A stretch of 45,821 nucleotides of DNA, taken from assembly GCA_035303885.1 (NCBI GenBank), contig DATGRE010000191.1:1-45821 (forward strand). The letters are read 5' to 3'. The translations under genes were made by a program, and so were the position numbers. Of this stretch, positions 1 to 45,821 are shown in pieces. The DNA comes from Zeimonas sp. (GTDB taxonomy: Bacteria > Pseudomonadota > Gammaproteobacteria > Burkholderiales > Burkholderiaceae_E). The notes under the pieces were generated by a model. The model was given only the letters and a program-made list of their open reading frames with translations, did no database searches and was not told the origin of the DNA. Positions within the stretch are counted from its first letter, which is position 1. Every line of letters starts with the position of its first letter.

Positions 1-2
1 CG

Positions 3-935
3 ATCAACGCTGCCGACGTCGGCGTCACCGCCTCGCTCGTCGCCGACGGCAGCGGCCAGCGCCTGATGCTGCGCAGCACCGACGTCGGCGCCGCGCAGAC
101 TTTCTCCGTCACCGCGACGAACGCCGGGGACGACCCGACGAGCACGCTGTCCGCGCTGTCGTACGACCCCGGCGAGGCCGGCGGAACGATGCAGCGCACC
201 CAGGCCGCCGCCGACGCCGTGGTGAAGATCGACGGCCTCGAGATCGTCGCCACCGGCAACCGTCTCGAAGGCGTGATCGAGAACGTCACGCTCGAACTGA
301 AGCGCCCGACCACCGCGCCGGTCGACGTCGGTGTCGCCAGCGACGCCAAGGCCCTGCGCGGCTCGATCGACGCGTTCGTGAAGGCCTACAACGATCTGAA
401 CAAGCTGATCGCCGACCAGACGCGCTACGACCCGGAGACCAAGTCGGCCGGACCGCTCCAGGGCAACCAGAGCGCCGTACGCGTACAGCAGCAGATGCGC
501 GAATTGCTGCGCACGACGATCGGCGACGGCTCGTTCCACAGCCTGAACGCGATCGGCCTCGAGCTGCAGCGCGACGGCTCGCTGTCGGTCAACGAATCGA
601 AGATGACGAAGGCGCTCGCCGCGCCGGACAAGCTGCAGGCCTTCTTCGCCGCGGTGAGCGAGACGCCCGAACAGGAAGGCTTCGCGCACCGACTGGCCGA
701 GCGCATCGGCAACTTCCTCGACTCCGACGGCACGCTCCCCGCCGTCACCGACTCGCTGAAGGCTCGCCAGCGTCAAACCGAACGGCAGCAGGAGCGCCTC
801 GAAGCGCGCCTGGACGAGATCCAGAAACGGCTGATGCGCCAGTACACGGCGCTCGATGCGAACCTGTCGCGCATCACCGGCTCGTTCGCCGGCATCGAGG
901 GGCTGCTGCGCAACATGAACAACCCGCAGAAGTGA
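3..935 (+). CDS. fliD: Flagellar filament cap protein FliD (5' end truncated by window edge)
   Basis: Frame is open from base 3 (INAADVGVTASLVADGSGQRLMLRST). FliD C-domain motifs FVKAYNDL, GPLQGN, RLMRQYTALD. Lies upstream of fliS. Confidence 0.95.
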   Translation: MNAADVGVTASLVADGSGQRLMLRSTDVGAAQTFSVTATNAGDDPTSTLSALSYDPGEAGGTMQRTQAAADAVVKIDGLEIVATGNRLEGVIENVTLELKRPTTAPVDVGVASDAKALRGSIDAFVKAYNDLNKLIADQTRYDPETKSAGPLQGNQSAVRVQQQMRELLRTTIGDGSFHSLNAIGLELQRDGSLSVNESKMTKALAAPDKLQAFFAAVSETPEQEGFAHRLAERIGNFLDSDGTLPAVTDSLKARQRQTERQQERLEARLDEIQKRLMRQYTALDANLSRITGSFAGIEGLLRNMNNPQK

Positions 936-999
936 GGGCCTGCGAAGCGGGCGAGTCCGCAGCATGAGCACCCATCGCCGTTTCCGGCCCCTCGACGCA

Positions 1000-1026
1000 T
1001 CAAGACGGGCGACGAACGGCCGATAA
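1000..1026 (+). promoter_or_regulatory. Sigma-28 (FliA) promoter upstream of fliS
   Basis: TCAA-N15-GCCGATAA matches the FliA consensus TAAA-N15-GCCGATAA; 33 nt before the fliS ATG. Confidence 0.85.
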
Positions 1027-1059
1027 CCGGTACATCGGTCATCGCAAGGACGCCGCTCC

Positions 1060-1533
1060 ATGTTCGCCTCGCCCCGCAGCCCCGCTTCCGCCGTCGCTTC
1101 CTCGGCCTTCACCTCCTCCTACCGCAACCTCGAGCTGGAGACCTCCGTGGCGCAGGCCGATCCGCACCGGCTCATCGAGATGCTCTTCGACGGCGCGGCC
1201 GCCGCGATCGCGCAGGCGCGCACCGCACTGCACGAGGGCCGTACGGCGGCCAAGGGCGAAGCGACCGGGCGCGCGATCCGCATTCTCGACGAGGGCCTCA
1301 AGACCTCGCTCGATCCTCGCGGCGGTGAGCTGGCGGCGAACCTGAAAGCACTCTACGAATACATGACGCACCGGCTGCTCGCCGCCAATCTGTCGAACGA
1401 CGACGCCAAATACGCCGAGGTGAGCGGCATGCTCGACCAGTTGCGCGACGCGTGGAAGCGCATCGCGGGCGAGGTGCGCGGCAAGACGCGGGCATCGGCC
1501 CCGGTGCGCTCCGGCGAGCTGGCGCCGGCATGA
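1060..1533 (+). CDS. fliS: Flagellin chaperone FliS
   Basis: Motifs ADPHRLIEMLFDGA, GGELAANLKALYEYM, LRDAW; position after fliD. Confidence 0.96.
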   Translation: MFASPRSPASAVASSAFTSSYRNLELETSVAQADPHRLIEMLFDGAAAAIAQARTALHEGRTAAKGEATGRAIRILDEGLKTSLDPRGGELAANLKALYEYMTHRLLAANLSNDDAKYAEVSGMLDQLRDAWKRIAGEVRGKTRASAPVRSGELAPA

Positions 1534-1637
1534 CCCGTGCGGATCGGCGCCCGCTCCACCGCGCAGGCACGCTTCGCGCGCGGCGCCGGATGCGCAGAGG
1601 CGTTGCCCGGCTTCCCGTCCATTCCGCGGGCGTCCGC

Positions 1638-1946
1638 ATGCCGCTGATCGACCGCTACCGGGAGATCGAGGGCGTCGCCTGCGAGATGCTCGAGGCGGGC
1701 CGCGCCGGCGACTGGTCGCGCGTGGGCGACCTCGGCAATGCGATCCGTTCGCTCGCCGATGGCGTCGCGCGCGCGGGCGGCCCGGAAACGCTCGATCCCG
1801 AGCAGCGGCGCGAGCGGCTGCGCATCCTGAAGCGCCTCGTCGTCGTCGACGGCGAGCTTCGCCGGCTGTCCGATCCCGCGAACGCCCGGCTCGATTCGAT
1901 GTTCGGTCCGGCGCCGGGCGGCGGCGGTGCCCCCCGCTCGGCTTGA
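1638..1946 (+). CDS. fliT: Flagellar chaperone FliT
   Basis: About 102 aa helical protein with Y..I.....MLEAGRAGDW and ILKRLVVVDGELRRL patterns; fliD-fliS-fliT synteny; ATG at 1638. Confidence 0.85.
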   Translation: MPLIDRYREIEGVACEMLEAGRAGDWSRVGDLGNAIRSLADGVARAGGPETLDPEQRRERLRILKRLVVVDGELRRLSDPANARLDSMFGPAPGGGGAPRSA

Positions 1947-1992
1947 CACCGCCTTCCCGAGGGGAAATCATCCGGCGCTCGACCCACGCAAC

Positions 1993-2790
1993 ATGTCGAA
2001 CGCCGCTGCCTCCCCGATCGGCCCGGACGCACCCGACGCACTGAGCCCCGAATTCCGTATCGAGGGCGAGTTCGCGGTGCGCGCGGTGCTGCGCGAGCTG
2101 ATGGCGCGACGCTCGCTCGTCACGCTCTATCCGGAAGGACGGGTCGACGACGCGCTCGTCACGCGCATCGTGCACGTGGCGCCCGACGGCGTCGAGCTCG
2201 ACGCTTCGGGGCAGCCGGGCGCCGCCGAAGCGCTGCGGCGCGCGGACTTCGCGATCGGCGTCGCCTATCCGCAGAACGTGAAGACGCAGTTCCGGATCGA
2301 GCGGCTGCATCTGTCCGACGAGCCCGTCCGGCCCGCGAACATCGAAGCACCGGCCCCCGCGGTGGTGACGACGCTGCAGGCGCCGGTGCCCACCGAGCTC
2401 TATCGGCTGCAGCGCCGCGAGTCCTTTCGCGTACGTCCGCCCGAAGAGGACGAAGCGCACTGCGTGCAGCGGGTCGGCATCGGCCGGGAGCTTCGCCATC
2501 CGCTGATCGACCTCAGCGCCGGCGGCCTGTCGATCCGGATGACGCTCGACGAGACGCCGCCCGCCCCGGGCCGCATCTGGCGGCAGAGCCGCATCGAGAC
2601 GGCAGGCGGGCTCGTCATTCCCTGCGAGCTCGTCGTGCGCGGCGTCTACGAGGATCCGTCGCTGGAAGGCGCGCGGCGCGTCGCCTTCGCGTTCCACGCG
2701 ATGCCGAGCGACGTGCTGCGGCGCGTGCAGATGTACGTGATCGACATCGAAAAGCGGCTGCGGCGGCAGGACCGGGGCAGCGGAAGCTGA
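1993..2790 (+). CDS. ycgR: c-di-GMP-binding flagellar brake protein (YcgR-N + PilZ)
   Basis: PilZ motifs QRRESFR (RxxxR) and DLSAGG (DxSxxG); ATG at 1993. Confidence 0.9.
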   Translation: MSNAAASPIGPDAPDALSPEFRIEGEFAVRAVLRELMARRSLVTLYPEGRVDDALVTRIVHVAPDGVELDASGQPGAAEALRRADFAIGVAYPQNVKTQFRIERLHLSDEPVRPANIEAPAPAVVTTLQAPVPTELYRLQRRESFRVRPPEEDEAHCVQRVGIGRELRHPLIDLSAGGLSIRMTLDETPPAPGRIWRQSRIETAGGLVIPCELVVRGVYEDPSLEGARRVAFAFHAMPSDVLRRVQMYVIDIEKRLRRQDRGSGS

Positions 2791-2823
2791 AGCGCAGGAG
2801 GACCTGGTCGGTCCCCGGCGAGC

Positions 2824-2845
2824 CGCTCGCAAACCGAGCGTTTTT
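2824..2845 (+). terminator. Probable intrinsic terminator of fliS-fliT-ycgR (a mirror hairpin at 2874-2892 may serve fliE)
   Basis: CGCTCG-CAAAC-CGAGCG followed by TTTTT, 33 nt after the ycgR stop. Confidence 0.6.
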
Positions 2846-2891
2846 CATCGTGGAATGCATTCCACGGCCGACAACGCTCGCTTTGCGAGCG
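2824..2891. repeat. 68-bp imperfect palindrome with nested hairpins between convergent ycgR and fliE
   Basis: The 34-nt arms match at 28/34 positions. Each arm holds a CGCTCG..CGAGCG hairpin, and the centre is the perfect palindrome CGTGGAATGCATTCCACG. Confidence 0.85.
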
Positions 2892-2954
2892 TCCGGCCGC
2901 CGCGCTTCACGGCGTACGGGCGGCAGGGTGCGCCGGAACCTGGGCTTTCCGCGC

Positions 2955-3308
2955 CTACACCGGCATGTTCATGATGTCCGTATACGCCGCCACCAGCCGG
3001 TTGCGCACCGTCAGCGCCGCCTGGAACGCCACCTGCGACTGCTGCATCGCCATCATCGTGCGCTCGAGGCTCACGCCTTCGTCGCCCATCAGGAAGCGTC
3101 TCTGCAGCGTGACGCTCTCCTCCTGCAGCCGGCTCACGCCCTGCAACGCGTTGTTCAGCGCGCCGGAGAACGAATCCTTGCCCTGCGCGGCGGAAGCGGC
3201 GCCGGGCTGCGCGCCGGCACCGACGGTGCCCGCCGGGCCGAGCGCCCCGCCCGCGCCCTGGGCGGCGGTGCCCGGCCAGCTCTGGAATGCGGGGAAACGT
3301 ACGTCCAT
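2955..3308 (-). CDS. fliE: Flagellar hook-basal body protein FliE
   Basis: C-terminal MMAMQQSQVAFQAALTVRNRLVAAYTDIMNMPV; divergent from fliF. Start taken at MDVRF, uncertain. Confidence 0.95.
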   Translation of the reverse strand: MDVRFPAFQSWPGTAAQGAGGALGPAGTVGAGAQPGAASAAQGKDSFSGALNNALQGVSRLQEESVTLQRRFLMGDEGVSLERTMMAMQQSQVAFQAALTVRNRLVAAYTDIMNMPV

Positions 3309-3369
3309 CGTCGTCGAACTCCTCGGCAGCGATGCGCGCATCTTGACCCCGATCGGGCCGCACCCGAAC

Positions 3370-3401
3370 GCGAAATAACGGCATCCCCACCCGCTATTTG
3401 C
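3370..3401. promoter_or_regulatory. Putative FlhDC-type inverted repeat in the fliE/fliF divergent region
   Basis: GCGAAATAA-N15-CTATTTGC resembles the enterobacterial FlhDC box GCAATAA-N~18-TTATTCC; a similar element precedes fliL. Confidence 0.5.
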
Positions 3402-3439
3402 GGCTTGAGTCCGCAGGCCCTCGCCCGATACTGCGCCGC

Positions 3440-5110
3440 ATGGATGCCGCCGCCGCTCGAACCCTGCCCGCCGCACCCGTGACGCCCTTTGCCGGCTTCG
3501 CCGCGTTGCCGCCGAAGCGCAAGTGGATGGCCGCGGGCGGCGTCGCCGCGCTGATCGCGATCCTCGCCGTCGCCATCCTGTGGACGCGCGAGCCCGAATG
3601 GCGCGTGCTGTTCGCCAACACCAGCGACCGCGACGGCGGCGCGATCATCGCGGCGCTGTCGCAGATGAACGTGCCCTACCGCTTCGCGCCCGGCGGTGCC
3701 GCGATCCTCGTTCCCGAGGAGCGCGTGCACGACGTGCGCCTGAAGCTCGCGTCGCAGGGGCTGCCGCGTGGCGGCACCGTCGGCTTCGAGCTGCTCGAGA
3801 ACCAGAAATTCGGCGTCACGCAGTTCCAGGAGCGGCTCAATTTCCAGCGCGGCCTCGAAGGCGAGCTCGCGCGCTCGATCCAGTCGATCGCCGCGGTGCA
3901 GGCGGCGCGCGTGCATCTGGCGCTGCCCACGCAGAATGGCTTCCTGCGCGAGCAGCAGAAGCCCTCCGCGTCGGTGCTGCTGTCGCTGCATCCGGGCCGG
4001 CAGATCGATCGCGCGCAGGTCGCCGGCATCGTGCATCTCGTCGCCTCCTCGGTGCCCAACCTGTCGCCGAAGCAGGTCAGCGTGGTCGACCACACCGGTG
4101 CGCTGCTGTCGTCCGAATCCGACGCCGCGCCGAACGGCCTCGATGCGACGCAGCTGAACTACGTGCGCAACATCGAGGCGACGCTGAACCGGCGCGTGCT
4201 CGACATCGTCGAGCCGATCGTCGGCGCCGGGAACGTGCGCGCGCAGGTCACGGTCGACGTCGACTTCACCCAGAGCGAGTCGACCGCCGAGCAGTACCGC
4301 CCGAACCAGGGCGCGGAGCCGGCGGCGGTGCGCAGCCAGCAGCGCATCGAGGCGCCGGCGGGCGACGCGGCGCTCGCGCAGGGCGTTCCCGGCGCCCTGT
4401 CGAACCAGCCGCCACAGGCGACGACGGCGCCGGTGAACGGTGCCGCGCAGGTCACGCGCGCGGCCGGTGCGGCGACGGGCGCCGACGCCGCAGGCGCCGA
4501 AGGCGGCACCGCGTCGAACATGCGTCGCGAATCGGTGACCAACTACGAAGTCGACAAGACCGTTCGCGTCACGCGCAACGCCACCGGCACGATCCAGCGC
4601 CTGAGCGCGGCCGTCGTCGTCGACCACCGTCGTTCGATCGACGAGAACGGCAAGGTGATCCGCACGCCGCTCAGCGCCGACGAGCTGCGCAACGTGCAAT
4701 CCCTGGTGCGCGAGGCGATCGGCTTCAATGCCGAGCGCGGCGACTCGATCAACGTGGTGAACGCGCCGTTCACCGAGATCGAGGCGCCGCAGGAAGTCGA
4801 GCTGCCGCTGTGGCGCCAGCCCGAGAACCTCGCGCTGGCGCGCGACCTGGGCAAGCAGCTCGGCCTCGTCGCACTCGCCCTGATCGTGATCTTCGCCCTG
4901 ATCCGCCCGGCGCTGAAGGCGGCGGCGCGGCCGCCGCGCGCCTCCACGCTCACCGAGCAGGTCGACGATCCGCTGCAGCTGCCCGAGCCCGAGCCGACGC
5001 CGAAGGCGCTGCCGAACGCGCGCGTGCGCCACGACGAGATCCTGCAGACGGCGCGCGAGAACCCGGCGACCGTGGCCAACATCGTGCGCAGCTGGGTCTC
5101 GGCCGAATGA
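3440..5110 (+). CDS. fliF: Flagellar MS-ring protein FliF
   Basis: GFELLENQKFGVTQFQE, GLEGELARSI, ARVHLALP, NYEVDKT; two TM segments. Confidence 0.97.
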   Translation: MDAAAARTLPAAPVTPFAGFAALPPKRKWMAAGGVAALIAILAVAILWTREPEWRVLFANTSDRDGGAIIAALSQMNVPYRFAPGGAAILVPEERVHDVRLKLASQGLPRGGTVGFELLENQKFGVTQFQERLNFQRGLEGELARSIQSIAAVQAARVHLALPTQNGFLREQQKPSASVLLSLHPGRQIDRAQVAGIVHLVASSVPNLSPKQVSVVDHTGALLSSESDAAPNGLDATQLNYVRNIEATLNRRVLDIVEPIVGAGNVRAQVTVDVDFTQSESTAEQYRPNQGAEPAAVRSQQRIEAPAGDAALAQGVPGALSNQPPQATTAPVNGAAQVTRAAGAATGADAAGAEGGTASNMRRESVTNYEVDKTVRVTRNATGTIQRLSAAVVVDHRRSIDENGKVIRTPLSADELRNVQSLVREAIGFNAERGDSINVVNAPFTEIEAPQEVELPLWRQPENLALARDLGKQLGLVALALIVIFALIRPALKAAARPPRASTLTEQVDDPLQLPEPEPTPKALPNARVRHDEILQTARENPATVANIVRSWVSAE

Positions 5111-5135
5111 CGGCCACGGAGGAGTCTTGGGCGCG

Positions 5136-6131
5136 ATGAACGAACAGGGGCTCGTCGACAGCGCGATCCTGCTGCTGGCGCTCGGCGAGGACGCCGCGGC
5201 GGAGGTGTTCCGTCACCTGACGCCGAAGGAGGTGCAGCGGCTCGGCGAGACGATGTCGCGCACGCGCACGACGAGCCGCGAACGGCTGCAGTCGGTGCTC
5301 GAGCGCTTCCAGGCCGATGCGGGCGACCTCAGCACGCTCGTCGACGACAACGACGAATACATCCGGTCGGTGCTGCGCCGGGCGCTCGGCGAGGACAAGG
5401 CCGGGCTGCTGATCGAGCGGATCCTGCAAGGCGGCGACGTCTCGGGAATCGAGAGCCTGAAGTGGATGGATCCGCAGTCGGTCGCCGAGCTGATCCGCAA
5501 CGAGCACCCGCAGATCATCGCGTCGATTCTCGTGCATCTCGAGCGCGACCAGGCCTCGGCGGTCCTGCTGCAATTCACCGATCGGCTGCGCAACGACGTC
5601 ATGCTGCGCATCGCCACGCTCGACGGCATCCAGCCGAACGCGCTGCGCGAGCTCAACGACGTGCTCACCCGCGTGCTCGCCGGCGGCGAGAAGCTCAAGC
5701 GCAAGAAGCTCGGCGGCACGAAGGCCGCGGCCGAGATCCTGAACTTCTTCGGCAGCTCCAACGAGACGGCCACCCTGGACGCGATCCGCGAAGAGGATCC
5801 CGACCTGGCGCAGTCGATCGCCGACCAGATGTTCACCTTCGAGGACCTGAACCGCCTCGACGACCGGTCGATCCAGCTCGTGCTGCGCGAGATCGCCAGC
5901 GACTCGCTGATCGTCGCGCTCAAGGGCGCCGACGCGGAGCTGCGTGAACGGATCTTCCGCAACATGAGCCAACGCGCGGCCGACACGCTGCGCGAAGACC
6001 TCGAATCGAAGGGACCGGTGCGACTGTCCGAGGTCGAGGCCGAGCAGAAGGAGATCCTGAAGACCGTGCGCCGCCTGGCCGAGGAAGGTCAGGTCATGCT
6101 GCACGGCGGGGGCGACGATGCCTACGTTTGA
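5136..6131 (+). CDS. fliG: Flagellar motor switch protein FliG
   Basis: EHPQIIA, MFTFEDL, IFRNMSQRAA, GPVRLSEVE. Alternative TTG start at 5127. Confidence 0.97.
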   Translation: MNEQGLVDSAILLLALGEDAAAEVFRHLTPKEVQRLGETMSRTRTTSRERLQSVLERFQADAGDLSTLVDDNDEYIRSVLRRALGEDKAGLLIERILQGGDVSGIESLKWMDPQSVAELIRNEHPQIIASILVHLERDQASAVLLQFTDRLRNDVMLRIATLDGIQPNALRELNDVLTRVLAGGEKLKRKKLGGTKAAAEILNFFGSSNETATLDAIREEDPDLAQSIADQMFTFEDLNRLDDRSIQLVLREIASDSLIVALKGADAELRERIFRNMSQRAADTLREDLESKGPVRLSEVEAEQKEILKTVRRLAEEGQVMLHGGGDDAYV

Positions 6132-6855
6132 CACGCTGCTCGAGCACCTCGCGGCACGCGCGGCGACGGCGGCGGCTACACCCGCGGGCGTGCGGGGCAC
6201 GAGCCGCATCATCGCCTCCGAGCGGCTGCACCGCTACACGCCCTTCGAGATGGATCCGCTGTCGTCGCCGCCCGAGGACCGCCTCGCGCAGCAGTCGACG
6301 CCGCCGCCGACCCGGGCGCCCGACTACGCCGACGGACACAAGGCCGGGCTCGCCGAAGGCTTTCGGCGCGGATTCGACGCAGGCGTCGCCCACGCGAACG
6401 CCGAGCACGAGGAACGCGAGCGGCAGGCGGGCGCCGCACTCGGCGAGCGCATCGCGGCGCTGGTGGAGGATTGCCGGCAGCGGCTCGATGCGATCGAGCG
6501 CGATGCCGCCGACGCGGTCGTCGATCTGGCGCTCGAGGTCGCGCGCCATGCGTTGCGCGCCACGCTCGCGGTGCGGCCCGAGACGATCGTCCCGATCGTG
6601 CAGGAGGCGCTCGCCGGCGTGTTCGACGAGTCGGTGCGCATGCATCTGCATCTGAATCCCCGCGACGAGGCGCTGGTGCGCGAGGAACTCGGCGCGCGGC
6701 TCGCGCAGTCGAACTGCGAGATCGTCGCCGACGCGTCGATCCGCCCCGGCGGATGCCGGATCGAGACGCCGCGGGCCGAAGTCGATGCGACGCTCGAGAC
6801 GCGATGGCGGCGAACGCTCGCCGCACTGGGCCGCTGCGGGGAAGACGGTCCGTGA
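6118..6855 (+). CDS. fliH: Flagellar assembly protein FliH
   Basis: GxxxG repeats ([17 protein letters not shown]), [23 protein letters not shown]. Confidence 0.93.
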
Positions 6856-8297
6856 GCCTCGCGCCCGCCTGGAAATCGCTGTTCGAGAACCAGCGCGCGC
6901 TGCTCGCCGCGGCGATCCCGGTGGCCGCGCACGGCCGGCTCGTGCGCGCCGCGGGGCTCGTGCTGGAAGCCTCGGGGCTTCGGCTGCCCGTCGGAAGCCT
7001 GTGCATCGTCTCGCAGGGCGACGGACGCGACCGGCTCGAGGTCGAGGCCGAGGTCGTCGGCTTCTCGGAGGAACGCCTGTTCCTGATGCCGACCGGAGAC
7101 ACGCTCGGCCTTTCGCCGGGCGCGCGCGTCACGCCGGTCGAATTCCCGGTGCGTGCCGGGCGGTTGCACCGCCCCTCGCACCCGCGCCGGCGCGCCGTCG
7201 ACCGCATGCGCCAGCTGCCGATCGGCGACGGCCTGCTCGGACGCGTCGTCGACGCGAGCGGCGCGCCGCTCGACCGCCACGGCGCGCTGCGCGACGTCGA
7301 CATGCAACCGGTGAACGCGCGGCCGGTGAACGCGATGGAGCGCGAGCCGGTGCGCCAGCCGCTGGACACCGGCGTCCGCGCGATCAACGCGATGCTCACC
7401 GTCGGGCGCGGCCAGCGGCTCGGCCTGTTCGCCGGCGCCGGCCTCGGCAAGAGCGTGCTGCTCGGCATGATGGCCCGCTACACGTCGGCCGACGTCATCG
7501 TCGTCGGGCTGATCGGCGAGCGCGGCCGCGAAGTGAAGGAATTCATCGACGACATCCTCGGCGAGGCGGGCCTGCGCCGCTCGGTGGTCGTGGCCGCGCC
7601 CGGCGACTCCCCACCGCTGACGCGGATGCAGGGCGCCGTCTACGCGACGGCGATCGCCGAGCACTTCCGCGACCGCGGACTGCACGTGCTGCTGCTGATG
7701 GATTCGCTCACGCGCTACGCGATGGCCGCGCGCGAGGTCGCGCTGGCGATCGGCGAGCCGCCGGCGACGAAGGGCTACCCGCCCTCCGTGTTCGCGCGGC
7801 TGCCGCTGCTGATCGAGCGCACCGGCAACGGGCTGAACGGCGTCGGCTCGATCACGGCCTTCTACACCGTGCTCGCCGAAGGCGACGACCCCCAGGATCC
7901 GATCGCCGATTCGGCACGCTCGCACCTGGACGGGCATCTCGTGCTCAGCCGCGCGCTGGCGGACGCCGGACACTATCCGGCCATCGACATCGAGCAATCG
8001 ATCTCGCGCGTGATGAACAACGTGACTTCGCCGCAGGCGCAGTCGCACGCGCGCCGCTTCAAGGCGCTGTGGTCGCAATACCAGCGAAGCCGGGATCTGA
8101 TTGCGGTCGGCGCGTACGTGCCGGGCACCGATCCGGAGACCGACCGCGCGATCGCACTGCACCCGGCGATGCTGCGCTTCCTGCAGCAGGACCTCGCCGA
8201 ACGCTGCGACATCGAATCGGCGCAGCACGCGCTCGCCGCCCTGCTCGATCCCGAAGGCAGCGCGAAAGCCGACGCCAAGGAACGCGTCAACGCATGA
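6852..8297 (+). CDS. fliI: Flagellar export ATPase FliI
   Basis: Walker [39 protein letters not shown]; GTG start overlaps the fliH stop. Confidence 0.97.
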
Positions 8298-8740
8298 AAC
8301 GGAAGACGCTGCAGCAGCTGATCGATCACGCCCGGCTCGTTCGCGACGATGCCGCGGTGCAGGCGGCCGGGGCGCACCGCGAGGTGGACGGCGCGCAACG
8401 CACGCTCGAGATGCTGTCGACGTATCGCGACGAGCAGCTGCGCAGTCGAGGCGCGCGTTCGCGCGTCGACCCCGCCGTGCTGCGGTTGCGCGAACGCTTC
8501 ACGCAGAAGCTGGACGGCGCGATCGACGAGCAGACGCGCGTGCGCGACGCACTGCACGACGCCGCCGAGCGCCGGCGCGAGGAGCTGCTCGGCCGGCAGC
8601 GCCGGCTGCTCGCCTTCGAGACGCTGCAGGCGCGCCGCGACGCGACGAACCTGCAGCGTCGCCAGCGCGCCGAACAGCGCGACACCGACGAGTACGCGGC
8701 GCAGGTCGCACGACGGCGCCGCGACGGGGAGAAACGATGA
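8294..8740 (+). CDS. fliJ: Flagellar export chaperone FliJ
   Basis: 148 aa coiled-coil ending EQRDTDEYA; ATGA overlap with fliI. Confidence 0.9.
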
Positions 8741-10056
8741 CCAGCGAATCCGCGCTGTCGATGCGCAATGCCTTTCCGCGCCCGCCGATGGAGACTGCGG
8801 GCAAAGCGCGCACGATGGGCGCCGGGCGCACGACGGGCGCCGATCCTCTCGGATCGCGCTCGTCCACGCGAAGCACCGATGCCGGATCGAATGCCTTCGG
8901 CGAATCGATGTCGCGCGCGATGCGCGAACGTACCGACGCACCGCGGCGTACGTCGGATCCGGCGGCGAACGAAGCCCGCTCGCCCGAACGTGCACGCGAA
9001 AGCGCAATGGATCGCCGCAGCGCGGGCCGGACCGAAGAGCCGAACGCCGACCCGAGCGAGCCCGCGCGGGAGAGCGCGGAGACGCCCAGCGAAGCCGAAG
9101 CTTCGGCGGACGGGCACGACGGCTCGACGGCATCCTCCGTAGAGCCGCCGATCGCCCTGCCCGTCTGGAATGCCTCGGTGGCGCAGGGTACAGATAAGGG
9201 CGCAGGTGCGAACGAAGGCGACGACGTTCCCACCTCGCAGCACGGCCCTCGCCCGTCGGACGCGACCGACCTCGACGCATCGGCACGCGATGCAACCGCA
9301 TCGCCGGCCGACGGCGACGCGCCGACGACAGCGGGCGGCGAAGACGCACCCGTCCAGGCACGGCGCTCCTTCGCCGCAGCCTCCGACGCGGCGGGACTCG
9401 ACTCGAACATCGGCACCGCGGATGCGCGCGGCGAAGCGGCTTCGGAAGCGACGAACGCTGCATCATCGCCCGGCGGCGCCTTGGCGCAGCCCGGCGGCAC
9501 CGAAGCGCCCGCGCGTTCCGCCGACTTCCTCGCGCAGCTCGCGCACGCGCGAGGCGTGCCGATTCCGAATGCACAGGCGACGGCCGAGACGAATCTGCCG
9601 GGCGCCCCGGTCGCGCACCGCGTCGAGCTGCCCGCGTCACCCGCCGACGCCTGGTTCGCCGGACGCTTCGCGGCGGAAATCGCCCTGCTCGGTGCGGCGG
9701 GCATGGAGCGCGCCGAGATCCAGCTGCAGCCGCGCGAGCTCGGCCCGATCCGCGTCGAGCTTTCGCTGAACGGCGAATCGGCGCGCATCGCGTTCTCGGC
9801 GACGCAGCCCGAGACACGCCAGGCGATCGAGCAGTCGCTCGCGATCCTGAAGGACCTGCTCGCCGAGCGCGGCCTGTCGCTCGGCCAGGCGAGCGTCTCC
9901 GACGGACGCGCCGGCCACGACGCCGACGGCGAACGGTCCGCCGATGCCGCAGCGGACCGTCGCGGCGGCGACACGTCCGCCGCGGCCGGTCGGGCGTTCC
10001 CCGACGCGACGACGCCCGGGACGCGGCGGCGCACGCTGCTCGACGTCTACGTCTGA
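8737..10056 (+). CDS. fliK: Flagellar hook-length control protein FliK
   Basis: Low-complexity N-terminus plus C-terminal AEIQLQPRELGPIRV...LGQASVS domain; ends LLDVYV. Confidence 0.9.
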   Translation: MTSESALSMRNAFPRPPMETAGKARTMGAGRTTGADPLGSRSSTRSTDAGSNAFGESMSRAMRERTDAPRRTSDPAANEARSPERARESAMDRRSAGRTEEPNADPSEPARESAETPSEAEASADGHDGSTASSVEPPIALPVWNASVAQGTDKGAGANEGDDVPTSQHGPRPSDATDLDASARDATASPADGDAPTTAGGEDAPVQARRSFAAASDAAGLDSNIGTADARGEAASEATNAASSPGGALAQPGGTEAPARSADFLAQLAHARGVPIPNAQATAETNLPGAPVAHRVELPASPADAWFAGRFAAEIALLGAAGMERAEIQLQPRELGPIRVELSLNGESARIAFSATQPETRQAIEQSLAILKDLLAERGLSLGQASVSDGRAGHDADGERSADAAADRRGGDTSAAAGRAFPDATTPGTRRRTLLDVYV

Positions 10057-10084
10057 CCGCGCGCGAACGCGCCGCGCCCCAGCG

Positions 10085-10116
10085 GCGAATAGCGCCCGCC
10101 CACCCTCTCTTATCGC
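10085..10116 (+). promoter_or_regulatory. Putative FlhDC-type inverted repeat upstream of fliL
   Basis: GCGAATAG-N17-TTATCGC; shares the spacer core CCCACCC with the fliE/fliF element. Confidence 0.45.
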
Positions 10117-10203
10117 TCTTTGATTCGCCGCCGCGCGGCCGAGAATCGACTGCGTTCACTGCGGATCCTCCGCCGGATCCGCCTCGATTCAGCAGGAGTC
10201 ACG

Positions 10204-10710
10204 ATGTCGCAAGCGGCCGCGCAGGCAACGAAGAAGAACGCTGGCAAGAAGTGGACGCTGATCATCGGAGCCGTCGTCGTTCTCATGGGCGCCGCCGGCG
10301 CGGCAACGCAGTTCCTGGTGCGACCGGCCGCGGCCGACGACCCCACAGCCGAGATGCAGGCTCGCAAGCGCACGCGCGTCTACGTTCCGCTCGAGCAGTT
10401 CACCGTCAACCTGGCCGACGAAGGCGGCGAGCGCTTCGCGCAGGTGGGCATCACGCTCGAGGTCCTGGACGAGCGCACCGACAAGGCGATCAAGGCACAC
10501 ATGCCCGCGATCCGCAACTCGGTGCTGCTGCTGCTGTCGTCCAAGCAGACCGGCGAGCTGCTCACGCTCGAGGGCAAGAAGCAGCTCGCCGAGCAGATCG
10601 CACGGAAGGCGGGCGGCGAGCTGGGATGGACCGAGCCGCCCGAGGGTGCCGCCGCGCAGCGCGCGAATCCGGTCGCCGCGGTGCATTTCTCCCATTTCAT
10701 CGTGCAGTGA
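10204..10710 (+). CDS. fliL: Flagellar basal body-associated protein FliL
   Basis: N-terminal TM, FTVNLAD, MPAIRN, VHFSHFIVQ; AGGAG RBS. Confidence 0.95.
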   Translation: MSQAAAQATKKNAGKKWTLIIGAVVVLMGAAGAATQFLVRPAAADDPTAEMQARKRTRVYVPLEQFTVNLADEGGERFAQVGITLEVLDERTDKAIKAHMPAIRNSVLLLLSSKQTGELLTLEGKKQLAEQIARKAGGELGWTEPPEGAAAQRANPVAAVHFSHFIVQ

Positions 10711-10741
10711 GCCACGAGCGGCGACGAACGGGGATGCGACG

Positions 10742-11746
10742 ATGAGGGCCGGTCAGTTCCTGTCGCAGGACGAAGTCGACGCCCTGCTCGAGGGCGTGAG
10801 CGACGGACCCGACGCGGACACCGAGCCGTCTTCGGGGGCGGTCCGCCCCTACGATCTCGCGACGCAGGAGCGCATCGTGCGCGGGCGCATGCCCACGCTC
10901 GAGCTCGTGCACGAGCGCTTCGCGCGCAACCTGCGCGTCGGGCTGTTCAACTTCATGCGCCGCAACCCCGACATCTCGGTCGGCCCGGTGAAGGTGCAGA
11001 AGTACTCGGCGTTCCTTCGCGACGTGGTCGTCCCGACCAACATCAACATCATGCACGTGCGCCCGCTGCGCGGCAGCGGACTGCTGATCTGCGAGCCGCA
11101 GCTCGTGTTCGCGATCGTCGATTCGCTGTTCGGCGGCGACGGGCGCATGCAGACACGCATCGAAGGCCGCGACTTCTCGGCCACCGAGCAGCGAATCATC
11201 GAGCGCATGATCGAGGTGGTCTGCGCCGAGTACCGCAAGGCGTGGTCGGGCGTCTACCCGATCGAGCTCGAGTACGCACGCTCGGAAATGCAGCCGCAGT
11301 TCGCCAACATCGCGACGCCGTCGGAGATCGCCGTCACGGCGAAATTCGACATCGAGATCGGCAACGTCGGCGGTGCGATGCATCTGTGCATCCCGTATTC
11401 CACGCTCGAGCCGATCCGGGAGACGCTGTACTCGACGCTGCAGGGCGACTCGCACGTGAGCGACCGGCGCTGGGTGGTCAAGCTCTCGCGCCAGATCCAA
11501 TCGGCCGAGGTCGAGCTGGTCGCCGAGCTGGGCCACGCGCATGCCAGCGTGGCCGATCTGCTCCGCCTGAAGGCGGGCGACTTCATCGAGCTGGACCTGC
11601 GCGAGACGTTGACCGCGAAGGTCGACGGCGTGCCGGTGATCGAATGCCGCTACGGCGTCTCGAACGGACGCTACGCGATCAAGGTCCAGTCCTTCCTCAC
11701 CGGCAATCCCAACGAGCCCTCCGGAGCGACGCATGACGACCGATGA
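10742..11746 (+). CDS. fliM: Flagellar motor switch protein FliM
   Basis: CheY-binding LSQDEVDALL, QERIVRGRMPTLE, LFGGDGR. Confidence 0.97.
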   Translation: MRAGQFLSQDEVDALLEGVSDGPDADTEPSSGAVRPYDLATQERIVRGRMPTLELVHERFARNLRVGLFNFMRRNPDISVGPVKVQKYSAFLRDVVVPTNINIMHVRPLRGSGLLICEPQLVFAIVDSLFGGDGRMQTRIEGRDFSATEQRIIERMIEVVCAEYRKAWSGVYPIELEYARSEMQPQFANIATPSEIAVTAKFDIEIGNVGGAMHLCIPYSTLEPIRETLYSTLQGDSHVSDRRWVVKLSRQIQSAEVELVAELGHAHASVADLLRLKAGDFIELDLRETLTAKVDGVPVIECRYGVSNGRYAIKVQSFLTGNPNEPSGATHDDR

Positions 11747-12242
11747 CTCCACCGCCTCGAGCCCCATCGACGACGAATGGGCCGCGGCGCTGGCCGAGCA
11801 GGAAGCGGCCGGCGCGGCGGGTGCGGACGGGAAGGCGGTTGCATCCGGCACGGCGAATACGGACGCTTCGTCCGCCGCACCGCGCAGTGCCGGCACGGCG
11901 CAGGCCACGACGGTGGAGAGCGCGGGCGACGCCTCGCAGCTCTTTCCGCGGCTGTCGGGCGCCGCACCGGACGCGCGCAACGACATCGACCTGATCCTCG
12001 ACATCCCGGTGCAGCTCACCGTGGAGCTCGGCCGCACGCGCATCCCGATCAAGCACATCCTGCAGCTCGCGCAGGGCTCGGTGATCGAGCTGGACGCGCT
12101 CGCCGGAGAGCCGATGGACGTGCTGGTCAACGGCTGCCTGATCGCGCAGGGCGAGGTCGTCGTCGTCAACGACAAGTTCGGCATCCGGCTCACCGACATC
12201 GTCACGCCGAACGAGCGCGTGCGCCGGCTGAACCGCGGCTGA
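11733..12242 (+). CDS. fliN: Flagellar motor switch protein FliN
   Basis: DIPVQLTVELGRT, GEVVVVNDKFGIRLTDI. Confidence 0.97.
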   Translation: MTTDDSTASSPIDDEWAAALAEQEAAGAAGADGKAVASGTANTDASSAAPRSAGTAQATTVESAGDASQLFPRLSGAAPDARNDIDLILDIPVQLTVELGRTRIPIKHILQLAQGSVIELDALAGEPMDVLVNGCLIAQGEVVVVNDKFGIRLTDIVTPNERVRRLNRG

Positions 12243-12252
12243 GAGCGTTGCG

Positions 12253-12591
12253 ATGAGCTCGACCTGGCCCTCGCTCGTCGCCCTCGCGCTGATCCTCGTC
12301 GGACTGCCGCTCGCCGCCTGGCTGCTGCGCCGGGGCCCGGGCGTGCTGGCCGGCCGCGGCTCGGCGCTCGCCATCGTCGCCGCGGTGCCGGTCGGCGCCC
12401 GCGAACGCATCGCGATCGTGCGCGCCGATCGCACCTGGCTCGTCGTCGGCATCACGGGCCAGTCGATCACCACGCTCGCGCAGCTCGACGGCGCTCCGGC
12501 CGGCATCGATGCCGACGCGACGGGCGCCATGCCGGGCGGCTTCGGCGACGTGCTGCGCTCGCTCTCGCACCATGCGTCGCGCAGGCGCTGA
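12253..12591 (+). CDS. fliO: Flagellar biosynthesis protein FliO
   Basis: TM followed by VGARERIAIV...LVVGITGQSITTL; between fliN and fliP. Confidence 0.9.
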   Translation: MSSTWPSLVALALILVGLPLAAWLLRRGPGVLAGRGSALAIVAAVPVGARERIAIVRADRTWLVVGITGQSITTLAQLDGAPAGIDADATGAMPGGFGDVLRSLSHHASRRR

Positions 12592-13390
12592 AGCCCGCGG
12601 CTCTCGCGGCCCCGGCATCGCGCCGACCCGGTCGGGACGCGCCGGCGCGTGGCGCCTGCGTTCCGCGCGAGCCGCGCTCTGCGCCGTCGTGCTCGCGCTC
12701 GCCGGCCCCGCGCACGCGCAGGGACTGCTGACGCTGAACAGCACGAGCGGTCCGGCCGGAACGACCTACTCGGTGCCGGTCGAGACGCTGCTGGTCTTCT
12801 CGGCGCTGTCGTTCCTGCCGGCGATGCTGTTGCTGATGACGAGCTTCACGCGCATCGTCATCGTGCTGTCGCTGGTGCGCCAGGCGCTCGGCCTGCAGTC
12901 GAGCCCGCCGAACCAGGTGCTCGTCGGGATCGCGCTGTTCCTCACCTTCTTCGTGATGAGCCCGACCTTCGACCGGCTCTACGTAGAGGCATATCGGCCG
13001 TACGCCGAGCAGCAGGCCACGCTCGAGCAGGCGGTGGCGCGCGGCAGCGCGCCGCTGCGCGAATTCATGCTGCGGCAGACGCGCGAGAGCGACGTCGCGC
13101 TGTTCGCGGGGATCGCGCGTCACGAACCCGCTTCCGAGGACGAGGCGGTGCCGATGCGCATCCTGATCCCGGCGTTCGTCATCAGCGAGCTGAAGACCGC
13201 GTTCCAGATCGGCTTCATGGTCTTCGTGCCGTTCCTGCTGATCGACCTGATCGTCGCCAGCGTGCTGATGTCGATGGGGATGATGATGCTCTCTCCGGTG
13301 CTGGTGGCCCTGCCCTTCAAGTTGATCCTGTTCGTGCTCGCCGACGGCTGGAACCTGCTGATCGGCTCGCTCGTGCAGAGCTTCGGATGA
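12572..13390 (+). CDS. fliP: Flagellar export gate protein FliP
   Basis: MTSFTRIVIVLS, PPNQVL, SELKTAFQIGF, LPFKLILFVLADGW; signal peptide ending AHA. Start uncertain. Confidence 0.96.
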   Translation: MRRAGAEARGSRGPGIAPTRSGRAGAWRLRSARAALCAVVLALAGPAHAQGLLTLNSTSGPAGTTYSVPVETLLVFSALSFLPAMLLLMTSFTRIVIVLSLVRQALGLQSSPPNQVLVGIALFLTFFVMSPTFDRLYVEAYRPYAEQQATLEQAVARGSAPLREFMLRQTRESDVALFAGIARHEPASEDEAVPMRILIPAFVISELKTAFQIGFMVFVPFLLIDLIVASVLMSMGMMMLSPVLVALPFKLILFVLADGWNLLIGSLVQSFG

Positions 13391-13397
13391 GGCGCGC

Positions 13398-13682
13398 ATG
13401 ACGCCCGAGTCGGTGCTCGGCTTCGGCCGCCAGGGCCTGGAGGTGCTCCTCGCCGCCGGAGCGCCCGTGCTGCTCGCCGCGCTGCTCGTCGGCCTGGTCG
13501 TGAGCATCCTGCAGGCGCTCACCCAGATCAACGAGGCGACGCTGTCGTTCCTGCCCAAGCTGGTGGCGATCGCCGTAACGCTGATGATCGCGGGTCCGTG
13601 GATGCTCGGGCTGCTCGTCGACTACCTGCAGCGCGTGCTCGTCGGGATCCCGTCGGCGATCCTCGGTTCGCCGCTGCCGTGA
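13398..13682 (+). CDS. fliQ: Flagellar export protein FliQ
   Basis: QALTQINEATLSFLPK, GPWM. Confidence 0.97.
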   Translation: MTPESVLGFGRQGLEVLLAAGAPVLLAALLVGLVVSILQALTQINEATLSFLPKLVAIAVTLMIAGPWMLGLLVDYLQRVLVGIPSAILGSPLP

Positions 13683-14440
13683 TCGAGGTCGGCGAAGCGC
13701 AACTGCTCGGCTGGCTCGGCGCGCTGCTGCTGCCGTTCTTCCGCGTGCTCGGACTGTTCACCAGCGCGCCGATCCTCTCGCAGCGATCGGTGCCGGTGCG
13801 CCTGCGCGTCGCGGTCTCGCTGGCGGTCGCCGCGCTCGTCGCACCGCTGATTCCGGCCGCGCCCGCACTGCAGATCGCCGCACCGTCGGGATGGCTCGCC
13901 GTCGCCAGCGAAGCGCTCGTCGGCTTCGCGATCGGCTTCGTCGCGCGCGTCGTGCTCGCCGCGGTCGAGCTCGCCGGCGAGACGATCGGACTGCAGATGG
14001 GACTGTCCTTCGCCGGCTTCTTCGATGCGTACAGCGGACAGGTCAACAACGTGAGCCGGCTGATGAACACGCTGTCGCTGTGGGCCTTCGTCGCCGTGAA
14101 CGGACCGGTGCTGCTGATCGCGGCGGTGGTGCAGAGCTTCGAGGTGATCCCGCCCGCCACCGCCTTCGGCGACTGGATCGGACGCGTGCAGCCGGCGACC
14201 CTGGGCGCCGGCGTCTTCGAGCTCGGCGTGATGATCGCGCTGCCGTTCATGGCGCTGCTGCTGTTCGTGAACCTCGCGCTCGGCGTCGTCTCGCGCATCG
14301 CGCCGCAGCTGAACATCTTCGCAATCGGCTTCCCGGTGACGATCGGCACCGGGCTGCTGCTGCTCGCGCTGACCATGCCGCTGCTGCAGCAGCCGTTCCA
14401 GATCCTGTTCGAGCGCGTGCTCACCGCATGGGCGAGCTGA
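13679..14440 (+). CDS. fliR: Flagellar export protein FliR
   Basis: AGETIGLQMGLSFA, RIAPQLNIFAIGFP; GTG start overlaps the fliQ stop. Confidence 0.96.
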   Translation: MIEVGEAQLLGWLGALLLPFFRVLGLFTSAPILSQRSVPVRLRVAVSLAVAALVAPLIPAAPALQIAAPSGWLAVASEALVGFAIGFVARVVLAAVELAGETIGLQMGLSFAGFFDAYSGQVNNVSRLMNTLSLWAFVAVNGPVLLIAAVVQSFEVIPPATAFGDWIGRVQPATLGAGVFELGVMIALPFMALLLFVNLALGVVSRIAPQLNIFAIGFPVTIGTGLLLLALTMPLLQQPFQILFERVLTAWAS

Positions 14441-14495
14441 GCGTGCTGCGCCGGCGCTTGCCGCTACGGGCGGCGCCCCGGTCGCCGAGGCGCGG

Positions 14496-15794
14496 TCAGC
14501 CCGCCGCGAACTTCCGATACGTCTGCTCGCCCATCAGCAGCGCCGGCAGGTGCTTGAAGCCCCACTTCGCGTTCGATTCGCGCGCGACGATCCGGTCGCC
14601 GGCGGCGGGCGACGACAGGTCGATGCGCTCGACGCGCACCGGCACCGACTTGCGGGTCGACCAGAACACCTTCACCCACGGGTGCGCCGGCTGGTCGCGG
14701 TTCTGGTCGACGACCAGCGCGAGCCGTCCGGACTGCATGCGCACGAGCGAACCGACCGGGTAGATGCCGACGGTATTGGCGAAGGCGCGGAACACCGCCG
14801 CATCGAACTGCCCGGCCTTCGCCCACGCGGCCATCCGCGCGAGCGACTCGGCCGGATCCCAGGGCTCCTTGTACGCGCGCAGCGACGTGATCGCGTCGTA
14901 GACGTCGCACACCGCACCCATCCGCGCCTGGAGCGGGATCGCTTCGCCCGACAGTCCTTGCGGATAGCCGCGGCCGTCCCAGCGCTCGTGATGGTGCAGG
15001 CACACGTCGAGCACGACGTCGCTGTCGACCCGGTTCGCGCGCAGCATCTCGTGCCCGAGCACCGGATGCCTGCGGATCGCCGCGAACTCCTCGTCGGTCA
15101 GGCGCCCCGGCTTGTCGAGGATCTCGCGGGCGATGCCGGCCTTGCCGATGTCGTGCAGCAGGCCCGCGAGCGCCGCTTCCTGCGTGCGCGCCTCGTCCAG
15201 GCCGAGCTGGCGGGCGAGCGAGGTCATCAGCGCGCACACAGCCACCGAGTGCATGAACGTGTAGCTGTGGTGCGTGCGCACGCGAGCGAGCGATACGAGC
15301 GCCGCCGGGTTGCGCGTCGCAGACGCCGAGATCTGCTCGGCGACCGCCGCGCAGCGGTCGAGCTCGAGCGCACGCCCGAGACGCGCCTCGCGAAAGAGCG
15401 ACTGCGTGACGCGTGCCGCCTGCGCGCAGACCACCGCCGCCTGCTCGAGCTCCTCCTCGTAGCTCGCCGACGGCGACGCATCGGCGCGCTGCGCTTCCTC
15501 GGCCGGGGTCCGTTCCGGCTGCGGCTCGTCCGGGACAGGCGCGAACGAAGTCGCAGCCTCCGGCTCTACCGTCGCCGCGCCGATCGGAACTTCCGTCCCG
15601 CCTTCCGGCGGCGGCACGCTCTTCGACCGGTCGATCCAGCATTCGACGATGCCGCTCTCGCGCAAGGCGACGAGGTCTCGCTCGCTGCGCACGAGGAAGC
15701 GCGTGCGCCAGAACGGATGCTCGAGCCACTTTCCGCACAGCGACTCGACATACATCCCGACCTCGAGTCGATCGACGCGGATCCTCTCGCGCAT
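14496..15794 (-). CDS. HD-GYP c-di-GMP phosphodiesterase with DUF3391-like N-terminus
   Basis: LLHDIGK, HHERWDGRGYP, DVYDAITS.RAYK; N-terminal LEVGMYV...WLEHPFW. Confidence 0.92.
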   Translation of the reverse strand: MRERIRVDRLEVGMYVESLCGKWLEHPFWRTRFLVRSERDLVALRESGIVECWIDRSKSVPPPEGGTEVPIGAATVEPEAATSFAPVPDEPQPERTPAEEAQRADASPSASYEEELEQAAVVCAQAARVTQSLFREARLGRALELDRCAAVAEQISASATRNPAALVSLARVRTHHSYTFMHSVAVCALMTSLARQLGLDEARTQEAALAGLLHDIGKAGIAREILDKPGRLTDEEFAAIRRHPVLGHEMLRANRVDSDVVLDVCLHHHERWDGRGYPQGLSGEAIPLQARMGAVCDVYDAITSLRAYKEPWDPAESLARMAAWAKAGQFDAAVFRAFANTVGIYPVGSLVRMQSGRLALVVDQNRDQPAHPWVKVFWSTRKSVPVRVERIDLSSPAAGDRIVARESNAKWGFKHLPALLMGEQTYRKFAAG

Positions 15795-15829
15795 CGTGGC
15801 GATCTCTCGGCCCGCGGGCGCTCGGCGCT

Positions 15830-16498
15830 TCAGAACCCGAGGTTCGCCAGCAGGTCGTCGACCTCGTTCTGGCTCGACACCACGTCGGCGGCACGCTTCG
15901 GATCGACGACCGGACCGGACAGGGGCTCGGAGGCAGCCTGCCCCGGCGCCTGCGCGCCGGAGGTCCCCGGCGGCGTCACCTGGACAAGCAGCCGCACCAG
16001 GCTCTCCTCCAGCTCGGTGGCCAGCGAGACGACCTTCGAGACGACCTGTCCGGTGAGGTCGTGGAAATCCTGCGCGATCATGATCTCGGTGAGATGCCGA
16101 TCGACCCGCGCGCTGGCTTCCTGCACCTCGTTGGCGAATCCGAGCACGGCGCCGCTGGCGACCGCGCGCACCGGATCGGCGAGGATGGCCTTGGAAAGCT
16201 CGCGTGCCGACCCGGCGAGGCGCTCGTGCTCGAGCTTCGCCCGGTCGACGCAGTTGAGCACCTTGTCGGCGGCCTCGCCGGTCTTGCGGGAGATGTAGTC
16301 GAGACGGCTGCGCGCGTCCGGCAGCCCGTTGGCCGCCTGCTGCAGCCGGGAGATCAGGCCGAGCTCGCCCAGCGCGTCGTGCAGCTCGCGCGTGAGCCGG
16401 CCGAGCTGGTCGAACACGTGCGAGGTGATCTCGGCGACGATCCGCGGCTCCACCTGCGCGCCCTCGCCCTCGAGGCGCTCCATCGATCGCGTCCCCAT
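15830..16498 (-). CDS. cheZ: Chemotaxis phosphatase CheZ
   Basis: LPDARSRLDYI, IMIAQDFHDLTGQVV, C-terminal SQNEVDDLLANLGF. Confidence 0.95.
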   Translation of the reverse strand: MGTRSMERLEGEGAQVEPRIVAEITSHVFDQLGRLTRELHDALGELGLISRLQQAANGLPDARSRLDYISRKTGEAADKVLNCVDRAKLEHERLAGSARELSKAILADPVRAVASGAVLGFANEVQEASARVDRHLTEIMIAQDFHDLTGQVVSKVVSLATELEESLVRLLVQVTPPGTSGAQAPGQAASEPLSGPVVDPKRAADVVSSQNEVDDLLANLGF

Positions 16499-16503
16499 CC
16501 GGT

Positions 16504-16896
16504 TCACGCGCCCGCGCGCCGCTGCATGATCTTGTCGACCTTCTCTTCCAGAGTCGCCTTGGTGAAGGGCTTGACGATGTAGCCGGCCGCGCCGTTCTGC
16601 GCCGCCTGCACGATGTCCTCCTTGCGGGCCTCCGCCGTCACCATCAGCACCGGCAGGTGCTTGAGCTCGTCGTCGGCCTTGATCGCCTTCAGCAGCTCGA
16701 AGCCGTTCATGTTCGGCATGTTGATGTCGGAGACGACGAAATCGAAGGGCTGCGTGCGAAGCTTGACGATCGCGGCCGCGCCGTCCTCGGCCTCGTCGGC
16801 ATTCGTGTAGCCCATCTCCTTCAGCAGGCTGCGCACGATCCGGCGCATCGTGGAGAAGTCGTCGACGATCAGGAATCTCAGATCGGTTCTGGACAT
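16504..16896 (-). CDS. cheY: Chemotaxis response regulator CheY (enterobacterial-type, paired with cheZ)
   Basis: [37 protein letters not shown]. Confidence 0.97.
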
Positions 16897-16908
16897 CGCC
16901 TTCCTCGC

Positions 16909-19080
16909 TCAGGCACTGAGCGCGTGAGGCGGCTCCTCGCTCGCCGCCGCCTTCTCGCGCTGCACGCTCTCGGCCGATTCGCCGGCACGTCTCGGGATCC
17001 GGGTGACGTTGGTCGCGCGGTTCGGACCGCGCCGCTCGACGCCGATCGCCAGCGGGTCGGGCTGCTCGGCGGACGGGGCGGTCCACGCCGCTTCGGATCC
17101 GTCGTGCGCGCGCGTCTCGCCGCCCAGCCGGAACGCGGCCACCGCCTGCACCAGCTCCCGGGCCTGCGTCTCGAGGCTGGCCGCCGCGGCGGCACTCTCC
17201 TCCACGAGCGCCGCGTTGTGCTGGGTCGCCTGGTCCATCTGCGAGACGGCCTCGCCGACCTGGGCGACACCGGCGCTCTGCTCGGCGCTGGCGCTGCTGA
17301 TCTCCCCCATCAGGTCGGTGACGCGACGGATCGACGCGACGACGTCCTGCATCGTCGCCCCGGCGCGGTCGACCAGCTTCGTGCCCCGCTCGACCCGCTC
17401 GACACTGGCGCCGATCAGCGCCTTGATCTCGCGTGCCGCCTCGGCCGAGCGTTGCGCGAGACTGCGCACCTCGCCGGCGACGACCGCGAAGCCGCGGCCC
17501 TGCTCCCCGGCGCGGGCCGCTTCGACCGCGGCGTTCAACGCGAGGATGTTCGTCTGGAACGCGATGCCGTCGATCACGTTGATGATGTCGGCGATGCGGC
17601 GCGAGCTCTCGTTGATCTCCTTCATCGTGTCGACAACCTCGCCGACGACCTGTCCGCCCGAGACCGCCACTTCGCTCGCCCCGCGCGCGAGCTCGTCGGC
17701 ACGATGCGCGTTGTCCGCGTTCTGTCGGACGGTGGCGCTCAGCTCCTCCATCGACGCCGCCGTCTCCTCCAGCGTGCTCGCCTGCTCCTCGGTGCGCGAC
17801 GAGAGATCCGAGTTGCCCTGCGCGATCTGCGCGCTCGCCGCGGCCACGCCCTCCGCGTGTCGGCGAACGTCGCCCACGACGTCGGCGATGCGCTCCTTCA
17901 TCTCGACGAGCGCCTGCACCAGCTGTCCGACCTCGTTGCTGCCGCGCGGATGGAGCGTCACGCCGAGGTCGCCGTCGGCGATCGCGCGTGCCATCGACAC
18001 GGCCTCGGCCATTGGCATGGTGAGGCTGCGCACGAAGACGACCATCAGCACGAACGAGATCGCGAAGATCGCCAGCAGCACGCCGACGACGGCGAATGCG
18101 GTCCGCCGCAGCTCGGCGACGCGGGCGTCGAACAGCCCGGAGAGACTGCTCATCGCCGCCTGCGAGAATGCATACATGCTGTCGATCGCCGTGGTCACGC
18201 CGTCGTAGTACTCGTTGCTGGCCAGGTCGAGCTGCTGCGCCGTGATCAGCCTCTGATCGATGACGCCGAGCGTGTCCCCGATCCGCGACTTCATCGCCGC
18301 GACGGCACCGTCGAGCTGCGCCTTCAGTCCGGCGTCGGCCGCATAGGCCGACGCGAGGCTGCGGTCGACTTCGGCCAGCCGCTCGTTCAGCCGGTCCCTC
18401 ATCGTCGTGAGCGCCGCCCGCCCGCCGTACGACAGGTTCTTCTCGACCAGTGCGGCGGTTCCGAACGCGCGCATGCGCCCGAGCAGCTCGGCCGCGCGCG
18501 GCATCTGCAGGAACGAGGCGTCCACCAGCGCGTTGCTGTCGCGCTCCGACGCGAGCGTGAGGCCGAACTCCTCGACCAGCGCCTCGGACAGCGCGAGCAT
18601 CGTGCCGATCCACTCGGTGTGCAGGTCGGTGCTGCGCTCGGCCGATCGCAGCTCGTTGGAGGCAAGCGCCTTGTCCAGCGAAGCCCAGCGCTCGCGCGCC
18701 TGCCGCCATCCCTCGACGAAGGCCATCGATGGCGGCACCTCGGCCAGGCGCGCTTCGAAGGCCTCGATCGCCTGCACCAGCGCGGCGCGCGCCTCGGGCT
18801 GCTGCGCGGAGAGCGTCTCGTTGTCGTCCTGCCATAGGGCCGACAGTGACGATGCCATGCCCAGCGCCGCCGCGACGACGTCGCGATGGTTCTGTGCGCG
18901 CTGGATCACGCCCTGCAGGGCGACCGCCGTGGCCGCACCCTCGACCCGCCGCTCGGCGGTACGCGTCTCCTCGGCGATCCGCATGAGGTACAGCGACGTG
19001 GGCAACGCGACCATCAGCACCGCCAGCACGCCCAGCACGAAGAACTTCTGCGACAGCCGGATTCGATGGAGCCAGGACAT
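16909..19080 (-). CDS. Methyl-accepting chemotaxis protein (2 TM, large periplasmic domain possibly NIT-like, HAMP, signalling domain)
   Basis: IAFQTNILALNAAVEAARAGEQGRGFAVVAGEVRSLAQRS; two TM helices flank about 290 aa of sensor domain. Confidence 0.96.
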   Translation of the reverse strand: MSWLHRIRLSQKFFVLGVLAVLMVALPTSLYLMRIAEETRTAERRVEGAATAVALQGVIQRAQNHRDVVAAALGMASSLSALWQDDNETLSAQQPEARAALVQAIEAFEARLAEVPPSMAFVEGWRQARERWASLDKALASNELRSAERSTDLHTEWIGTMLALSEALVEEFGLTLASERDSNALVDASFLQMPRAAELLGRMRAFGTAALVEKNLSYGGRAALTTMRDRLNERLAEVDRSLASAYAADAGLKAQLDGAVAAMKSRIGDTLGVIDQRLITAQQLDLASNEYYDGVTTAIDSMYAFSQAAMSSLSGLFDARVAELRRTAFAVVGVLLAIFAISFVLMVVFVRSLTMPMAEAVSMARAIADGDLGVTLHPRGSNEVGQLVQALVEMKERIADVVGDVRRHAEGVAAASAQIAQGNSDLSSRTEEQASTLEETAASMEELSATVRQNADNAHRADELARGASEVAVSGGQVVGEVVDTMKEINESSRRIADIINVIDGIAFQTNILALNAAVEAARAGEQGRGFAVVAGEVRSLAQRSAEAAREIKALIGASVERVERGTKLVDRAGATMQDVVASIRRVTDLMGEISSASAEQSAGVAQVGEAVSQMDQATQHNAALVEESAAAAASLETQARELVQAVAAFRLGGETRAHDGSEAAWTAPSAEQPDPLAIGVERRGPNRATNVTRIPRRAGESAESVQREKAAASEEPPHALSA

Positions 19081-19109
19081 GATCTACCCCGTTTCGGAGG
19101 GTGGCGCGC

Positions 19110-19637
19110 CTACTGCGCGGCCGATTCGACGAGCCCCATGTCGGCACTGTTCATCAGCTTCTCGATGTCGAGCAGGATGAGCATGCGGTCGTCGACCGCG
19201 CCGATCGCGAGCAGGTGATCGGCGTCGATGGTGGAGGCGAATTCCGGCACCGGGCGCAACTGCTCGGGGCCGAGCGTGATCACGTCGGAGACCGAGTCGA
19301 CGACCATCCCGACGATGCGCGAGCCGATGTTCAGCACGATGACGACGGTGAAGTGGTCGTAGCGCGCCTCCTCGAGGCGGAACTTCAGCCGCATGTCGAC
19401 GATCGGGACGATCACGCCGCGCAGGTTGACGACGCCCTTGATGAAGTCCGGCACGTTCGCCAGCCGCGTGGGCTCCTCGTACGAGCGGATCTCCTGCACG
19501 CGCAGGATGTCGATGCCGTACTCCTCGTTGCCGAGCTTGAACGCGAGGAACTCGCGTACGCGGCTGGCTTCTCCGGGCGCTACGGCGCCCGGCTGCGGAA
19601 CGTTCGAAACCGCATGGATCGCTGGATTTGCGCTCAT
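19110..19637 (-). CDS. cheW: Chemotaxis coupling protein CheW
   Basis: [37 protein letters not shown]. Confidence 0.97.
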
Positions 19638-19778
19638 CTCAGTCTTCCTCGAGTCGATCTGCGAAGGCGGCCACGCGACTCGCGGCCGATGAAGGAACGA
19701 TCTTGGTCCGGGCGAGCCGAGGCCCGTACGCGAAAAGCAGGGCCTGCGCGGCGCTTATCGCAGGCGTCCGTGGTGTGG

Positions 19779-22007
19779 TCAGTGCACCCATTGCGGTCCG
19801 TTGCGCGCCTCGGTCGCGCGGCGCGCCAGCGAGGCGACGTCCAGGATCAGCGCGACGCGTCCGTCGCCGAGAATGGTCGCGCCCGAGATGCCGTCGACGC
19901 GCCGGTAGTTCGCCTCGAGGTTCTTGACGACGACCTGCTGCTGGCCGACGAGCGCGTCGACGACCAGGGCGGCACGCCGGCCCTCGCTCTCGACGACGAC
20001 CATGATCGGCATCTCGACCGGCCGGCCGTCGGACGGCACCGCGAAGACCTGCTTGAGGTCGACGACCGGCAGGTATTCGTCGCGCACCTGCACGACCTGT
20101 CCGCCGCCGCCGATCGTACGGATCGTCGCATCGCGCAACTGGAACGATTCGACGACCGAGGCGAGCGGGATGATGTAGCAGTCGCGGCCGACCGCTACGC
20201 TCATCCCGTCCATGATCGCGAGCGTGAGCGGCAGGCGCACCTTCACGCTCGTCCCGCGCCCTTCGCAGGAATCGATCTCGACCGTGCCGCCGAGCGCGAC
20301 GATGTTCTTCTTCACGACATCCATGCCGACGCCGCGCCCGGAAATGTCGGTGACCTCGCTCGCCGTCGAGAAGCCCGGCGCGAAGACCAGGTTCCACACC
20401 TCGGCGTCCGACATCGTGTCCGGCGCGTCGAGTCCGCGTTCGCGCGCCTTGGCGAGCAGGCGCGAGCGCGACAGCCCACGACCGTCGTCGCACACCTCGA
20501 TGACGATCGAGCCGCCCTGGTGCGAGGCGGACAGCGAGATCGTCCCCGTCTCCGCCTTGCCGTTGGCCACGCGTTCGTGCGGCAGCTCGATGCCGTGATC
20601 GCAGCTGTTGCGTACGAGGTGCGTGAGCGGGTCGATGATCTTCTCGATCACGCCCTTGTCGAGCTCGGTCGCCTCGCCGCGCGTGACGAAATCGACCTTC
20701 TTGCCCAGCCGGTTCGCGAGATCGCGCAGCATGCGCGGAAAGCGGTTGAAGACGACCGACATCGGAATCATCCGAATCGACATCACCGATTCCTGCAGGT
20801 TGCGCGTATTGCGCTCCAGATCGGCGAGTCCGGCCGCCATCTGCTCCTGCGCCACCCCGTCCAGCCGCAGCGCATTCTGCGCGAGCATCGCCTGCGTGAT
20901 CACGAGCTCGCCGACGAGGTTGATCAGCTGGTCGACCTTGTCCACCGAGACGCGCAGCGTCGAGGTCTCGGCGACGGCCGCGCGCGACGACGCGGTCGGG
21001 GCACGGCGGTCGACCGTCATCGCGGCGGCGGGCTCGATCGCCGCCGGCGCGGCTTCCATTACGTGCGGATCGACGGACGATTCGGCGACGGGGTCCTCGG
21101 CGGGCGGCTGCGCATCCGGCGAGGTTTCCGCCGGTGCGCCGGGGGCGCCTTCGTGAAAGCCGTAGCCGTCGGAGATCGGCTGCAGCCGCACGCATTCCCG
21201 GTCGACGTGGAAAGTGAACAGGTCGATCAGCTCGTCGTCGGAGCTCGTCGTGCAGACGCGGAAGCGCCGCATGCCGTCGGCCGCCTGCCCCGCGTCGAGG
21301 CGCTCGATCGTCCCCAGGCCCTCGATCTCGCCGAAGAGCTCGAAGAGCTGGTCGGCCTGCTCGGGCCGTTCCAGCGGTCCGACGACGAGCTCGAGCACCC
21401 GTGGTGCGACGTTCGCCGGCGCCGGTTCGGACGGCTCGGCGGCCTGATCCGCGTCTGCCGCCGAAGCCGGCTGCTCCGGGGCTTCGCCACCGTCACCGGC
21501 ACCCGGCGCGTCCACGCTCGCTTCGGCAGGCGGATGCGGCTCGTTCGAGGGCCCGGCGGACGGCACCGGACCGACCGCACCCGCTTCGCCTTCGGCGAGC
21601 GCACGCAGGCGCGCGCGCAGCGGGCGATCGTCGATGCCCGCCGCTTCCAGGCCGGAACGATATCGATCGAGATGGGCACGCATCGCGTCGCCCGACTGCA
21701 GCAGCACGTCGACCATCTCGACGTTGGGCGCGAGCTCGCGCCGGCGCAGACGATCGAGCAGCGTCTCCATGTCGTGCGTGAGCTCGGCGAGATCGGTGAA
21801 GCCGAAGGTGGCGGCGCCGCCCTTCACCGAATGCGCACAGCGGAAGATCGCGTTCAGCGTCTCGTCGTCCGCCGCCTCGAGATCGATGTCGAGCAGCAGC
21901 TGCTCCATGCGCTCGAGGTTCTCGGCGGCCTCCTCGAAGAAGACCTGGAAGAACTGGCTGAGATCGAAGGAGCCGCCGGTTCCCGACGCGGAAGTCGTCT
22001 CGCTCAT
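19779..22007 (-). CDS. cheA: Chemotaxis histidine kinase CheA
   Basis: Hpt IFRCAHSVKGG, LINLVGELVI, HLVRNSCDHGIE, SGRGVGMDVV, CheW-like C-terminus. Confidence 0.98.
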   Translation of the reverse strand: MSETTSASGTGGSFDLSQFFQVFFEEAAENLERMEQLLLDIDLEAADDETLNAIFRCAHSVKGGAATFGFTDLAELTHDMETLLDRLRRRELAPNVEMVDVLLQSGDAMRAHLDRYRSGLEAAGIDDRPLRARLRALAEGEAGAVGPVPSAGPSNEPHPPAEASVDAPGAGDGGEAPEQPASAADADQAAEPSEPAPANVAPRVLELVVGPLERPEQADQLFELFGEIEGLGTIERLDAGQAADGMRRFRVCTTSSDDELIDLFTFHVDRECVRLQPISDGYGFHEGAPGAPAETSPDAQPPAEDPVAESSVDPHVMEAAPAAIEPAAAMTVDRRAPTASSRAAVAETSTLRVSVDKVDQLINLVGELVITQAMLAQNALRLDGVAQEQMAAGLADLERNTRNLQESVMSIRMIPMSVVFNRFPRMLRDLANRLGKKVDFVTRGEATELDKGVIEKIIDPLTHLVRNSCDHGIELPHERVANGKAETGTISLSASHQGGSIVIEVCDDGRGLSRSRLLAKARERGLDAPDTMSDAEVWNLVFAPGFSTASEVTDISGRGVGMDVVKKNIVALGGTVEIDSCEGRGTSVKVRLPLTLAIMDGMSVAVGRDCYIIPLASVVESFQLRDATIRTIGGGGQVVQVRDEYLPVVDLKQVFAVPSDGRPVEMPIMVVVESEGRRAALVVDALVGQQQVVVKNLEANYRRVDGISGATILGDGRVALILDVASLARRATEARNGPQWVH

Positions 22008-22384
22008 TGCCGCCTCCCCGCCTCCGGCATGACCTTGCGGATCACCTCGATCAGCTTCGCCGGGTCGAAGGGCTTGACCATCCAGCCGGTCGCCCCGGCC
22101 TCGCGTCCGGCACGCTTCATCTCGTCGCCCGATTCGGTGGTGAGGATGAGGATCGGCGTGGCGCGGTACTGCGGCAGCTCGCGCAGCTTGCGCGTCAGTC
22201 CGATGCCGTCCAGGCGCGGCATGTTCTGGTCGGTGAGCACCAGGTCGAAGCTGCGCGTGCTGGACTTGTCCCATGCGTCCTGCCCGTCGACGGCGACGAC
22301 GACGTCGTAGCCCGCGCCGCGCAGCGTGAACGAGACCATCTGCCGCATCGAGACCGAATCGTCCACCGCCAGAATCGTTTGCAT
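22004..22384 (-). CDS. cheY: Second CheY-like single-domain response regulator (upstream of cheA)
   Basis: ILAVDDSVSMRQMV, TDQNMPRLDG, ILILTTES, GWMVKPF. Confidence 0.92.
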   Translation of the reverse strand: MQTILAVDDSVSMRQMVSFTLRGAGYDVVVAVDGQDAWDKSSTRSFDLVLTDQNMPRLDGIGLTRKLRELPQYRATPILILTTESGDEMKRAGREAGATGWMVKPFDPAKLIEVIRKVMPEAGRRQ

Positions 22385-22409
22385 GCTCTTTTCCCCCGAA
22401 TCGCCGCAG

Positions 22410-22796
22410 TCAGCCGAACAGCTCGACCGACCCGGCATCCATCTCCGCGCACGTCACCGGATTCGCGCGCACGGGTGCCGGCTCGACGGCGGCCTCGCCC
22501 TCGTCGTCGGCGCCGAACGCGTCCTGTGCGAGCCGATCGGCGCAGTACTGCAAGCGCTTCCGGGTGTGCGCGATCAGCTGCACGCCGAGATCGTGGAACT
22601 GCATCGAGGTGACGGCCGTGCGCGCGTCGCCGCTCGTCGGCGACTGTTCCAGCGGCAGGATCGCCAGCAGCGACCCGAACGCGTCGTCGAGCAGATCGCG
22701 CAGTCGATCGAGGTCGTTGCACGCGGCAACCAGCCCCTCCTGTATATCGGCCACCAGGGCGAGCGGCAGCGCGCCGTTCGTCGGTTCGTCGTGCAT
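22410..22796 (-). CDS. Small helical chemotaxis-operon protein with a CheZ-like QFHDxxxQ motif
   Basis: 128 aa ORF filling the cheB-cheY gap in operon orientation; TSMQFHDLGVQL; ends AGSVELFG. Confidence 0.8.
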   Translation of the reverse strand: MHDEPTNGALPLALVADIQEGLVAACNDLDRLRDLLDDAFGSLLAILPLEQSPTSGDARTAVTSMQFHDLGVQLIAHTRKRLQYCADRLAQDAFGADDEGEAAVEPAPVRANPVTCAEMDAGSVELFG

Positions 22797-22804
22797 CTGC
22801 GGTC

Positions 22805-23950
22805 TCACCCCACGTCCATGGGCACCGGCACGCCGGCGCGCCCGCTGCGAATGCGTTCGACGAGGCGCGGCCCGATCGCCGACAGCGCAAGCACCTCGTG
22901 CGCGGCGCCGTGCGCGATCGCCTCGCGCGGCATCCCGAAGATCACGCAGCTCTTTTCGTCCTGCGCGAGATTCCAGCTTCCGGCGTCGCGCATCTCGCGC
23001 ATCGCCTTCGCCCCGTCGGCCCCCATGCCGGTCAGCATCACGCCGATCGCGTTGGGCCCGACGACGCGCGCGGCGGAGCGGAACAGCACCTCGACCGAAG
23101 GGCGATGACGGTTCACCGGCTCGCTCTCGTCGACGCGCGCGACGTAGTTCGCGCCGCTGCGCTCCACGGAGAGATGCAGCCCGCCCGGGGCGATGTACGC
23201 GTGCCCCGGCAGGATCCGCTCGCCGTTCACCGCCTCCTTCACGGCGATGCGGCACAGCGAATCGAGGCGCGCGGCGTAGCTCCGGGTGAAGCCCGCCGGC
23301 ATGTGCTGCGTGACGAGCACCGCCGGGAAATCGGCGGGCAGGTGCGCCAGCACTTCGCGCGTCGCTTCGGTGCCGCCGGTGGAGGCACCGATGAAGACGA
23401 GCTTCTCCGTCGTCAGCCATCGGCGCACGCCACCGCCCTGCGCCGGCACCGCGCCGCCCGCCGCTACGGCCTCGCGCGGCGCGGGCGCGCCGCCCGCGGC
23501 CGGGGCAGCCGTCGTCCTTCGCGGCGCACGCAAGCGCGCGTGCGACGCGATCCGGATCTTCTCGACGATCTCGTCGGCGAGCGCCTCCAGGCCGCCGGCG
23601 ACGCCGATGCGCGGCTTCGCCACGAAATCGACCGCGCCCAGCTCGAGCGCCTGCAAGGTCACGTCGGCACCACGCTCGGTGAGCGTCGAGACCATCACCA
23701 CCGGCATCGGCCGCAGCCGCATCAGGCGGCCGAGGAAATCGAGCCCGTCCATGCGCGGCATCTCGACGTCCAGCGTGAGCACGTCGGGGTCGAGCTTGCG
23801 GATCATCTCGCGCGCGATCAGCGGGTCGCCGGCCGCGCCGACGCACTCGAGATCGGGCTGGCGGTCGATGATCTGCGTGAGCAGGCTGCGCACGAGCGCG
23901 GAATCGTCGACGACGAGCACGCGGATCCTGCGGCCGCCGGCGGCGGTCAT
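22805..23950 (-). CDS. cheB: Chemotaxis methylesterase CheB (REC + esterase)
   Basis: [37 protein letters not shown]. Confidence 0.98.
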
Positions 23951-24657
23951 GCGCGTCTCCCCTGGCGCACGTCGACGAAGAGCTCGACGCTTCCGCCTTC
24001 GCTGGCCGTCGGCCGCGCCCGCTGCGCCGCCGTGCGCTCCTGCTGCAGCAACACCGACGGATCGCTGGGACGCAGCCGCTTGACCACCACGCGACCGCTC
24101 GCCGGCATGAAGCACACCTTGCGCGGATGCACGTCCAGCACGTCGCGGCTCACCACCGGAATGCGCTCGGTCTGCAGGTAGTCGAGCACGAAGCGCGTGT
24201 TGCGCTCGCCGACGTTGATCGTGTCCATCCCGGCGATCACCTGCGCGCCGCCGAACACCTTCGCCTCCAGCGCTGAGCGCGAAGCGCCCCGGCGCAGCAT
24301 CTCGTTGATCAGCAGCTCCATCGCGAAGGAGCCGTAGCGTCCGTCGCCGGCAGCGCCCTCGGGGAGCATGAAGTGGTTGAGCCCCCCGATGCGCCGCTCG
24401 CGGTCCCACAGGCAGGCAGCGATGCACGAGCCGAGCGTCGTCATGATCAGCAGATCGTCGTCGTGCACGAAGTACTCGCCCGGGAGCACCTTGACCGCAT
24501 CGCTGCCGAACTGGGTGTCGTACCAGAAGAACGACGCCTCGCCGGGCCGGCGCGGCGCGGCGCGCAGCTGCGCGAGACGCGAGACGCGCGATGGGTTCGA
24601 AGCCGACGGGTGCGCGCCGCGGCTCGGCTCGATCGCTGTGCGGACCTGCGCCGTCAT
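23947..24657 (-). CDS. cheD: Chemoreceptor glutamine deamidase CheD
   Basis: [38 protein letters not shown]. Confidence 0.96.
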
Positions 24658-25517
24658 TCGCGCACGTACACCGTCTTGCCCAGCGGGCGGAACAGGTCGC
24701 TCGAGCCGGCGAAGTTCTCCGAGTGGCCCGCGAACAGCCAGCCGCCCGGAGCCATCGCCGCATGGATGCGCTCGAGAACGCGGCGCTGCGTCGCCGAATC
24801 GAAATAGATCATTACGTTGCGGCAGAAGACGAAGTCCGCCGGCTCGTCCAGCACCCAGCGACCATCGGTCAGGTTCAGCGTACGAAAGGAGACGAGTCGC
24901 CGCAGCTCCGGACGAACGCGCACGAATCCCTGGTTCGGACCCGTACCGCGCAGGAAATGGCGACGCAGCCGCTCGGTGCTCAGCCCGCCGGCATCGGCGC
25001 GATAGACGCCCTGCTCGGCGCTCGCCAGCACCTTCGTATTGATGTCGCTGCAGAGGATGCGCACGTCGGCGCCCGGGCCGAGCGTCTCGACGACGGTCAT
25101 CGCCAGCGAGTACGGCTCCTCTCCGGTGGACGCCGCGCTGCACCAGATGCGCAGCCGCGTCCGGGCGCGCCGGCGCAATTCGTCGGCGAGCATCTCGAAA
25201 TGGTGTTCCTCCCGGAAGAACGCCGTGAGGTTCGTCGTGAGGCAGTTCACGAACTCCTGCCACTCGGCCTCGGCCCGGGGGTCGCCCGAGCGCTCGAGCC
25301 AGTCGAGGTAGCTGGCGAAGCTCGAATGACCGAGCGCGCGCAGGCGGCGCGACAGCCGGCTGTAGACCATCGCCTGCTTCGCGGCACCAAGATGGATGCC
25401 CGCCCGCTCGCGGATCAGCGCGCGGACCCGATCGAAATCCTTTCGGTCGATCGCGAAATCGCCTCGCCCGGCCGGCAATGGTGCCGGACCAGACGGAACG
25501 GAGAAAGCGGCGCGCAT
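24654..25517 (-). CDS. cheR: Chemotaxis methyltransferase CheR
   Basis: [43 protein letters not shown]. Confidence 0.97.
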
Positions 25518-25575
25518 TCGGACTGGTGAACAAAACGGTCGGCAGCGGCCGAGCGGACGGACGCCTGCTGTCCGG

Positions 25576-25602
25576 TTATCGGCACGAAACGCTTCAGCTG
25601 TA
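25576..25602 (-). promoter_or_regulatory. Sigma-28 (FliA) promoter of the che operon
   Basis: Minus strand TACA-N15-GCCGATAA; shares GCCGATAACCGG with the fliS promoter. Confidence 0.8.
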
Positions 25603-25726
25603 GGGTTGCGGCGATTCTCGTCGTCGGCTTCGCGACACGATGCCCCGAACAGCACGGGGAAGACCGTACAATTCCGCTGTCCCGGCCCCGCCCCTTCGTG
25701 ACTTGAACGCCGACATCTCCGGAACG

Positions 25727-26845
25727 TTGAACATCGACACGTCCGAAGCGAGCGACGAAGTGCATGTCTTCCGTCTGCTCGTCCTGGAGGACTCTCAGCT
25801 CGATTTCGAGCTGCTGATGGCGACGCTGGACCGCGACGGGCTGCCGGTGACCGCCCGTCGGATCGAAACGCGCGAACAGCTGCTCGAGGCGCTCCGGTCC
25901 GAAGCATGGGATGCGGTGATCGCCGACCACCAGCTGCCCGGATTCACCGGCACCGACGCGCTGCAGCTGGTGCGGGCGGCCGATCGCACCCTGCCCTTCC
26001 TGATCGTCTCCGGAACCCTGGGCGAAGAGGCGGCGGTGGCGGCGATGCGCCAGGGCGCCGACGATTACCTGGTCAAGGGGCGCCTCGCCCGGCTGGCGCC
26101 GGCGCTGCTGAACGCGATGGCGCTCGCACGGGCGCGCCGCGAGCGCGAGCGCGCGGCACACGCACTGGAACGTTCCGAACGCCGGCTCCACGAGCTCTAC
26201 AGCCACCTGCAGTCGGTCGTCGACGACGAGCGCGCCGCCATAGCGCGCGAGATCCACGACGACATCGGCGGGATGCTCACGACCCTGCGCTTCGACCTCG
26301 CGTGGATCGAGCGACACGGCGACGCCGCTTCGGGCGAACGTGCGCGGCATGCGCTGCACACCGTCGTGCGCATCATGCAGACGGCGCAGCGCATCCAGCG
26401 CAATCTGCGTCCGCCGGTGCTCGATGCCGGCCTGCTCGAGGCGATGGCCTGGCAGATCGCCGAATTCCGGCGCAGCACGGGCATCGACGTGAAGTTCTCG
26501 CGCAACGTCACCGCGGTGGAGCTCGACGATGCGCGCGCGATGACCGTCTATCGCTGCCTGCAGGAGTCGCTGACCAACGTGGCAAGGCACGCGAACGCGC
26601 GCAGGGTCCGCGTCGACCTCATCGTCGGAGCGGACGAGCTATCGCTCGAAATCGCCGACGACGGCATCGGCCTGCCGCCGAAGGCACTCGAGAAGGCGGG
26701 GTCGTTCGGGCTGCGCGGGCTGTCCGAACGCGCCCGTCGCGTGGGCGGCTGGATCGACGTGTCGCCCGGCGAGCGCGGAACCTGCGTGCTGCTGTCGATA
26801 CCGCTCGCCGACCGCACGGCCGAAGCGGCGGAGGCGGCGGCATGA
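25727..26845 (+). CDS. Hybrid receiver-histidine kinase (REC + HisKA_3 + HATPase)
   Basis: LVLEDS...VIADHQLPG receiver, AREIHDDIGG H-box, QESLTNVARHA, DDGIG, SFGLRG. Start uncertain (25640-25760). Confidence 0.92.
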   Translation: MNIDTSEASDEVHVFRLLVLEDSQLDFELLMATLDRDGLPVTARRIETREQLLEALRSEAWDAVIADHQLPGFTGTDALQLVRAADRTLPFLIVSGTLGEEAAVAAMRQGADDYLVKGRLARLAPALLNAMALARARRERERAAHALERSERRLHELYSHLQSVVDDERAAIAREIHDDIGGMLTTLRFDLAWIERHGDAASGERARHALHTVVRIMQTAQRIQRNLRPPVLDAGLLEAMAWQIAEFRRSTGIDVKFSRNVTAVELDDARAMTVYRCLQESLTNVARHANARRVRVDLIVGADELSLEIADDGIGLPPKALEKAGSFGLRGLSERARRVGGWIDVSPGERGTCVLLSIPLADRTAEAAEAAA

Positions 26846-27474
26846 TCCGCGTCGTGCTCGTCGACGATCACGCGATGATCCGGCGCGGCCTGCGCGAGAC
26901 GCTCGCCGAGGCCGGCGACATCGAGATCGTCGGCGAAGCGGGCGACTACGCGTCGCTGCGCAGCCTGCTGCGCGAAACGCGGGCCGACGTGATCGTGCTC
27001 GACCTGAACTTGCCCGGGCGCGGCGGCATCGACGTGCTCAAGGCGCTCGCCGGCGACGACGACGCGCCGCGCGTCGTCGTGCTGTCGCAATACCCGGAAG
27101 ACCAGTACGCGATCCGCGCACTGCGCAATGGAGCGATGGCGTACCTGAACAAGACGACCGAACCGGCGCAGATCGTCGAAGCGGTGCGAGCCGTCGCCAC
27201 GGGCCGCAAGCACCTGACGCCGGAAGTCGCGCAGCTGCTGCTCGACACCGTCACCGGTACCGGCGGCGGTGCGCGCCACGAGCAGCTGTCCGATCGCGAG
27301 CTGCAGACGCTGCTGCTCATCGCCTCGGGGCGCCGGCTGTCGGAGATCGCGGCGGCGTTGACGCTGTCGCCGAAGACGGTGAGCGTGTACCGCGCCCGCG
27401 TACTCGAGAAGCTCGGCGTCTCGACGAACGCCGAGCTCGCGTCCTATGCGTTGCGTCACGGATTGATCGAGTAG
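26842..27474 (+). CDS. NarL/UhpA-family response regulator (REC + LuxR HTH)
   Basis: LVDDHAMIRRG, LDLNLPG, LSDRE...LSPKTVSVYRARVLEKL; ATGA overlap with the kinase. Confidence 0.95.
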   Translation: MIRVVLVDDHAMIRRGLRETLAEAGDIEIVGEAGDYASLRSLLRETRADVIVLDLNLPGRGGIDVLKALAGDDDAPRVVVLSQYPEDQYAIRALRNGAMAYLNKTTEPAQIVEAVRAVATGRKHLTPEVAQLLLDTVTGTGGGARHEQLSDRELQTLLLIASGRRLSEIAAALTLSPKTVSVYRARVLEKLGVSTNAELASYALRHGLIE

Positions 27475-27476
27475 CC

Positions 27477-29354
27477 ATGCGCGGATCCGCCGCGGGCGCC
27501 ACCACCCGGATCAGCGCGCGCGCCTTCGCGGCCTGCGCAGCGCTCGCCACCGTGCTCGCCTTCCCGCCGATCGGATTCGCGATCGACCGCCTCGCCGGCT
27601 CCGACGCGACGGACGGAGTCGCCGACGCGTCGTTTCCCTGGCTCGCCCTGTTCGCTTCGAGCGCGCTGGCTCTCGTCGCGCTCGGCTTCGCCCTGCTCGC
27701 GTGGCTGCGCTGGACACGCACCGAAGCCGAATTCGATGCCCTCGTCGCAACCGCACGGCGGCTGGCGATCGGTGAGCGCGGATTGCGCGCGAGTCCCCGG
27801 ACCGCCGCGCTCGAGCCGCTCGCCGGCGCGCTGAACCGGCTCGGCGCGCTGAACGAGTCGGCCGAGGAGATGCTCGTCGATCGCGACCGGCAGCTCGCCG
27901 TGCTGCGCCGGCACGCGCAGCTCGCGTACTGGGAGAGCGACCGCGACGGACGACTGCAGCGCATCGAATTCGAGCCGTCGTGGCCGAACGCCGAACGTTG
28001 CGCGCCGATCGGCCGACTGCTGTTCGAGGAGGCGCGGCCGCTCGAGCGTGACGCATGGCAGGCAGCCCTCGAAGCGTTCGCCGCGCGCCGCCCATACGCC
28101 GATCTCGTTCTCGAGCGTCGCACGGCCGACGGCGGGACGATCCGCGTGATCGAATCGGGCGAACCCCGTTTCGCCGCAGACGGGTCCTTCATCGGCTATT
28201 GCGGGACGCGACGTCGCATCGCAGCCTCCGTCACCCTGCGCCATTCGGCGCTGCAGACGGCGGTCGAGACCGGTGCGCAACCGGCATTCGTCGTCTCGCG
28301 CGGCATCTGGCCGCTGAAGATCGTCGCGCTGAACGCGGCCGCACGCGCGCTCGTCGACGCGCCCGACGCCGCCGACGCACCGACGACGATCGAGCGCGTG
28401 CTCGATCCGGACGACGGCGACGCGGCGCGCGAGCTGCAGAAAGCCGTCACGCTGCGCGCACCGCTGCGCCAGCGCGCGACGATCCGGGACCGATACGGCG
28501 AACGTGCCGAGGCGATCGCACGGCTCGAGCCGATCGATGGCGGAACCGATGCCTTCGTCCTCGTGCTCGACGTGCAGGAAGCGCAGCAAGAACGGCTGCA
28601 TGCCGCGGCCGAAGCCGCGGAGACGCTGCGCACGAAGGTGCGCGAGCTCGAACGCCGGGCACACCAGCTCGACAGCTTCGCGTGGAGCGTTTCGCACGAT
28701 CTGCGCGCGCCGCTGCGCGCCGTCGACGGATTCGCCCGCCTCGTGCTCGAGGATCCCGCCTCGGGCCTCGGCGACGTCGCGCGCGCACATCTGCAGCGCG
28801 TCCTCGACGCCAGTGCACGCATGGAGCGGATGATCGACGCGCTGATGGCGCTGGCGCGCTCGACGACGCAGCCGATGCAACCGATGCGCGTCGACCTCGG
28901 CCGGCTCGCACAGGACATCGCACACGACCTGATGCGCTCGCATCCGGAGCGCTCGGTGATGATCCACTGCGAACCGTCGCTCGTCGTGGACGGCGATCCC
29001 GACCTGCTGCGCATCCTGCTGCAGAACCTGCTCGAGAACGCGTGGAAATACACAGCGAACCGCGACGCCGCTTCGATCCGCTTCGACGCGTCGACCGACG
29101 CCCGCGGGCACACCTTGTACTGCGTCTCGGACAATGGCCGGGGCTTCGACGCGACGAACGCCGACCGGCTGTTCGCGCCGTTCCAGCGCCTGCATCCCGA
29201 AGCCGAAGTGCCGGGAACGGGCATCGGCCTGGCGATCGCGCGCCAGGTGGTACAGCGCCACGGCGGCACGATCTGGGCGGATTCGGCGCCGGGCGAGGGA
29301 AGCCGGTTCTACTTCACGATCGGAGAGGCGGGCGGCACGACGCAGCCGGTCTAG
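27477..29354 (+). CDS. Membrane sensor histidine kinase (TM, HAMP-like, PAS-like, HisKA, HATPase)
   Basis: VSHDLRAPLR, NLLENAWKYT, DNGRGFD, FQRLH, GTGIGLA. Confidence 0.93.
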   Translation: MRGSAAGATTRISARAFAACAALATVLAFPPIGFAIDRLAGSDATDGVADASFPWLALFASSALALVALGFALLAWLRWTRTEAEFDALVATARRLAIGERGLRASPRTAALEPLAGALNRLGALNESAEEMLVDRDRQLAVLRRHAQLAYWESDRDGRLQRIEFEPSWPNAERCAPIGRLLFEEARPLERDAWQAALEAFAARRPYADLVLERRTADGGTIRVIESGEPRFAADGSFIGYCGTRRRIAASVTLRHSALQTAVETGAQPAFVVSRGIWPLKIVALNAAARALVDAPDAADAPTTIERVLDPDDGDAARELQKAVTLRAPLRQRATIRDRYGERAEAIARLEPIDGGTDAFVLVLDVQEAQQERLHAAAEAAETLRTKVRELERRAHQLDSFAWSVSHDLRAPLRAVDGFARLVLEDPASGLGDVARAHLQRVLDASARMERMIDALMALARSTTQPMQPMRVDLGRLAQDIAHDLMRSHPERSVMIHCEPSLVVDGDPDLLRILLQNLLENAWKYTANRDAASIRFDASTDARGHTLYCVSDNGRGFDATNADRLFAPFQRLHPEAEVPGTGIGLAIARQVVQRHGGTIWADSAPGEGSRFYFTIGEAGGTTQPV

Positions 29355-29363
29355 ATTTTCGGA

Positions 29364-30809
29364 TCAATCGAACCAGACCGGCTTGCTCGCACCCATTGGC
29401 ATCGGTGGTCTGGCCCAGTACGCGATGGTCTCGCTGTATTGCACGAGTGGCCGTGGGTGACGCAGGACACCGAACACCGAGTCCGTTTCCTGAAATGCAC
29501 TTTCCGGGACCGAAGGCAAGTCCCGGATCCCCAGCCGACCCTCTGGCCACATCTCCTGCGGAAGACGTCCGAGCGACTGGACCCACATCGAGCTTTGCGT
29601 CAGCGAAGTCGAAACGTGATACGAGCCGCCCTCCTTGCTTCGGCGTAGCAGCGCAGCGACGACCCCTGCGGCGGCGAGATAGGCGGTGAGGTAGTCGTTC
29701 AACGTGAAAGTGGGGGCGAGTCTCGGCTCCTCCGGCGAACCTTCGTCGATTGCGAGACCCGATACGGCTTGCCCAAGCGGTTCGTACCCTCCGCGATCAG
29801 CCCACGGCCCCTCGTCTCCGTAGCAGCTCAACGAAACGTAGACGACGCCGGGGCAAAGGTCCGCCACTTCGCTGGGCGAGAACCCGCGTCTCGCGAGTGC
29901 CCCCGGACGCCACGACTGAATGAAGACGTCGGCATCGCGAATCAGCGCACGAAGCCGTTCGACGTCCGAAGGCAAGTCGAGGTCGATGAACGCGGTCCGC
30001 TTCCCGAAGCCTGTATCGACGTCGATCAGATGTCCATCGGGCTGGTGGGGCGCAGAGACGTGAAGTACCGAAGCGCCCTGCTCCGCCAGCACTCGGGAGG
30101 TGATCGGTCCCGCAAGCACGTGGGCCATGTCGACCACCCGCAAGCCGCTCAGCGGCCGATCGGCTCCCGGCGCGAATGGAACCGGCTCCGCATCGTTGAT
30201 CCTGGTGACCAGGACAGGCGGCCTGGCCGCGAGGAGACGCCCTTGTGGATGCAAGCGCCACTCTTCCTGCGTGCGTGCGATGCAACCGAACAGTCGAGCC
30301 TCGGCAAGCGCCTGCTCCAACTCGTCCGAGTTCCATTTCGCGACCGCATTGGCAACCGACTCGTGCCCGGTGGTCGCCCCCAGGAAGCGGTGCACGTCGA
30401 GACAGTGCTGGACATAGTTCGCGGTATAGAGCAGATAGAACCTTCGATCGTCCTTCGTCGCGAAGAAATTAGGTCCTTGCCCGTCCCAGCGCGTAAAGGG
30501 AAGAGGATGGCCGTTCTGCCGAATGTGAAGGAAAGTGCACAGCCCGGGATAAGCAGCGTTGCGGACATCGACGCAAGCACGCTGCTCGCGCCCGGTGCGC
30601 GTCTTCCAGATCTCGATGATGCCCAATGCTTGCGCAGCGATAGCGGCGGCACTCGCCGCGCCCAGGCGATGTCGGCTCGGAACCACCGGGTCGGCGCCTT
30701 CGAACGTCACGCACGAGGCATCCGCGTGGCCCAGCCCGACAAAATTTCGCGCCTCGTCGAAAGCCAGGCGAACGTGTCGGTCCTGATCCCCTCCGATTCC
30801 GCCCTCCAT
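29364..30809 (-). CDS. Class III (CaiB/BaiF) CoA-transferase, long form
   Basis: PLSGLRVVDMAHVLAGP, GKR, ADVFIQSWRPGAL, SCYGDEGPWADRGGY, LNDYLTAY; GGAGAG RBS before ATG 30809. Confidence 0.9.
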   Translation of the reverse strand: MEGGIGGDQDRHVRLAFDEARNFVGLGHADASCVTFEGADPVVPSRHRLGAASAAAIAAQALGIIEIWKTRTGREQRACVDVRNAAYPGLCTFLHIRQNGHPLPFTRWDGQGPNFFATKDDRRFYLLYTANYVQHCLDVHRFLGATTGHESVANAVAKWNSDELEQALAEARLFGCIARTQEEWRLHPQGRLLAARPPVLVTRINDAEPVPFAPGADRPLSGLRVVDMAHVLAGPITSRVLAEQGASVLHVSAPHQPDGHLIDVDTGFGKRTAFIDLDLPSDVERLRALIRDADVFIQSWRPGALARRGFSPSEVADLCPGVVYVSLSCYGDEGPWADRGGYEPLGQAVSGLAIDEGSPEEPRLAPTFTLNDYLTAYLAAAGVVAALLRRSKEGGSYHVSTSLTQSSMWVQSLGRLPQEMWPEGRLGIRDLPSVPESAFQETDSVFGVLRHPRPLVQYSETIAYWARPPMPMGASKPVWFD

Positions 30810-30837
30810 ACCGCACTCTCCGTACCAGTCGACGCAG

Positions 30838-31881
30838 TCAGCCAACCGGGGGGATCCCCACCTCATCGATCAACTTGCGATAGAGGGAGTATTCGCGGCG
30901 CATCAGCGCATCGAGTTCGTCGCCCGCGACGACGCCGGAAAGGCCGATCTTCTTCATGCGCTCGCGCCCCTCGTCGTCGGCCCGATAGGCGGCGTTCAGC
31001 GTCGAGATCAGCTGCTCTACGACCGGGCGCGGCGTCCCCGCCGGGGCGAACAAGCCGAAGGTCGAGCGTGGCGGCTCCCATCCCTGAACCCCCGCTTCCC
31101 TCAAGGTGGGTACTTCCGGCAACTCGTCCACACGTTCGGCACGAAGCACGGCAAGCCCTCGAAGCCGACCGTCACGAATCAGCGGCGCCGCCTGAGAGAT
31201 AGAGGCGAACAGACAGTCGACATGCCCGCCGAGCATGTCGGCGGTCGCCTGCGCCGAACTGCGGTAGGCGACATGACCCAGCTTCACACCGGTCTCGCGC
31301 ATGAACATCTCTGCGTTCATGTGAGGTGTCGAGCCGGTCCCCGCACTCGCAAAGGTGATCCGTCCAGGGCCTTCCTTGGCTGCGTCGATCAACTGCTGGA
31401 GAGTCTGATAAGGCGACTGTGAACTGACGACGAACACGGTGCCCGCAGAACCGAGGGACCAGACCGGAATGAAATCCTTGAGCACATCGTATTTCACCGA
31501 TTTGTACAGGAAACCGGTCGTCACCAGAGCACTCGTGAACTGGGTCAATAGGGTGTGGCCGTCGGCGGCTGCCCGCAGTACCGCAGCGGTCCCGGTCGTA
31601 CCGCCGCCTCCGGCGAGGTTCTCGACGACGACGGGCTGACCGAACCCCGCGTGCAGCCGCTCCGCCATGTACCGCCCCGCGATGTCGACGGGGGAACCAG
31701 CGCCGTACGGGCAGATGATCCTGATCGTTCGCGTCGGATATGCCGACTTCGCATACGCCAACCCGGTCCAAGCCGGAAGCGCAAAAGCAGGCATCGATCC
31801 GAGCACACGCAGCACTCTCCGTCGTTCCGCTCGGGTAGCAGGCCGTAGCGAGTGGTGCAGGCCATTGGTCGAGCAGCGCAT
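30838..31881 (-). CDS. Bug/TctC tripartite tricarboxylate transporter solute-binding protein
   Basis: Tat-like signal RRRVLR...AYA, YPTRTIRIICPYGAG, VENLAGGGG, ADGHTL, SAGTGSTPH, PEVPTLRE. Confidence 0.93.
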   Translation of the reverse strand: MRCSTNGLHHSLRPATRAERRRVLRVLGSMPAFALPAWTGLAYAKSAYPTRTIRIICPYGAGSPVDIAGRYMAERLHAGFGQPVVVENLAGGGGTTGTAAVLRAAADGHTLLTQFTSALVTTGFLYKSVKYDVLKDFIPVWSLGSAGTVFVVSSQSPYQTLQQLIDAAKEGPGRITFASAGTGSTPHMNAEMFMRETGVKLGHVAYRSSAQATADMLGGHVDCLFASISQAAPLIRDGRLRGLAVLRAERVDELPEVPTLREAGVQGWEPPRSTFGLFAPAGTPRPVVEQLISTLNAAYRADDEGRERMKKIGLSGVVAGDELDALMRREYSLYRKLIDEVGIPPVG

Positions 31882-31971
31882 GAGTCCCCCTCCTGTGTTC
31901 GCTTCGGTTGGCGTAACGGGGGGAGTTTGCTCGACGCTACCGAAAGCCGGAAGATGCAAAATTTACCCGAT

Positions 31972-31990
31972 CAATAGCCACTAGTTATCA
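31972..31990. promoter_or_regulatory. LysR-type T-N11-A box in the divergent bug/lysR promoter
   Basis: ATAG-CCACTAG-TTAT dyad in an AT-rich stretch just before the lysR ATG. Confidence 0.55.
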
Positions 31991-31996
31991 CATGCC

Positions 31997-32968
31997 ATGA
32001 AGCTCCACCAACTGCGCGACTTCGTCGCCGTGTCGCACGCTGGCGGAATTCGAGCGGCCGCGCGTGAGCTCGGACTGACTCAGCCATCACTCACCAAAAG
32101 CATCCGTCAGCTGGAGACATCGCTCGGCGTTCCGCTGTTCGAGCGCACCGGGCGCGGTCTGCATCGCACGGAATTCGGCGATGCACTGTTCGTTCGTGCG
32201 AGCGCCGTCCTGGCCGACCTGCAGCGCGCAACGGATGAGATCCGGCAACTCCGTGGCATCTGGCAGGGACGGGTCACGGTATCGATGAGCGGCACTAGCC
32301 TGCTCAATCTCCTACCGGGAGCACTCGAGGTGTTTCGACGTCGCCATCCCGATGTGCGCGTGCGCATCATCGAACGGCCACTCGACCAGGCACTCGAAGA
32401 GCTCCGCGGCGGCGTCCTCGACTTCGCCGTTCTTCCCGAGCCCCCAGCCACCATCCGGGACGAGTTTCGTTTCGATCCCCTACTGACCGACCGCTACGCC
32501 GTGGTGGGGCGAGCGGCGCACCCCTTGAGCAGCGCCACGTCGATCGTGGAGTTGCTCGACACGGAATGGGTCGTTACCCGCCAAGGTGGCGCAAGTGCCG
32601 CCGAGTTCGAGCGCTATTTCGCCGCGCTGCGGCTGACGGCTCCGAGTGTCTCGATCCAATGCGAAACCGTCCTCGGCGTTCTGTCCCTCCTCGCGCATAC
32701 CGATCTGCTAGCCTTGCTGCCGTCGCGCTGGCTGCATACCAGGATCACGCGCAATGTCTCGGCCGAGATCCATGTCGCCGAGCACGTCCAGACTACGCCT
32801 ATCGGCATCATTCAGCGCCGCTCGGCGCCCTTGTCCCCCGCCGCAGAAGCCTTCGCGGCCGCGCTCGTAGTGGAGTCCCGAGAAGTCGAGCGTGCATCCC
32901 CCGTCACGACTCCTCCTCGGCGAACGCCTCGTCGCGCTTCTTCGCCACCGCGGGCAGGAAGACGATGA
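31997..32968 (+). CDS. LysR-family transcriptional regulator
   Basis: MKLHQLRDF...AARELGLTQPSLTKSIRQLETSLGVPLFER. Confidence 0.96.
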   Translation: MKLHQLRDFVAVSHAGGIRAAARELGLTQPSLTKSIRQLETSLGVPLFERTGRGLHRTEFGDALFVRASAVLADLQRATDEIRQLRGIWQGRVTVSMSGTSLLNLLPGALEVFRRRHPDVRVRIIERPLDQALEELRGGVLDFAVLPEPPATIRDEFRFDPLLTDRYAVVGRAAHPLSSATSIVELLDTEWVVTRQGGASAAEFERYFAALRLTAPSVSIQCETVLGVLSLLAHTDLLALLPSRWLHTRITRNVSAEIHVAEHVQTTPIGIIQRRSAPLSPAAEAFAAALVVESREVERASPVTTPPRRTPRRASSPPRAGRR

Positions 32969-34415
32969 CGAGCAGCACGACCGCGATCGCCAGCAGCGTG
33001 GCCGACAGCGGGCGCGTGACGAACACCGACCAGTCGCCGCGCGAGATCGTCATCGCGCGGCGCAGGTACTCCTCCATCAGGCTGCCGAGCACCAGCCCGA
33101 GCAGCATCGGCGCCGGCTCGCAGTCGAGCTTGCGGAACAGGTAGCCGAGGATCGCGAACGGGATCGTCACGTAGACGTCGAAGACGTTGTTGTTGATCGA
33201 GTACGCGCCGACGCAGCAGAACAGCAGGATCGCCGGATACAGGATCCGGTACGGGACGGTGAGCAGCTTGATCCAGATGCCGATCAGCGGCAGGTTCAGC
33301 ACCACCAGCATCGCGTTGCCGATCCACATCGAGGTGATCAGGCCCCAGAACAGGCTGGGGTTGCTCGTCATCACCTGCGGGCCGGGCTGGATGTTGTGAA
33401 TCATCATCCCGGCGACCATCAGCGCCATCACCGCGTTGGTGGGAATGCCCAGCGTGAGCATCGGGATGAACGAGGTCTGCGCGCCCGCGTTGTTCGCCGC
33501 CTCCGGGCCGGCCACGCCTTCGATCGCGCCCTTGCCGAAGCGCTCGGGCGTGCGCGAGATCTTCTTCTCGATCGCGTAGGAGGTGAACGACGACAGCACC
33601 GCGCCGCCGCCGGGCAGGATCCCGAGGAACGAGCCGAGCGCCGTGCCGCGCACGATCGGCGCGAGCGACGCCTTGAGTTCGTCGCGGCTGGGCAGCAGAC
33701 GGCCGACCCGGCGGGTGAAGACCTCGCGATCCTCGCGATGCTCCAGGTTGGCGATGATCTCGCCGAAGCCGAACAGGCCCATCGCGACGGCGGCGAAGGA
33801 GACGCCGTCGGTCAACTCGGGGATCCCGAAGGAGAAGCGCGCGACCCCCGAGTTCACGTCGGTTCCGATCATGCCCACCAGCAGGCCGAGCACGACCATC
33901 GCCAGCGCCTTGACGATCGATCCGTGCGCGAGGACGACCGCGGCGATCAGGCCGAGCACCATCAGCGAGAAGTACTCGGCGGGCCCGAACTTGAAAGCGA
34001 TCTCGGCCAGCGGCGGGGCGAAGCCGGCGATGAGCAGCGTCGCGACGGTCCCCGCGAAGAACGAGCCGATCGCGGCGATCGACAGCGCCGGCCCCGGTCG
34101 CCCTTTGCGCGCCATCTGGTAGCCGTCGAGCGTGGTCACCACCGACGAGGTCTCGCCGGGCAGGTTCACCAGGATCGCCGTCGTCGATCCCCCGTACTGC
34201 GCGCCGTAGTAGATGCCGGCAAGCATGATGAGCGCCGTGGTCGGATCGCTCATCTGGTAGGTGATCGGCAGCAGCATCGCGATCGTCGCCAGCGGGCCGA
34301 GCCCGGGCAGCACGCCGATCAGCGTGCCGAGCAGCACGCCGACGAAGCACCAGAGGACGTTCTCGAGAGTGAGCGCGGTCGCGAAGCCCAGCGCCAGGTG
34401 CGAAAGCAGTTCCAT
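32904..34415 (-). CDS. tctA: Tripartite tricarboxylate transporter large permease TctA
   Basis: [38 protein letters not shown]. Confidence 0.96.
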
Positions 34416-34428
34416 CAGCGGATCAGGA

Positions 34429-34890
34429 TCAAGGCGAGAACAACGTCGGCCAGACGGGGAACTGCAGCTCGAGCCCCTTCACGAAGACCAGCCAGGACAG
34501 CACGAGCAGCACAACGATCTCGAGCAGCGTCTCCTTCCATCGGAACTCGTGGCTGGCGATGGCCGAGAGGCCAATCAACACGGCGACCGAAACGACCATG
34601 CCCAGGCGCGGCAGCAGCAGCGCGAACAGCGCAACCGACCCGAGGATCACGATCAGCGGGCGCCAGCCGATGCGCTCGACGCCCGTCTCGGGGTTGGTGC
34701 GCGCCGTGGACATCCAGATCGTCGCCACGCCGAGCAGCGCGAGGAGGACGCCGAGCATCATCGGGAAGAAGCCCGGCCCCATGCGGGCCGGCGTGCCGAG
34801 CTGGTACGCGGAGGAGAAGACGGCGAAGGCGCTCCCGAGGACGAGAAACAGGACTCCCGACCAGAAATCGCGATGGTTGCGGATGCGCAT
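34429..34890 (-). CDS. tctB: Tripartite tricarboxylate transporter small permease TctB
   Basis: GTPARMGPGFFP, four TM segments, adjacent to tctA. Confidence 0.93.
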   Translation of the reverse strand: MRIRNHRDFWSGVLFLVLGSAFAVFSSAYQLGTPARMGPGFFPMMLGVLLALLGVATIWMSTARTNPETGVERIGWRPLIVILGSVALFALLLPRLGMVVSVAVLIGLSAIASHEFRWKETLLEIVVLLVLSWLVFVKGLELQFPVWPTLFSP

Positions 34891-35045
34891 GCGCCAACTC
34901 CTTCGTCACGTCCATCCGTGCTGCACTACGGTTTCCGAACCCAGATCCGGATCAGCGCGCACTCTACCCTCACCGGCGCTGCGCACGATAACCCAAGCCG
35001 GCTTCGATCCCGTCCCTCTTCCGGGCGGGCCGTTCGAGACCCGAC

Positions 35046-36266
35046 CTACCGCATCCGCCACAGCAAGGCGATTCCCAGCCCGGCGAACGCGGCGGCCACG
35101 CCGAACGTCGCCGCATAGCTTTGCAGCTGCGAGTAGATGGCCGCGAACAGCGACGGCCCGATCAGCACCCCGCCGAACGTGAAGAACAGCGCGCCGCCGG
35201 TCGCCGTGCTCGCCTCGCCCGCCGGCGCGAGCCGCGCCACCTCCGCCAGGAACACGCCGTTCCACCCGATCGCCGTCACCCCCATCGACACGAACACGGC
35301 GGCCGTGGCGAACGCGCTCCAGCGCTCGTCGACCTGCGTGGCCGCGAGCGTCGCGAGCAGCATCAACGCTCCGAGCACGAGCAGCGTCGTTCGACTTGCC
35401 CGCAACCGGTCGGCGATCCACCCCCAGGCGATGCGCCCGACGGCGCCGGAGAACTGCACTGCCGACAGCAGCACGCCCGCCTCGACCAGCGTGTAGCGCG
35501 CCTCCTGCACGAGAAACGTCACCGCGAAGGTCATCAGGCACAGCTGCACGCCGGCGAAGCACAGCGCCATCAGCGACAGATGGCGAAGGCCCCGGTGCGA
35601 CCACACCAGGACGATTCCGCTCAGCAGGCCCGCAGGCGAACCCGAAGCCTGCCGGGCATCCCGCCGCACGCGTCCGCTGCGGTCGCGCTCGGCCGCGCAC
35701 CGATCGTCGTCCCAGAGCGAGCGCACCGGCTGCAGCAGCGCGAGCATCGCGAGCGCGCAGACGAGGACGACGAGCAGCGCCGCGCGCCAGCCATAGGCGT
35801 GCGCGACCGGCGGCGCAACGAGCGCCGCGGCCATGCCGCCGAGCGGAACGCCCGTCTGCTTCAGCGAGAAGATCAGGTTGCGGCTCGACGCCGGGGTGAA
35901 GCGCGCCAGCAGATGCGCGCCCGCCGGATTCGACGACCCGTAGCCGAAGCCCAGCAGCATCGACGCGACGGCGAGCGCAGCCAGGTGCGGCACCGTCGCG
36001 AGCAGCATCGCGGCGGCGACGAGCGCGAGCGCGACTTGCGTCGTGCGGCAAGCACCCAGCCGCGCGACGACGTTGCCGCCCACCGCCGCGCTCGCCATCG
36101 CACCCGCGTAGACGATGCTCACCTGGTAGCCGATCGTCGACGCGTCGACCGCGAGCACCTGCGCGAGCTCGGGCGCGAGCACCGGCAGCGTCAGCGCGGC
36201 CATCGAGACGATCGTCTGCGCGACGAGCGTCGCGCCGACGACGATCGGCACGGGCGGAGTCTGCAT
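35046..36266 (-). CDS. MFS transporter
   Basis: 406 aa hydrophobic protein; SLKQTGVPLGG, GRIAWGWIADR, IGWNGV. Confidence 0.92.
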   Translation of the reverse strand: MQTPPVPIVVGATLVAQTIVSMAALTLPVLAPELAQVLAVDASTIGYQVSIVYAGAMASAAVGGNVVARLGACRTTQVALALVAAAMLLATVPHLAALAVASMLLGFGYGSSNPAGAHLLARFTPASSRNLIFSLKQTGVPLGGMAAALVAPPVAHAYGWRAALLVVLVCALAMLALLQPVRSLWDDDRCAAERDRSGRVRRDARQASGSPAGLLSGIVLVWSHRGLRHLSLMALCFAGVQLCLMTFAVTFLVQEARYTLVEAGVLLSAVQFSGAVGRIAWGWIADRLRASRTTLLVLGALMLLATLAATQVDERWSAFATAAVFVSMGVTAIGWNGVFLAEVARLAPAGEASTATGGALFFTFGGVLIGPSLFAAIYSQLQSYAATFGVAAAFAGLGIALLWRMR

Positions 36267-36271
36267 CGCCT

Positions 36272-37591
36272 TCAGCGCACGTTGCCGACGAGCATCAACG
36301 CCAGTTGCGGGAAGACTGCGACCAGCGCGAGTACCGCCAACATGATCAGCACGTAAGGCACGGCGCCCCGGATGATGCGCTCGAGCGGAACGTCGCGCAC
36401 GACGCCCTGCACGACGAACAGGTTCAGGCCGACCGGCGGCGTGATCAGCGCCATCTCCATGTTGATCGTCAGGATGATGCCAAACCAGATCAGGTCCCAG
36501 CCGAAGACCGAGACGATCGGGATCAGGATCGGCGCCGTGATCACGATGATCGACAGCGTCTCCATGAAGCAGCCGAGGAAGACCAGCAGCAGGTTGATCG
36601 CGATGAAGATCAGCCACGGCGCAACGTCGAGCTCGGCCACCGTGCGCGAGATGACCGGCGCGACCTGCGTCGTCGTCATCGCGTAGCCGAAGACCATCGC
36701 GCCGGCGATGATCATCAGCACCATCACGCTGCCGCGCGCCGCATCGTGCAGGATGACGAGCATCTTGCGAAGCGTGAGCTCGCGGTAGAGGACGCCCGAG
36801 AGCAGCAGGCTCGCCAACGTGCCGAGCGCGGCCGCTTCGGTGGGCGTGGCAAGCCCCTGGTAGATCGAGCCGAGGATGATCCAGATCAGCACCGCCATCG
36901 GCACCAGGTGCCGCAGCGCGGCGAGGCGCTCGCGCACGGTGGGCGCCGCCGCCATGGCCGCATGCCCGGCAACGGTGGCCGCACGGTGTGCGCGCAGCGC
37001 CGCGCGCACCTGGTACGCCATGAACGCGGCGGTCATGATCAACCCGGGGAGGATCCCGGCGATGAAGAGCTTGCCGATCGACTGCTCCGCGACGATGCCG
37101 TAGACGATCATCGGGATGCTCGGCGGAATCAGGATGCCGAGCGTGCCGCCGGCGGCCACCGCCCCGGTGGCGTCGCTGTCGCGATAGCCGAAGCGGCGCA
37201 TCTCGTCGACCGAGAAGCGGCCGATCGCTCCCGCGGTCGCGACGCTCGAGCCCGAGACCGCGGCCATCACCGCGCATGCGAGCGTCGTCGCGACCATCAG
37301 TCCGCCGGGCACGCCGTGCAGCAACGTCGCGAGCGACGCATACAGGCGCGACCCCATCCCCGACGCCGAGATGATCGCGCCCATCAGGATGAACAGCGGA
37401 ACCGCCGTCAGCGTGAAGCTCGTGATCGAGCCCCACAGCGTCGGCGCGATGAGGCCGAGCGCGTCGATGCCGCCACCCACCAGGAGCAGCGTGCCGATCG
37501 CGACACCGAAGAGGCTGAATGCAACGGGCACGCCGATCGCGAGGCACGCGATCAGCGCGGCGAACATCGCCAGACCGAGCCAGATCTCCAT
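36272..37591 (-). CDS. TRAP transporter large permease (DctM family)
   Basis: AVPLFILMG, SGSSVAT, GTLGILIPPSI, ATPTEAA, ITPPVGLNLFV. Confidence 0.96.
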   Translation of the reverse strand: MEIWLGLAMFAALIACLAIGVPVAFSLFGVAIGTLLLVGGGIDALGLIAPTLWGSITSFTLTAVPLFILMGAIISASGMGSRLYASLATLLHGVPGGLMVATTLACAVMAAVSGSSVATAGAIGRFSVDEMRRFGYRDSDATGAVAAGGTLGILIPPSIPMIVYGIVAEQSIGKLFIAGILPGLIMTAAFMAYQVRAALRAHRAATVAGHAAMAAAPTVRERLAALRHLVPMAVLIWIILGSIYQGLATPTEAAALGTLASLLLSGVLYRELTLRKMLVILHDAARGSVMVLMIIAGAMVFGYAMTTTQVAPVISRTVAELDVAPWLIFIAINLLLVFLGCFMETLSIIVITAPILIPIVSVFGWDLIWFGIILTINMEMALITPPVGLNLFVVQGVVRDVPLERIIRGAVPYVLIMLAVLALVAVFPQLALMLVGNVR

Positions 37592-37609
37592 TCGATTCGA
37601 AGGTCGGGT

Positions 37610-38137
37610 TCAGGCGCTGTCGCGCCTGCGGTTCACCATCTCCGCCAGATGCACGACGAGCAGCCAGAGCATGCCCGCGGCGAAGAACGAATAGGGAATC
37701 CACAGCGCGACCTGGAAGAGCCCCCAGGACGTCTCGCCGCTGTCGTAGGCGTCCCACCAGAACTGCGCACTGAGCCACGCGAGCAGCCCGACCACGACGA
37801 GCACGACGACGTCGGCGAGCCAGGCCAGCACGCGGCGAACGCCGGGGGAGACGCGCGTGACGACGAGATCGACGCCGACGTGCGCGCCTTCGGCCAGCGC
37901 ATAGGCCGCGCCGCCGAAGGCGATGAGGCCCATCAGGTATTCCGAGACGTCGTTGACCCAGCCGGTCGTCGACGCGAAGAAGGTGCGGGCGACGACCTCG
38001 TAGGTGACGAGCAGCGCGATCGCGAATGCGGCGACGCCGACCAGCAGCCCGGAGAATCGCGTGACCGCCGCGATCCACGCGAAGCCCGCCGGGGGGCGGC
38101 GCGCCGGCGCCGCCCCGTTGCCTTCGCGCGCGCTCAC
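37610..38137 (-). CDS. TRAP transporter small permease (DctQ family)
   Basis: YEVVART, WVNDVSEY, GAHVGVD; four TM segments. Confidence 0.93.
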   Translation of the reverse strand: MSAREGNGAAPARRPPAGFAWIAAVTRFSGLLVGVAAFAIALLVTYEVVARTFFASTTGWVNDVSEYLMGLIAFGGAAYALAEGAHVGVDLVVTRVSPGVRRVLAWLADVVVLVVVGLLAWLSAQFWWDAYDSGETSWGLFQVALWIPYSFFAAGMLWLLVVHLAEMVNRRRDSA

Positions 38138-39150
38138 CGGCCCGCGTCGACGCCGGCGTTCTTCAGCAGCTCCTCACCGCCGGGAACGTCGGCCTTGAAC
38201 TTCTCGAAGCTGTACTTGCGAAACCAGTCCTGCCACTTCTTCCACGACGCTTCGGTCATCTTCTCGACCTGGACGCCGTTCTTCGCGAACAGCCCGGCGA
38301 CGCGCCTGTCCTCGTTCTTCGCCCCTTCCAGCGCCGCCTGCTCGAGGCTCTCGCCGACCTCGACGAGGATCTTCTGCTGCTCGGGCGTCAGCTTGTTCCA
38401 CGTCTTCATGCTGATCGCGATCGGCTCGATCGTGAAGTAGACGCTGTAGTCCTCGGGCGAGTTGTAGAACTTCGCCACCTCGTACATGCGATACGCGCCG
38501 AAGGACCCCGACGACGTCCACATTCCGTCGAGCAGCCCGAGCTGCATCGCGTTGTAGTTCTCGGACGACGGCATCGAGACGGTGGTCGCGCCCGCCTGCT
38601 GCAACGCGTACTCCATGAACTTGCCGGCCGCGCGCATCTTCAATCCCGAGACGTCCTGCGGCTCGTGGATCGGCTTGCCCGTCGAGGCGACGCCGCCCGA
38701 GATCTGGATCCACGACAGCGTCTTGAAGCCGTACTCCTGCGCCTTCCGTTCGAGCTGCTTCCACGCCTCGGACTTGCGGAAGGCGAAGACGTCGTCGTGG
38801 CTGCTCCAGAGACCGGGCAGCAGCACCAGGTTCATCTGCGGGATCGCACCGGCGGCGTAGATGTACGGATAGATCGCGAGATCGACCGTGCCGTTGCGCA
38901 GCGCCGTATGTGTCGCGTTCGCCTTCACGAGCGACTGGGCCGGAAAGATCGAGATCTTGATCTCTCCGTTCGTGCGCTTCTCGACCTCCTGCGCGAACTT
39001 GATGCCGGTGGCGATGACGTAGTCGGACTCGTCCTGCGGCCACTGGTGCGCCATCTTCAGGTTCAGCGTCTGCGCGGCGGCGGCGCCACCGAGCGTGAGG
39101 GCCGCACCCGCAACCAGCGCGGTCCCGAACTTCGCGAACGTGGTTCTCAT
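38134..39150 (-). CDS. TRAP solute-binding protein (DctP family)
   Basis: Signal peptide, FAQEVEKRTNGEIKI, GLKMR (conserved carboxylate-binding Arg), YNAMQLGLLDG; GGAGG RBS. Confidence 0.95.
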   Translation of the reverse strand: MRTTFAKFGTALVAGAALTLGGAAAAQTLNLKMAHQWPQDESDYVIATGIKFAQEVEKRTNGEIKISIFPAQSLVKANATHTALRNGTVDLAIYPYIYAAGAIPQMNLVLLPGLWSSHDDVFAFRKSEAWKQLERKAQEYGFKTLSWIQISGGVASTGKPIHEPQDVSGLKMRAAGKFMEYALQQAGATTVSMPSSENYNAMQLGLLDGMWTSSGSFGAYRMYEVAKFYNSPEDYSVYFTIEPIAISMKTWNKLTPEQQKILVEVGESLEQAALEGAKNEDRRVAGLFAKNGVQVEKMTEASWKKWQDWFRKYSFEKFKADVPGGEELLKNAGVDAGR

Positions 39151-39178
39151 GGTTCCTCCTCTGCGGTTCCGCCGGTGT

Positions 39179-40081
39179 TCAGTTCCGGCGATCGGTGCCT
39201 CGCGACATCGTTGCGAGAATTTCTTCGTACAGCGCCGCCGGCTCGTCGTCGAAGCGCTCCTCGGGCCATTGCGCGAGCGTCGCCGCCAGCTTCCGGTACG
39301 CCAGCCGCTGCAACCGATAGCGGTTGAAGCGGCGCCGGCGTGCAGGCGCCGGGCGGCGTTCGAGGGCCTGGTGCAGCGCCTCGTCGATCCGCGCGTCGAG
39401 CTCGAGCAGGCCTTCGTCATCGTCCGCCTTCACGAGCACGATGTGCGGCACGGCGACGCCGCGACGCTGCGACAGCGTCGTCTTCAGCTCGAGCGCCGTC
39501 CGGCGGGCTCCGGCGAGATCGGCCTTGTTGATCACGATGAGGTCGGCGGTCTCGAGGATTCCGGCCTTCATCGCCTGGATCGAGTCGCCCAGGCCCGGCA
39601 TCAGCAGCAGCACCTCGACGTCGACGAGCTCGCGCACGCCGAACTCGGCCTGGCCCACGCCCACCGTCTCGACGACGATCTCGGCGAAGCCGAACGAATC
39701 GAGCGTCGAAAGGACCTCCGGAAGGTTGTCGCCGAGCCCGTCGCGCGTCTGGCCGCTCGGCATCGAACGCACGTACACGCGTGGATCCTCGGCGAGCGCC
39801 TCCATGCGGATGCGGTCGCCGAGCAGCGAGCCGGCGCTGTCCGGGCTCGTCGGGTCGATGGCGACGATCGCCAGCGGCGAGGCCTTCTCCACCCGCACGT
39901 GGGCGAGCCGTGCGATCAGCGAGCTCTTGCCGACGCCCGGCGCGCCGGTGATGCCGATGCGCGGCGCCGGTGGCCCGTCGTGGACCGGCTCGCGCAGCAG
40001 CTCGTCGACGTCCATTCGCGCGACGCGCGTGAGCGCGCGGCTCACGGCCCGCCGGTCGAAGGGCGAGGCCGACGACGTCAC
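39179..40081 (-). CDS. meaB: MeaB/ArgK G-protein chaperone for the B12 mutase
   Basis: GITGAPGVGKSS, AIDPTSP..GSLLGDRIRM, ETVGVGQ, GDSIQAMKAGILE, NKAD. Confidence 0.95.
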   Translation of the reverse strand: MTSSASPFDRRAVSRALTRVARMDVDELLREPVHDGPPAPRIGITGAPGVGKSSLIARLAHVRVEKASPLAIVAIDPTSPDSAGSLLGDRIRMEALAEDPRVYVRSMPSGQTRDGLGDNLPEVLSTLDSFGFAEIVVETVGVGQAEFGVRELVDVEVLLLMPGLGDSIQAMKAGILETADLIVINKADLAGARRTALELKTTLSQRRGVAVPHIVLVKADDDEGLLELDARIDEALHQALERRPAPARRRRFNRYRLQRLAYRKLAATLAQWPEERFDDEPAALYEEILATMSRGTDRRN

Positions 40082-41202
40082 CCGGTCTTCCCCAGCAGGG
40101 CAGGCCCGTGCTCGCCGAGCAGCGGCGGCGCACGAAAATCGTCCTGCGCGTCGGAGAACTTCACCGGGTTGCCGACGACGCGAAGCATCTCTCCGTCGAG
40201 AGGAATCTCCGCAACCATCCCTCGCGCCGCCGTCTGCTCGCTCGCCAGCGCCGTCTCGAGCGTCTCGACACCGGCGGCGACGATGCCCAGCGGCGCGAGC
40301 CGCGCGACCCATCGCTCGGTCGTTTCGGTCGCGAGGACCTCGCCGATCGAGTGCAGGACGAGCTCGCGATTCTCGCGCCGCGCGACCATCGTCGCGTAGC
40401 GCTCGTCGTCGATCCACTCGGGGCGCCCGATCTCGCGGCAGAACGTGCGCCAGAAATCGTCGTGCGTGATGAACAACGTCAGCCAGCCGTCGGCCGTACG
40501 GAAGATCTGCGCCGGGACAATGTACGGATGCGCCGACGCCGGATAGCGCTCGGCACGCTCGCCGGCGTTCAACCATGCGCCCGCGAGATAGTTCAGTTGC
40601 GAGAGCATGACGTCGTACATCGCGATGTCGACCTGGCCGCCCTCGCCCTGCACGAGCTTCGCCAGCAAGCCCACCGCTCCCATGATGCCGGCGGAGTTGT
40701 CCACCGCCGAGTACCCGGTCTTCGTCGGCGGCCCGGACGGATCGCCGGTCAGCGCCATGACGCCGGTCAACGCCTGGATCACGTAGTCGTAGGCGGGCCG
40801 CTCGGCGAAGGGACTGTCCAGCCCGTAGCCGGTGAGCGCGACGCAGACGATCTTCGGATTGAACGCCTTGAGCCGCTCGTAGGTGAGGCCGAGCTTGCGG
40901 ATCGCCTTGGGACGCAGGTTCGTGACAAGGCCGTGCGCGTCGCGCACCAGCACGCCGAGCTGCGCGCGGCCTTCGTCCGATGCGAGGTCGAGCACGACGC
41001 TGCGCTTGCCGCGGTTCAGGCTCGCGAAATACGCGTTGTGAGGCCCGACCTTGTGCGGGCTGATGCTGCGCGCGATGTCCCCGGCCGGCGGCTCGACCTT
41101 GATCACGTCGGCACCCAGGTCGGCAAGCAGCATCCCGCAGTACGGGCCCATCAGCATGTGCCCGACCTCGATGATGCGCTTGCCGCGCAGCGGCAGAGTC
41201 AC
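40078..41202 (-). CDS. Class III (CaiB/BaiF) CoA-transferase
   Basis: LADLGADVIKVEPP.GD, NRGKRS, AYDYVIQA, catalytic Asp region SAVDNSAG, PPLLGEH. Confidence 0.95.
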   Translation of the reverse strand: MTLPLRGKRIIEVGHMLMGPYCGMLLADLGADVIKVEPPAGDIARSISPHKVGPHNAYFASLNRGKRSVVLDLASDEGRAQLGVLVRDAHGLVTNLRPKAIRKLGLTYERLKAFNPKIVCVALTGYGLDSPFAERPAYDYVIQALTGVMALTGDPSGPPTKTGYSAVDNSAGIMGAVGLLAKLVQGEGGQVDIAMYDVMLSQLNYLAGAWLNAGERAERYPASAHPYIVPAQIFRTADGWLTLFITHDDFWRTFCREIGRPEWIDDERYATMVARRENRELVLHSIGEVLATETTERWVARLAPLGIVAAGVETLETALASEQTAARGMVAEIPLDGEMLRVVGNPVKFSDAQDDFRAPPLLGEHGPALLGKTG

Positions 41203-41615
41203 GACAGCATCCTCGCGATCGTCGCGATGACGTCGGCGAGCGGGATCTCGCTCGTGAACACGCCGCGCACGCCCCGTTCGCGCAGTCTCTCCTGGTCGGG
41301 CGCGGGAATCGTGCCGCCCACGAACACCGGGATGTCGTCCGCCTGCAGCGAGCGCAACTGCTCGAGCGTATCGTCCACCAGCTCGTTGTGGCTGCCGGAG
41401 AGGATCGACAGCCCGACGGCGTCGACGTCCTCGTCGACGGCGACGCGCGCGATGTAGCCGGGCGTCTTGCGCAGCCCCGTGTAGATGACGTCGGCGCCGG
41501 CGTCGCGCAACGCGAGCGCGACGACCTTCGCGCCGACGTCGTGGCCGTCCAGGCCGGGCTTGGCGACGAGAATGCGCTTGCCGCGCAGCGGCGCCGTTTC
41601 GGTGGTTGGCTTCAT
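41199..41615 (-). CDS. Acyl-CoA mutase small (cobalamin-binding) subunit
   Basis: DxHxxG motif GLDGHDVGAK, GLSILSG, VFVGGTIP. Confidence 0.96.
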   Translation of the reverse strand: MKPTTETAPLRGKRILVAKPGLDGHDVGAKVVALALRDAGADVIYTGLRKTPGYIARVAVDEDVDAVGLSILSGSHNELVDDTLEQLRSLQADDIPVFVGGTIPAPDQERLRERGVRGVFTSEIPLADVIATIARMLS

Positions 41616-43237
41616 AGTCGCACCGGTTCCTCGAACTCGCCCCACTGCTTCTTCAGCCGCGCGACCATCTCGCCCACCGTGGCGTAGGCGTGGCAGCACT
41701 CGATCAGATAGGGCATCAGGTTCTCGTCGTCGACGGCGGCCGCCTGCTCGAGCCGGTCGAGCGCGCGCTCGACCTCGGCGGCATCGCGCCGGTCGCGGAT
41801 CGCATCGAATTTCTCGAGCACGCGCCGGCTCGCCTGCGGGTCGACGCTGAACACCTCCTCGGGCGCCGCCGTCTGGTCTTCGTGGCGAAAGCAGTTCAAC
41901 CCGACGACGGGCAGCTTGCCGCTGTCGATCTGCCGCTTGCGCTCGTGTGCGCGATGCGCGATGCGCAGCTGCAGCCAGCCGTCCTCGATCGCCTTCACCG
42001 CGCCGCCGTACGCCTCGACCTCGGCCATCAGCGATTCGATCCGCTTCTCCATCTCGTCGGTGAGGTGCTCGGTGAAGTAGCCGCCGCCCAGCGGATCGAC
42101 CGTGCGCGCGATTCCGCTCTCGTAGGCGACGATCTGCTGCGTGCGCAGCGCGAGCTCCGCGGAGAATTCGGTGGGAATCTGGAACGGCTCGTCGAGCGCG
42201 CAGGTGAAGATCGACTGCGCGCCGCTCAGCACGGCCGCCATCGTCTCGATCGCCACCCGCACGACGTTGTTGTACGGCTGCGGGGCGACCAGCGACGAGC
42301 CGCCGCAGACGACGCCGAAGCGGAACATCTGCGCCTTCGGATCGGTGACCCCGTAGCGCTCCTTCAGCAGCCGCGCCCAGATCCGGCGGCCGGCCCGGAA
42401 CTTCGCGACCTCCTCGAAGAGGTCCATGTGCACGTAGAAGAAGAACGACAGGCGCTTGGCGAAGCGGTCCGCGTCGCCGCCGCGTCGGATCAGCTCGTCG
42501 ACGTAGGCCAGCCCGTTGGCCAGCGTGTACGCCATCTCCTCGGCCGCCGTGCAGCCGGCATCGCGCATGTGGGCGCCGGCGATCGAGATCGTGTTGAAGC
42601 GCGGCGTCTCGCGGTTGCCGAACAGGATCGTGTCGGAGATCAGCCGCATCGAGGGGCGCACCGGAAAGATCCACGTTCCGCGCGCGACGTATTCCTTCAG
42701 GATGTCGTTCTGGATCGTCCCCGTGAGCTTCTCGCGCGGCACGCCGGTGCGGTCGGCGCACGCGATGTACATCGCGTAGAGGATCGCCGCGGTGCCGTTG
42801 ATCGTGAACGACGTCGAGATGCGCGACAGATCGATCCCGCGGAACAGGATCTCCATCTCGGAGAGATTCGACAGCGACACGCCGACCTTGCCGATCTCGG
42901 GACGCGCCATCGGGTCGGTGGGGTCGAGCCCGCACTGCGTCGGCAGGTCGAGCGCGACCGACAGCCCCGTCTGGCCACGCTCGAGCAGGAAGCGGTAGCG
43001 CTCGTTCGATTCCTCGGCGGTGCCGAAGCCCGAATACTGGCGCATCGTCCAGAGCCGGCCGCGGTAGCCGTCGGGAAAGATGCCGCGCGTGAACGGGAAC
43101 TCGCCCGGCCGGCCCGGATCCTGGAAGGGGAAGTTCTGCGGGTCGACGACGACCGGCACCTCGATGCCGGAGCGCACGGCGGTGCCGACGCTCGGCACGA
43201 CCGGTCGCGTTTCCGCTTCGGTGCTTCGATGGTTCAT
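41612..43237 (-). CDS. AdoCbl-dependent acyl-CoA mutase large (substrate-binding) subunit with atypical active site
   Basis: PGEFPFTRG, WTMRQYSGF, GLSVALDLPTQ, GTIQNDILKEYVAR, EEVAKFRAGRRIW, DPLGG. Confidence 0.96.
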   Translation of the reverse strand: MNHRSTEAETRPVVPSVGTAVRSGIEVPVVVDPQNFPFQDPGRPGEFPFTRGIFPDGYRGRLWTMRQYSGFGTAEESNERYRFLLERGQTGLSVALDLPTQCGLDPTDPMARPEIGKVGVSLSNLSEMEILFRGIDLSRISTSFTINGTAAILYAMYIACADRTGVPREKLTGTIQNDILKEYVARGTWIFPVRPSMRLISDTILFGNRETPRFNTISIAGAHMRDAGCTAAEEMAYTLANGLAYVDELIRRGGDADRFAKRLSFFFYVHMDLFEEVAKFRAGRRIWARLLKERYGVTDPKAQMFRFGVVCGGSSLVAPQPYNNVVRVAIETMAAVLSGAQSIFTCALDEPFQIPTEFSAELALRTQQIVAYESGIARTVDPLGGGYFTEHLTDEMEKRIESLMAEVEAYGGAVKAIEDGWLQLRIAHRAHERKRQIDSGKLPVVGLNCFRHEDQTAAPEEVFSVDPQASRRVLEKFDAIRDRRDAAEVERALDRLEQAAAVDDENLMPYLIECCHAYATVGEMVARLKKQWGEFEEPVRL

Positions 43238-44019
43238 GCTGATCCTCTGCTTCGCGACAGGAAGCGGTCGCTCGCCTGCCAGTGATCGGGGTGGATCCAG
43301 GTGGCGACGAAGGCCTCGCGCTCGCGCTGCTCGCGCTGCGCCCGCGTGTGCATGAGGCGATCACCCAGCGCGATCGCCTTGAACGCACGCAGCACCTGCG
43401 GCGCCTGCGCGCGCATCGGCGCGAGGAATCGCTCGACGCAGGCGTCGAGCGATTCGCCGTCGGCGGCGACGTCGTCGACCAGTCCGATCGCCTGCGCCTT
43501 CTCGGCCGGCATCGTCTCGGCGCCGACCAGGATCGAGAGCGCGCGCCGCCCGCCGACGAGCGCGACGAGATCCGCCCCGCCCCCGAAGCCCGTGCAGATG
43601 TTCAGGCGCCCCTGCACGAAGCCGATCGCCGCGTGCCGGGCCGCGACGCGGAAATCGCAGGCGACGGCGAGCTCGGCGCCTCCGCCCAGCGCGACGCCGT
43701 TCAGCGCGGCGACGACCGGCAGCGGGAACTCGCGCACCGCGCGCAGCGCCTCGTTCGCGTACGACCAGAGCCGCTCGGCGTCGTCGGTGCTGCGCAGCTT
43801 GTCGAACTCCTTCAGGTCACCGCCGGCAGCGAAGCTCTTCTCGCCCGCGCCGGTGACGACGGCCGCGCGCAGCCCGCGATCGTCGGCCGATTCGGTGAAC
43901 GCGCGGCGCAGCTCGCCGAGCACCTCGGTGCTCAGCGGGTTGCGCTGCGCCGGCCGGTCGATCGTCACGCGCAGGACGTCGTCGAGACGTTCGACCCTCA
44001 GGTACCGGTATTCGCTCAT
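43234..44019 (-). CDS. Crotonase-superfamily protein, probably an acyl-malonyl-CoA decarboxylase rather than a hydratase
   Basis: FAAGGDL, ALGGGAELAVACDFR; the second hydratase Glu is replaced by Gln (GFVQ). Confidence 0.88.
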   Translation of the reverse strand: MSEYRYLRVERLDDVLRVTIDRPAQRNPLSTEVLGELRRAFTESADDRGLRAAVVTGAGEKSFAAGGDLKEFDKLRSTDDAERLWSYANEALRAVREFPLPVVAALNGVALGGGAELAVACDFRVAARHAAIGFVQGRLNICTGFGGGADLVALVGGRRALSILVGAETMPAEKAQAIGLVDDVAADGESLDACVERFLAPMRAQAPQVLRAFKAIALGDRLMHTRAQREQREREAFVATWIHPDHWQASDRFLSRSRGSA

Positions 44020-44759
44020 TGCCGGAAGACCTCCTCGATTCGTCGGCGCGCACCGACGAGACGCGCCGCCAGTTCGTCGATGCGCTTCTCCATCCGGTGC
44101 GACGGACCGGCCACCGCGAGCCCGAAGACCTCGTCGCGGATCGACAGCGCGACGGCGAGCGCGGTGACGTCCTCGACGTTCTCGCCACGGGTCATGAACC
44201 AGCCGCGCTGCCGGCTTGCCTCGAGATCGGCGCGCAGCCGCTTCGCATCGACGATCGTGCGCCCGGTGACGGCGTCCAGCGGATGCGCACCGAGCCAGTC
44301 GGCGAGCGCGTCGTCGGACAGCGCGCCGAGCATCACCTTGCCGATCGAGCTCGAATGCAGCGGCTTGTATTCGCCGGGCTTCGCGGTGTAGCGCACGGTG
44401 TGCGGCCCTTCGACGACGTCGAGATAGAGGACCGCCTCGCCCTGCCGCTTGCCCAGGATCACGGTCTCGCGCGTCTCGTCGCGCAGACCCTGCAGCTGGG
44501 GCTCGATCCGCTCGAGGAACGGATCGTTGCGCACGACGCTCTGCGCGAGATCGAGCAGGCGCCGCGTCGGATAGAAGTCCTTGCGCCGGCTCACCGCGTA
44601 GAGGTAGCCGCGCCCGACGAGGGTCCGCACCAGACCGTGACAGCTGCTCACGGGAACGTTCATGCGCTGCGCGAGCTCGCTCAGCACGAGCGGCTTGCCA
44701 CTCGCCTCGAAGGCTTCGAACAGGTCGAGGGTGCGTTCGGCGGACGGTACAGGAGGCAT
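44016..44759 (-). CDS. IclR-family transcriptional regulator
   Basis: SAERTLDLFEAF HTH, LRDETRETVILG, PLHSSSIGKVML, LAVAGPSHR. Confidence 0.95.
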   Translation of the reverse strand: MPPVPSAERTLDLFEAFEASGKPLVLSELAQRMNVPVSSCHGLVRTLVGRGYLYAVSRRKDFYPTRRLLDLAQSVVRNDPFLERIEPQLQGLRDETRETVILGKRQGEAVLYLDVVEGPHTVRYTAKPGEYKPLHSSSIGKVMLGALSDDALADWLGAHPLDAVTGRTIVDAKRLRADLEASRQRGWFMTRGENVEDVTALAVALSIRDEVFGLAVAGPSHRMEKRIDELAARLVGARRRIEEVFRQ

Positions 44760-44768
44760 CGATTCTAT

Positions 44769-44795
44769 TTTTCAGCCGGCTGAAAACTTTTTCAG
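44769..44795. promoter_or_regulatory. Palindromic operator upstream of iclR
   Basis: Perfect 18-bp palindrome TTTTCAGCCGGCTGAAAA (44769-44786) plus a third TTTTCAG half-site (44789-44795). Confidence 0.75.
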
Positions 44796-44807
44796 ATAGC
44801 TATTACG

Positions 44808-44835
44808 ATTGTACGCAAGGCGACGAAACGCGCAA
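44808..44835 (-). promoter_or_regulatory. Putative sigma-70 promoter of the iclR-mutase operon
   Basis: Minus strand TTGCGC-N16-TACAAT, directly upstream of the operator. Confidence 0.5.
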
Positions 44836-44989
44836 GCGGCCGGCCGGAGCGCGCACGCCGTCGCCCCGGCTCTCCTGCTCTGACGATCGAGCTATGGCGC
44901 CGATCGACGAGGCACGGACCACGGATTCCTTCCGGGATGGGTTCGTCATCGCCCCGAGGGGCCGCGCCGGCCGCGCACCGGCCGGTCGA

Positions 44990-45598
44990 TCAGAGCCGGT
45001 CGGCGTACTCGCGAAGAAACGTCAGCGTGCGCCGCGGCGAGAACGACGGCAGCGCGCATCCGGGCGCGAGAATGAAGCCTTCGCGCCCGGCCTGCGCAAC
45101 CGCATCGTCGATCTGATGCGCGAGCTTCGGCAGCGACAGGTCGGGAAACGCGCTTTCGTCGATGCCGCCCATCAGGCAGGCATCGAAGCGCCGGCGTAAC
45201 TCGGCGAGCGTCGGGTTGTCGGGCGAACGGTCCGACACGCTGAGCGACTCGCAGACGGTCTCGATCGCGCGCAGCGGCTCCGCGCGATGGCGCCACAGGT
45301 TCTCCTGCTGGTCGCGGCCGATGTTGCGCACGATCGACTGGTACGGATCGAAGCCGGTCTCGAGCAACGGGAACTCGGGGCCCATCGCGACGCGCAGCCG
45401 GTGCAGGCAGTCGAGCTGCTGCGCGAACGCCGGATGATCGAGCGGCACGACCTCGAACGCCCGCAGCGACGACGCCTCCTCGACGTCGCGCAACCCTTCG
45501 GGCACCGGGTAGCGATAGTCGGACATGACCTTGGCGAGATCCCAGCGATAGGTCGTCAGGAAGCGTTCGTGCAGGCGCGCCGTCTCCTCGCCCGCCAC
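44990..45598 (-). pseudogene. Truncated, internally deleted uroporphyrinogen decarboxylase (URO-D/MtaA)-family gene
   Basis: WDLAKVM, ETGFDP, CLMGGID, FILAPGC are family-like motifs, but the ORF is only about 202 aa. The N-terminus and the central barrel segment appear to be missing. Confidence 0.6.
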
Positions 45599-45725
45599 TC
45601 CGACGACGCGTGCTACCTGCCATCTGGTAGGTGTCGCCGATCGCGGCGGTCAATACCCTTGCCCCGGCGAGAAGTCGTTGCGAACCCAGTTTTCCACGCC
45701 GAACCCAGGGGGAGGACCGTCCACC

Positions 45726-45821
45726 ATGAACGATACGACGCGCAGCTTGCTTGCAGTCTTGTTCAGCTCGCTATTCGCAGCGGGATGCGGCGGAGGGGGC
45801 GGAGGCTCCGGAGAAGATGCC
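45726..45821 (+). CDS. Start of a putative lipoprotein (runs off the window)
   Basis: GGAGG RBS; MNDTTRSLLAVLFSSLFAAG|CGGGGGGSGEDA is a signal peptide II with lipobox Cys and a Gly linker. Confidence 0.7.
   Translation, partial: MNDTTRSLLAVLFSSLFAAGCGGGGGGSGEDA

Follow-up and report, generated by a model that had tools for sequence, protein, structure and literature searches.

The window, the whole stretch of 45,821 nucleotides analysed here, carries ten open reading frames between positions 35046 and 44759, all intact and all on the minus strand. Read along that strand, they encode an IclR-family regulator of 247 aa (44016–44759; PF09339 and PF01614), a crotonase-fold enzyme of 261 aa predicted to be an (alkyl)malonyl-CoA decarboxylase (43234–44019; PF00378), the large subunit of a B12 acyl-CoA mutase with a remodelled pocket (541 aa; 41612–43237; PF01642), its cobalamin-binding small subunit (138 aa; 41199–41615; PF02310, TIGR00640 above cut-off), a class III CoA-transferase (374 aa; 40078–41202; PF02515) and a MeaB-type GTPase chaperone (300 aa; 39179–40081; PF03308). 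These are followed by the TRAP solute-binding protein DctP (38134–39150), the small permease DctQ (37610–38137; PF04290), the large permease DctM (36272–37591; PF06808, TIGR00786 above cut-off) and an accessory MFS transporter (35046–36266; PF07690). As the initial annotation had proposed, the first six genes are chained by 4-nt stop/start overlaps at each of five junctions (iclR/ech, ech/mutL, mutL/mutS, mutS/coaT and coaT/meaB); related loci keep these overlaps, from iclR to meaB, in 32/37, 44/62, 53/67, 59/67 and 42/50 cases. Downstream, 28 nt separate meaB from dctP, dctP and dctQ overlap by 4 nt, and gaps of 18 and 5 nt precede dctM and the MFS gene. Also in line with that annotation, Pfam searches of the ten genes found neither an epimerase nor a CoA ligase.

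A perfect 18-nt palindrome (9+9 inverted repeat; 44769–44786, no strand assigned) lies 9 nt upstream of the iclR start and is the predicted operator, likely the IclR site. The earlier claim of a single palindromic operator ahead of the operon is upheld by the relatives, 36 of 48 of which carry the core TTCR-N5/6-YGAA upstream of iclR; none of the control stretches inside the mutase gene contains it, and a loose form of the pattern occurs 11 times across the window. A candidate sigma-70-type promoter, TTGCGC-16 nt-TACAAT (44808–44835, minus strand), is read tentatively from the sequence; it falls below the threshold of a promoter scan that found no site, and TACAAT recurs in the equivalent position in four related loci (L002, L003, L004 and L009). 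Four RNA-labelled contig sets cover the operon and its flanks alike, a comparison that includes no silent control. A PDB search with IclR found no closely related structure (best E 1e-15) and gave no hint of the ligand.

The mutase pocket and its phylogeny

With its MM_CoA_mutase barrel, a B12-binding subunit bearing the DxHxxG motif and a MeaB partner, the enzyme belongs to the B12-dependent acyl-CoA mutases. The model of the large subunit reaches TM 0.93–0.94 to HCM/MCM, and the nearest solved structure is 4R3U (HCM). With residues numbered against 1REQ, the carboxylate clamp is retained in the cassette mutases wherever these positions are covered (Y89 in 75/75, R207 in 76/76), as are H244 (79/79) and E370 (78/78), which fits a dicarboxylate monoester and radical chemistry. 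The pocket itself is exchanged throughout: Y243A in 79/79, H328G in 78/78, Q330V in 78/78 and, among 78 sequences, N366C in 71 and N366A in 7. We take Y243, H328 and N366 to be the residues lining the methyl pocket, roles that were reportedly described by Padovani and Banerjee in 2006 and by Erb in 2008. The accessible portions of PMC2847961, PMC11599936 and PMC4441004 give no pocket-residue roles. Over five pocket positions, side-chain volume falls by 208 Å3 relative to MCM, compared with 94 Å3 in ECM-type and 152 Å3 in IaaH-type sequences; over ten positions the net change is just -73 Å3, since G289Y and H364F may backfill the cavity. The earlier suggestion of a substrate larger than methylmalonyl-CoA gains support from an apparently enlarged pocket that keeps its acid clamp.

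In a quick IQ-TREE run, the cassette mutase forms its own clade, separate from MCM, ECM, HCM, PCM, IcmF and IaaH, within a larger remodelled-pocket group that also holds IaaH (42 rows, support 97). It shares the Y89/R207 clamp with MCM, but has A, G, V and C in place of Y243, H328, Q330 and N366, does not group with ScpA-type enzymes and scores below the NF006944 cut-off. It has the G328 of ECM, but C366, and lies outside the ECM clade. Residues other than Tyr at 89 and Arg at 207, the mark of HCM, ICM and PCM, are not found, nor is the iaa context (IaaF, IaaIJK) of IaaGH. The distinctness from MCM, ECM, ICM, HCM, PCM and IaaH that had been suspected is thus borne out by phylogeny and residue comparison, and, judged by its residues, the substrate pocket is unlike that of every characterised type compared here.

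To our knowledge, few acyl-CoA mutase specificities have been established, and each of these reactions rearranges a carbon skeleton in a way that is difficult by chemical means. Replacement of Tyr243 cripples engineered MCM; a clade that keeps the acid clamp and naturally replaces this residue would show radical control surviving in a wider pocket. Literature searches, with most subscription papers outside their scope, found no publication on the cassette. Jost et al. (2015) are said to have classified uncharacterised mutases and may already include this group.

Partner enzymes and known systems

In the crotonase, E116, Q136 and, near the C-terminus, W241, H246 and W247 are invariant among 36 homologues. 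E116 corresponds to the first glutamate of the canonical enoyl-CoA hydratase pair, and the second position holds G, A or another non-Glu residue in 36/36 aligned sequences. The top ESM Atlas cluster, a language-model neighbour, bears the automatic name 'Ethylmalonyl-CoA decarboxylase' (0.97). Because of this name and the missing residue, a malonyl-CoA-type decarboxylase is more likely than a hydratase. The initial claim that the crotonase decarboxylates the mutase product is retained as the likelier assignment, although the structural model lies nearer to hydratases (LiuC, Z 32.2) than to ScpB or CarB (Z 27.0), and fold searches could not tell the two enzyme types apart. ECHDC1, likened here through the cluster name, shares the crotonase fold and has a eukaryotic repair role. 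The CoA-transferase has its closest solved relatives in the Frc/YfdE/SUGCT group, falls below every NCBIfam equivalog cut-off and gave no ligand clue in an Atlas search.

The E. coli scpA-argK-scpB-scpC operon unites a mutase, a GTPase chaperone, a crotonase-fold enzyme and a CoA-transferase, the four functions also encoded here, likewise without an epimerase. The parallel drawn initially holds as an analogy but not as homology: the E. coli mutase is fused and that of the cassette split (44% identity) with a remodelled pocket, MeaB is 33% identical to ArgK, the crotonase is 23% identical to ScpB, and the class III transferase gives no significant alignment to ScpC. ECM (Ecm/MeaA) shares Y89, R207 and H328G, the last common to ECM-type sequences, here from Xanthobacter and Vannielia and presumed to be such by motif. 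Identity is 36–39%, however, ECM keeps Y243 and Q330, has P366 and groups with MCM, and the window's genome has no Ccr above cut-off. PCM and HCM (4R3U) resemble the cassette in their split architecture with an own MeaB. PCM, represented here by Xaut_5043, which was reportedly assigned as a pivalyl-CoA mutase by Kitanishi in 2015, also handles a quaternary carbon and replaces Y243. In contrast to the cassette mutase, PCM and HCM have no Y89/R207 clamp, with L/N and I/Q at these positions, and rely on CoA ligases.

According to the accessible part of PMC8360864, the iaa module of Aromatoleum aromaticum combines the CoA-transferase IaaL, the benzylmalonyl-CoA mutase IaaGH and the decarboxylating dehydrogenase IaaF, an order of CoA transfer, split mutase and decarboxylation of a substituted succinate that the cassette would share. 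Our IaaH reference is a context-assigned copy in the window's genome (contig C299) and not the A. aromaticum sequence itself; it retains Y89/R207 and has N366C, common to IaaH-type enzymes, but is 46% identical, has a different pocket and belongs to a separate clade. Furthermore, the cassette has a crotonase where iaa has a flavin dehydrogenase, and no indole-oxidising genes. The MatBQ/ActD hexylmalonyl-CoA mutases, likened by description only, are in the accessible part of PMC5719088 split enzymes proposed to interconvert alkylmalonyl- and alkylsuccinyl-CoA; unlike the cassette they are biosynthetic and accompanied by CCR and an epimerase.

Distribution and extended loci

The core, consisting of crotonase, split mutase, class III CoA-transferase, MeaB and mostly IclR, was found at 80 loci, partly redundant, that span three proteobacterial classes; some lie on plasmids with flanking IS elements. 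The gene cassette is real and mobile, and occurs in soil, sludge and marine bacteria. Cultured carriers are Paraburkholderia caribensis MBA4, Xanthobacter autotrophicus ATCC 700552, Sulfitobacter dubius DSM 109990 and Diaphorobacter sp. HDW4B. Crotonase, mutase and CoA-transferase travel together to an actinobacterial sister locus (39%, 58% and 53% identity). TRAP and MFS transporters are exchangeable add-ons, with the window-type DctP at 18 of the 80 loci, the window-type MFS at 9 and another MFS type at 6. Cluster names give generic labels only.

The description of the operon as self-contained applies to the window's genome but not to several relatives, which add upstream enzymes. In L092, genes for a beta-hydroxyacid dehydrogenase, an aldehyde dehydrogenase (ALDH) and an ATP-dependent lactamase-family protein precede the crotonase gene with gaps of 9–45 nt; L104 includes a 2OG oxygenase, an ALDH and an SDR within the operon; and on a Marinobacter plasmid the same type of ALDH (62–66%), the beta-hydroxyacid dehydrogenase (52%) and a lactonase-family gene lie nearby. 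In L093, isovaleryl-CoA dehydrogenase (IVD) and MCC-beta genes directly follow the cassette; both are present elsewhere in the window's genome, in keeping with a path through isovaleryl-CoA. Counting against the weight of these accessory genes, of the 80 loci 6 have lactamase-family genes, 4 ALDH and 1 IVD; these few loci are partly related, and all three are common gene types.

Co-occurrence with PCM was considered as a sign of a quaternary-carbon theme and rejected. PCM-type genes occur in 6/36 host genomes against 11/400 in the order sample (the 11 include the unpublished G361), but the IaaH-type control is equally enriched (11/36 against 9/400), indicating that the hosts are rich in B12 mutases and related. 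PCM genes adjoin the cassette in L046 and L104, probably one event; in four of five genomes they lie on other contigs, and the fifth, G432, has frameshifted matches.

Proposed pathway and alternatives

We put at roughly 0.6 the probability that the cassette performs CoA transfer, mutase rearrangement and decarboxylation of a succinate in which one carbon bears two substituents or a bulky one. Each reaction is predicted from sequence. The acid would be imported and activated to its CoA ester by the class III CoA-transferase, the mutase would rearrange this succinyl-type ester to a substituted malonyl-CoA, and decarboxylation would likely pull the reaction forward to an acyl-CoA usable by general metabolism; IclR probably binds the palindrome to repress the operon, and cofactor loading and protection likely fall to MeaB. 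Of the initial proposal of a new pathway for a substituted succinate or malonate, an apparently uncharacterised pathway is upheld at the sequence level, and the substrate stands as a candidate.

A bulky branched succinate, of a kind with no enzyme assigned so far, is the likely substrate. About half of the weight of this reading falls on 2,2-dialkylsuccinates, typified by 2,2-dimethylsuccinate and proposed tentatively as the lead; the other half falls on 2,3-dialkylsuccinates or on succinates with a single branched or cyclic substituent (isopropyl, tert-butyl, cyclohexyl). Since dehydrogenation is impossible at a quaternary carbon, a mutase would be needed and a dedicated dehydrogenase would not: 2,2-dimethylsuccinate would pass through 2,2-dimethylsuccinyl-CoA and isopropylmalonyl-CoA to isovaleryl-CoA and the leucine (Liu) pathway. 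Ring-opening and alcohol- or aldehyde-oxidising genes in a few loci favour a succinate, the acid that results when a five-membered ring is opened and the alcohol oxidised; extended loci would make it upstream. The lack of an epimerase above cut-off in 6/6 host genomes also speaks for the proposed pathway. Counting against it, ECHDC1 prefers the (S) epimer, mutases make the (R) epimer, and no epimerase is present.

It is conceivable, if somewhat speculative, that the cassette constitutes a mobile B12 route of actinobacterial origin for quaternary-carbon dicarboxylates, in which a mutase for isopropylmalonyl-CoA, whose cavity arises from the natural Tyr243-to-Ala exchange, leads 2,2-dimethylsuccinate to isovaleryl-CoA. 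It could have been carved from an actinobacterial P450-rich lipid-degradation cluster and then spread among Proteobacteria. The acid might derive from the debris of gem-dimethyl terpenoids and lactones, and further substrates may include spiro acids, for instance the gabapentin-derived diacid. If gem-dialkyl succinates are handled, this would supply a missing step in quaternary-carbon mineralisation and a biocatalyst for branched acids.

The closest competitor, though doubtful, begins with a substituted malonate (dimethyl-, ethylmethyl- or hydroxy-methyl-) that would be imported, activated and converted by the mutase to a succinyl-type ester, with the crotonase as a later dehydratase or lyase or as remover of an epimer unusable by the mutase. 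DctP argues for it by its place in the malonate-binding clade: its best PDB match by far, 4MCO (E 3.5e-68; second-best 6e-24), holds malonate (PMC4086125), related DctPs belong to mdc operons, and L035 and L118 made a second recruitment from this clade, of a closer malonate-type DctP (54% for L035). The window's DctP, however, is just 38% identical to that of the malonate decarboxylase operon and has RAAGK for the RGGSR motif of malonate DctPs. The equilibrium of the mutase reaction lies on the succinyl side, and the beta-hydroxyacid dehydrogenase and ALDH could also turn hydroxypivalate into dimethylmalonate; yet lactamase and lactonase neighbours suit five-membered rings, H328G suggests that the radical-bearing carbon is substituted, and a malonate would have no need of the mutase if the crotonase does decarboxylate.

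Less probable still is a futile or detoxifying cycle in the manner of ScpC, in which the transferase would use the product acyl-CoA as CoA donor for each new substrate molecule, and the resulting free monoacid would leave via the MFS or be released by a thioesterase. The core has no dehydrogenase, hot-dog thioesterases adjoin it in 8/80 loci, and its gene set is analogous to scp; but the transferase is not ScpC-type, and high-affinity importers and a regulator suggest carbon use. Since the transporters vary across loci, the monoacid export by the MFS that had been suggested finds no support.

An arylsuccinate module, in which a stand-alone IaaL/IaaGH-like route would convert phenylsuccinate-type acids to 3-arylpropionyl-CoA by non-oxidative decarboxylation, is improbable: the remodelled-pocket group shared with IaaH, N366C, lactamase-family neighbours as in iaa and a sufficiently large gross pocket volume speak for it, but the two mutases are not sisters in the tree, residues 243, 287, 328 and 330 differ, and the IaaF and IaaIJK partners are absent. 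Least probable of all is a housekeeping or degenerate MCM/ECM of propionate or acetate metabolism, to which the retained clamp, the automatic label of methylmalonyl-CoA mutase and the lack of a canonical MCM among the five PF01642 matches of the window's genome (93% complete) would point, but against which stand the separate clade with its invariant pocket changes, the want of an epimerase or Ccr above cut-off, the separate canonical MCM in 3/5 hosts tested and a patchy distribution, with a mutase orthologue in 2/401 genomes of the order.

Organization and distribution of the cassette

The cassette (35046..44835, minus strand) consists of ten intact genes, iclR, crotonase, mutase large and small subunits, class III CoA-transferase, meaB, dctP, dctQ, dctM and MFS. 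Five 4-nt overlaps link genes 1–6 (iclR to meaB), and the subsequent genes are spaced by 28, -4, 18 and 5 nt. iclR is preceded, at a distance of 9 nt, by a perfect 18-nt palindrome, whose core lies 5′ of iclR in 36 of 48 related loci that extend far enough and is missing from all control stretches. Four RNA-labelled contig sets span the operon and flanking DNA alike. Re-derived from the window sequence, the gene set, overlaps, gaps and palindrome described in the initial annotation proved accurate. Upstream of iclR, a uroporphyrinogen-decarboxylase-like ORF (44990-45598, minus strand) is probably truncated, because it encodes 202 aa compared to 314 aa in the homologue of the related locus L002. 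Past the cassette, 29364-34890 is occupied by tctB-tctA, LysR, tctC and another class III CoA-transferase-like gene, this one long (500 aa); this group is not conserved with the cassette.

With the mutase as query, the species-level genome set yielded 39 loci (36 at 72–92% identity), metagenomes 42 (39 at 72% or more) and plasmids 7 records at 72–78%, among 434 with any match. We analyzed 80 loci (36 from the species-level set, 39 metagenomic, 4 from plasmids and one from an even sample of the order), some of which are the same or near-identical DNA, excluding six distant loci. The gene caller found CoA-transferase in 69, crotonase in 62, iclR in 53 and meaB in 52 of them, where missing core genes mostly reflect contig ends or gene-caller failures, as in a low-GC Marinobacter locus. 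The transporters differ, with window-type DctP in 18 loci, TctC in 13, TAXI in 4, malonate-type DctP in 2, and ABC systems elsewhere. The five core genes and an adenosyltransferase lie between IS elements in Marinobacter, transposases are found near the Sulfitobacter and Xanthobacter copies, and only 2 of 401 genomes in the even sample, the window's included, carry an orthologue. The cassette is a patchy, mobile accessory unit.

Relation and pocket of the mutase

In a quick tree of 85 rows, the proteobacterial cassette mutases form one clade (support 100) with an actinobacterial pair as sister (99), both inside a wider remodelled-pocket group including the IaaH type (97) and apart from MCM/ECM, HCM, PCM and IcmF. 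The phylogeny proposed in the initial annotation thus does not place the enzyme with MCM, and it belongs to none of the characterised types tested. The window's genome encodes four other mutases, of IaaH, HCM, PCM and IcmF type (contigs C299, C5, C350 and C65), and a PduO adenosyltransferase on C39; canonical MCM was not found in this 93% complete assembly. Since the IaaH-type gene sits elsewhere in the genome, in an iaa-like setting of hydantoinase B, acyl-CoA dehydrogenase and xanthine-dehydrogenase-like genes, we ruled out that the operon is iaa.

With numbering checked against 1REQ, Y89, R207, H244, F287 and E370 are kept wherever covered in the 80 loci, and S241A, Y243A, E247D, G289Y, H328G, Q330V, T331C and H364F are carried wherever covered; position 366 is N366C in 71 and alanine in 7. 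H328G is shared with ECM-type and N366C with IaaH-type sequences, and Y243 is also lost in Xaut_5043. Superposed on HCM and MCM, the model reaches TM 0.93–0.94. Y243, H328 and N366 surround the methyl carbon of the substrate, and several of them touch the adenosyl group as well. Relative to MCM, the side-chain volume sum falls by 208 Å3 over five positions (ECM-type, 94 Å3; IaaH-type, 152 Å3), but by only 73 Å3 over ten. Of the altered pocket suggested initially, the residue changes stand; judged from sequence, the pocket probably exceeds that of ECM in size, to an uncertain extent.

Among 150 mutase cluster representatives (P0241-P0390), dozens of distinct pocket signatures are without match to characterised mutases, implying many undiscovered specificities. 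In L004 (3-1119), ~9 kb upstream of the cassette, there is a further split mutase, highly divergent and paired with a MeaB of its own, and another (L056:159-4553; Y89/R207 kept, H328F, Q330G, N366A) is coupled to carboxyltransferase-like and amidohydrolase-like genes. A pivalyl-CoA-mutase-type gene adjoins the cassette in two Comamonadaceae-like loci (L046:1-2190 and, as a remnant, L104:6502-6909); a genome-wide link was dropped, as its test failed its own control.

Partner enzymes and the proposed route

In the crotonase, E116, Q136, W241, H246 and W247 are invariant among 36 homologues, and the second hydratase glutamate is absent. The nearest ESM Atlas cluster is auto-named ethylmalonyl-CoA decarboxylase (0.97, 217 of 256 features), followed by two generic ones. 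Against this, identity to ScpB is as low as 23%, and the model fits hydratases more closely (Z 32.2) than ScpB or CarB (27.0). A decarboxylase is the likeliest predicted role. The class III CoA-transferase is nearest to the dicarboxylate-using Frc/YfdE/SUGCT group. The parallel to E. coli scp drawn initially holds by analogy and fails as homology, the crotonase being only 23% identical to ScpB and the transferase unrelated to ScpC. No methylmalonyl-CoA epimerase scored above cut-off in six of six host genomes.

We propose that transferase, mutase and decarboxylase would act in this order on a substituted succinate (probability roughly 0.6), because no other order uses all three in series with an irreversible end. 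Mono-alkyl succinyl-CoAs have a B12-free exit by dehydrogenation, established for methylsuccinyl-CoA; 2,2-dialkyl succinyl-CoAs have no such exit. If the radical-bearing carbon carries two substituents, the pocket would have to offer two cavities, which H328G and Y243A would fit. 2,2-Dimethylsuccinate, for example, would yield isovaleryl-CoA, whose pathway is present in the window's genome; this gem-dialkyl version is tentative.

The best solved relative of DctP, by a wide margin, is 4MCO, which holds malonate (PMC4086125). Another relative, 38% identical, belongs to a malonate decarboxylase operon, and locus L035 employs a 54%-identical malonate-type DctP. This kinship says short dicarboxylate, possibly malonate. 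A route starting from a substituted malonate draws on it and is nevertheless unlikely, since a substituted malonate could lose CO2 without any mutase. An export cycle appears improbable and an arylsuccinate module more so; a plain MCM, given the tree, is the least likely.

We liken the proposed working of the cassette to that of the IaaL-IaaGH-IaaF segment (PMC8360864). A study of the cassette itself was not found in the literature searched, which omits the main JBC papers; the present analysis newly sets the enzyme apart from the co-resident IaaH, provides the decarboxylase lead, adds the accessory genes found upstream and names a candidate substrate. On sequence grounds we regard the cassette as real and testable, and the substrate as a candidate.

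Accessory genes in extended loci

Extended loci point to production of the succinate upstream. In L092, a single run 5′ of the crotonase encodes a solute-binding protein, a CMD-family protein, aldehyde and beta-hydroxyacid dehydrogenases and a fused hydantoinase/oxoprolinase, a hydrolase family found in 6 of the 80 loci. Genes for a binding protein, 2OG-Fe(II) oxygenase, ALDH and SDR sit between mutS and the transferase gene in L104 and just downstream in Diaphorobacter. On the Marinobacter plasmid, the same ALDH type, the beta-hydroxyacid dehydrogenase and a lactonase-family gene lie 6–11 kb off, past IS elements. A substituted succinate would result from two oxidations after either hydroxylation of a methyl group or opening of a five-membered lactone or lactam.

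In L093, meaB is followed after ~170 nt by genes for isovaleryl-CoA dehydrogenase and methylcrotonyl-CoA carboxylase beta, an adjacency that, in one of 80 loci, may be chance. An actinobacterial sister cluster at L049:582-20621 carries genes for P450, ferredoxin, amidohydrolase, LLM oxidoreductase, SDRs and three CoA ligases; no MeaB was seen over its 21 kb. The Streptomyces sister locus contains orthologous crotonase, mutase and transferase genes. Its surroundings (P450, ferredoxin, CoA ligases, SDRs, LLM oxidoreductase, thiolase and glyoxalase-family gene) would be typical of lipid or terpenoid breakdown.

Follow-up and report, generated by a model that had tools for sequence, protein, structure and literature searches.

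The window, a 45,821-nucleotide stretch of DNA from Zeimonas sp., carries on its minus strand a cassette that opens with a regulatory gene and continues with genes for a crotonase, the two subunits of a mutase, a CoA-transferase and a GTPase chaperone, followed by the TRAP genes dctPQM and an MFS transporter gene:

44016..44759, minus strand: IclR-family regulator, head of the cassette (PF01614 and PF09339)
43234..44019, minus strand: crotonase-family protein, predicted acyl-malonyl-CoA decarboxylase (PF00378; E116 retained, Q/H in place of the second catalytic Glu)
41612..43237, minus strand: mutase large subunit, substrate-binding TIM barrel (541 aa; pocket A243/D247/G328/V330/F364/C366 in methylmalonyl-CoA mutase (MCM) numbering)
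41199..41615, minus strand: mutase small, cobalamin-binding subunit (138 aa, DxHxxG; TIGR00640 above cut-off, PF02310)
40078..41202, minus strand: family III (CaiB/BaiF) CoA-transferase (PF02515, E=1.5e-111)
39179..40081, minus strand: MeaB-type GTPase chaperone of the mutase (PF03308, E=2.5e-60; TIGR00750 at 209 bits, below the cut-off of 240.75)
38134..39150, minus strand: TRAP solute-binding protein DctP (nearest solved relative Rfer_1840, 4MCO/4MEV, 39% identity)
37610..38137, minus strand: TRAP small permease DctQ (PF04290)
36272..37591, minus strand: TRAP large permease DctM (TIGR00786 above cut-off, PF06808)
35046..36266, minus strand: MFS transporter, cassette end (PF07690; start codon inferred)

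The six genes from IclR through MeaB are linked by 4-bp start/stop overlaps. Promoter and terminator scans of the operon found nothing exceeding shuffles. The operon was covered piecewise by contigs from 4 of 24 listed runs, three of them compost RNA runs and one probably DNA, a coverage that cannot show transcription.

The ORF at 41612-43237 is, as judged from its family matches and neighbors, the large subunit of a split adenosylcobalamin acyl-CoA mutase. It starts with ATG, contains no internal stops and matched PF01642 (E=6e-192) and TIGR00641 (633 bits; cut-off 303.8). It has the TIM-barrel substrate domain of the family, and the DxHxxG cobalamin-binding subunit and the MeaB chaperone are encoded beside it. 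Its score against NF006944 was 544 bits, below the cut-off of 876, in part because the B12 domain lies in a separate protein. The top PDB sequence match was 4R3U (2-hydroxyisobutyryl-CoA mutase, HCM; E=2e-146), and the AlphaFold model (mean pLDDT 76.5, with pocket-loop residues 315-319 and 347-356 below 50) had a TM-score of 0.88 to both 4r3u_A and 1req_A.

A sequence-only reading of the locus had assigned eleven pocket residues by manual alignment, and formal alignment to 1req_A by phmmer (HMMER) confirmed all of them. The numbering used here is that of Propionibacterium MCM, obtained as chain index +1, which is consistent with the PDB titles 'Y89F' and 'H244A'. The retained residues (own residue first, MCM position second) are Y68=Y89, Q176=Q197, R186=R207, H223=H244 and E350=E370; the altered ones are A222=Y243, D226=E247, G308=H328, V310=Q330, F344=H364 and C346=N366. 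We then followed the proposed check of this signature across 118 homologs of 75-91% identity (120 listed matches minus two entries for the window's own protein), a set biased toward close relatives. The results showed that A222, D226, G308, V310 and F344 were invariant in 118/118 sequences and that residue 346 (MCM position 366) was C in 114 and A in 4. The motif RFGVVCGGSSL was identical in all 118, and five further changes beyond the six originally listed (S241A, T327F, S329V, T331C and S332G) were likewise fixed in 118/118. Since 190 of the 541 positions were invariant in this set, invariance by itself is not rare; private decay of the signature is excluded by its retention in every homolog. 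Alpha-, Beta- and Gammaproteobacterial loci that are 72-79% identical also have the signature.

The altered positions would surround the site of the methyl carbon of methylmalonyl-CoA, which corresponds to C2 of succinyl-CoA. The crude sum of side-chain volume changes over seven positions relative to the MCM-type sequence, with approximate residue volumes, was about -198 Å3 for the window's mutase, versus -104 Å3 for the ethylmalonyl-CoA mutase (ECM) type and -188 Å3 for the IaaH type. The expectation of a cavity still larger than that of ECM thus stands as far as the summed volumes go and is qualified in two respects: H364F partly refills the opened space, and Y243, Q330 and N366 presumably also contact the adenosyl group in MCM and IcmF structures, so that part of the change need not belong to the substrate cavity. 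An engineered Y243A variant of MCM is reportedly nearly inactive and undergoes suicide inactivation on bulkier substrates, which suggests that compensating changes would be required in the natural enzyme. The parallel drawn with ECM held in that the ECM-type sequence beside a crotonyl-CoA carboxylase/reductase gene has G328 and P366; H328G and N366P were reportedly named by Erb in 2008 as the cause of the enlarged ECM pocket.

We compared the window's mutase with types of known specificity. With MCM (1REQ, 2XIJ and 6OXC) it shares the fold (TM-score 0.87-0.88), the carboxylate clamp and the MeaB chaperone, but its identity is about 41%, the six pocket positions Y243/E247/H328/Q330/H364/N366 are changed, it is split and it falls outside the MCM clade; MCM was rejected as its identity. 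HCM (4R3U) has the same split architecture. HCM, PCM-type and IcmF-type enzymes keep H328, Q330 and H364 and replace Y89/R207 with I/Q, L/N and F/Q, respectively, whereas the window's mutase retains Y89 and R207; the earlier argument from the clamp against ICM, HCM and PCM specificity was therefore borne out, and these three identities were discarded. ECM-type enzymes (Ecm/MeaA; loci L070 and L077, beside a TIGR01751 ccr gene) share the Y89/R207 clamp, H328G and the loss of N366. They differ in showing 39% identity to the window's mutase, a fused B12 domain, Y243, E247 and Q330 kept, and Q364 and P366 in place of F364 and C366, and they adjoin ccr and form a separate branch, so G328 probably arose convergently in the two. 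With G328 as the common change, C366 rather than P366, split subunits, a separate branch and no ccr among the core genes or flank representatives, an ECM identity was also rejected.

The closest comparison is with IaaGH, described in PMC8360864 as a split phenylsuccinyl-/benzylmalonyl-CoA mutase of anaerobic indoleacetate degradation that acts reversibly, with IaaH proposed for (2-aminophenyl)succinyl-CoA. Of 20 regions taken from matches at 44-76% identity, 18 had one common signature, one was HCM-type and one belonged to the window's clade. One of the 18 (locus L045) encodes a thiolase, a CoA ligase, hydantoinase A/B, an acyl-CoA dehydrogenase, the mutase, a three-subunit molybdo-hydroxylase, a family III transferase and a binding protein, and the IaaH label rests on the match of this gene content to the iaa cluster as described in PMC8360864. 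The window's mutase and the IaaH type share split subunits, Y89/Q197/R207/H244/E370, C366, a family III CoA-transferase partner, a product that is decarboxylated (predicted for the window's cassette) and a broad branch of the tree. They differ in that the IaaH type is 45% identical, keeps Y243 and E247 and carries F287N, H328I, Q330A/G and H364A; in that system decarboxylation is oxidative via the acyl-CoA dehydrogenase IaaF, and its cluster has hydantoinase and molybdo-hydroxylase genes. As the Y243/N287/I328/A364 signature and the iaa cluster are missing and both types occur in the window's genome, identity with IaaH was rejected. The aryl substrate suggested by the sequence-only reading is weakened by this comparison, C366 being the only altered residue in common.

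MatB and ActD, proposed in PMC5719088 as split hexylmalonyl-CoA to 2-pentylsuccinyl-CoA mutases, were compared by description and gene context: they are 481 aa long, and their neighbors in the biosynthetic clusters of actinomycetes include CCR, epimerase and NRPS genes, none of which is conserved in the cassette. Acyl-CoA mutase specificity has withstood simple residue exchange, according to PMC2847961.

A quick IQ-TREE analysis, for which the query and 28 locus hits were combined with 40 rows selected by hand from 150 representatives (69 rows in all) and in which SH-aLRT was the only support measure, placed the window's mutase in a clade of 14 rows (SH-aLRT 100). A two-row sister with A/S243, G328, V330, F364 and A366 (P0122 and a copy from a Streptomyces plasmid) joined it at SH-aLRT 100. 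Both were nested in a 35-row group (SH-aLRT 97) with the IaaH type and many unassigned remodelled mutases, and MCM and the ECM, HCM and PCM types branched outside this group. In the window's genome PF01642 matched five genes: the clade mutase, an IaaH-type gene with hydantoinase, dehydrogenase and molybdo-hydroxylase neighbors, an HCM-type gene (I89/Q207), a probable PCM-type gene (L89/N207), and an IcmF-type gene. Another carrier genome (G002) encodes canonical MCM and an ECM-type enzyme alongside the clade mutase. Because it co-occurs with these types in the two genomes, the clade mutase is not simply a substitute for any of them. The clade thus matched none of the compared types of known specificity, in keeping with the earlier reading; by sequence it is distinct from MCM and from the ECM-, HCM-, PCM-, IcmF- and IaaH-type enzymes, with a specificity apparently not yet assigned. 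A literature search, in which subscription journals were thinly covered and which does not establish absence from print, found no paper describing it.

We examined the crotonase in the clade loci. E116, the first hydratase Glu, was present in 36/36 loci, and position 136, opposite which hydratases align a Glu, was Q in 33/36 and H in 3/36, with the second Glu in 0/36. The oxyanion hole is present together with the first Glu, and the second hydratase Glu is missing. This one-Glu pattern is that of the crotonase-fold decarboxylases ScpB, CarB and ECHDC1. The top ESM Atlas cluster carried the automatic name ethylmalonyl-CoA decarboxylase, at 0.97 in a tie with two generic hydratase clusters; the PDB matches listed (60 per search) were hydratase-type, the top PDB and NCBIfam matches were enoyl-CoA hydratases, and a homolog search returned generic names only. 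The crotonase is likely decarboxylase-like, a lead rather than proof that draws on a residue pattern and an automatic cluster name. The E. coli scpA-argK-scpB-scpC operon combines a mutase, a GTPase, a crotonase decarboxylase and a CoA-transferase; its logic parallels that of the cassette, but its transferase belongs to family I, not family III.

In CaiB, Asp168 falls opposite the corresponding Asp in alignments to solved relatives and was conserved in 35/35 loci covering the position; its identity to the IaaL-type transferase was 27%. DctP matched Rfer_1840 (4MCO/4MEV) at E=3.6e-68, with the next match at 6e-24. The ligand of 4MCO is reportedly malonate. This relative suggests a small dicarboxylate as the DctP substrate and mildly favors a malonate, against the direction of flux preferred below.

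Across 37 clade loci, matches of at least 40% identity were found for the crotonase, the small subunit and CaiB in 36 each, IclR in 34, MeaB in 33, DctP and DctM in 14 each, DctQ in 12 and the MFS transporter in 10. Some of the misses are due to contigs that end there, and non-adjacent paralogs account for a few of the matches to IclR and the transporters. Other carriers have TTT, ABC or TAXI transporters instead. All 6 crotonase matches in the plasmid collection (E<1e-30) adjoin the clade's mutase. We scanned the flanks with Pfam, using 142 of 144 representative ORFs (two antisense ones were dropped) from a crude ORF caller, one per cluster, within 8.2 kb. The flanks varied, and these 142 representatives included no recurring pathway enzyme and no substrate-naming neighbor; one matched an acyl-CoA dehydrogenase family. 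No ccr was found among the core genes or flank representatives, and no hydantoinase, molybdo-hydroxylase, IaaF-like dehydrogenase or ring-metabolism gene is conserved in the cassette. Since the core genes are kept together amid variable flanks and a dehydrogenase was seen in 1/142, the cassette is self-contained, without a conserved redox enzyme.

The distribution is patchy and the cassette is mobile. The clade mutase occurred in 10/35 same-genus genomes and 0/25 other relatives (E<=1e-200), and a mutase of >70% identity in 3/301 genomes from the family of another carrier (G001). Seven plasmid or chromid records carry it at 60-80% identity, two of them IS-flanked, and the copy on a Marinobacter plasmid has a cobalamin adenosyltransferase gene immediately 3'. 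Cultured carriers include Xanthobacter, Paraburkholderia caribensis MBA4, Sulfitobacter dubius DSM 109990, Diaphorobacter, Marinobacter and Ramlibacter.

These results suggest a pathway that, in our judgment probably, starts with the CoA activation of a C2-substituted succinate; the mutase would turn the product into a substituted malonyl-CoA, which would then lose CO2. A small dicarboxylate would be taken up via a TRAP, TTT or ABC system, and CaiB would place CoA on the carboxyl adjacent to the substituted carbon. In the mutase, Y89 and R207 would grip the free carboxylate, a hydrogen would be abstracted from C3 and the thioester would migrate to give R-CH(R')-CH(COO-)-COSCoA, with the substituents housed in the ECM-like space opened by H328G/N366C and in a second site opened by Y243A. 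The one-glutamate crotonase would then release CO2, leaving an ordinary acyl-CoA for the beta-oxidation or branched-chain pathways of the host. A succinyl/malonyl-type substrate pair is indicated by the Y89/R207 hold on a free carboxylate, and a substituent at succinyl C2 by the clustering of pocket changes around the presumed methyl-carbon position. The direction from succinate through malonyl-CoA to acyl-CoA and CO2 is suggested by the joint retention of the mutase and the probable decarboxylase, as a malonate would not require a mutase. Counting against the scheme are the closest solved DctP relative, reportedly malonate-bound (39% identity only), the hydratases among the top crotonase matches, the variable flanks with no substrate-naming neighbor, the near-inactivity reported for engineered Y243A and the low-confidence pocket loops of the model.

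As to the substituents, two separate openings in the pocket, a quaternary carbon that blocks alpha,beta-dehydrogenation and the lack of a dehydrogenase would favor a 2,2-dialkylsuccinate, and our single best guess, a tentative one, is the conversion of 2,2-dimethylsuccinate via isopropylmalonyl-CoA to isovaleryl-CoA, which would feed into a pathway common in hosts. We give similar odds to a mono-alkyl succinate whose group exceeds methyl in size. We offer it as speculation, with the balance still against it, that the enzyme is a naturally occurring 'Y243A' B12 mutase, one that acts on gem-dialkylsuccinates and eliminates their quaternary carbon via a tertiary product radical. If so, five genes of the cassette would form a mobile and so far undescribed route for the end products that terpenoids, carotenoids and neo-acids leave on breakdown and that resist beta-oxidation; ring-fused analogues such as 1-(carboxymethyl)cyclohexane-1-carboxylate might be further substrates.

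Other readings of the same data have to be weighed against this pathway. Decay to a non-catalytic copy, to which the loss of several residues normally conserved in MCM could point, was rejected because the signature is invariant among the 118 homologs; the DxHxxG subunit and MeaB are kept, intact copies span Alpha-, Beta- and Gammaproteobacteria, and we give this reading next to no weight. The changes at 243, 247, 330 and 366 might instead reshape contacts to the adenosyl radical or cobamide, the substrate being succinyl-/methylmalonyl-CoA or, in a route from methylsuccinate to butyryl-CoA, (R)-/(S)-methylsuccinyl-/ethylmalonyl-CoA. The presumed adenosyl contacts of Y243, Q330 and N366 are consistent with this, as are the ECM-like G328, the Atlas name of the crotonase and the lack of a canonical MCM among the five PF01642 matches in the window's genome (93% complete). 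Canonical MCM and ECM-type genes coexist with the clade mutase in G002, however, and the side-chain volume lost is roughly double that in the ECM type, so we regard remodelling on the cofactor side as unlikely.

The flux could also run in the opposite direction, a substituted malonate being imported, CoA-activated and converted to a substituted succinyl-CoA, with the crotonase acting later or only as an overflow decarboxylase. DctP argues for this, its nearest solved relative by far being the one that is reportedly malonate-bound, as does the reversibility of mutases, which is described for IaaGH (PMC8360864). Malonyl-CoA with a decarboxylase at hand needs no mutase, yet both genes occur together in 36 of the 37 loci; moreover, no dehydrogenase for the succinyl product is conserved and this DctP type is present in just 14/37, which makes reverse flux improbable. 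A mutase for aryl- or benzyl-succinyl-CoA, with an origin independent of IaaH and a role in another aromatic pathway, would account for the near-equal volume changes (-198 versus -188 Å3), the common C366 and the single 35-row group, and F364 could stack against a ring. Its pocket is built differently, however, with F287 kept and Y243 lost, at 45% identity to the IaaH type; the aromatic-pathway genes named above are not conserved, and CaiB is only distantly related to the IaaL type. We consider an aromatic substrate quite unlikely. The pathway from a C2-substituted succinate to an acyl-CoA and CO2 remains the one that we prefer.

Few acyl-CoA mutase specificities have been characterised, and the family matches, conservation and plasmid copies point to a real, conserved and mobile subfamily to which none has apparently been assigned. 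The present analysis adds a head-to-head comparison with IaaH, a count of the catalytic residues of the crotonase and the nearest solved relative of DctP. Since the clade is widespread and mobile and has cultured carriers, it is directly assayable; it would reveal how nature tolerates the loss of Tyr243, reportedly crippling in engineered MCM, and could yield a catalyst for the stereospecific rearrangement of bulky dicarboxylates. Among the best 150 of the 50%-identity representatives, H328 was kept in 84/150 and N366 in 59/150, and dozens of other remodelled and unassigned pockets in this set suggest that the clade is one of many such subfamilies.

A sister clade of the window mutase, with 52-58% identity to it, was found to comprise a plasmid copy (locus L069) and two of the 50%-identity mutase representatives, P0122 and P0172. 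Its pocket is related to that of the window mutase, with A/S243, G328, V330, F364 and A366.

L069:10001-11545, sister-clade mutase, Streptomyces sp. N50 plasmid

In L069, the genes after the mutase encode the small subunit, an F420-dependent LLM oxidoreductase (TIGR03564) and CaiB, and a one-Glu crotonase lies ~5 kb upstream of the mutase on the opposite strand. The 50%-identity representatives P0122-P0271 displayed dozens of further unassigned acyl-CoA mutase pocket signatures, many of which retain Y89/R207.

Besides the window mutase, the Zeimonas genome contains four mutase large-subunit genes, on contigs C5, C65, C299 and C350 (L040, L044, L042 and L043), which are of the HCM type (I89/Q207), the IcmF type, the IaaH type (within an iaa-like cluster) and the PCM type (L89/N207). 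Canonical MCM was not found among the five PF01642 matches in this 93% complete genome.

The surroundings and content of the cassette varied among carriers. The plasmid of Diaphorobacter sp. HDW4B carries, ~10 kb upstream of the cassette, a PCM-type mutase accompanied by a dedicated MeaB (L065:1-2190), and on the Marinobacter sp. M3C plasmid (L066) IS elements border the cassette on both sides. In L004 (L004:12036-13254), the cassette lacks an internal MeaB, and a 37%-identity MeaB adjoins other mutase genes ~9 kb upstream. The L017 cassette lacks the crotonase and has a gene beyond IclR from the glyoxalase/VOC family, which includes methylmalonyl-CoA epimerase.

L066:19281-19850, cobalamin adenosyltransferase gene, Marinobacter sp. 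M3C plasmid, directly after MeaB
L017:80-739, strand opposite to the cassette, glyoxalase/VOC-family gene

Elsewhere in the window, the following features were identified.

44990-45649, minus strand, URO-D/MtaA-like fragment upstream of IclR (weak PF01208 match, E=9e-4)
32904-34890, TctA/TctB transporter genes
1-26845, cluster of flagellar (fliD/S/F/G/H/L/M/N/O/P/Q-like) and chemotaxis (cheA/W/Y, MCP) genes, named by reading their translations

In locus L002, the corresponding place is taken by a 365-aa URO-D-family gene, relative to which the URO-D/MtaA-like fragment looks shortened. The flagellar/chemotaxis cluster and the TctA/TctB genes are unrelated to the mutase finding.

Follow-up and report, generated by a model that had tools for sequence, protein, structure and literature searches.

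A crotonase of the broad ECHDC1 clade at the head of a B12-mutase operon in Zeimonas sp., a likely decarboxylase of substituted malonyl-CoA

The window analysed here, a stretch of 45,821 nucleotides from Zeimonas sp., carries at positions 43234–44019 of the minus strand a crotonase of 261 residues (P0001) that falls in phylogenetic trees within the same broad clade as the animal decarboxylase ECHDC1. This protein is probably a cofactor-free, biotin-independent decarboxylase of substituted, bulky malonyl-CoA esters, most likely of the product of the mutase encoded next to it. The missing second hydratase glutamate, the position in the ECHDC1 clade and the usual place of the gene before a B12-dependent mutase lead us to infer that the enzyme probably releases CO2 from a malonyl-CoA ester bearing a substituent.

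The first catalytic glutamate, Glu116, lies in the GGGAEL segment (codon GAG at 43674-43672, minus strand) and aligns with ScpB E113, PaaF E109 and CaiD E111. The place of the second hydratase glutamate is occupied by Gln136 in GFVQ (codon CAG, 43612–43614, minus strand), which aligns with PaaF E129 and CaiD E131; both residues are as described in a previous sequence-only reading of this DNA. Among 119 close homologues (P0003–P0121) position 116 is Glu in every one, and position 136 is Gln in 115, His in 4 and Glu in none. An independent DNA run gave a single 2,689-base contig covering the whole crotonase gene, with identical codons for E116, Q136 and the C-terminal motif. Since the 119 homologues and the independent contig agree, the E116/Q136 pattern is neither chance nor an assembly error. 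The motifs quoted in the earlier reading, including APQVLRAFK (residues 206–214) and EREAFVATWIHPDH (residues 233–246), are likewise found in the translated frame. In the C-terminal motif W241-x-H243-x-D245-H246-W247 (43279–43299, minus strand), W241 is present in 119/119 of the close homologues and H246 and W247 each in 118/119. W241 aligns with MenB Tyr258 and is predicted from the model to cover the acyl pocket of the neighbouring subunit.

The fold model (pLDDT 93, TM 0.90 to 5z7r; VIA Z 32.4 and rmsd 2.0 Å over 254 residues against this entry) and the AGGD and GGG oxyanion-hole segments, invariant in the family, both place P0001 in the crotonase superfamily, and a homotrimer is predicted. 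The fold (Foldseek TM 0.8–0.9), the oxyanion-hole motifs, the first Glu and the trimer, predicted in the case of P0001, are common to the canonical hydratases rat ECH, PaaF and CaiD. In contrast, their PG.GG.QR loop reads TG[F/W]GGG.DL in P0001, their second Glu is Gln, and P0001 has the C-terminal W-x-H-x-D-H-W motif. In rat ECH the catalytic glutamates are Glu144 (first) and Glu164 (second). Canonical hydratases use two glutamates, according to the accessible part of PMC13689101, and because the second is missing in all 119 relatives, P0001 is, judged from its sequence, not a canonical two-glutamate hydratase. Automated annotation would label it as one, as had been anticipated: Pfam ECH_1 matches with 140.8 bits and all 25 NCBIfam models listed have hydratase-type names, none of the NCBIfam models reaching its cut-off. 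Sequence, profile and fold searches of the PDB gave only hydratase-type crotonases among the matches listed, at no more than 35–40% identity; the absence of ECHDC1 and ScpB entries from these listed matches excludes nothing.

The profile and tree comparison with ECHDC1, ScpB and true hydratases that the earlier reading had proposed was run and grouped P0001 with ECHDC1. In an IQ-TREE phylogeny of 68 rows, the family, related bacterial proteins and ECHDC1 form a 40-row clade (support 100/96), and in a 31-row tree the ECHDC1-containing clade has support 100/99, the outgroups being a sample of crotonase families. AU tests on the 31-row tree rejected a grouping of the family with ScpB (p 0.0005) and with all other crotonases, including the hydratases (p 0.026). 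A sister relationship to animal ECHDC1 was absent from the free trees but was not rejected by the AU test (p 0.24), and the P0001 family is separated from ECHDC1 as its own subfamily with support 100/98. Once columns 134–147 and everything after residue 200 were removed, the support of the ECHDC1 clade dropped below 80%, and the grouping therefore rests on the signature itself. With an ECHDC1 profile P0001 ranked first among the 22 crotonase hits of the genome (152.6 bits, the next one 104.3), and ScpB scored 36.7 bits; the top ESM Atlas cluster is automatically named ethylmalonyl-CoA decarboxylase (0.97), which serves as a lead only. Raw similarity favours the hydratases, with profile-profile scores of 391 versus 316 for ECHDC1 and identities of 28–37% to two-Glu crotonases, these having been picked as top hits, versus 24–31% to ECHDC1. 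On these trees P0001 would represent a sibling subfamily within the broad ECHDC1 clade rather than a demonstrated orthologue.

Animal ECHDC1, whose ethylmalonyl-CoA decarboxylase activity we take to be EC 4.1.1.94 and whose original paper is reportedly that of Linster in 2011, has in common with P0001 the crotonase fold, the first Glu only, GGGAEL..DFR, FV[Q/H] at the second-Glu site, K214, E233, F237 and W241. All 61 source-named non-human ECHDC1 sequences have Q or H at position 136 as well as W241, and 60 of them have W at position 145; the commonest residues of 12 sampled two-Glu crotonases include neither Q/H136 nor W241. All the residues of the broad clade (E at the first site, Q/H at the second, W241, K214 and E233) are thus found in P0001 and in every named ECHDC1. 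The strict ECHDC1 residues CSG[GS]D, R150 and WGGPAN are not matched, P0001 having AAGGD, D150 and WIHPDH, and its H246, H243, W247, D150, R76 and A65 correspond to N, G, L, R, mostly S, and S in ECHDC1. Of the earlier claim of an ECHDC1-like protein that is not a hydratase, the shared signature and the common clade apart from ScpB and hydratases stand; orthology is at most a possibility, P0001 lying in a separate subfamily with different invariant residues. Proven function in the clade belongs to animal ECHDC1 only, a single long branch. ECHDC1 is reported to be active on (S)-isomers (PMC8780949, in the portion available) and is a cytosolic repair enzyme (available text of PMC6717113), whereas P0001 is encoded in an operon with a mutase.

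The crotonase gene heads this coupled operon on the minus strand. Its ATG at 44019, preceded at 10 nt by a GAGGAGG ribosome-binding site (44030–44036), overlaps the stop codon of an IclR-family regulator (44016–44759) as ATGA; a promoter scan found nothing. Downstream, in translational coupling with the crotonase, lies the large subunit of a split acyl-CoA mutase (41612–43237), followed by the small, B12-binding subunit (41199–41615), a family III CoA-transferase (40078–41202) whose best solved relatives are dicarboxylate CoA-transferases, a MeaB-type mutase chaperone GTPase (39179–40081), the TRAP transporter genes DctP, DctQ and DctM (36272–39150) and, last in the operon, an MFS transporter (35046–36272). 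Contigs of a compost RNA library cover parts of the operon, including the crotonase gene, with DNA carry-over being possible.

The mutase retains H223 and the Tyr/Arg carboxylate clamp (Y68 and R186, presumably equivalent to Y89 and R207 of methylmalonyl-CoA mutase), the clamp being kept as well in 26/26 related copies, and for this reason its product should, from sequence, be a malonyl-type CoA ester. The pocket is rebuilt (A222, G308-V-V-C311, C346): in place of the methylmalonyl-CoA mutase motifs GYH, H-x-QTSGW and HTN it has GAH, GVVCGGS and FTC/FTA, and the large subunit scores below the PRK09426 cut-off. Given this rebuilding, nothing points to ethylmalonyl-CoA as the compound used in nature. 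Neighbour surveys found no epimerase, dehydrogenase or thiolase in the conserved cassette core and no further conserved catabolic gene that would name the substrate; the best Mce epimerase match of the genome reaches 62.8 bits versus a cut-off of 115. Mutases yield the (R)-isomer and ECHDC1 acts on (S)-isomers, and with no epimerase in the cassette this stereochemical gap counts against a decarboxylase.

ScpB (YgfG) also has the first Glu only (E113, equivalent to E116). However, identity is 23% and its His66 and Tyr140, which we take to be functional residues of methylmalonyl-CoA decarboxylase, are G67 and T143 in P0001, so that only the Glu is common. The E. coli operon scpA-argK-scpB-scpC combines, like the cassette, a mutase, a MeaB-type GTPase, a decarboxylase and a CoA-transferase; the cassette differs in its split mutase with a rebuilt pocket and its family III CoA-transferase, and by analogy the two look like a convergent operon design. 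A comparable layout, with a CoA-transferase, a split mutase acting on a bulky substituted succinyl-CoA and a decarboxylating step, is described for IaaL-IaaGH-IaaF of anaerobic indoleacetate degradation in Aromatoleum aromaticum, where IaaF, unlike P0001, is an oxidative, flavin-dependent decarboxylase (PMC8360864, as far as its accessible text goes). An assignment of the cassette mutase as IaaGH was rejected, the identity to the genome's own iaa-like copy being 46% and the pocket different. This genome carries on contig C299 a separate iaa-like cluster, judged by gene order.

Among 35 loci at 46% identity or more, 27 have the cassette mutase directly after the crotonase. When the mutase is taken as the starting point, the crotonase is upstream in 29/32 informative loci and absent there in 3/32, and of 100 relatives the 11 whose genomes encode the mutase all possess the crotonase too. 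Cultured Halomonas, Billgrantia and Litchfieldella are among the carriers (loci L014, L022 and L035). Crotonases without the mutase occur in 7/35 loci and 4/15 genomes. Four same-genus genomes have lost the mutase block with the crotonase intact, and over the genus and marine Alphaproteobacteria such a loss has occurred at least three separate times. The four orphan copies have lost none of the 14 signature residues looked at and are under purifying selection; their pairwise dN/dS (0.08–0.31 vs 0.14–0.32 for cassette copies) partly reflects time in the cassette because the mutase loss may be recent. The suggestion that the enzyme pulls the mutase equilibrium forward holds in its tie to a carboxylate-binding B12 mutase; it is probably not the whole story, since the crotonase was repeatedly kept after mutase loss, and this retention makes an additional stand-alone, ECHDC1-like clean-up of stray alkylmalonyl-CoAs likely. 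That orphan crotonases serve the iaa-like mutase was unsupported, this mutase being present in 4/4 orphan genomes but also in 2/5 genomes without the crotonase.

In the proposed pathway a substituted succinate would enter the cell through the TRAP and MFS transporters, the family III CoA-transferase would load CoA on the carboxyl group beside the substituent and the B12 mutase would rearrange the ester to a substituted malonyl-CoA, from which the crotonase would irreversibly release CO2. The acyl-CoA left, branched or bulky, would then pass into pathways of the usual β-oxidation type. Following crotonase-family chemistry, the thioester enolate left after CO2 loss would be stabilized by the main-chain NH of G67 and of G113 and protonated by E116, and the carboxylate may be held by Q136 together with the adjacent subunit's W241/H246 motif. 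The cassette is apparently an undescribed route for the use of branched dicarboxylic acids; a search of open-access literature gave, among the entries listed, no native bacterial ECHDC1-like enzyme, no such cassette and no dimethylsuccinate mutase.

Overall similarity, with all top PDB and fold matches being hydratases, could instead suggest a one-Glu hydratase or dehydratase of a dicarboxylic enoyl-CoA in which the substrate carboxylate replaces the lost acid. One-Glu hydratases exist, namely ThnL and AtuE (PMC13689101, in the part available), and in loci L009 and L010 the gene occupies the frequent place of liuC, beside a methylcrotonyl-CoA carboxylase. In ThnL, however, it is the first Glu that is missing and the second that remains (same source and part), the reverse of P0001; no dehydrogenase or thiolase that could make or consume an enoyl-CoA belongs to the conserved core, the AU test speaks against grouping with hydratases, and the PDB matches, with no ECHDC1 entry among those listed, may not be true kin, so that we regard this reading as distinctly unlikely. 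The biotin carboxylase in the operons of L009 and L010 could feed the mutase in the opposite direction, which would suit a malonyl-CoA-type epimerase that interconverts (R) and (S) forms for the mutase by means of two bases, E116 and H246, in replacement of the missing Mce. The conserved core without an epimerase gene, the only Mce-like protein of the genome lying below cut-off, agrees with this, as does H246, nearly invariant in the family and N in ECHDC1. Nevertheless, the L009 carboxylase is a methylcrotonyl-CoA-type enzyme and as such does not produce malonyl-CoA, and that of L010 is 68% like L099's; the pathway would be left without an exit step, the single characterised member of the clade is a decarboxylase, and we know of no crotonase-fold malonyl-CoA epimerase. 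An epimerase is accordingly quite improbable.

A decarboxylase devoted chiefly to metabolite repair or to the entry of substituted malonates, competing with the mutase rather than following it, would explain the intact gene after the repeated losses of the mutase block. An ScpA-like methylmalonyl-CoA mutase was found neither in the genome nor in 10 congeners, so that any methylmalonyl-CoA arising astray would have no way out there; the more remote family members of Bacillota have a biotin acyl-CoA carboxylase downstream. As the chief role this is very improbable in view of the translational coupling and the co-location seen from the mutase side; moreover, six orphan genomes outside the genus have a canonical mutase, and the possibly recent mutase loss limits the weight of the dN/dS values. 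The invariant H243-x-D245-H246 could also activate water in a CoA-thioester or C–C hydrolase, reactions that occur in the crotonase superfamily (available part of PMC1431709), but the operon CoA-transferase argues for conserving the thioester and the tree placement is with ECHDC1, which makes hydrolysis highly improbable.

If decarboxylation of a substituted malonyl-CoA is true, a large bacterial clade labelled 'enoyl-CoA hydratase' would consist of malonyl-CoA-type decarboxylases related to animal ECHDC1, this repair enzyme would gain a bacterial context, and a third way to finish a mutase pathway would stand beside ScpB and IaaF, pointing to a branched dicarboxylate that is consumed in sludge, in soil and in the sea. 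The engineering of polyesters and polyketides, which at present makes use of mouse ECHDC1 (PMC8780949, in the portion available), would also profit from a decarboxylase of bulky malonyl-CoAs. A more specific proposal, which we consider rather unlikely, is an undescribed three-enzyme B12 pathway dismantling a quaternary carbon: 2,2-dimethylsuccinate would be activated and rearranged to isopropylmalonyl-CoA, which the crotonase would decarboxylate to isovaleryl-CoA for the leucine pathway. The crotonase would then be a bacterial member of the clade that gave rise to ECHDC1 and would already take on repair as well in genomes from which the mutase has disappeared. Isovalerate/leucine-pathway genes adjoin the cassette in two unrelated lineages.

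The open reading frame at 43234–44019 (minus strand) encodes a crotonase-fold protein of 261 residues that is probably a decarboxylase coupled to the mutase of the same cassette. Its translation confirmed Glu116, Gln136 and all the motifs at the positions from which the sequence-only reading had proposed an ECHDC1-type decarboxylase rather than a hydratase. Glu116, the first catalytic glutamate, aligns with Glu109 of PaaF and Glu113 of ScpB, and Gln136 occupies the column of the second glutamate of hydratases (PaaF Glu129, CaiD Glu131). Among the 119 closest non-identical homologues this second position is Gln in 115 and His in four, and never Glu; Arg76, Glu116, Arg211, Lys214 and Trp241 are invariant, and His246 and Trp247 are conserved in 118.

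The AlphaFold model of the crotonase (mean pLDDT 93) has solved crotonases as its structural matches. A homotrimer prediction passed with a score of 0.94, against 0.00 for the best of three controls, at a mark that 20 of 30 solved pairs of one chain and one of 23 solved single chains attain; the runs had at least 96% of contacts in common, with pLDDT of at least 93. Because crotonase trimers are well known, this prediction shows likeness to crotonases and nothing beyond. The listed contacts place residues 237–241 against residues 81 and 141–142 of the neighbouring subunit, and residues 245–250 also lie within the predicted interface, where the acyl pocket would be expected. Trp241 aligns with Tyr258 of E. 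coli MenB, which, according to PMC3637252, extends from the opposing subunit into the active site of its neighbour. The roles of the active-site residues of the crotonase are those that we infer.

A profile search led, through a Daphnia protein, to animal proteins named ethylmalonyl-CoA decarboxylase or ECHDC1 at source, and 61 such non-human proteins were used for comparison. All 61 carry Glu116, Gln or His at 136, Lys214, Glu233 and Trp241, and the invertebrate copies read FVQG. The ECHDC1 profile gave the crotonase 152.6 bits, the next of the 22 crotonase hits of the genome 104.3, PaaF 96.4 and ScpB 36.7; however, 37 proteins with both glutamates in the representative set reached up to 147.6 bits. 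In the trees, ECHDC1 is nested within a broad bacterial group (Gln or His at 136, plus Trp241) that contains the crotonase family, supported at 0.98 in FastTree (178 rows), 100/96 in IQ-TREE (68 rows; bootstrap not fully settled) and 100/99 in a 31-row tree. AU tests on these 31 rows rejected grouping the family with ScpB (p 0.0005) or with other crotonases (p 0.026), and allowed the family and ECHDC1 as sisters (p 0.24). Against this placement, the clade falls below 80% support once the signature columns are taken out, the crotonase is 24–31% identical to ECHDC1 versus 28–37% to 12 two-Glu crotonases (chosen from its own top hits), and profile–profile comparison gives 316 with ECHDC1 versus 391 with hydratases. 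The family forms a separate branch (100/98) and departs from ECHDC1 at positions 65, 76, 150, 243, 246 and 247. The crotonase thus belongs to the ECHDC1 clade and is at most a candidate orthologue of ECHDC1. Identity with ScpB was rejected, as the crotonase is 23% identical to it and lacks its His66 and Tyr140. Four clade members (P0272, P0274, P0275 and P0284) have the domain fused to IclR, thymidylate kinase, lariat debranching enzyme (Daphnia) and branched-chain aminotransferase (mite), although gene calling may have created some of these fusions artificially.

The crotonase gene is the first enzyme gene in a minus-strand run of IclR, crotonase, mutase large subunit, mutase B12 subunit, family III CoA-transferase, MeaB, TRAP DctP/Q/M and MFS genes, and the four-base overlaps at each junction of the first six suggest translational coupling. 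The mutase retains Tyr68 and Arg186, which we take to be a carboxylate clamp, and His223, presumably the catalytic histidine, unlike isobutyryl- and hydroxyisobutyryl-CoA mutases. In its pocket the usual GYH, HCQTSGW and HTN motifs become GAH, GVVCGGS and FTC, the first ones identical in all 26 related copies and the last being FTA in six; this loss of large side chains suggests that the substituent is bulkier. As dicarboxylate acyl-CoA mutases interconvert succinyl-type and malonyl-type esters, a decarboxylase would be the natural partner. Mutase and decarboxylase are likewise paired in scpA-argK-scpB-scpC and, according to PMC8360864, in IaaL-IaaGH-IaaF.

The four other mutases of the genome are Hcm-like, IcmF, iaa-like (46%) and an odd type, which has TQRQLIG/VVGQH motifs and is encoded next to MeaB and a CoA ligase; no ScpA-like methylmalonyl-CoA mutase was found among its five acyl-CoA mutases (contigs C5, C65, C299, C350 and C191, that of the window). 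The genes on C299 (1–6883) encode a hydantoinase, an acyl-CoA dehydrogenase, both mutase subunits (small and large) and molybdenum hydroxylase subunits, and by its gene order this region looks like the iaa cluster of anaerobic indoleacetate degradation; its mutase is also present in seven of 10 congeners tested. In two genomes (L196, G814:C1:56421–57971, and L001:2–1414) the crotonase is preceded, at a distance of about 7–8 kb, by a further divergent mutase that carries QRMTAG or RMARG as its motif, seems to lack the His of the GYH site and is about 31–33% identical to the others.

At 35 genome loci with at least 46% identity (Beta-, Alpha-, Gamma-, Deltaproteobacteria and others), the mutase is immediately downstream of the crotonase in 27, the contig ends in one and the mutase is absent in seven. 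A search with the mutase gave 42 metagenome loci, of which three were other mutase types and seven had no upstream DNA; in the 32 that were left, the crotonase is upstream in 29 (some partial, at contig edges) and IclR takes its place in three. These two sets share members, and related genomes do not count as independent cases. At L108, L109 and L112 the cassette lacks the crotonase and IclR immediately precedes the mutase; a scan of the neighbours in L108 and L112 showed no replacement decarboxylase. The cassette is rare: the crotonase occurs in one of 400 other genomes of the order and the mutase in one of 400 of the phylum. Among 100 relatives the crotonase is present in 15 and the mutase in 11, all within those 15. 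The closest relatives are Burkholderiales genomes assembled from metagenomes, and samples with near-identical DNA came from sludge, soil, leachate, bioreactors and digesters.

The other four of the 15 genomes (G797, G803, G813 and G814; 88–98% complete) keep the crotonase at a locus from which the mutase-to-TRAP block is absent, G814 retaining IclR-crotonase-MFS and the others the crotonase only. These orphan genes are intact, with all 14 signature residues checked retained, and dN/dS is 0.08–0.31 in 30 pairs with an orphan versus 0.14–0.32 in 15 cassette pairs, pairwise values that cannot date the loss. Since G814 is nearest to the cassette-bearing G799 and G813 to G802, the block was lost at least three times. 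Four marine alphaproteobacterial relatives of the cassette-bearing L025 show the same pattern. Such repeated retention suggests that the crotonase has a use apart from the mutase, for which ECHDC1-like repair would fit. The search of 10 congeners gave no ScpA-like mutase, but the six orphan genomes from beyond the genus have one. In Bacillota (L036–L038), more distant clade members precede a biotin acyl-CoA carboxylase gene, an arrangement that would be expected of a repair role; the L036 protein (34%) has FVQG and retains the Trp and His.

As for the candidate substrate, the cassette in L099 is followed by genes for isovaleryl-CoA dehydrogenase and methylcrotonyl-CoA carboxylase, and in L009 and L010 the carboxylase lies immediately before the crotonase. 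These neighbourhoods (three of 78 loci screened, two lineages) give a hint of an isovalerate pathway, and the cassette route would convert 2,2-dimethylsuccinate to isovaleryl-CoA; both sets of genes are present elsewhere in this genome. Methylsuccinate, which would give butyryl-CoA, and other succinates with an alkyl or aryl substituent are equally good candidates. ECHDC1 is reported (PMC8780949) to act on (S)-esters. No epimerase was found in the cassette, the best match in the genome scoring 62.8 bits against a cut-off of 115, and racemisation of benzylmalonyl-CoA is described in PMC8360864 as slow (half-life 4.5 h). The crotonase would need to take the mutase's own isomer, an acceptance that the epimerase-free scp operon likewise implies for ScpB. 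Possible substrate feeders are the MmgE/PrpD-family genes near the cassette in L005, L097 and L099 and, in L098 and L100, a hydantoinase/oxoprolinase fusion immediately ahead of the crotonase.

Both the type of reaction and the logic of the operon are already known; the crotonase subfamily, its pairing with the cassette mutase and the candidate substrate appear to be new, and searches of the open literature listed no description of a native bacterial ECHDC1-like enzyme or of the mutase cassette. Elsewhere in the window, chemotaxis genes and tctAB are separated by an insertion at 29364–32968 that holds a second family III CoA-transferase-like gene (500 aa), the gene of a TctC receptor and a divergent LysR gene. 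Immediately upstream of IclR, a 202-aa ORF at 44990–45598 (minus strand) weakly matches uroporphyrinogen decarboxylase (E 7e-4) and is possibly a truncated or decayed gene.
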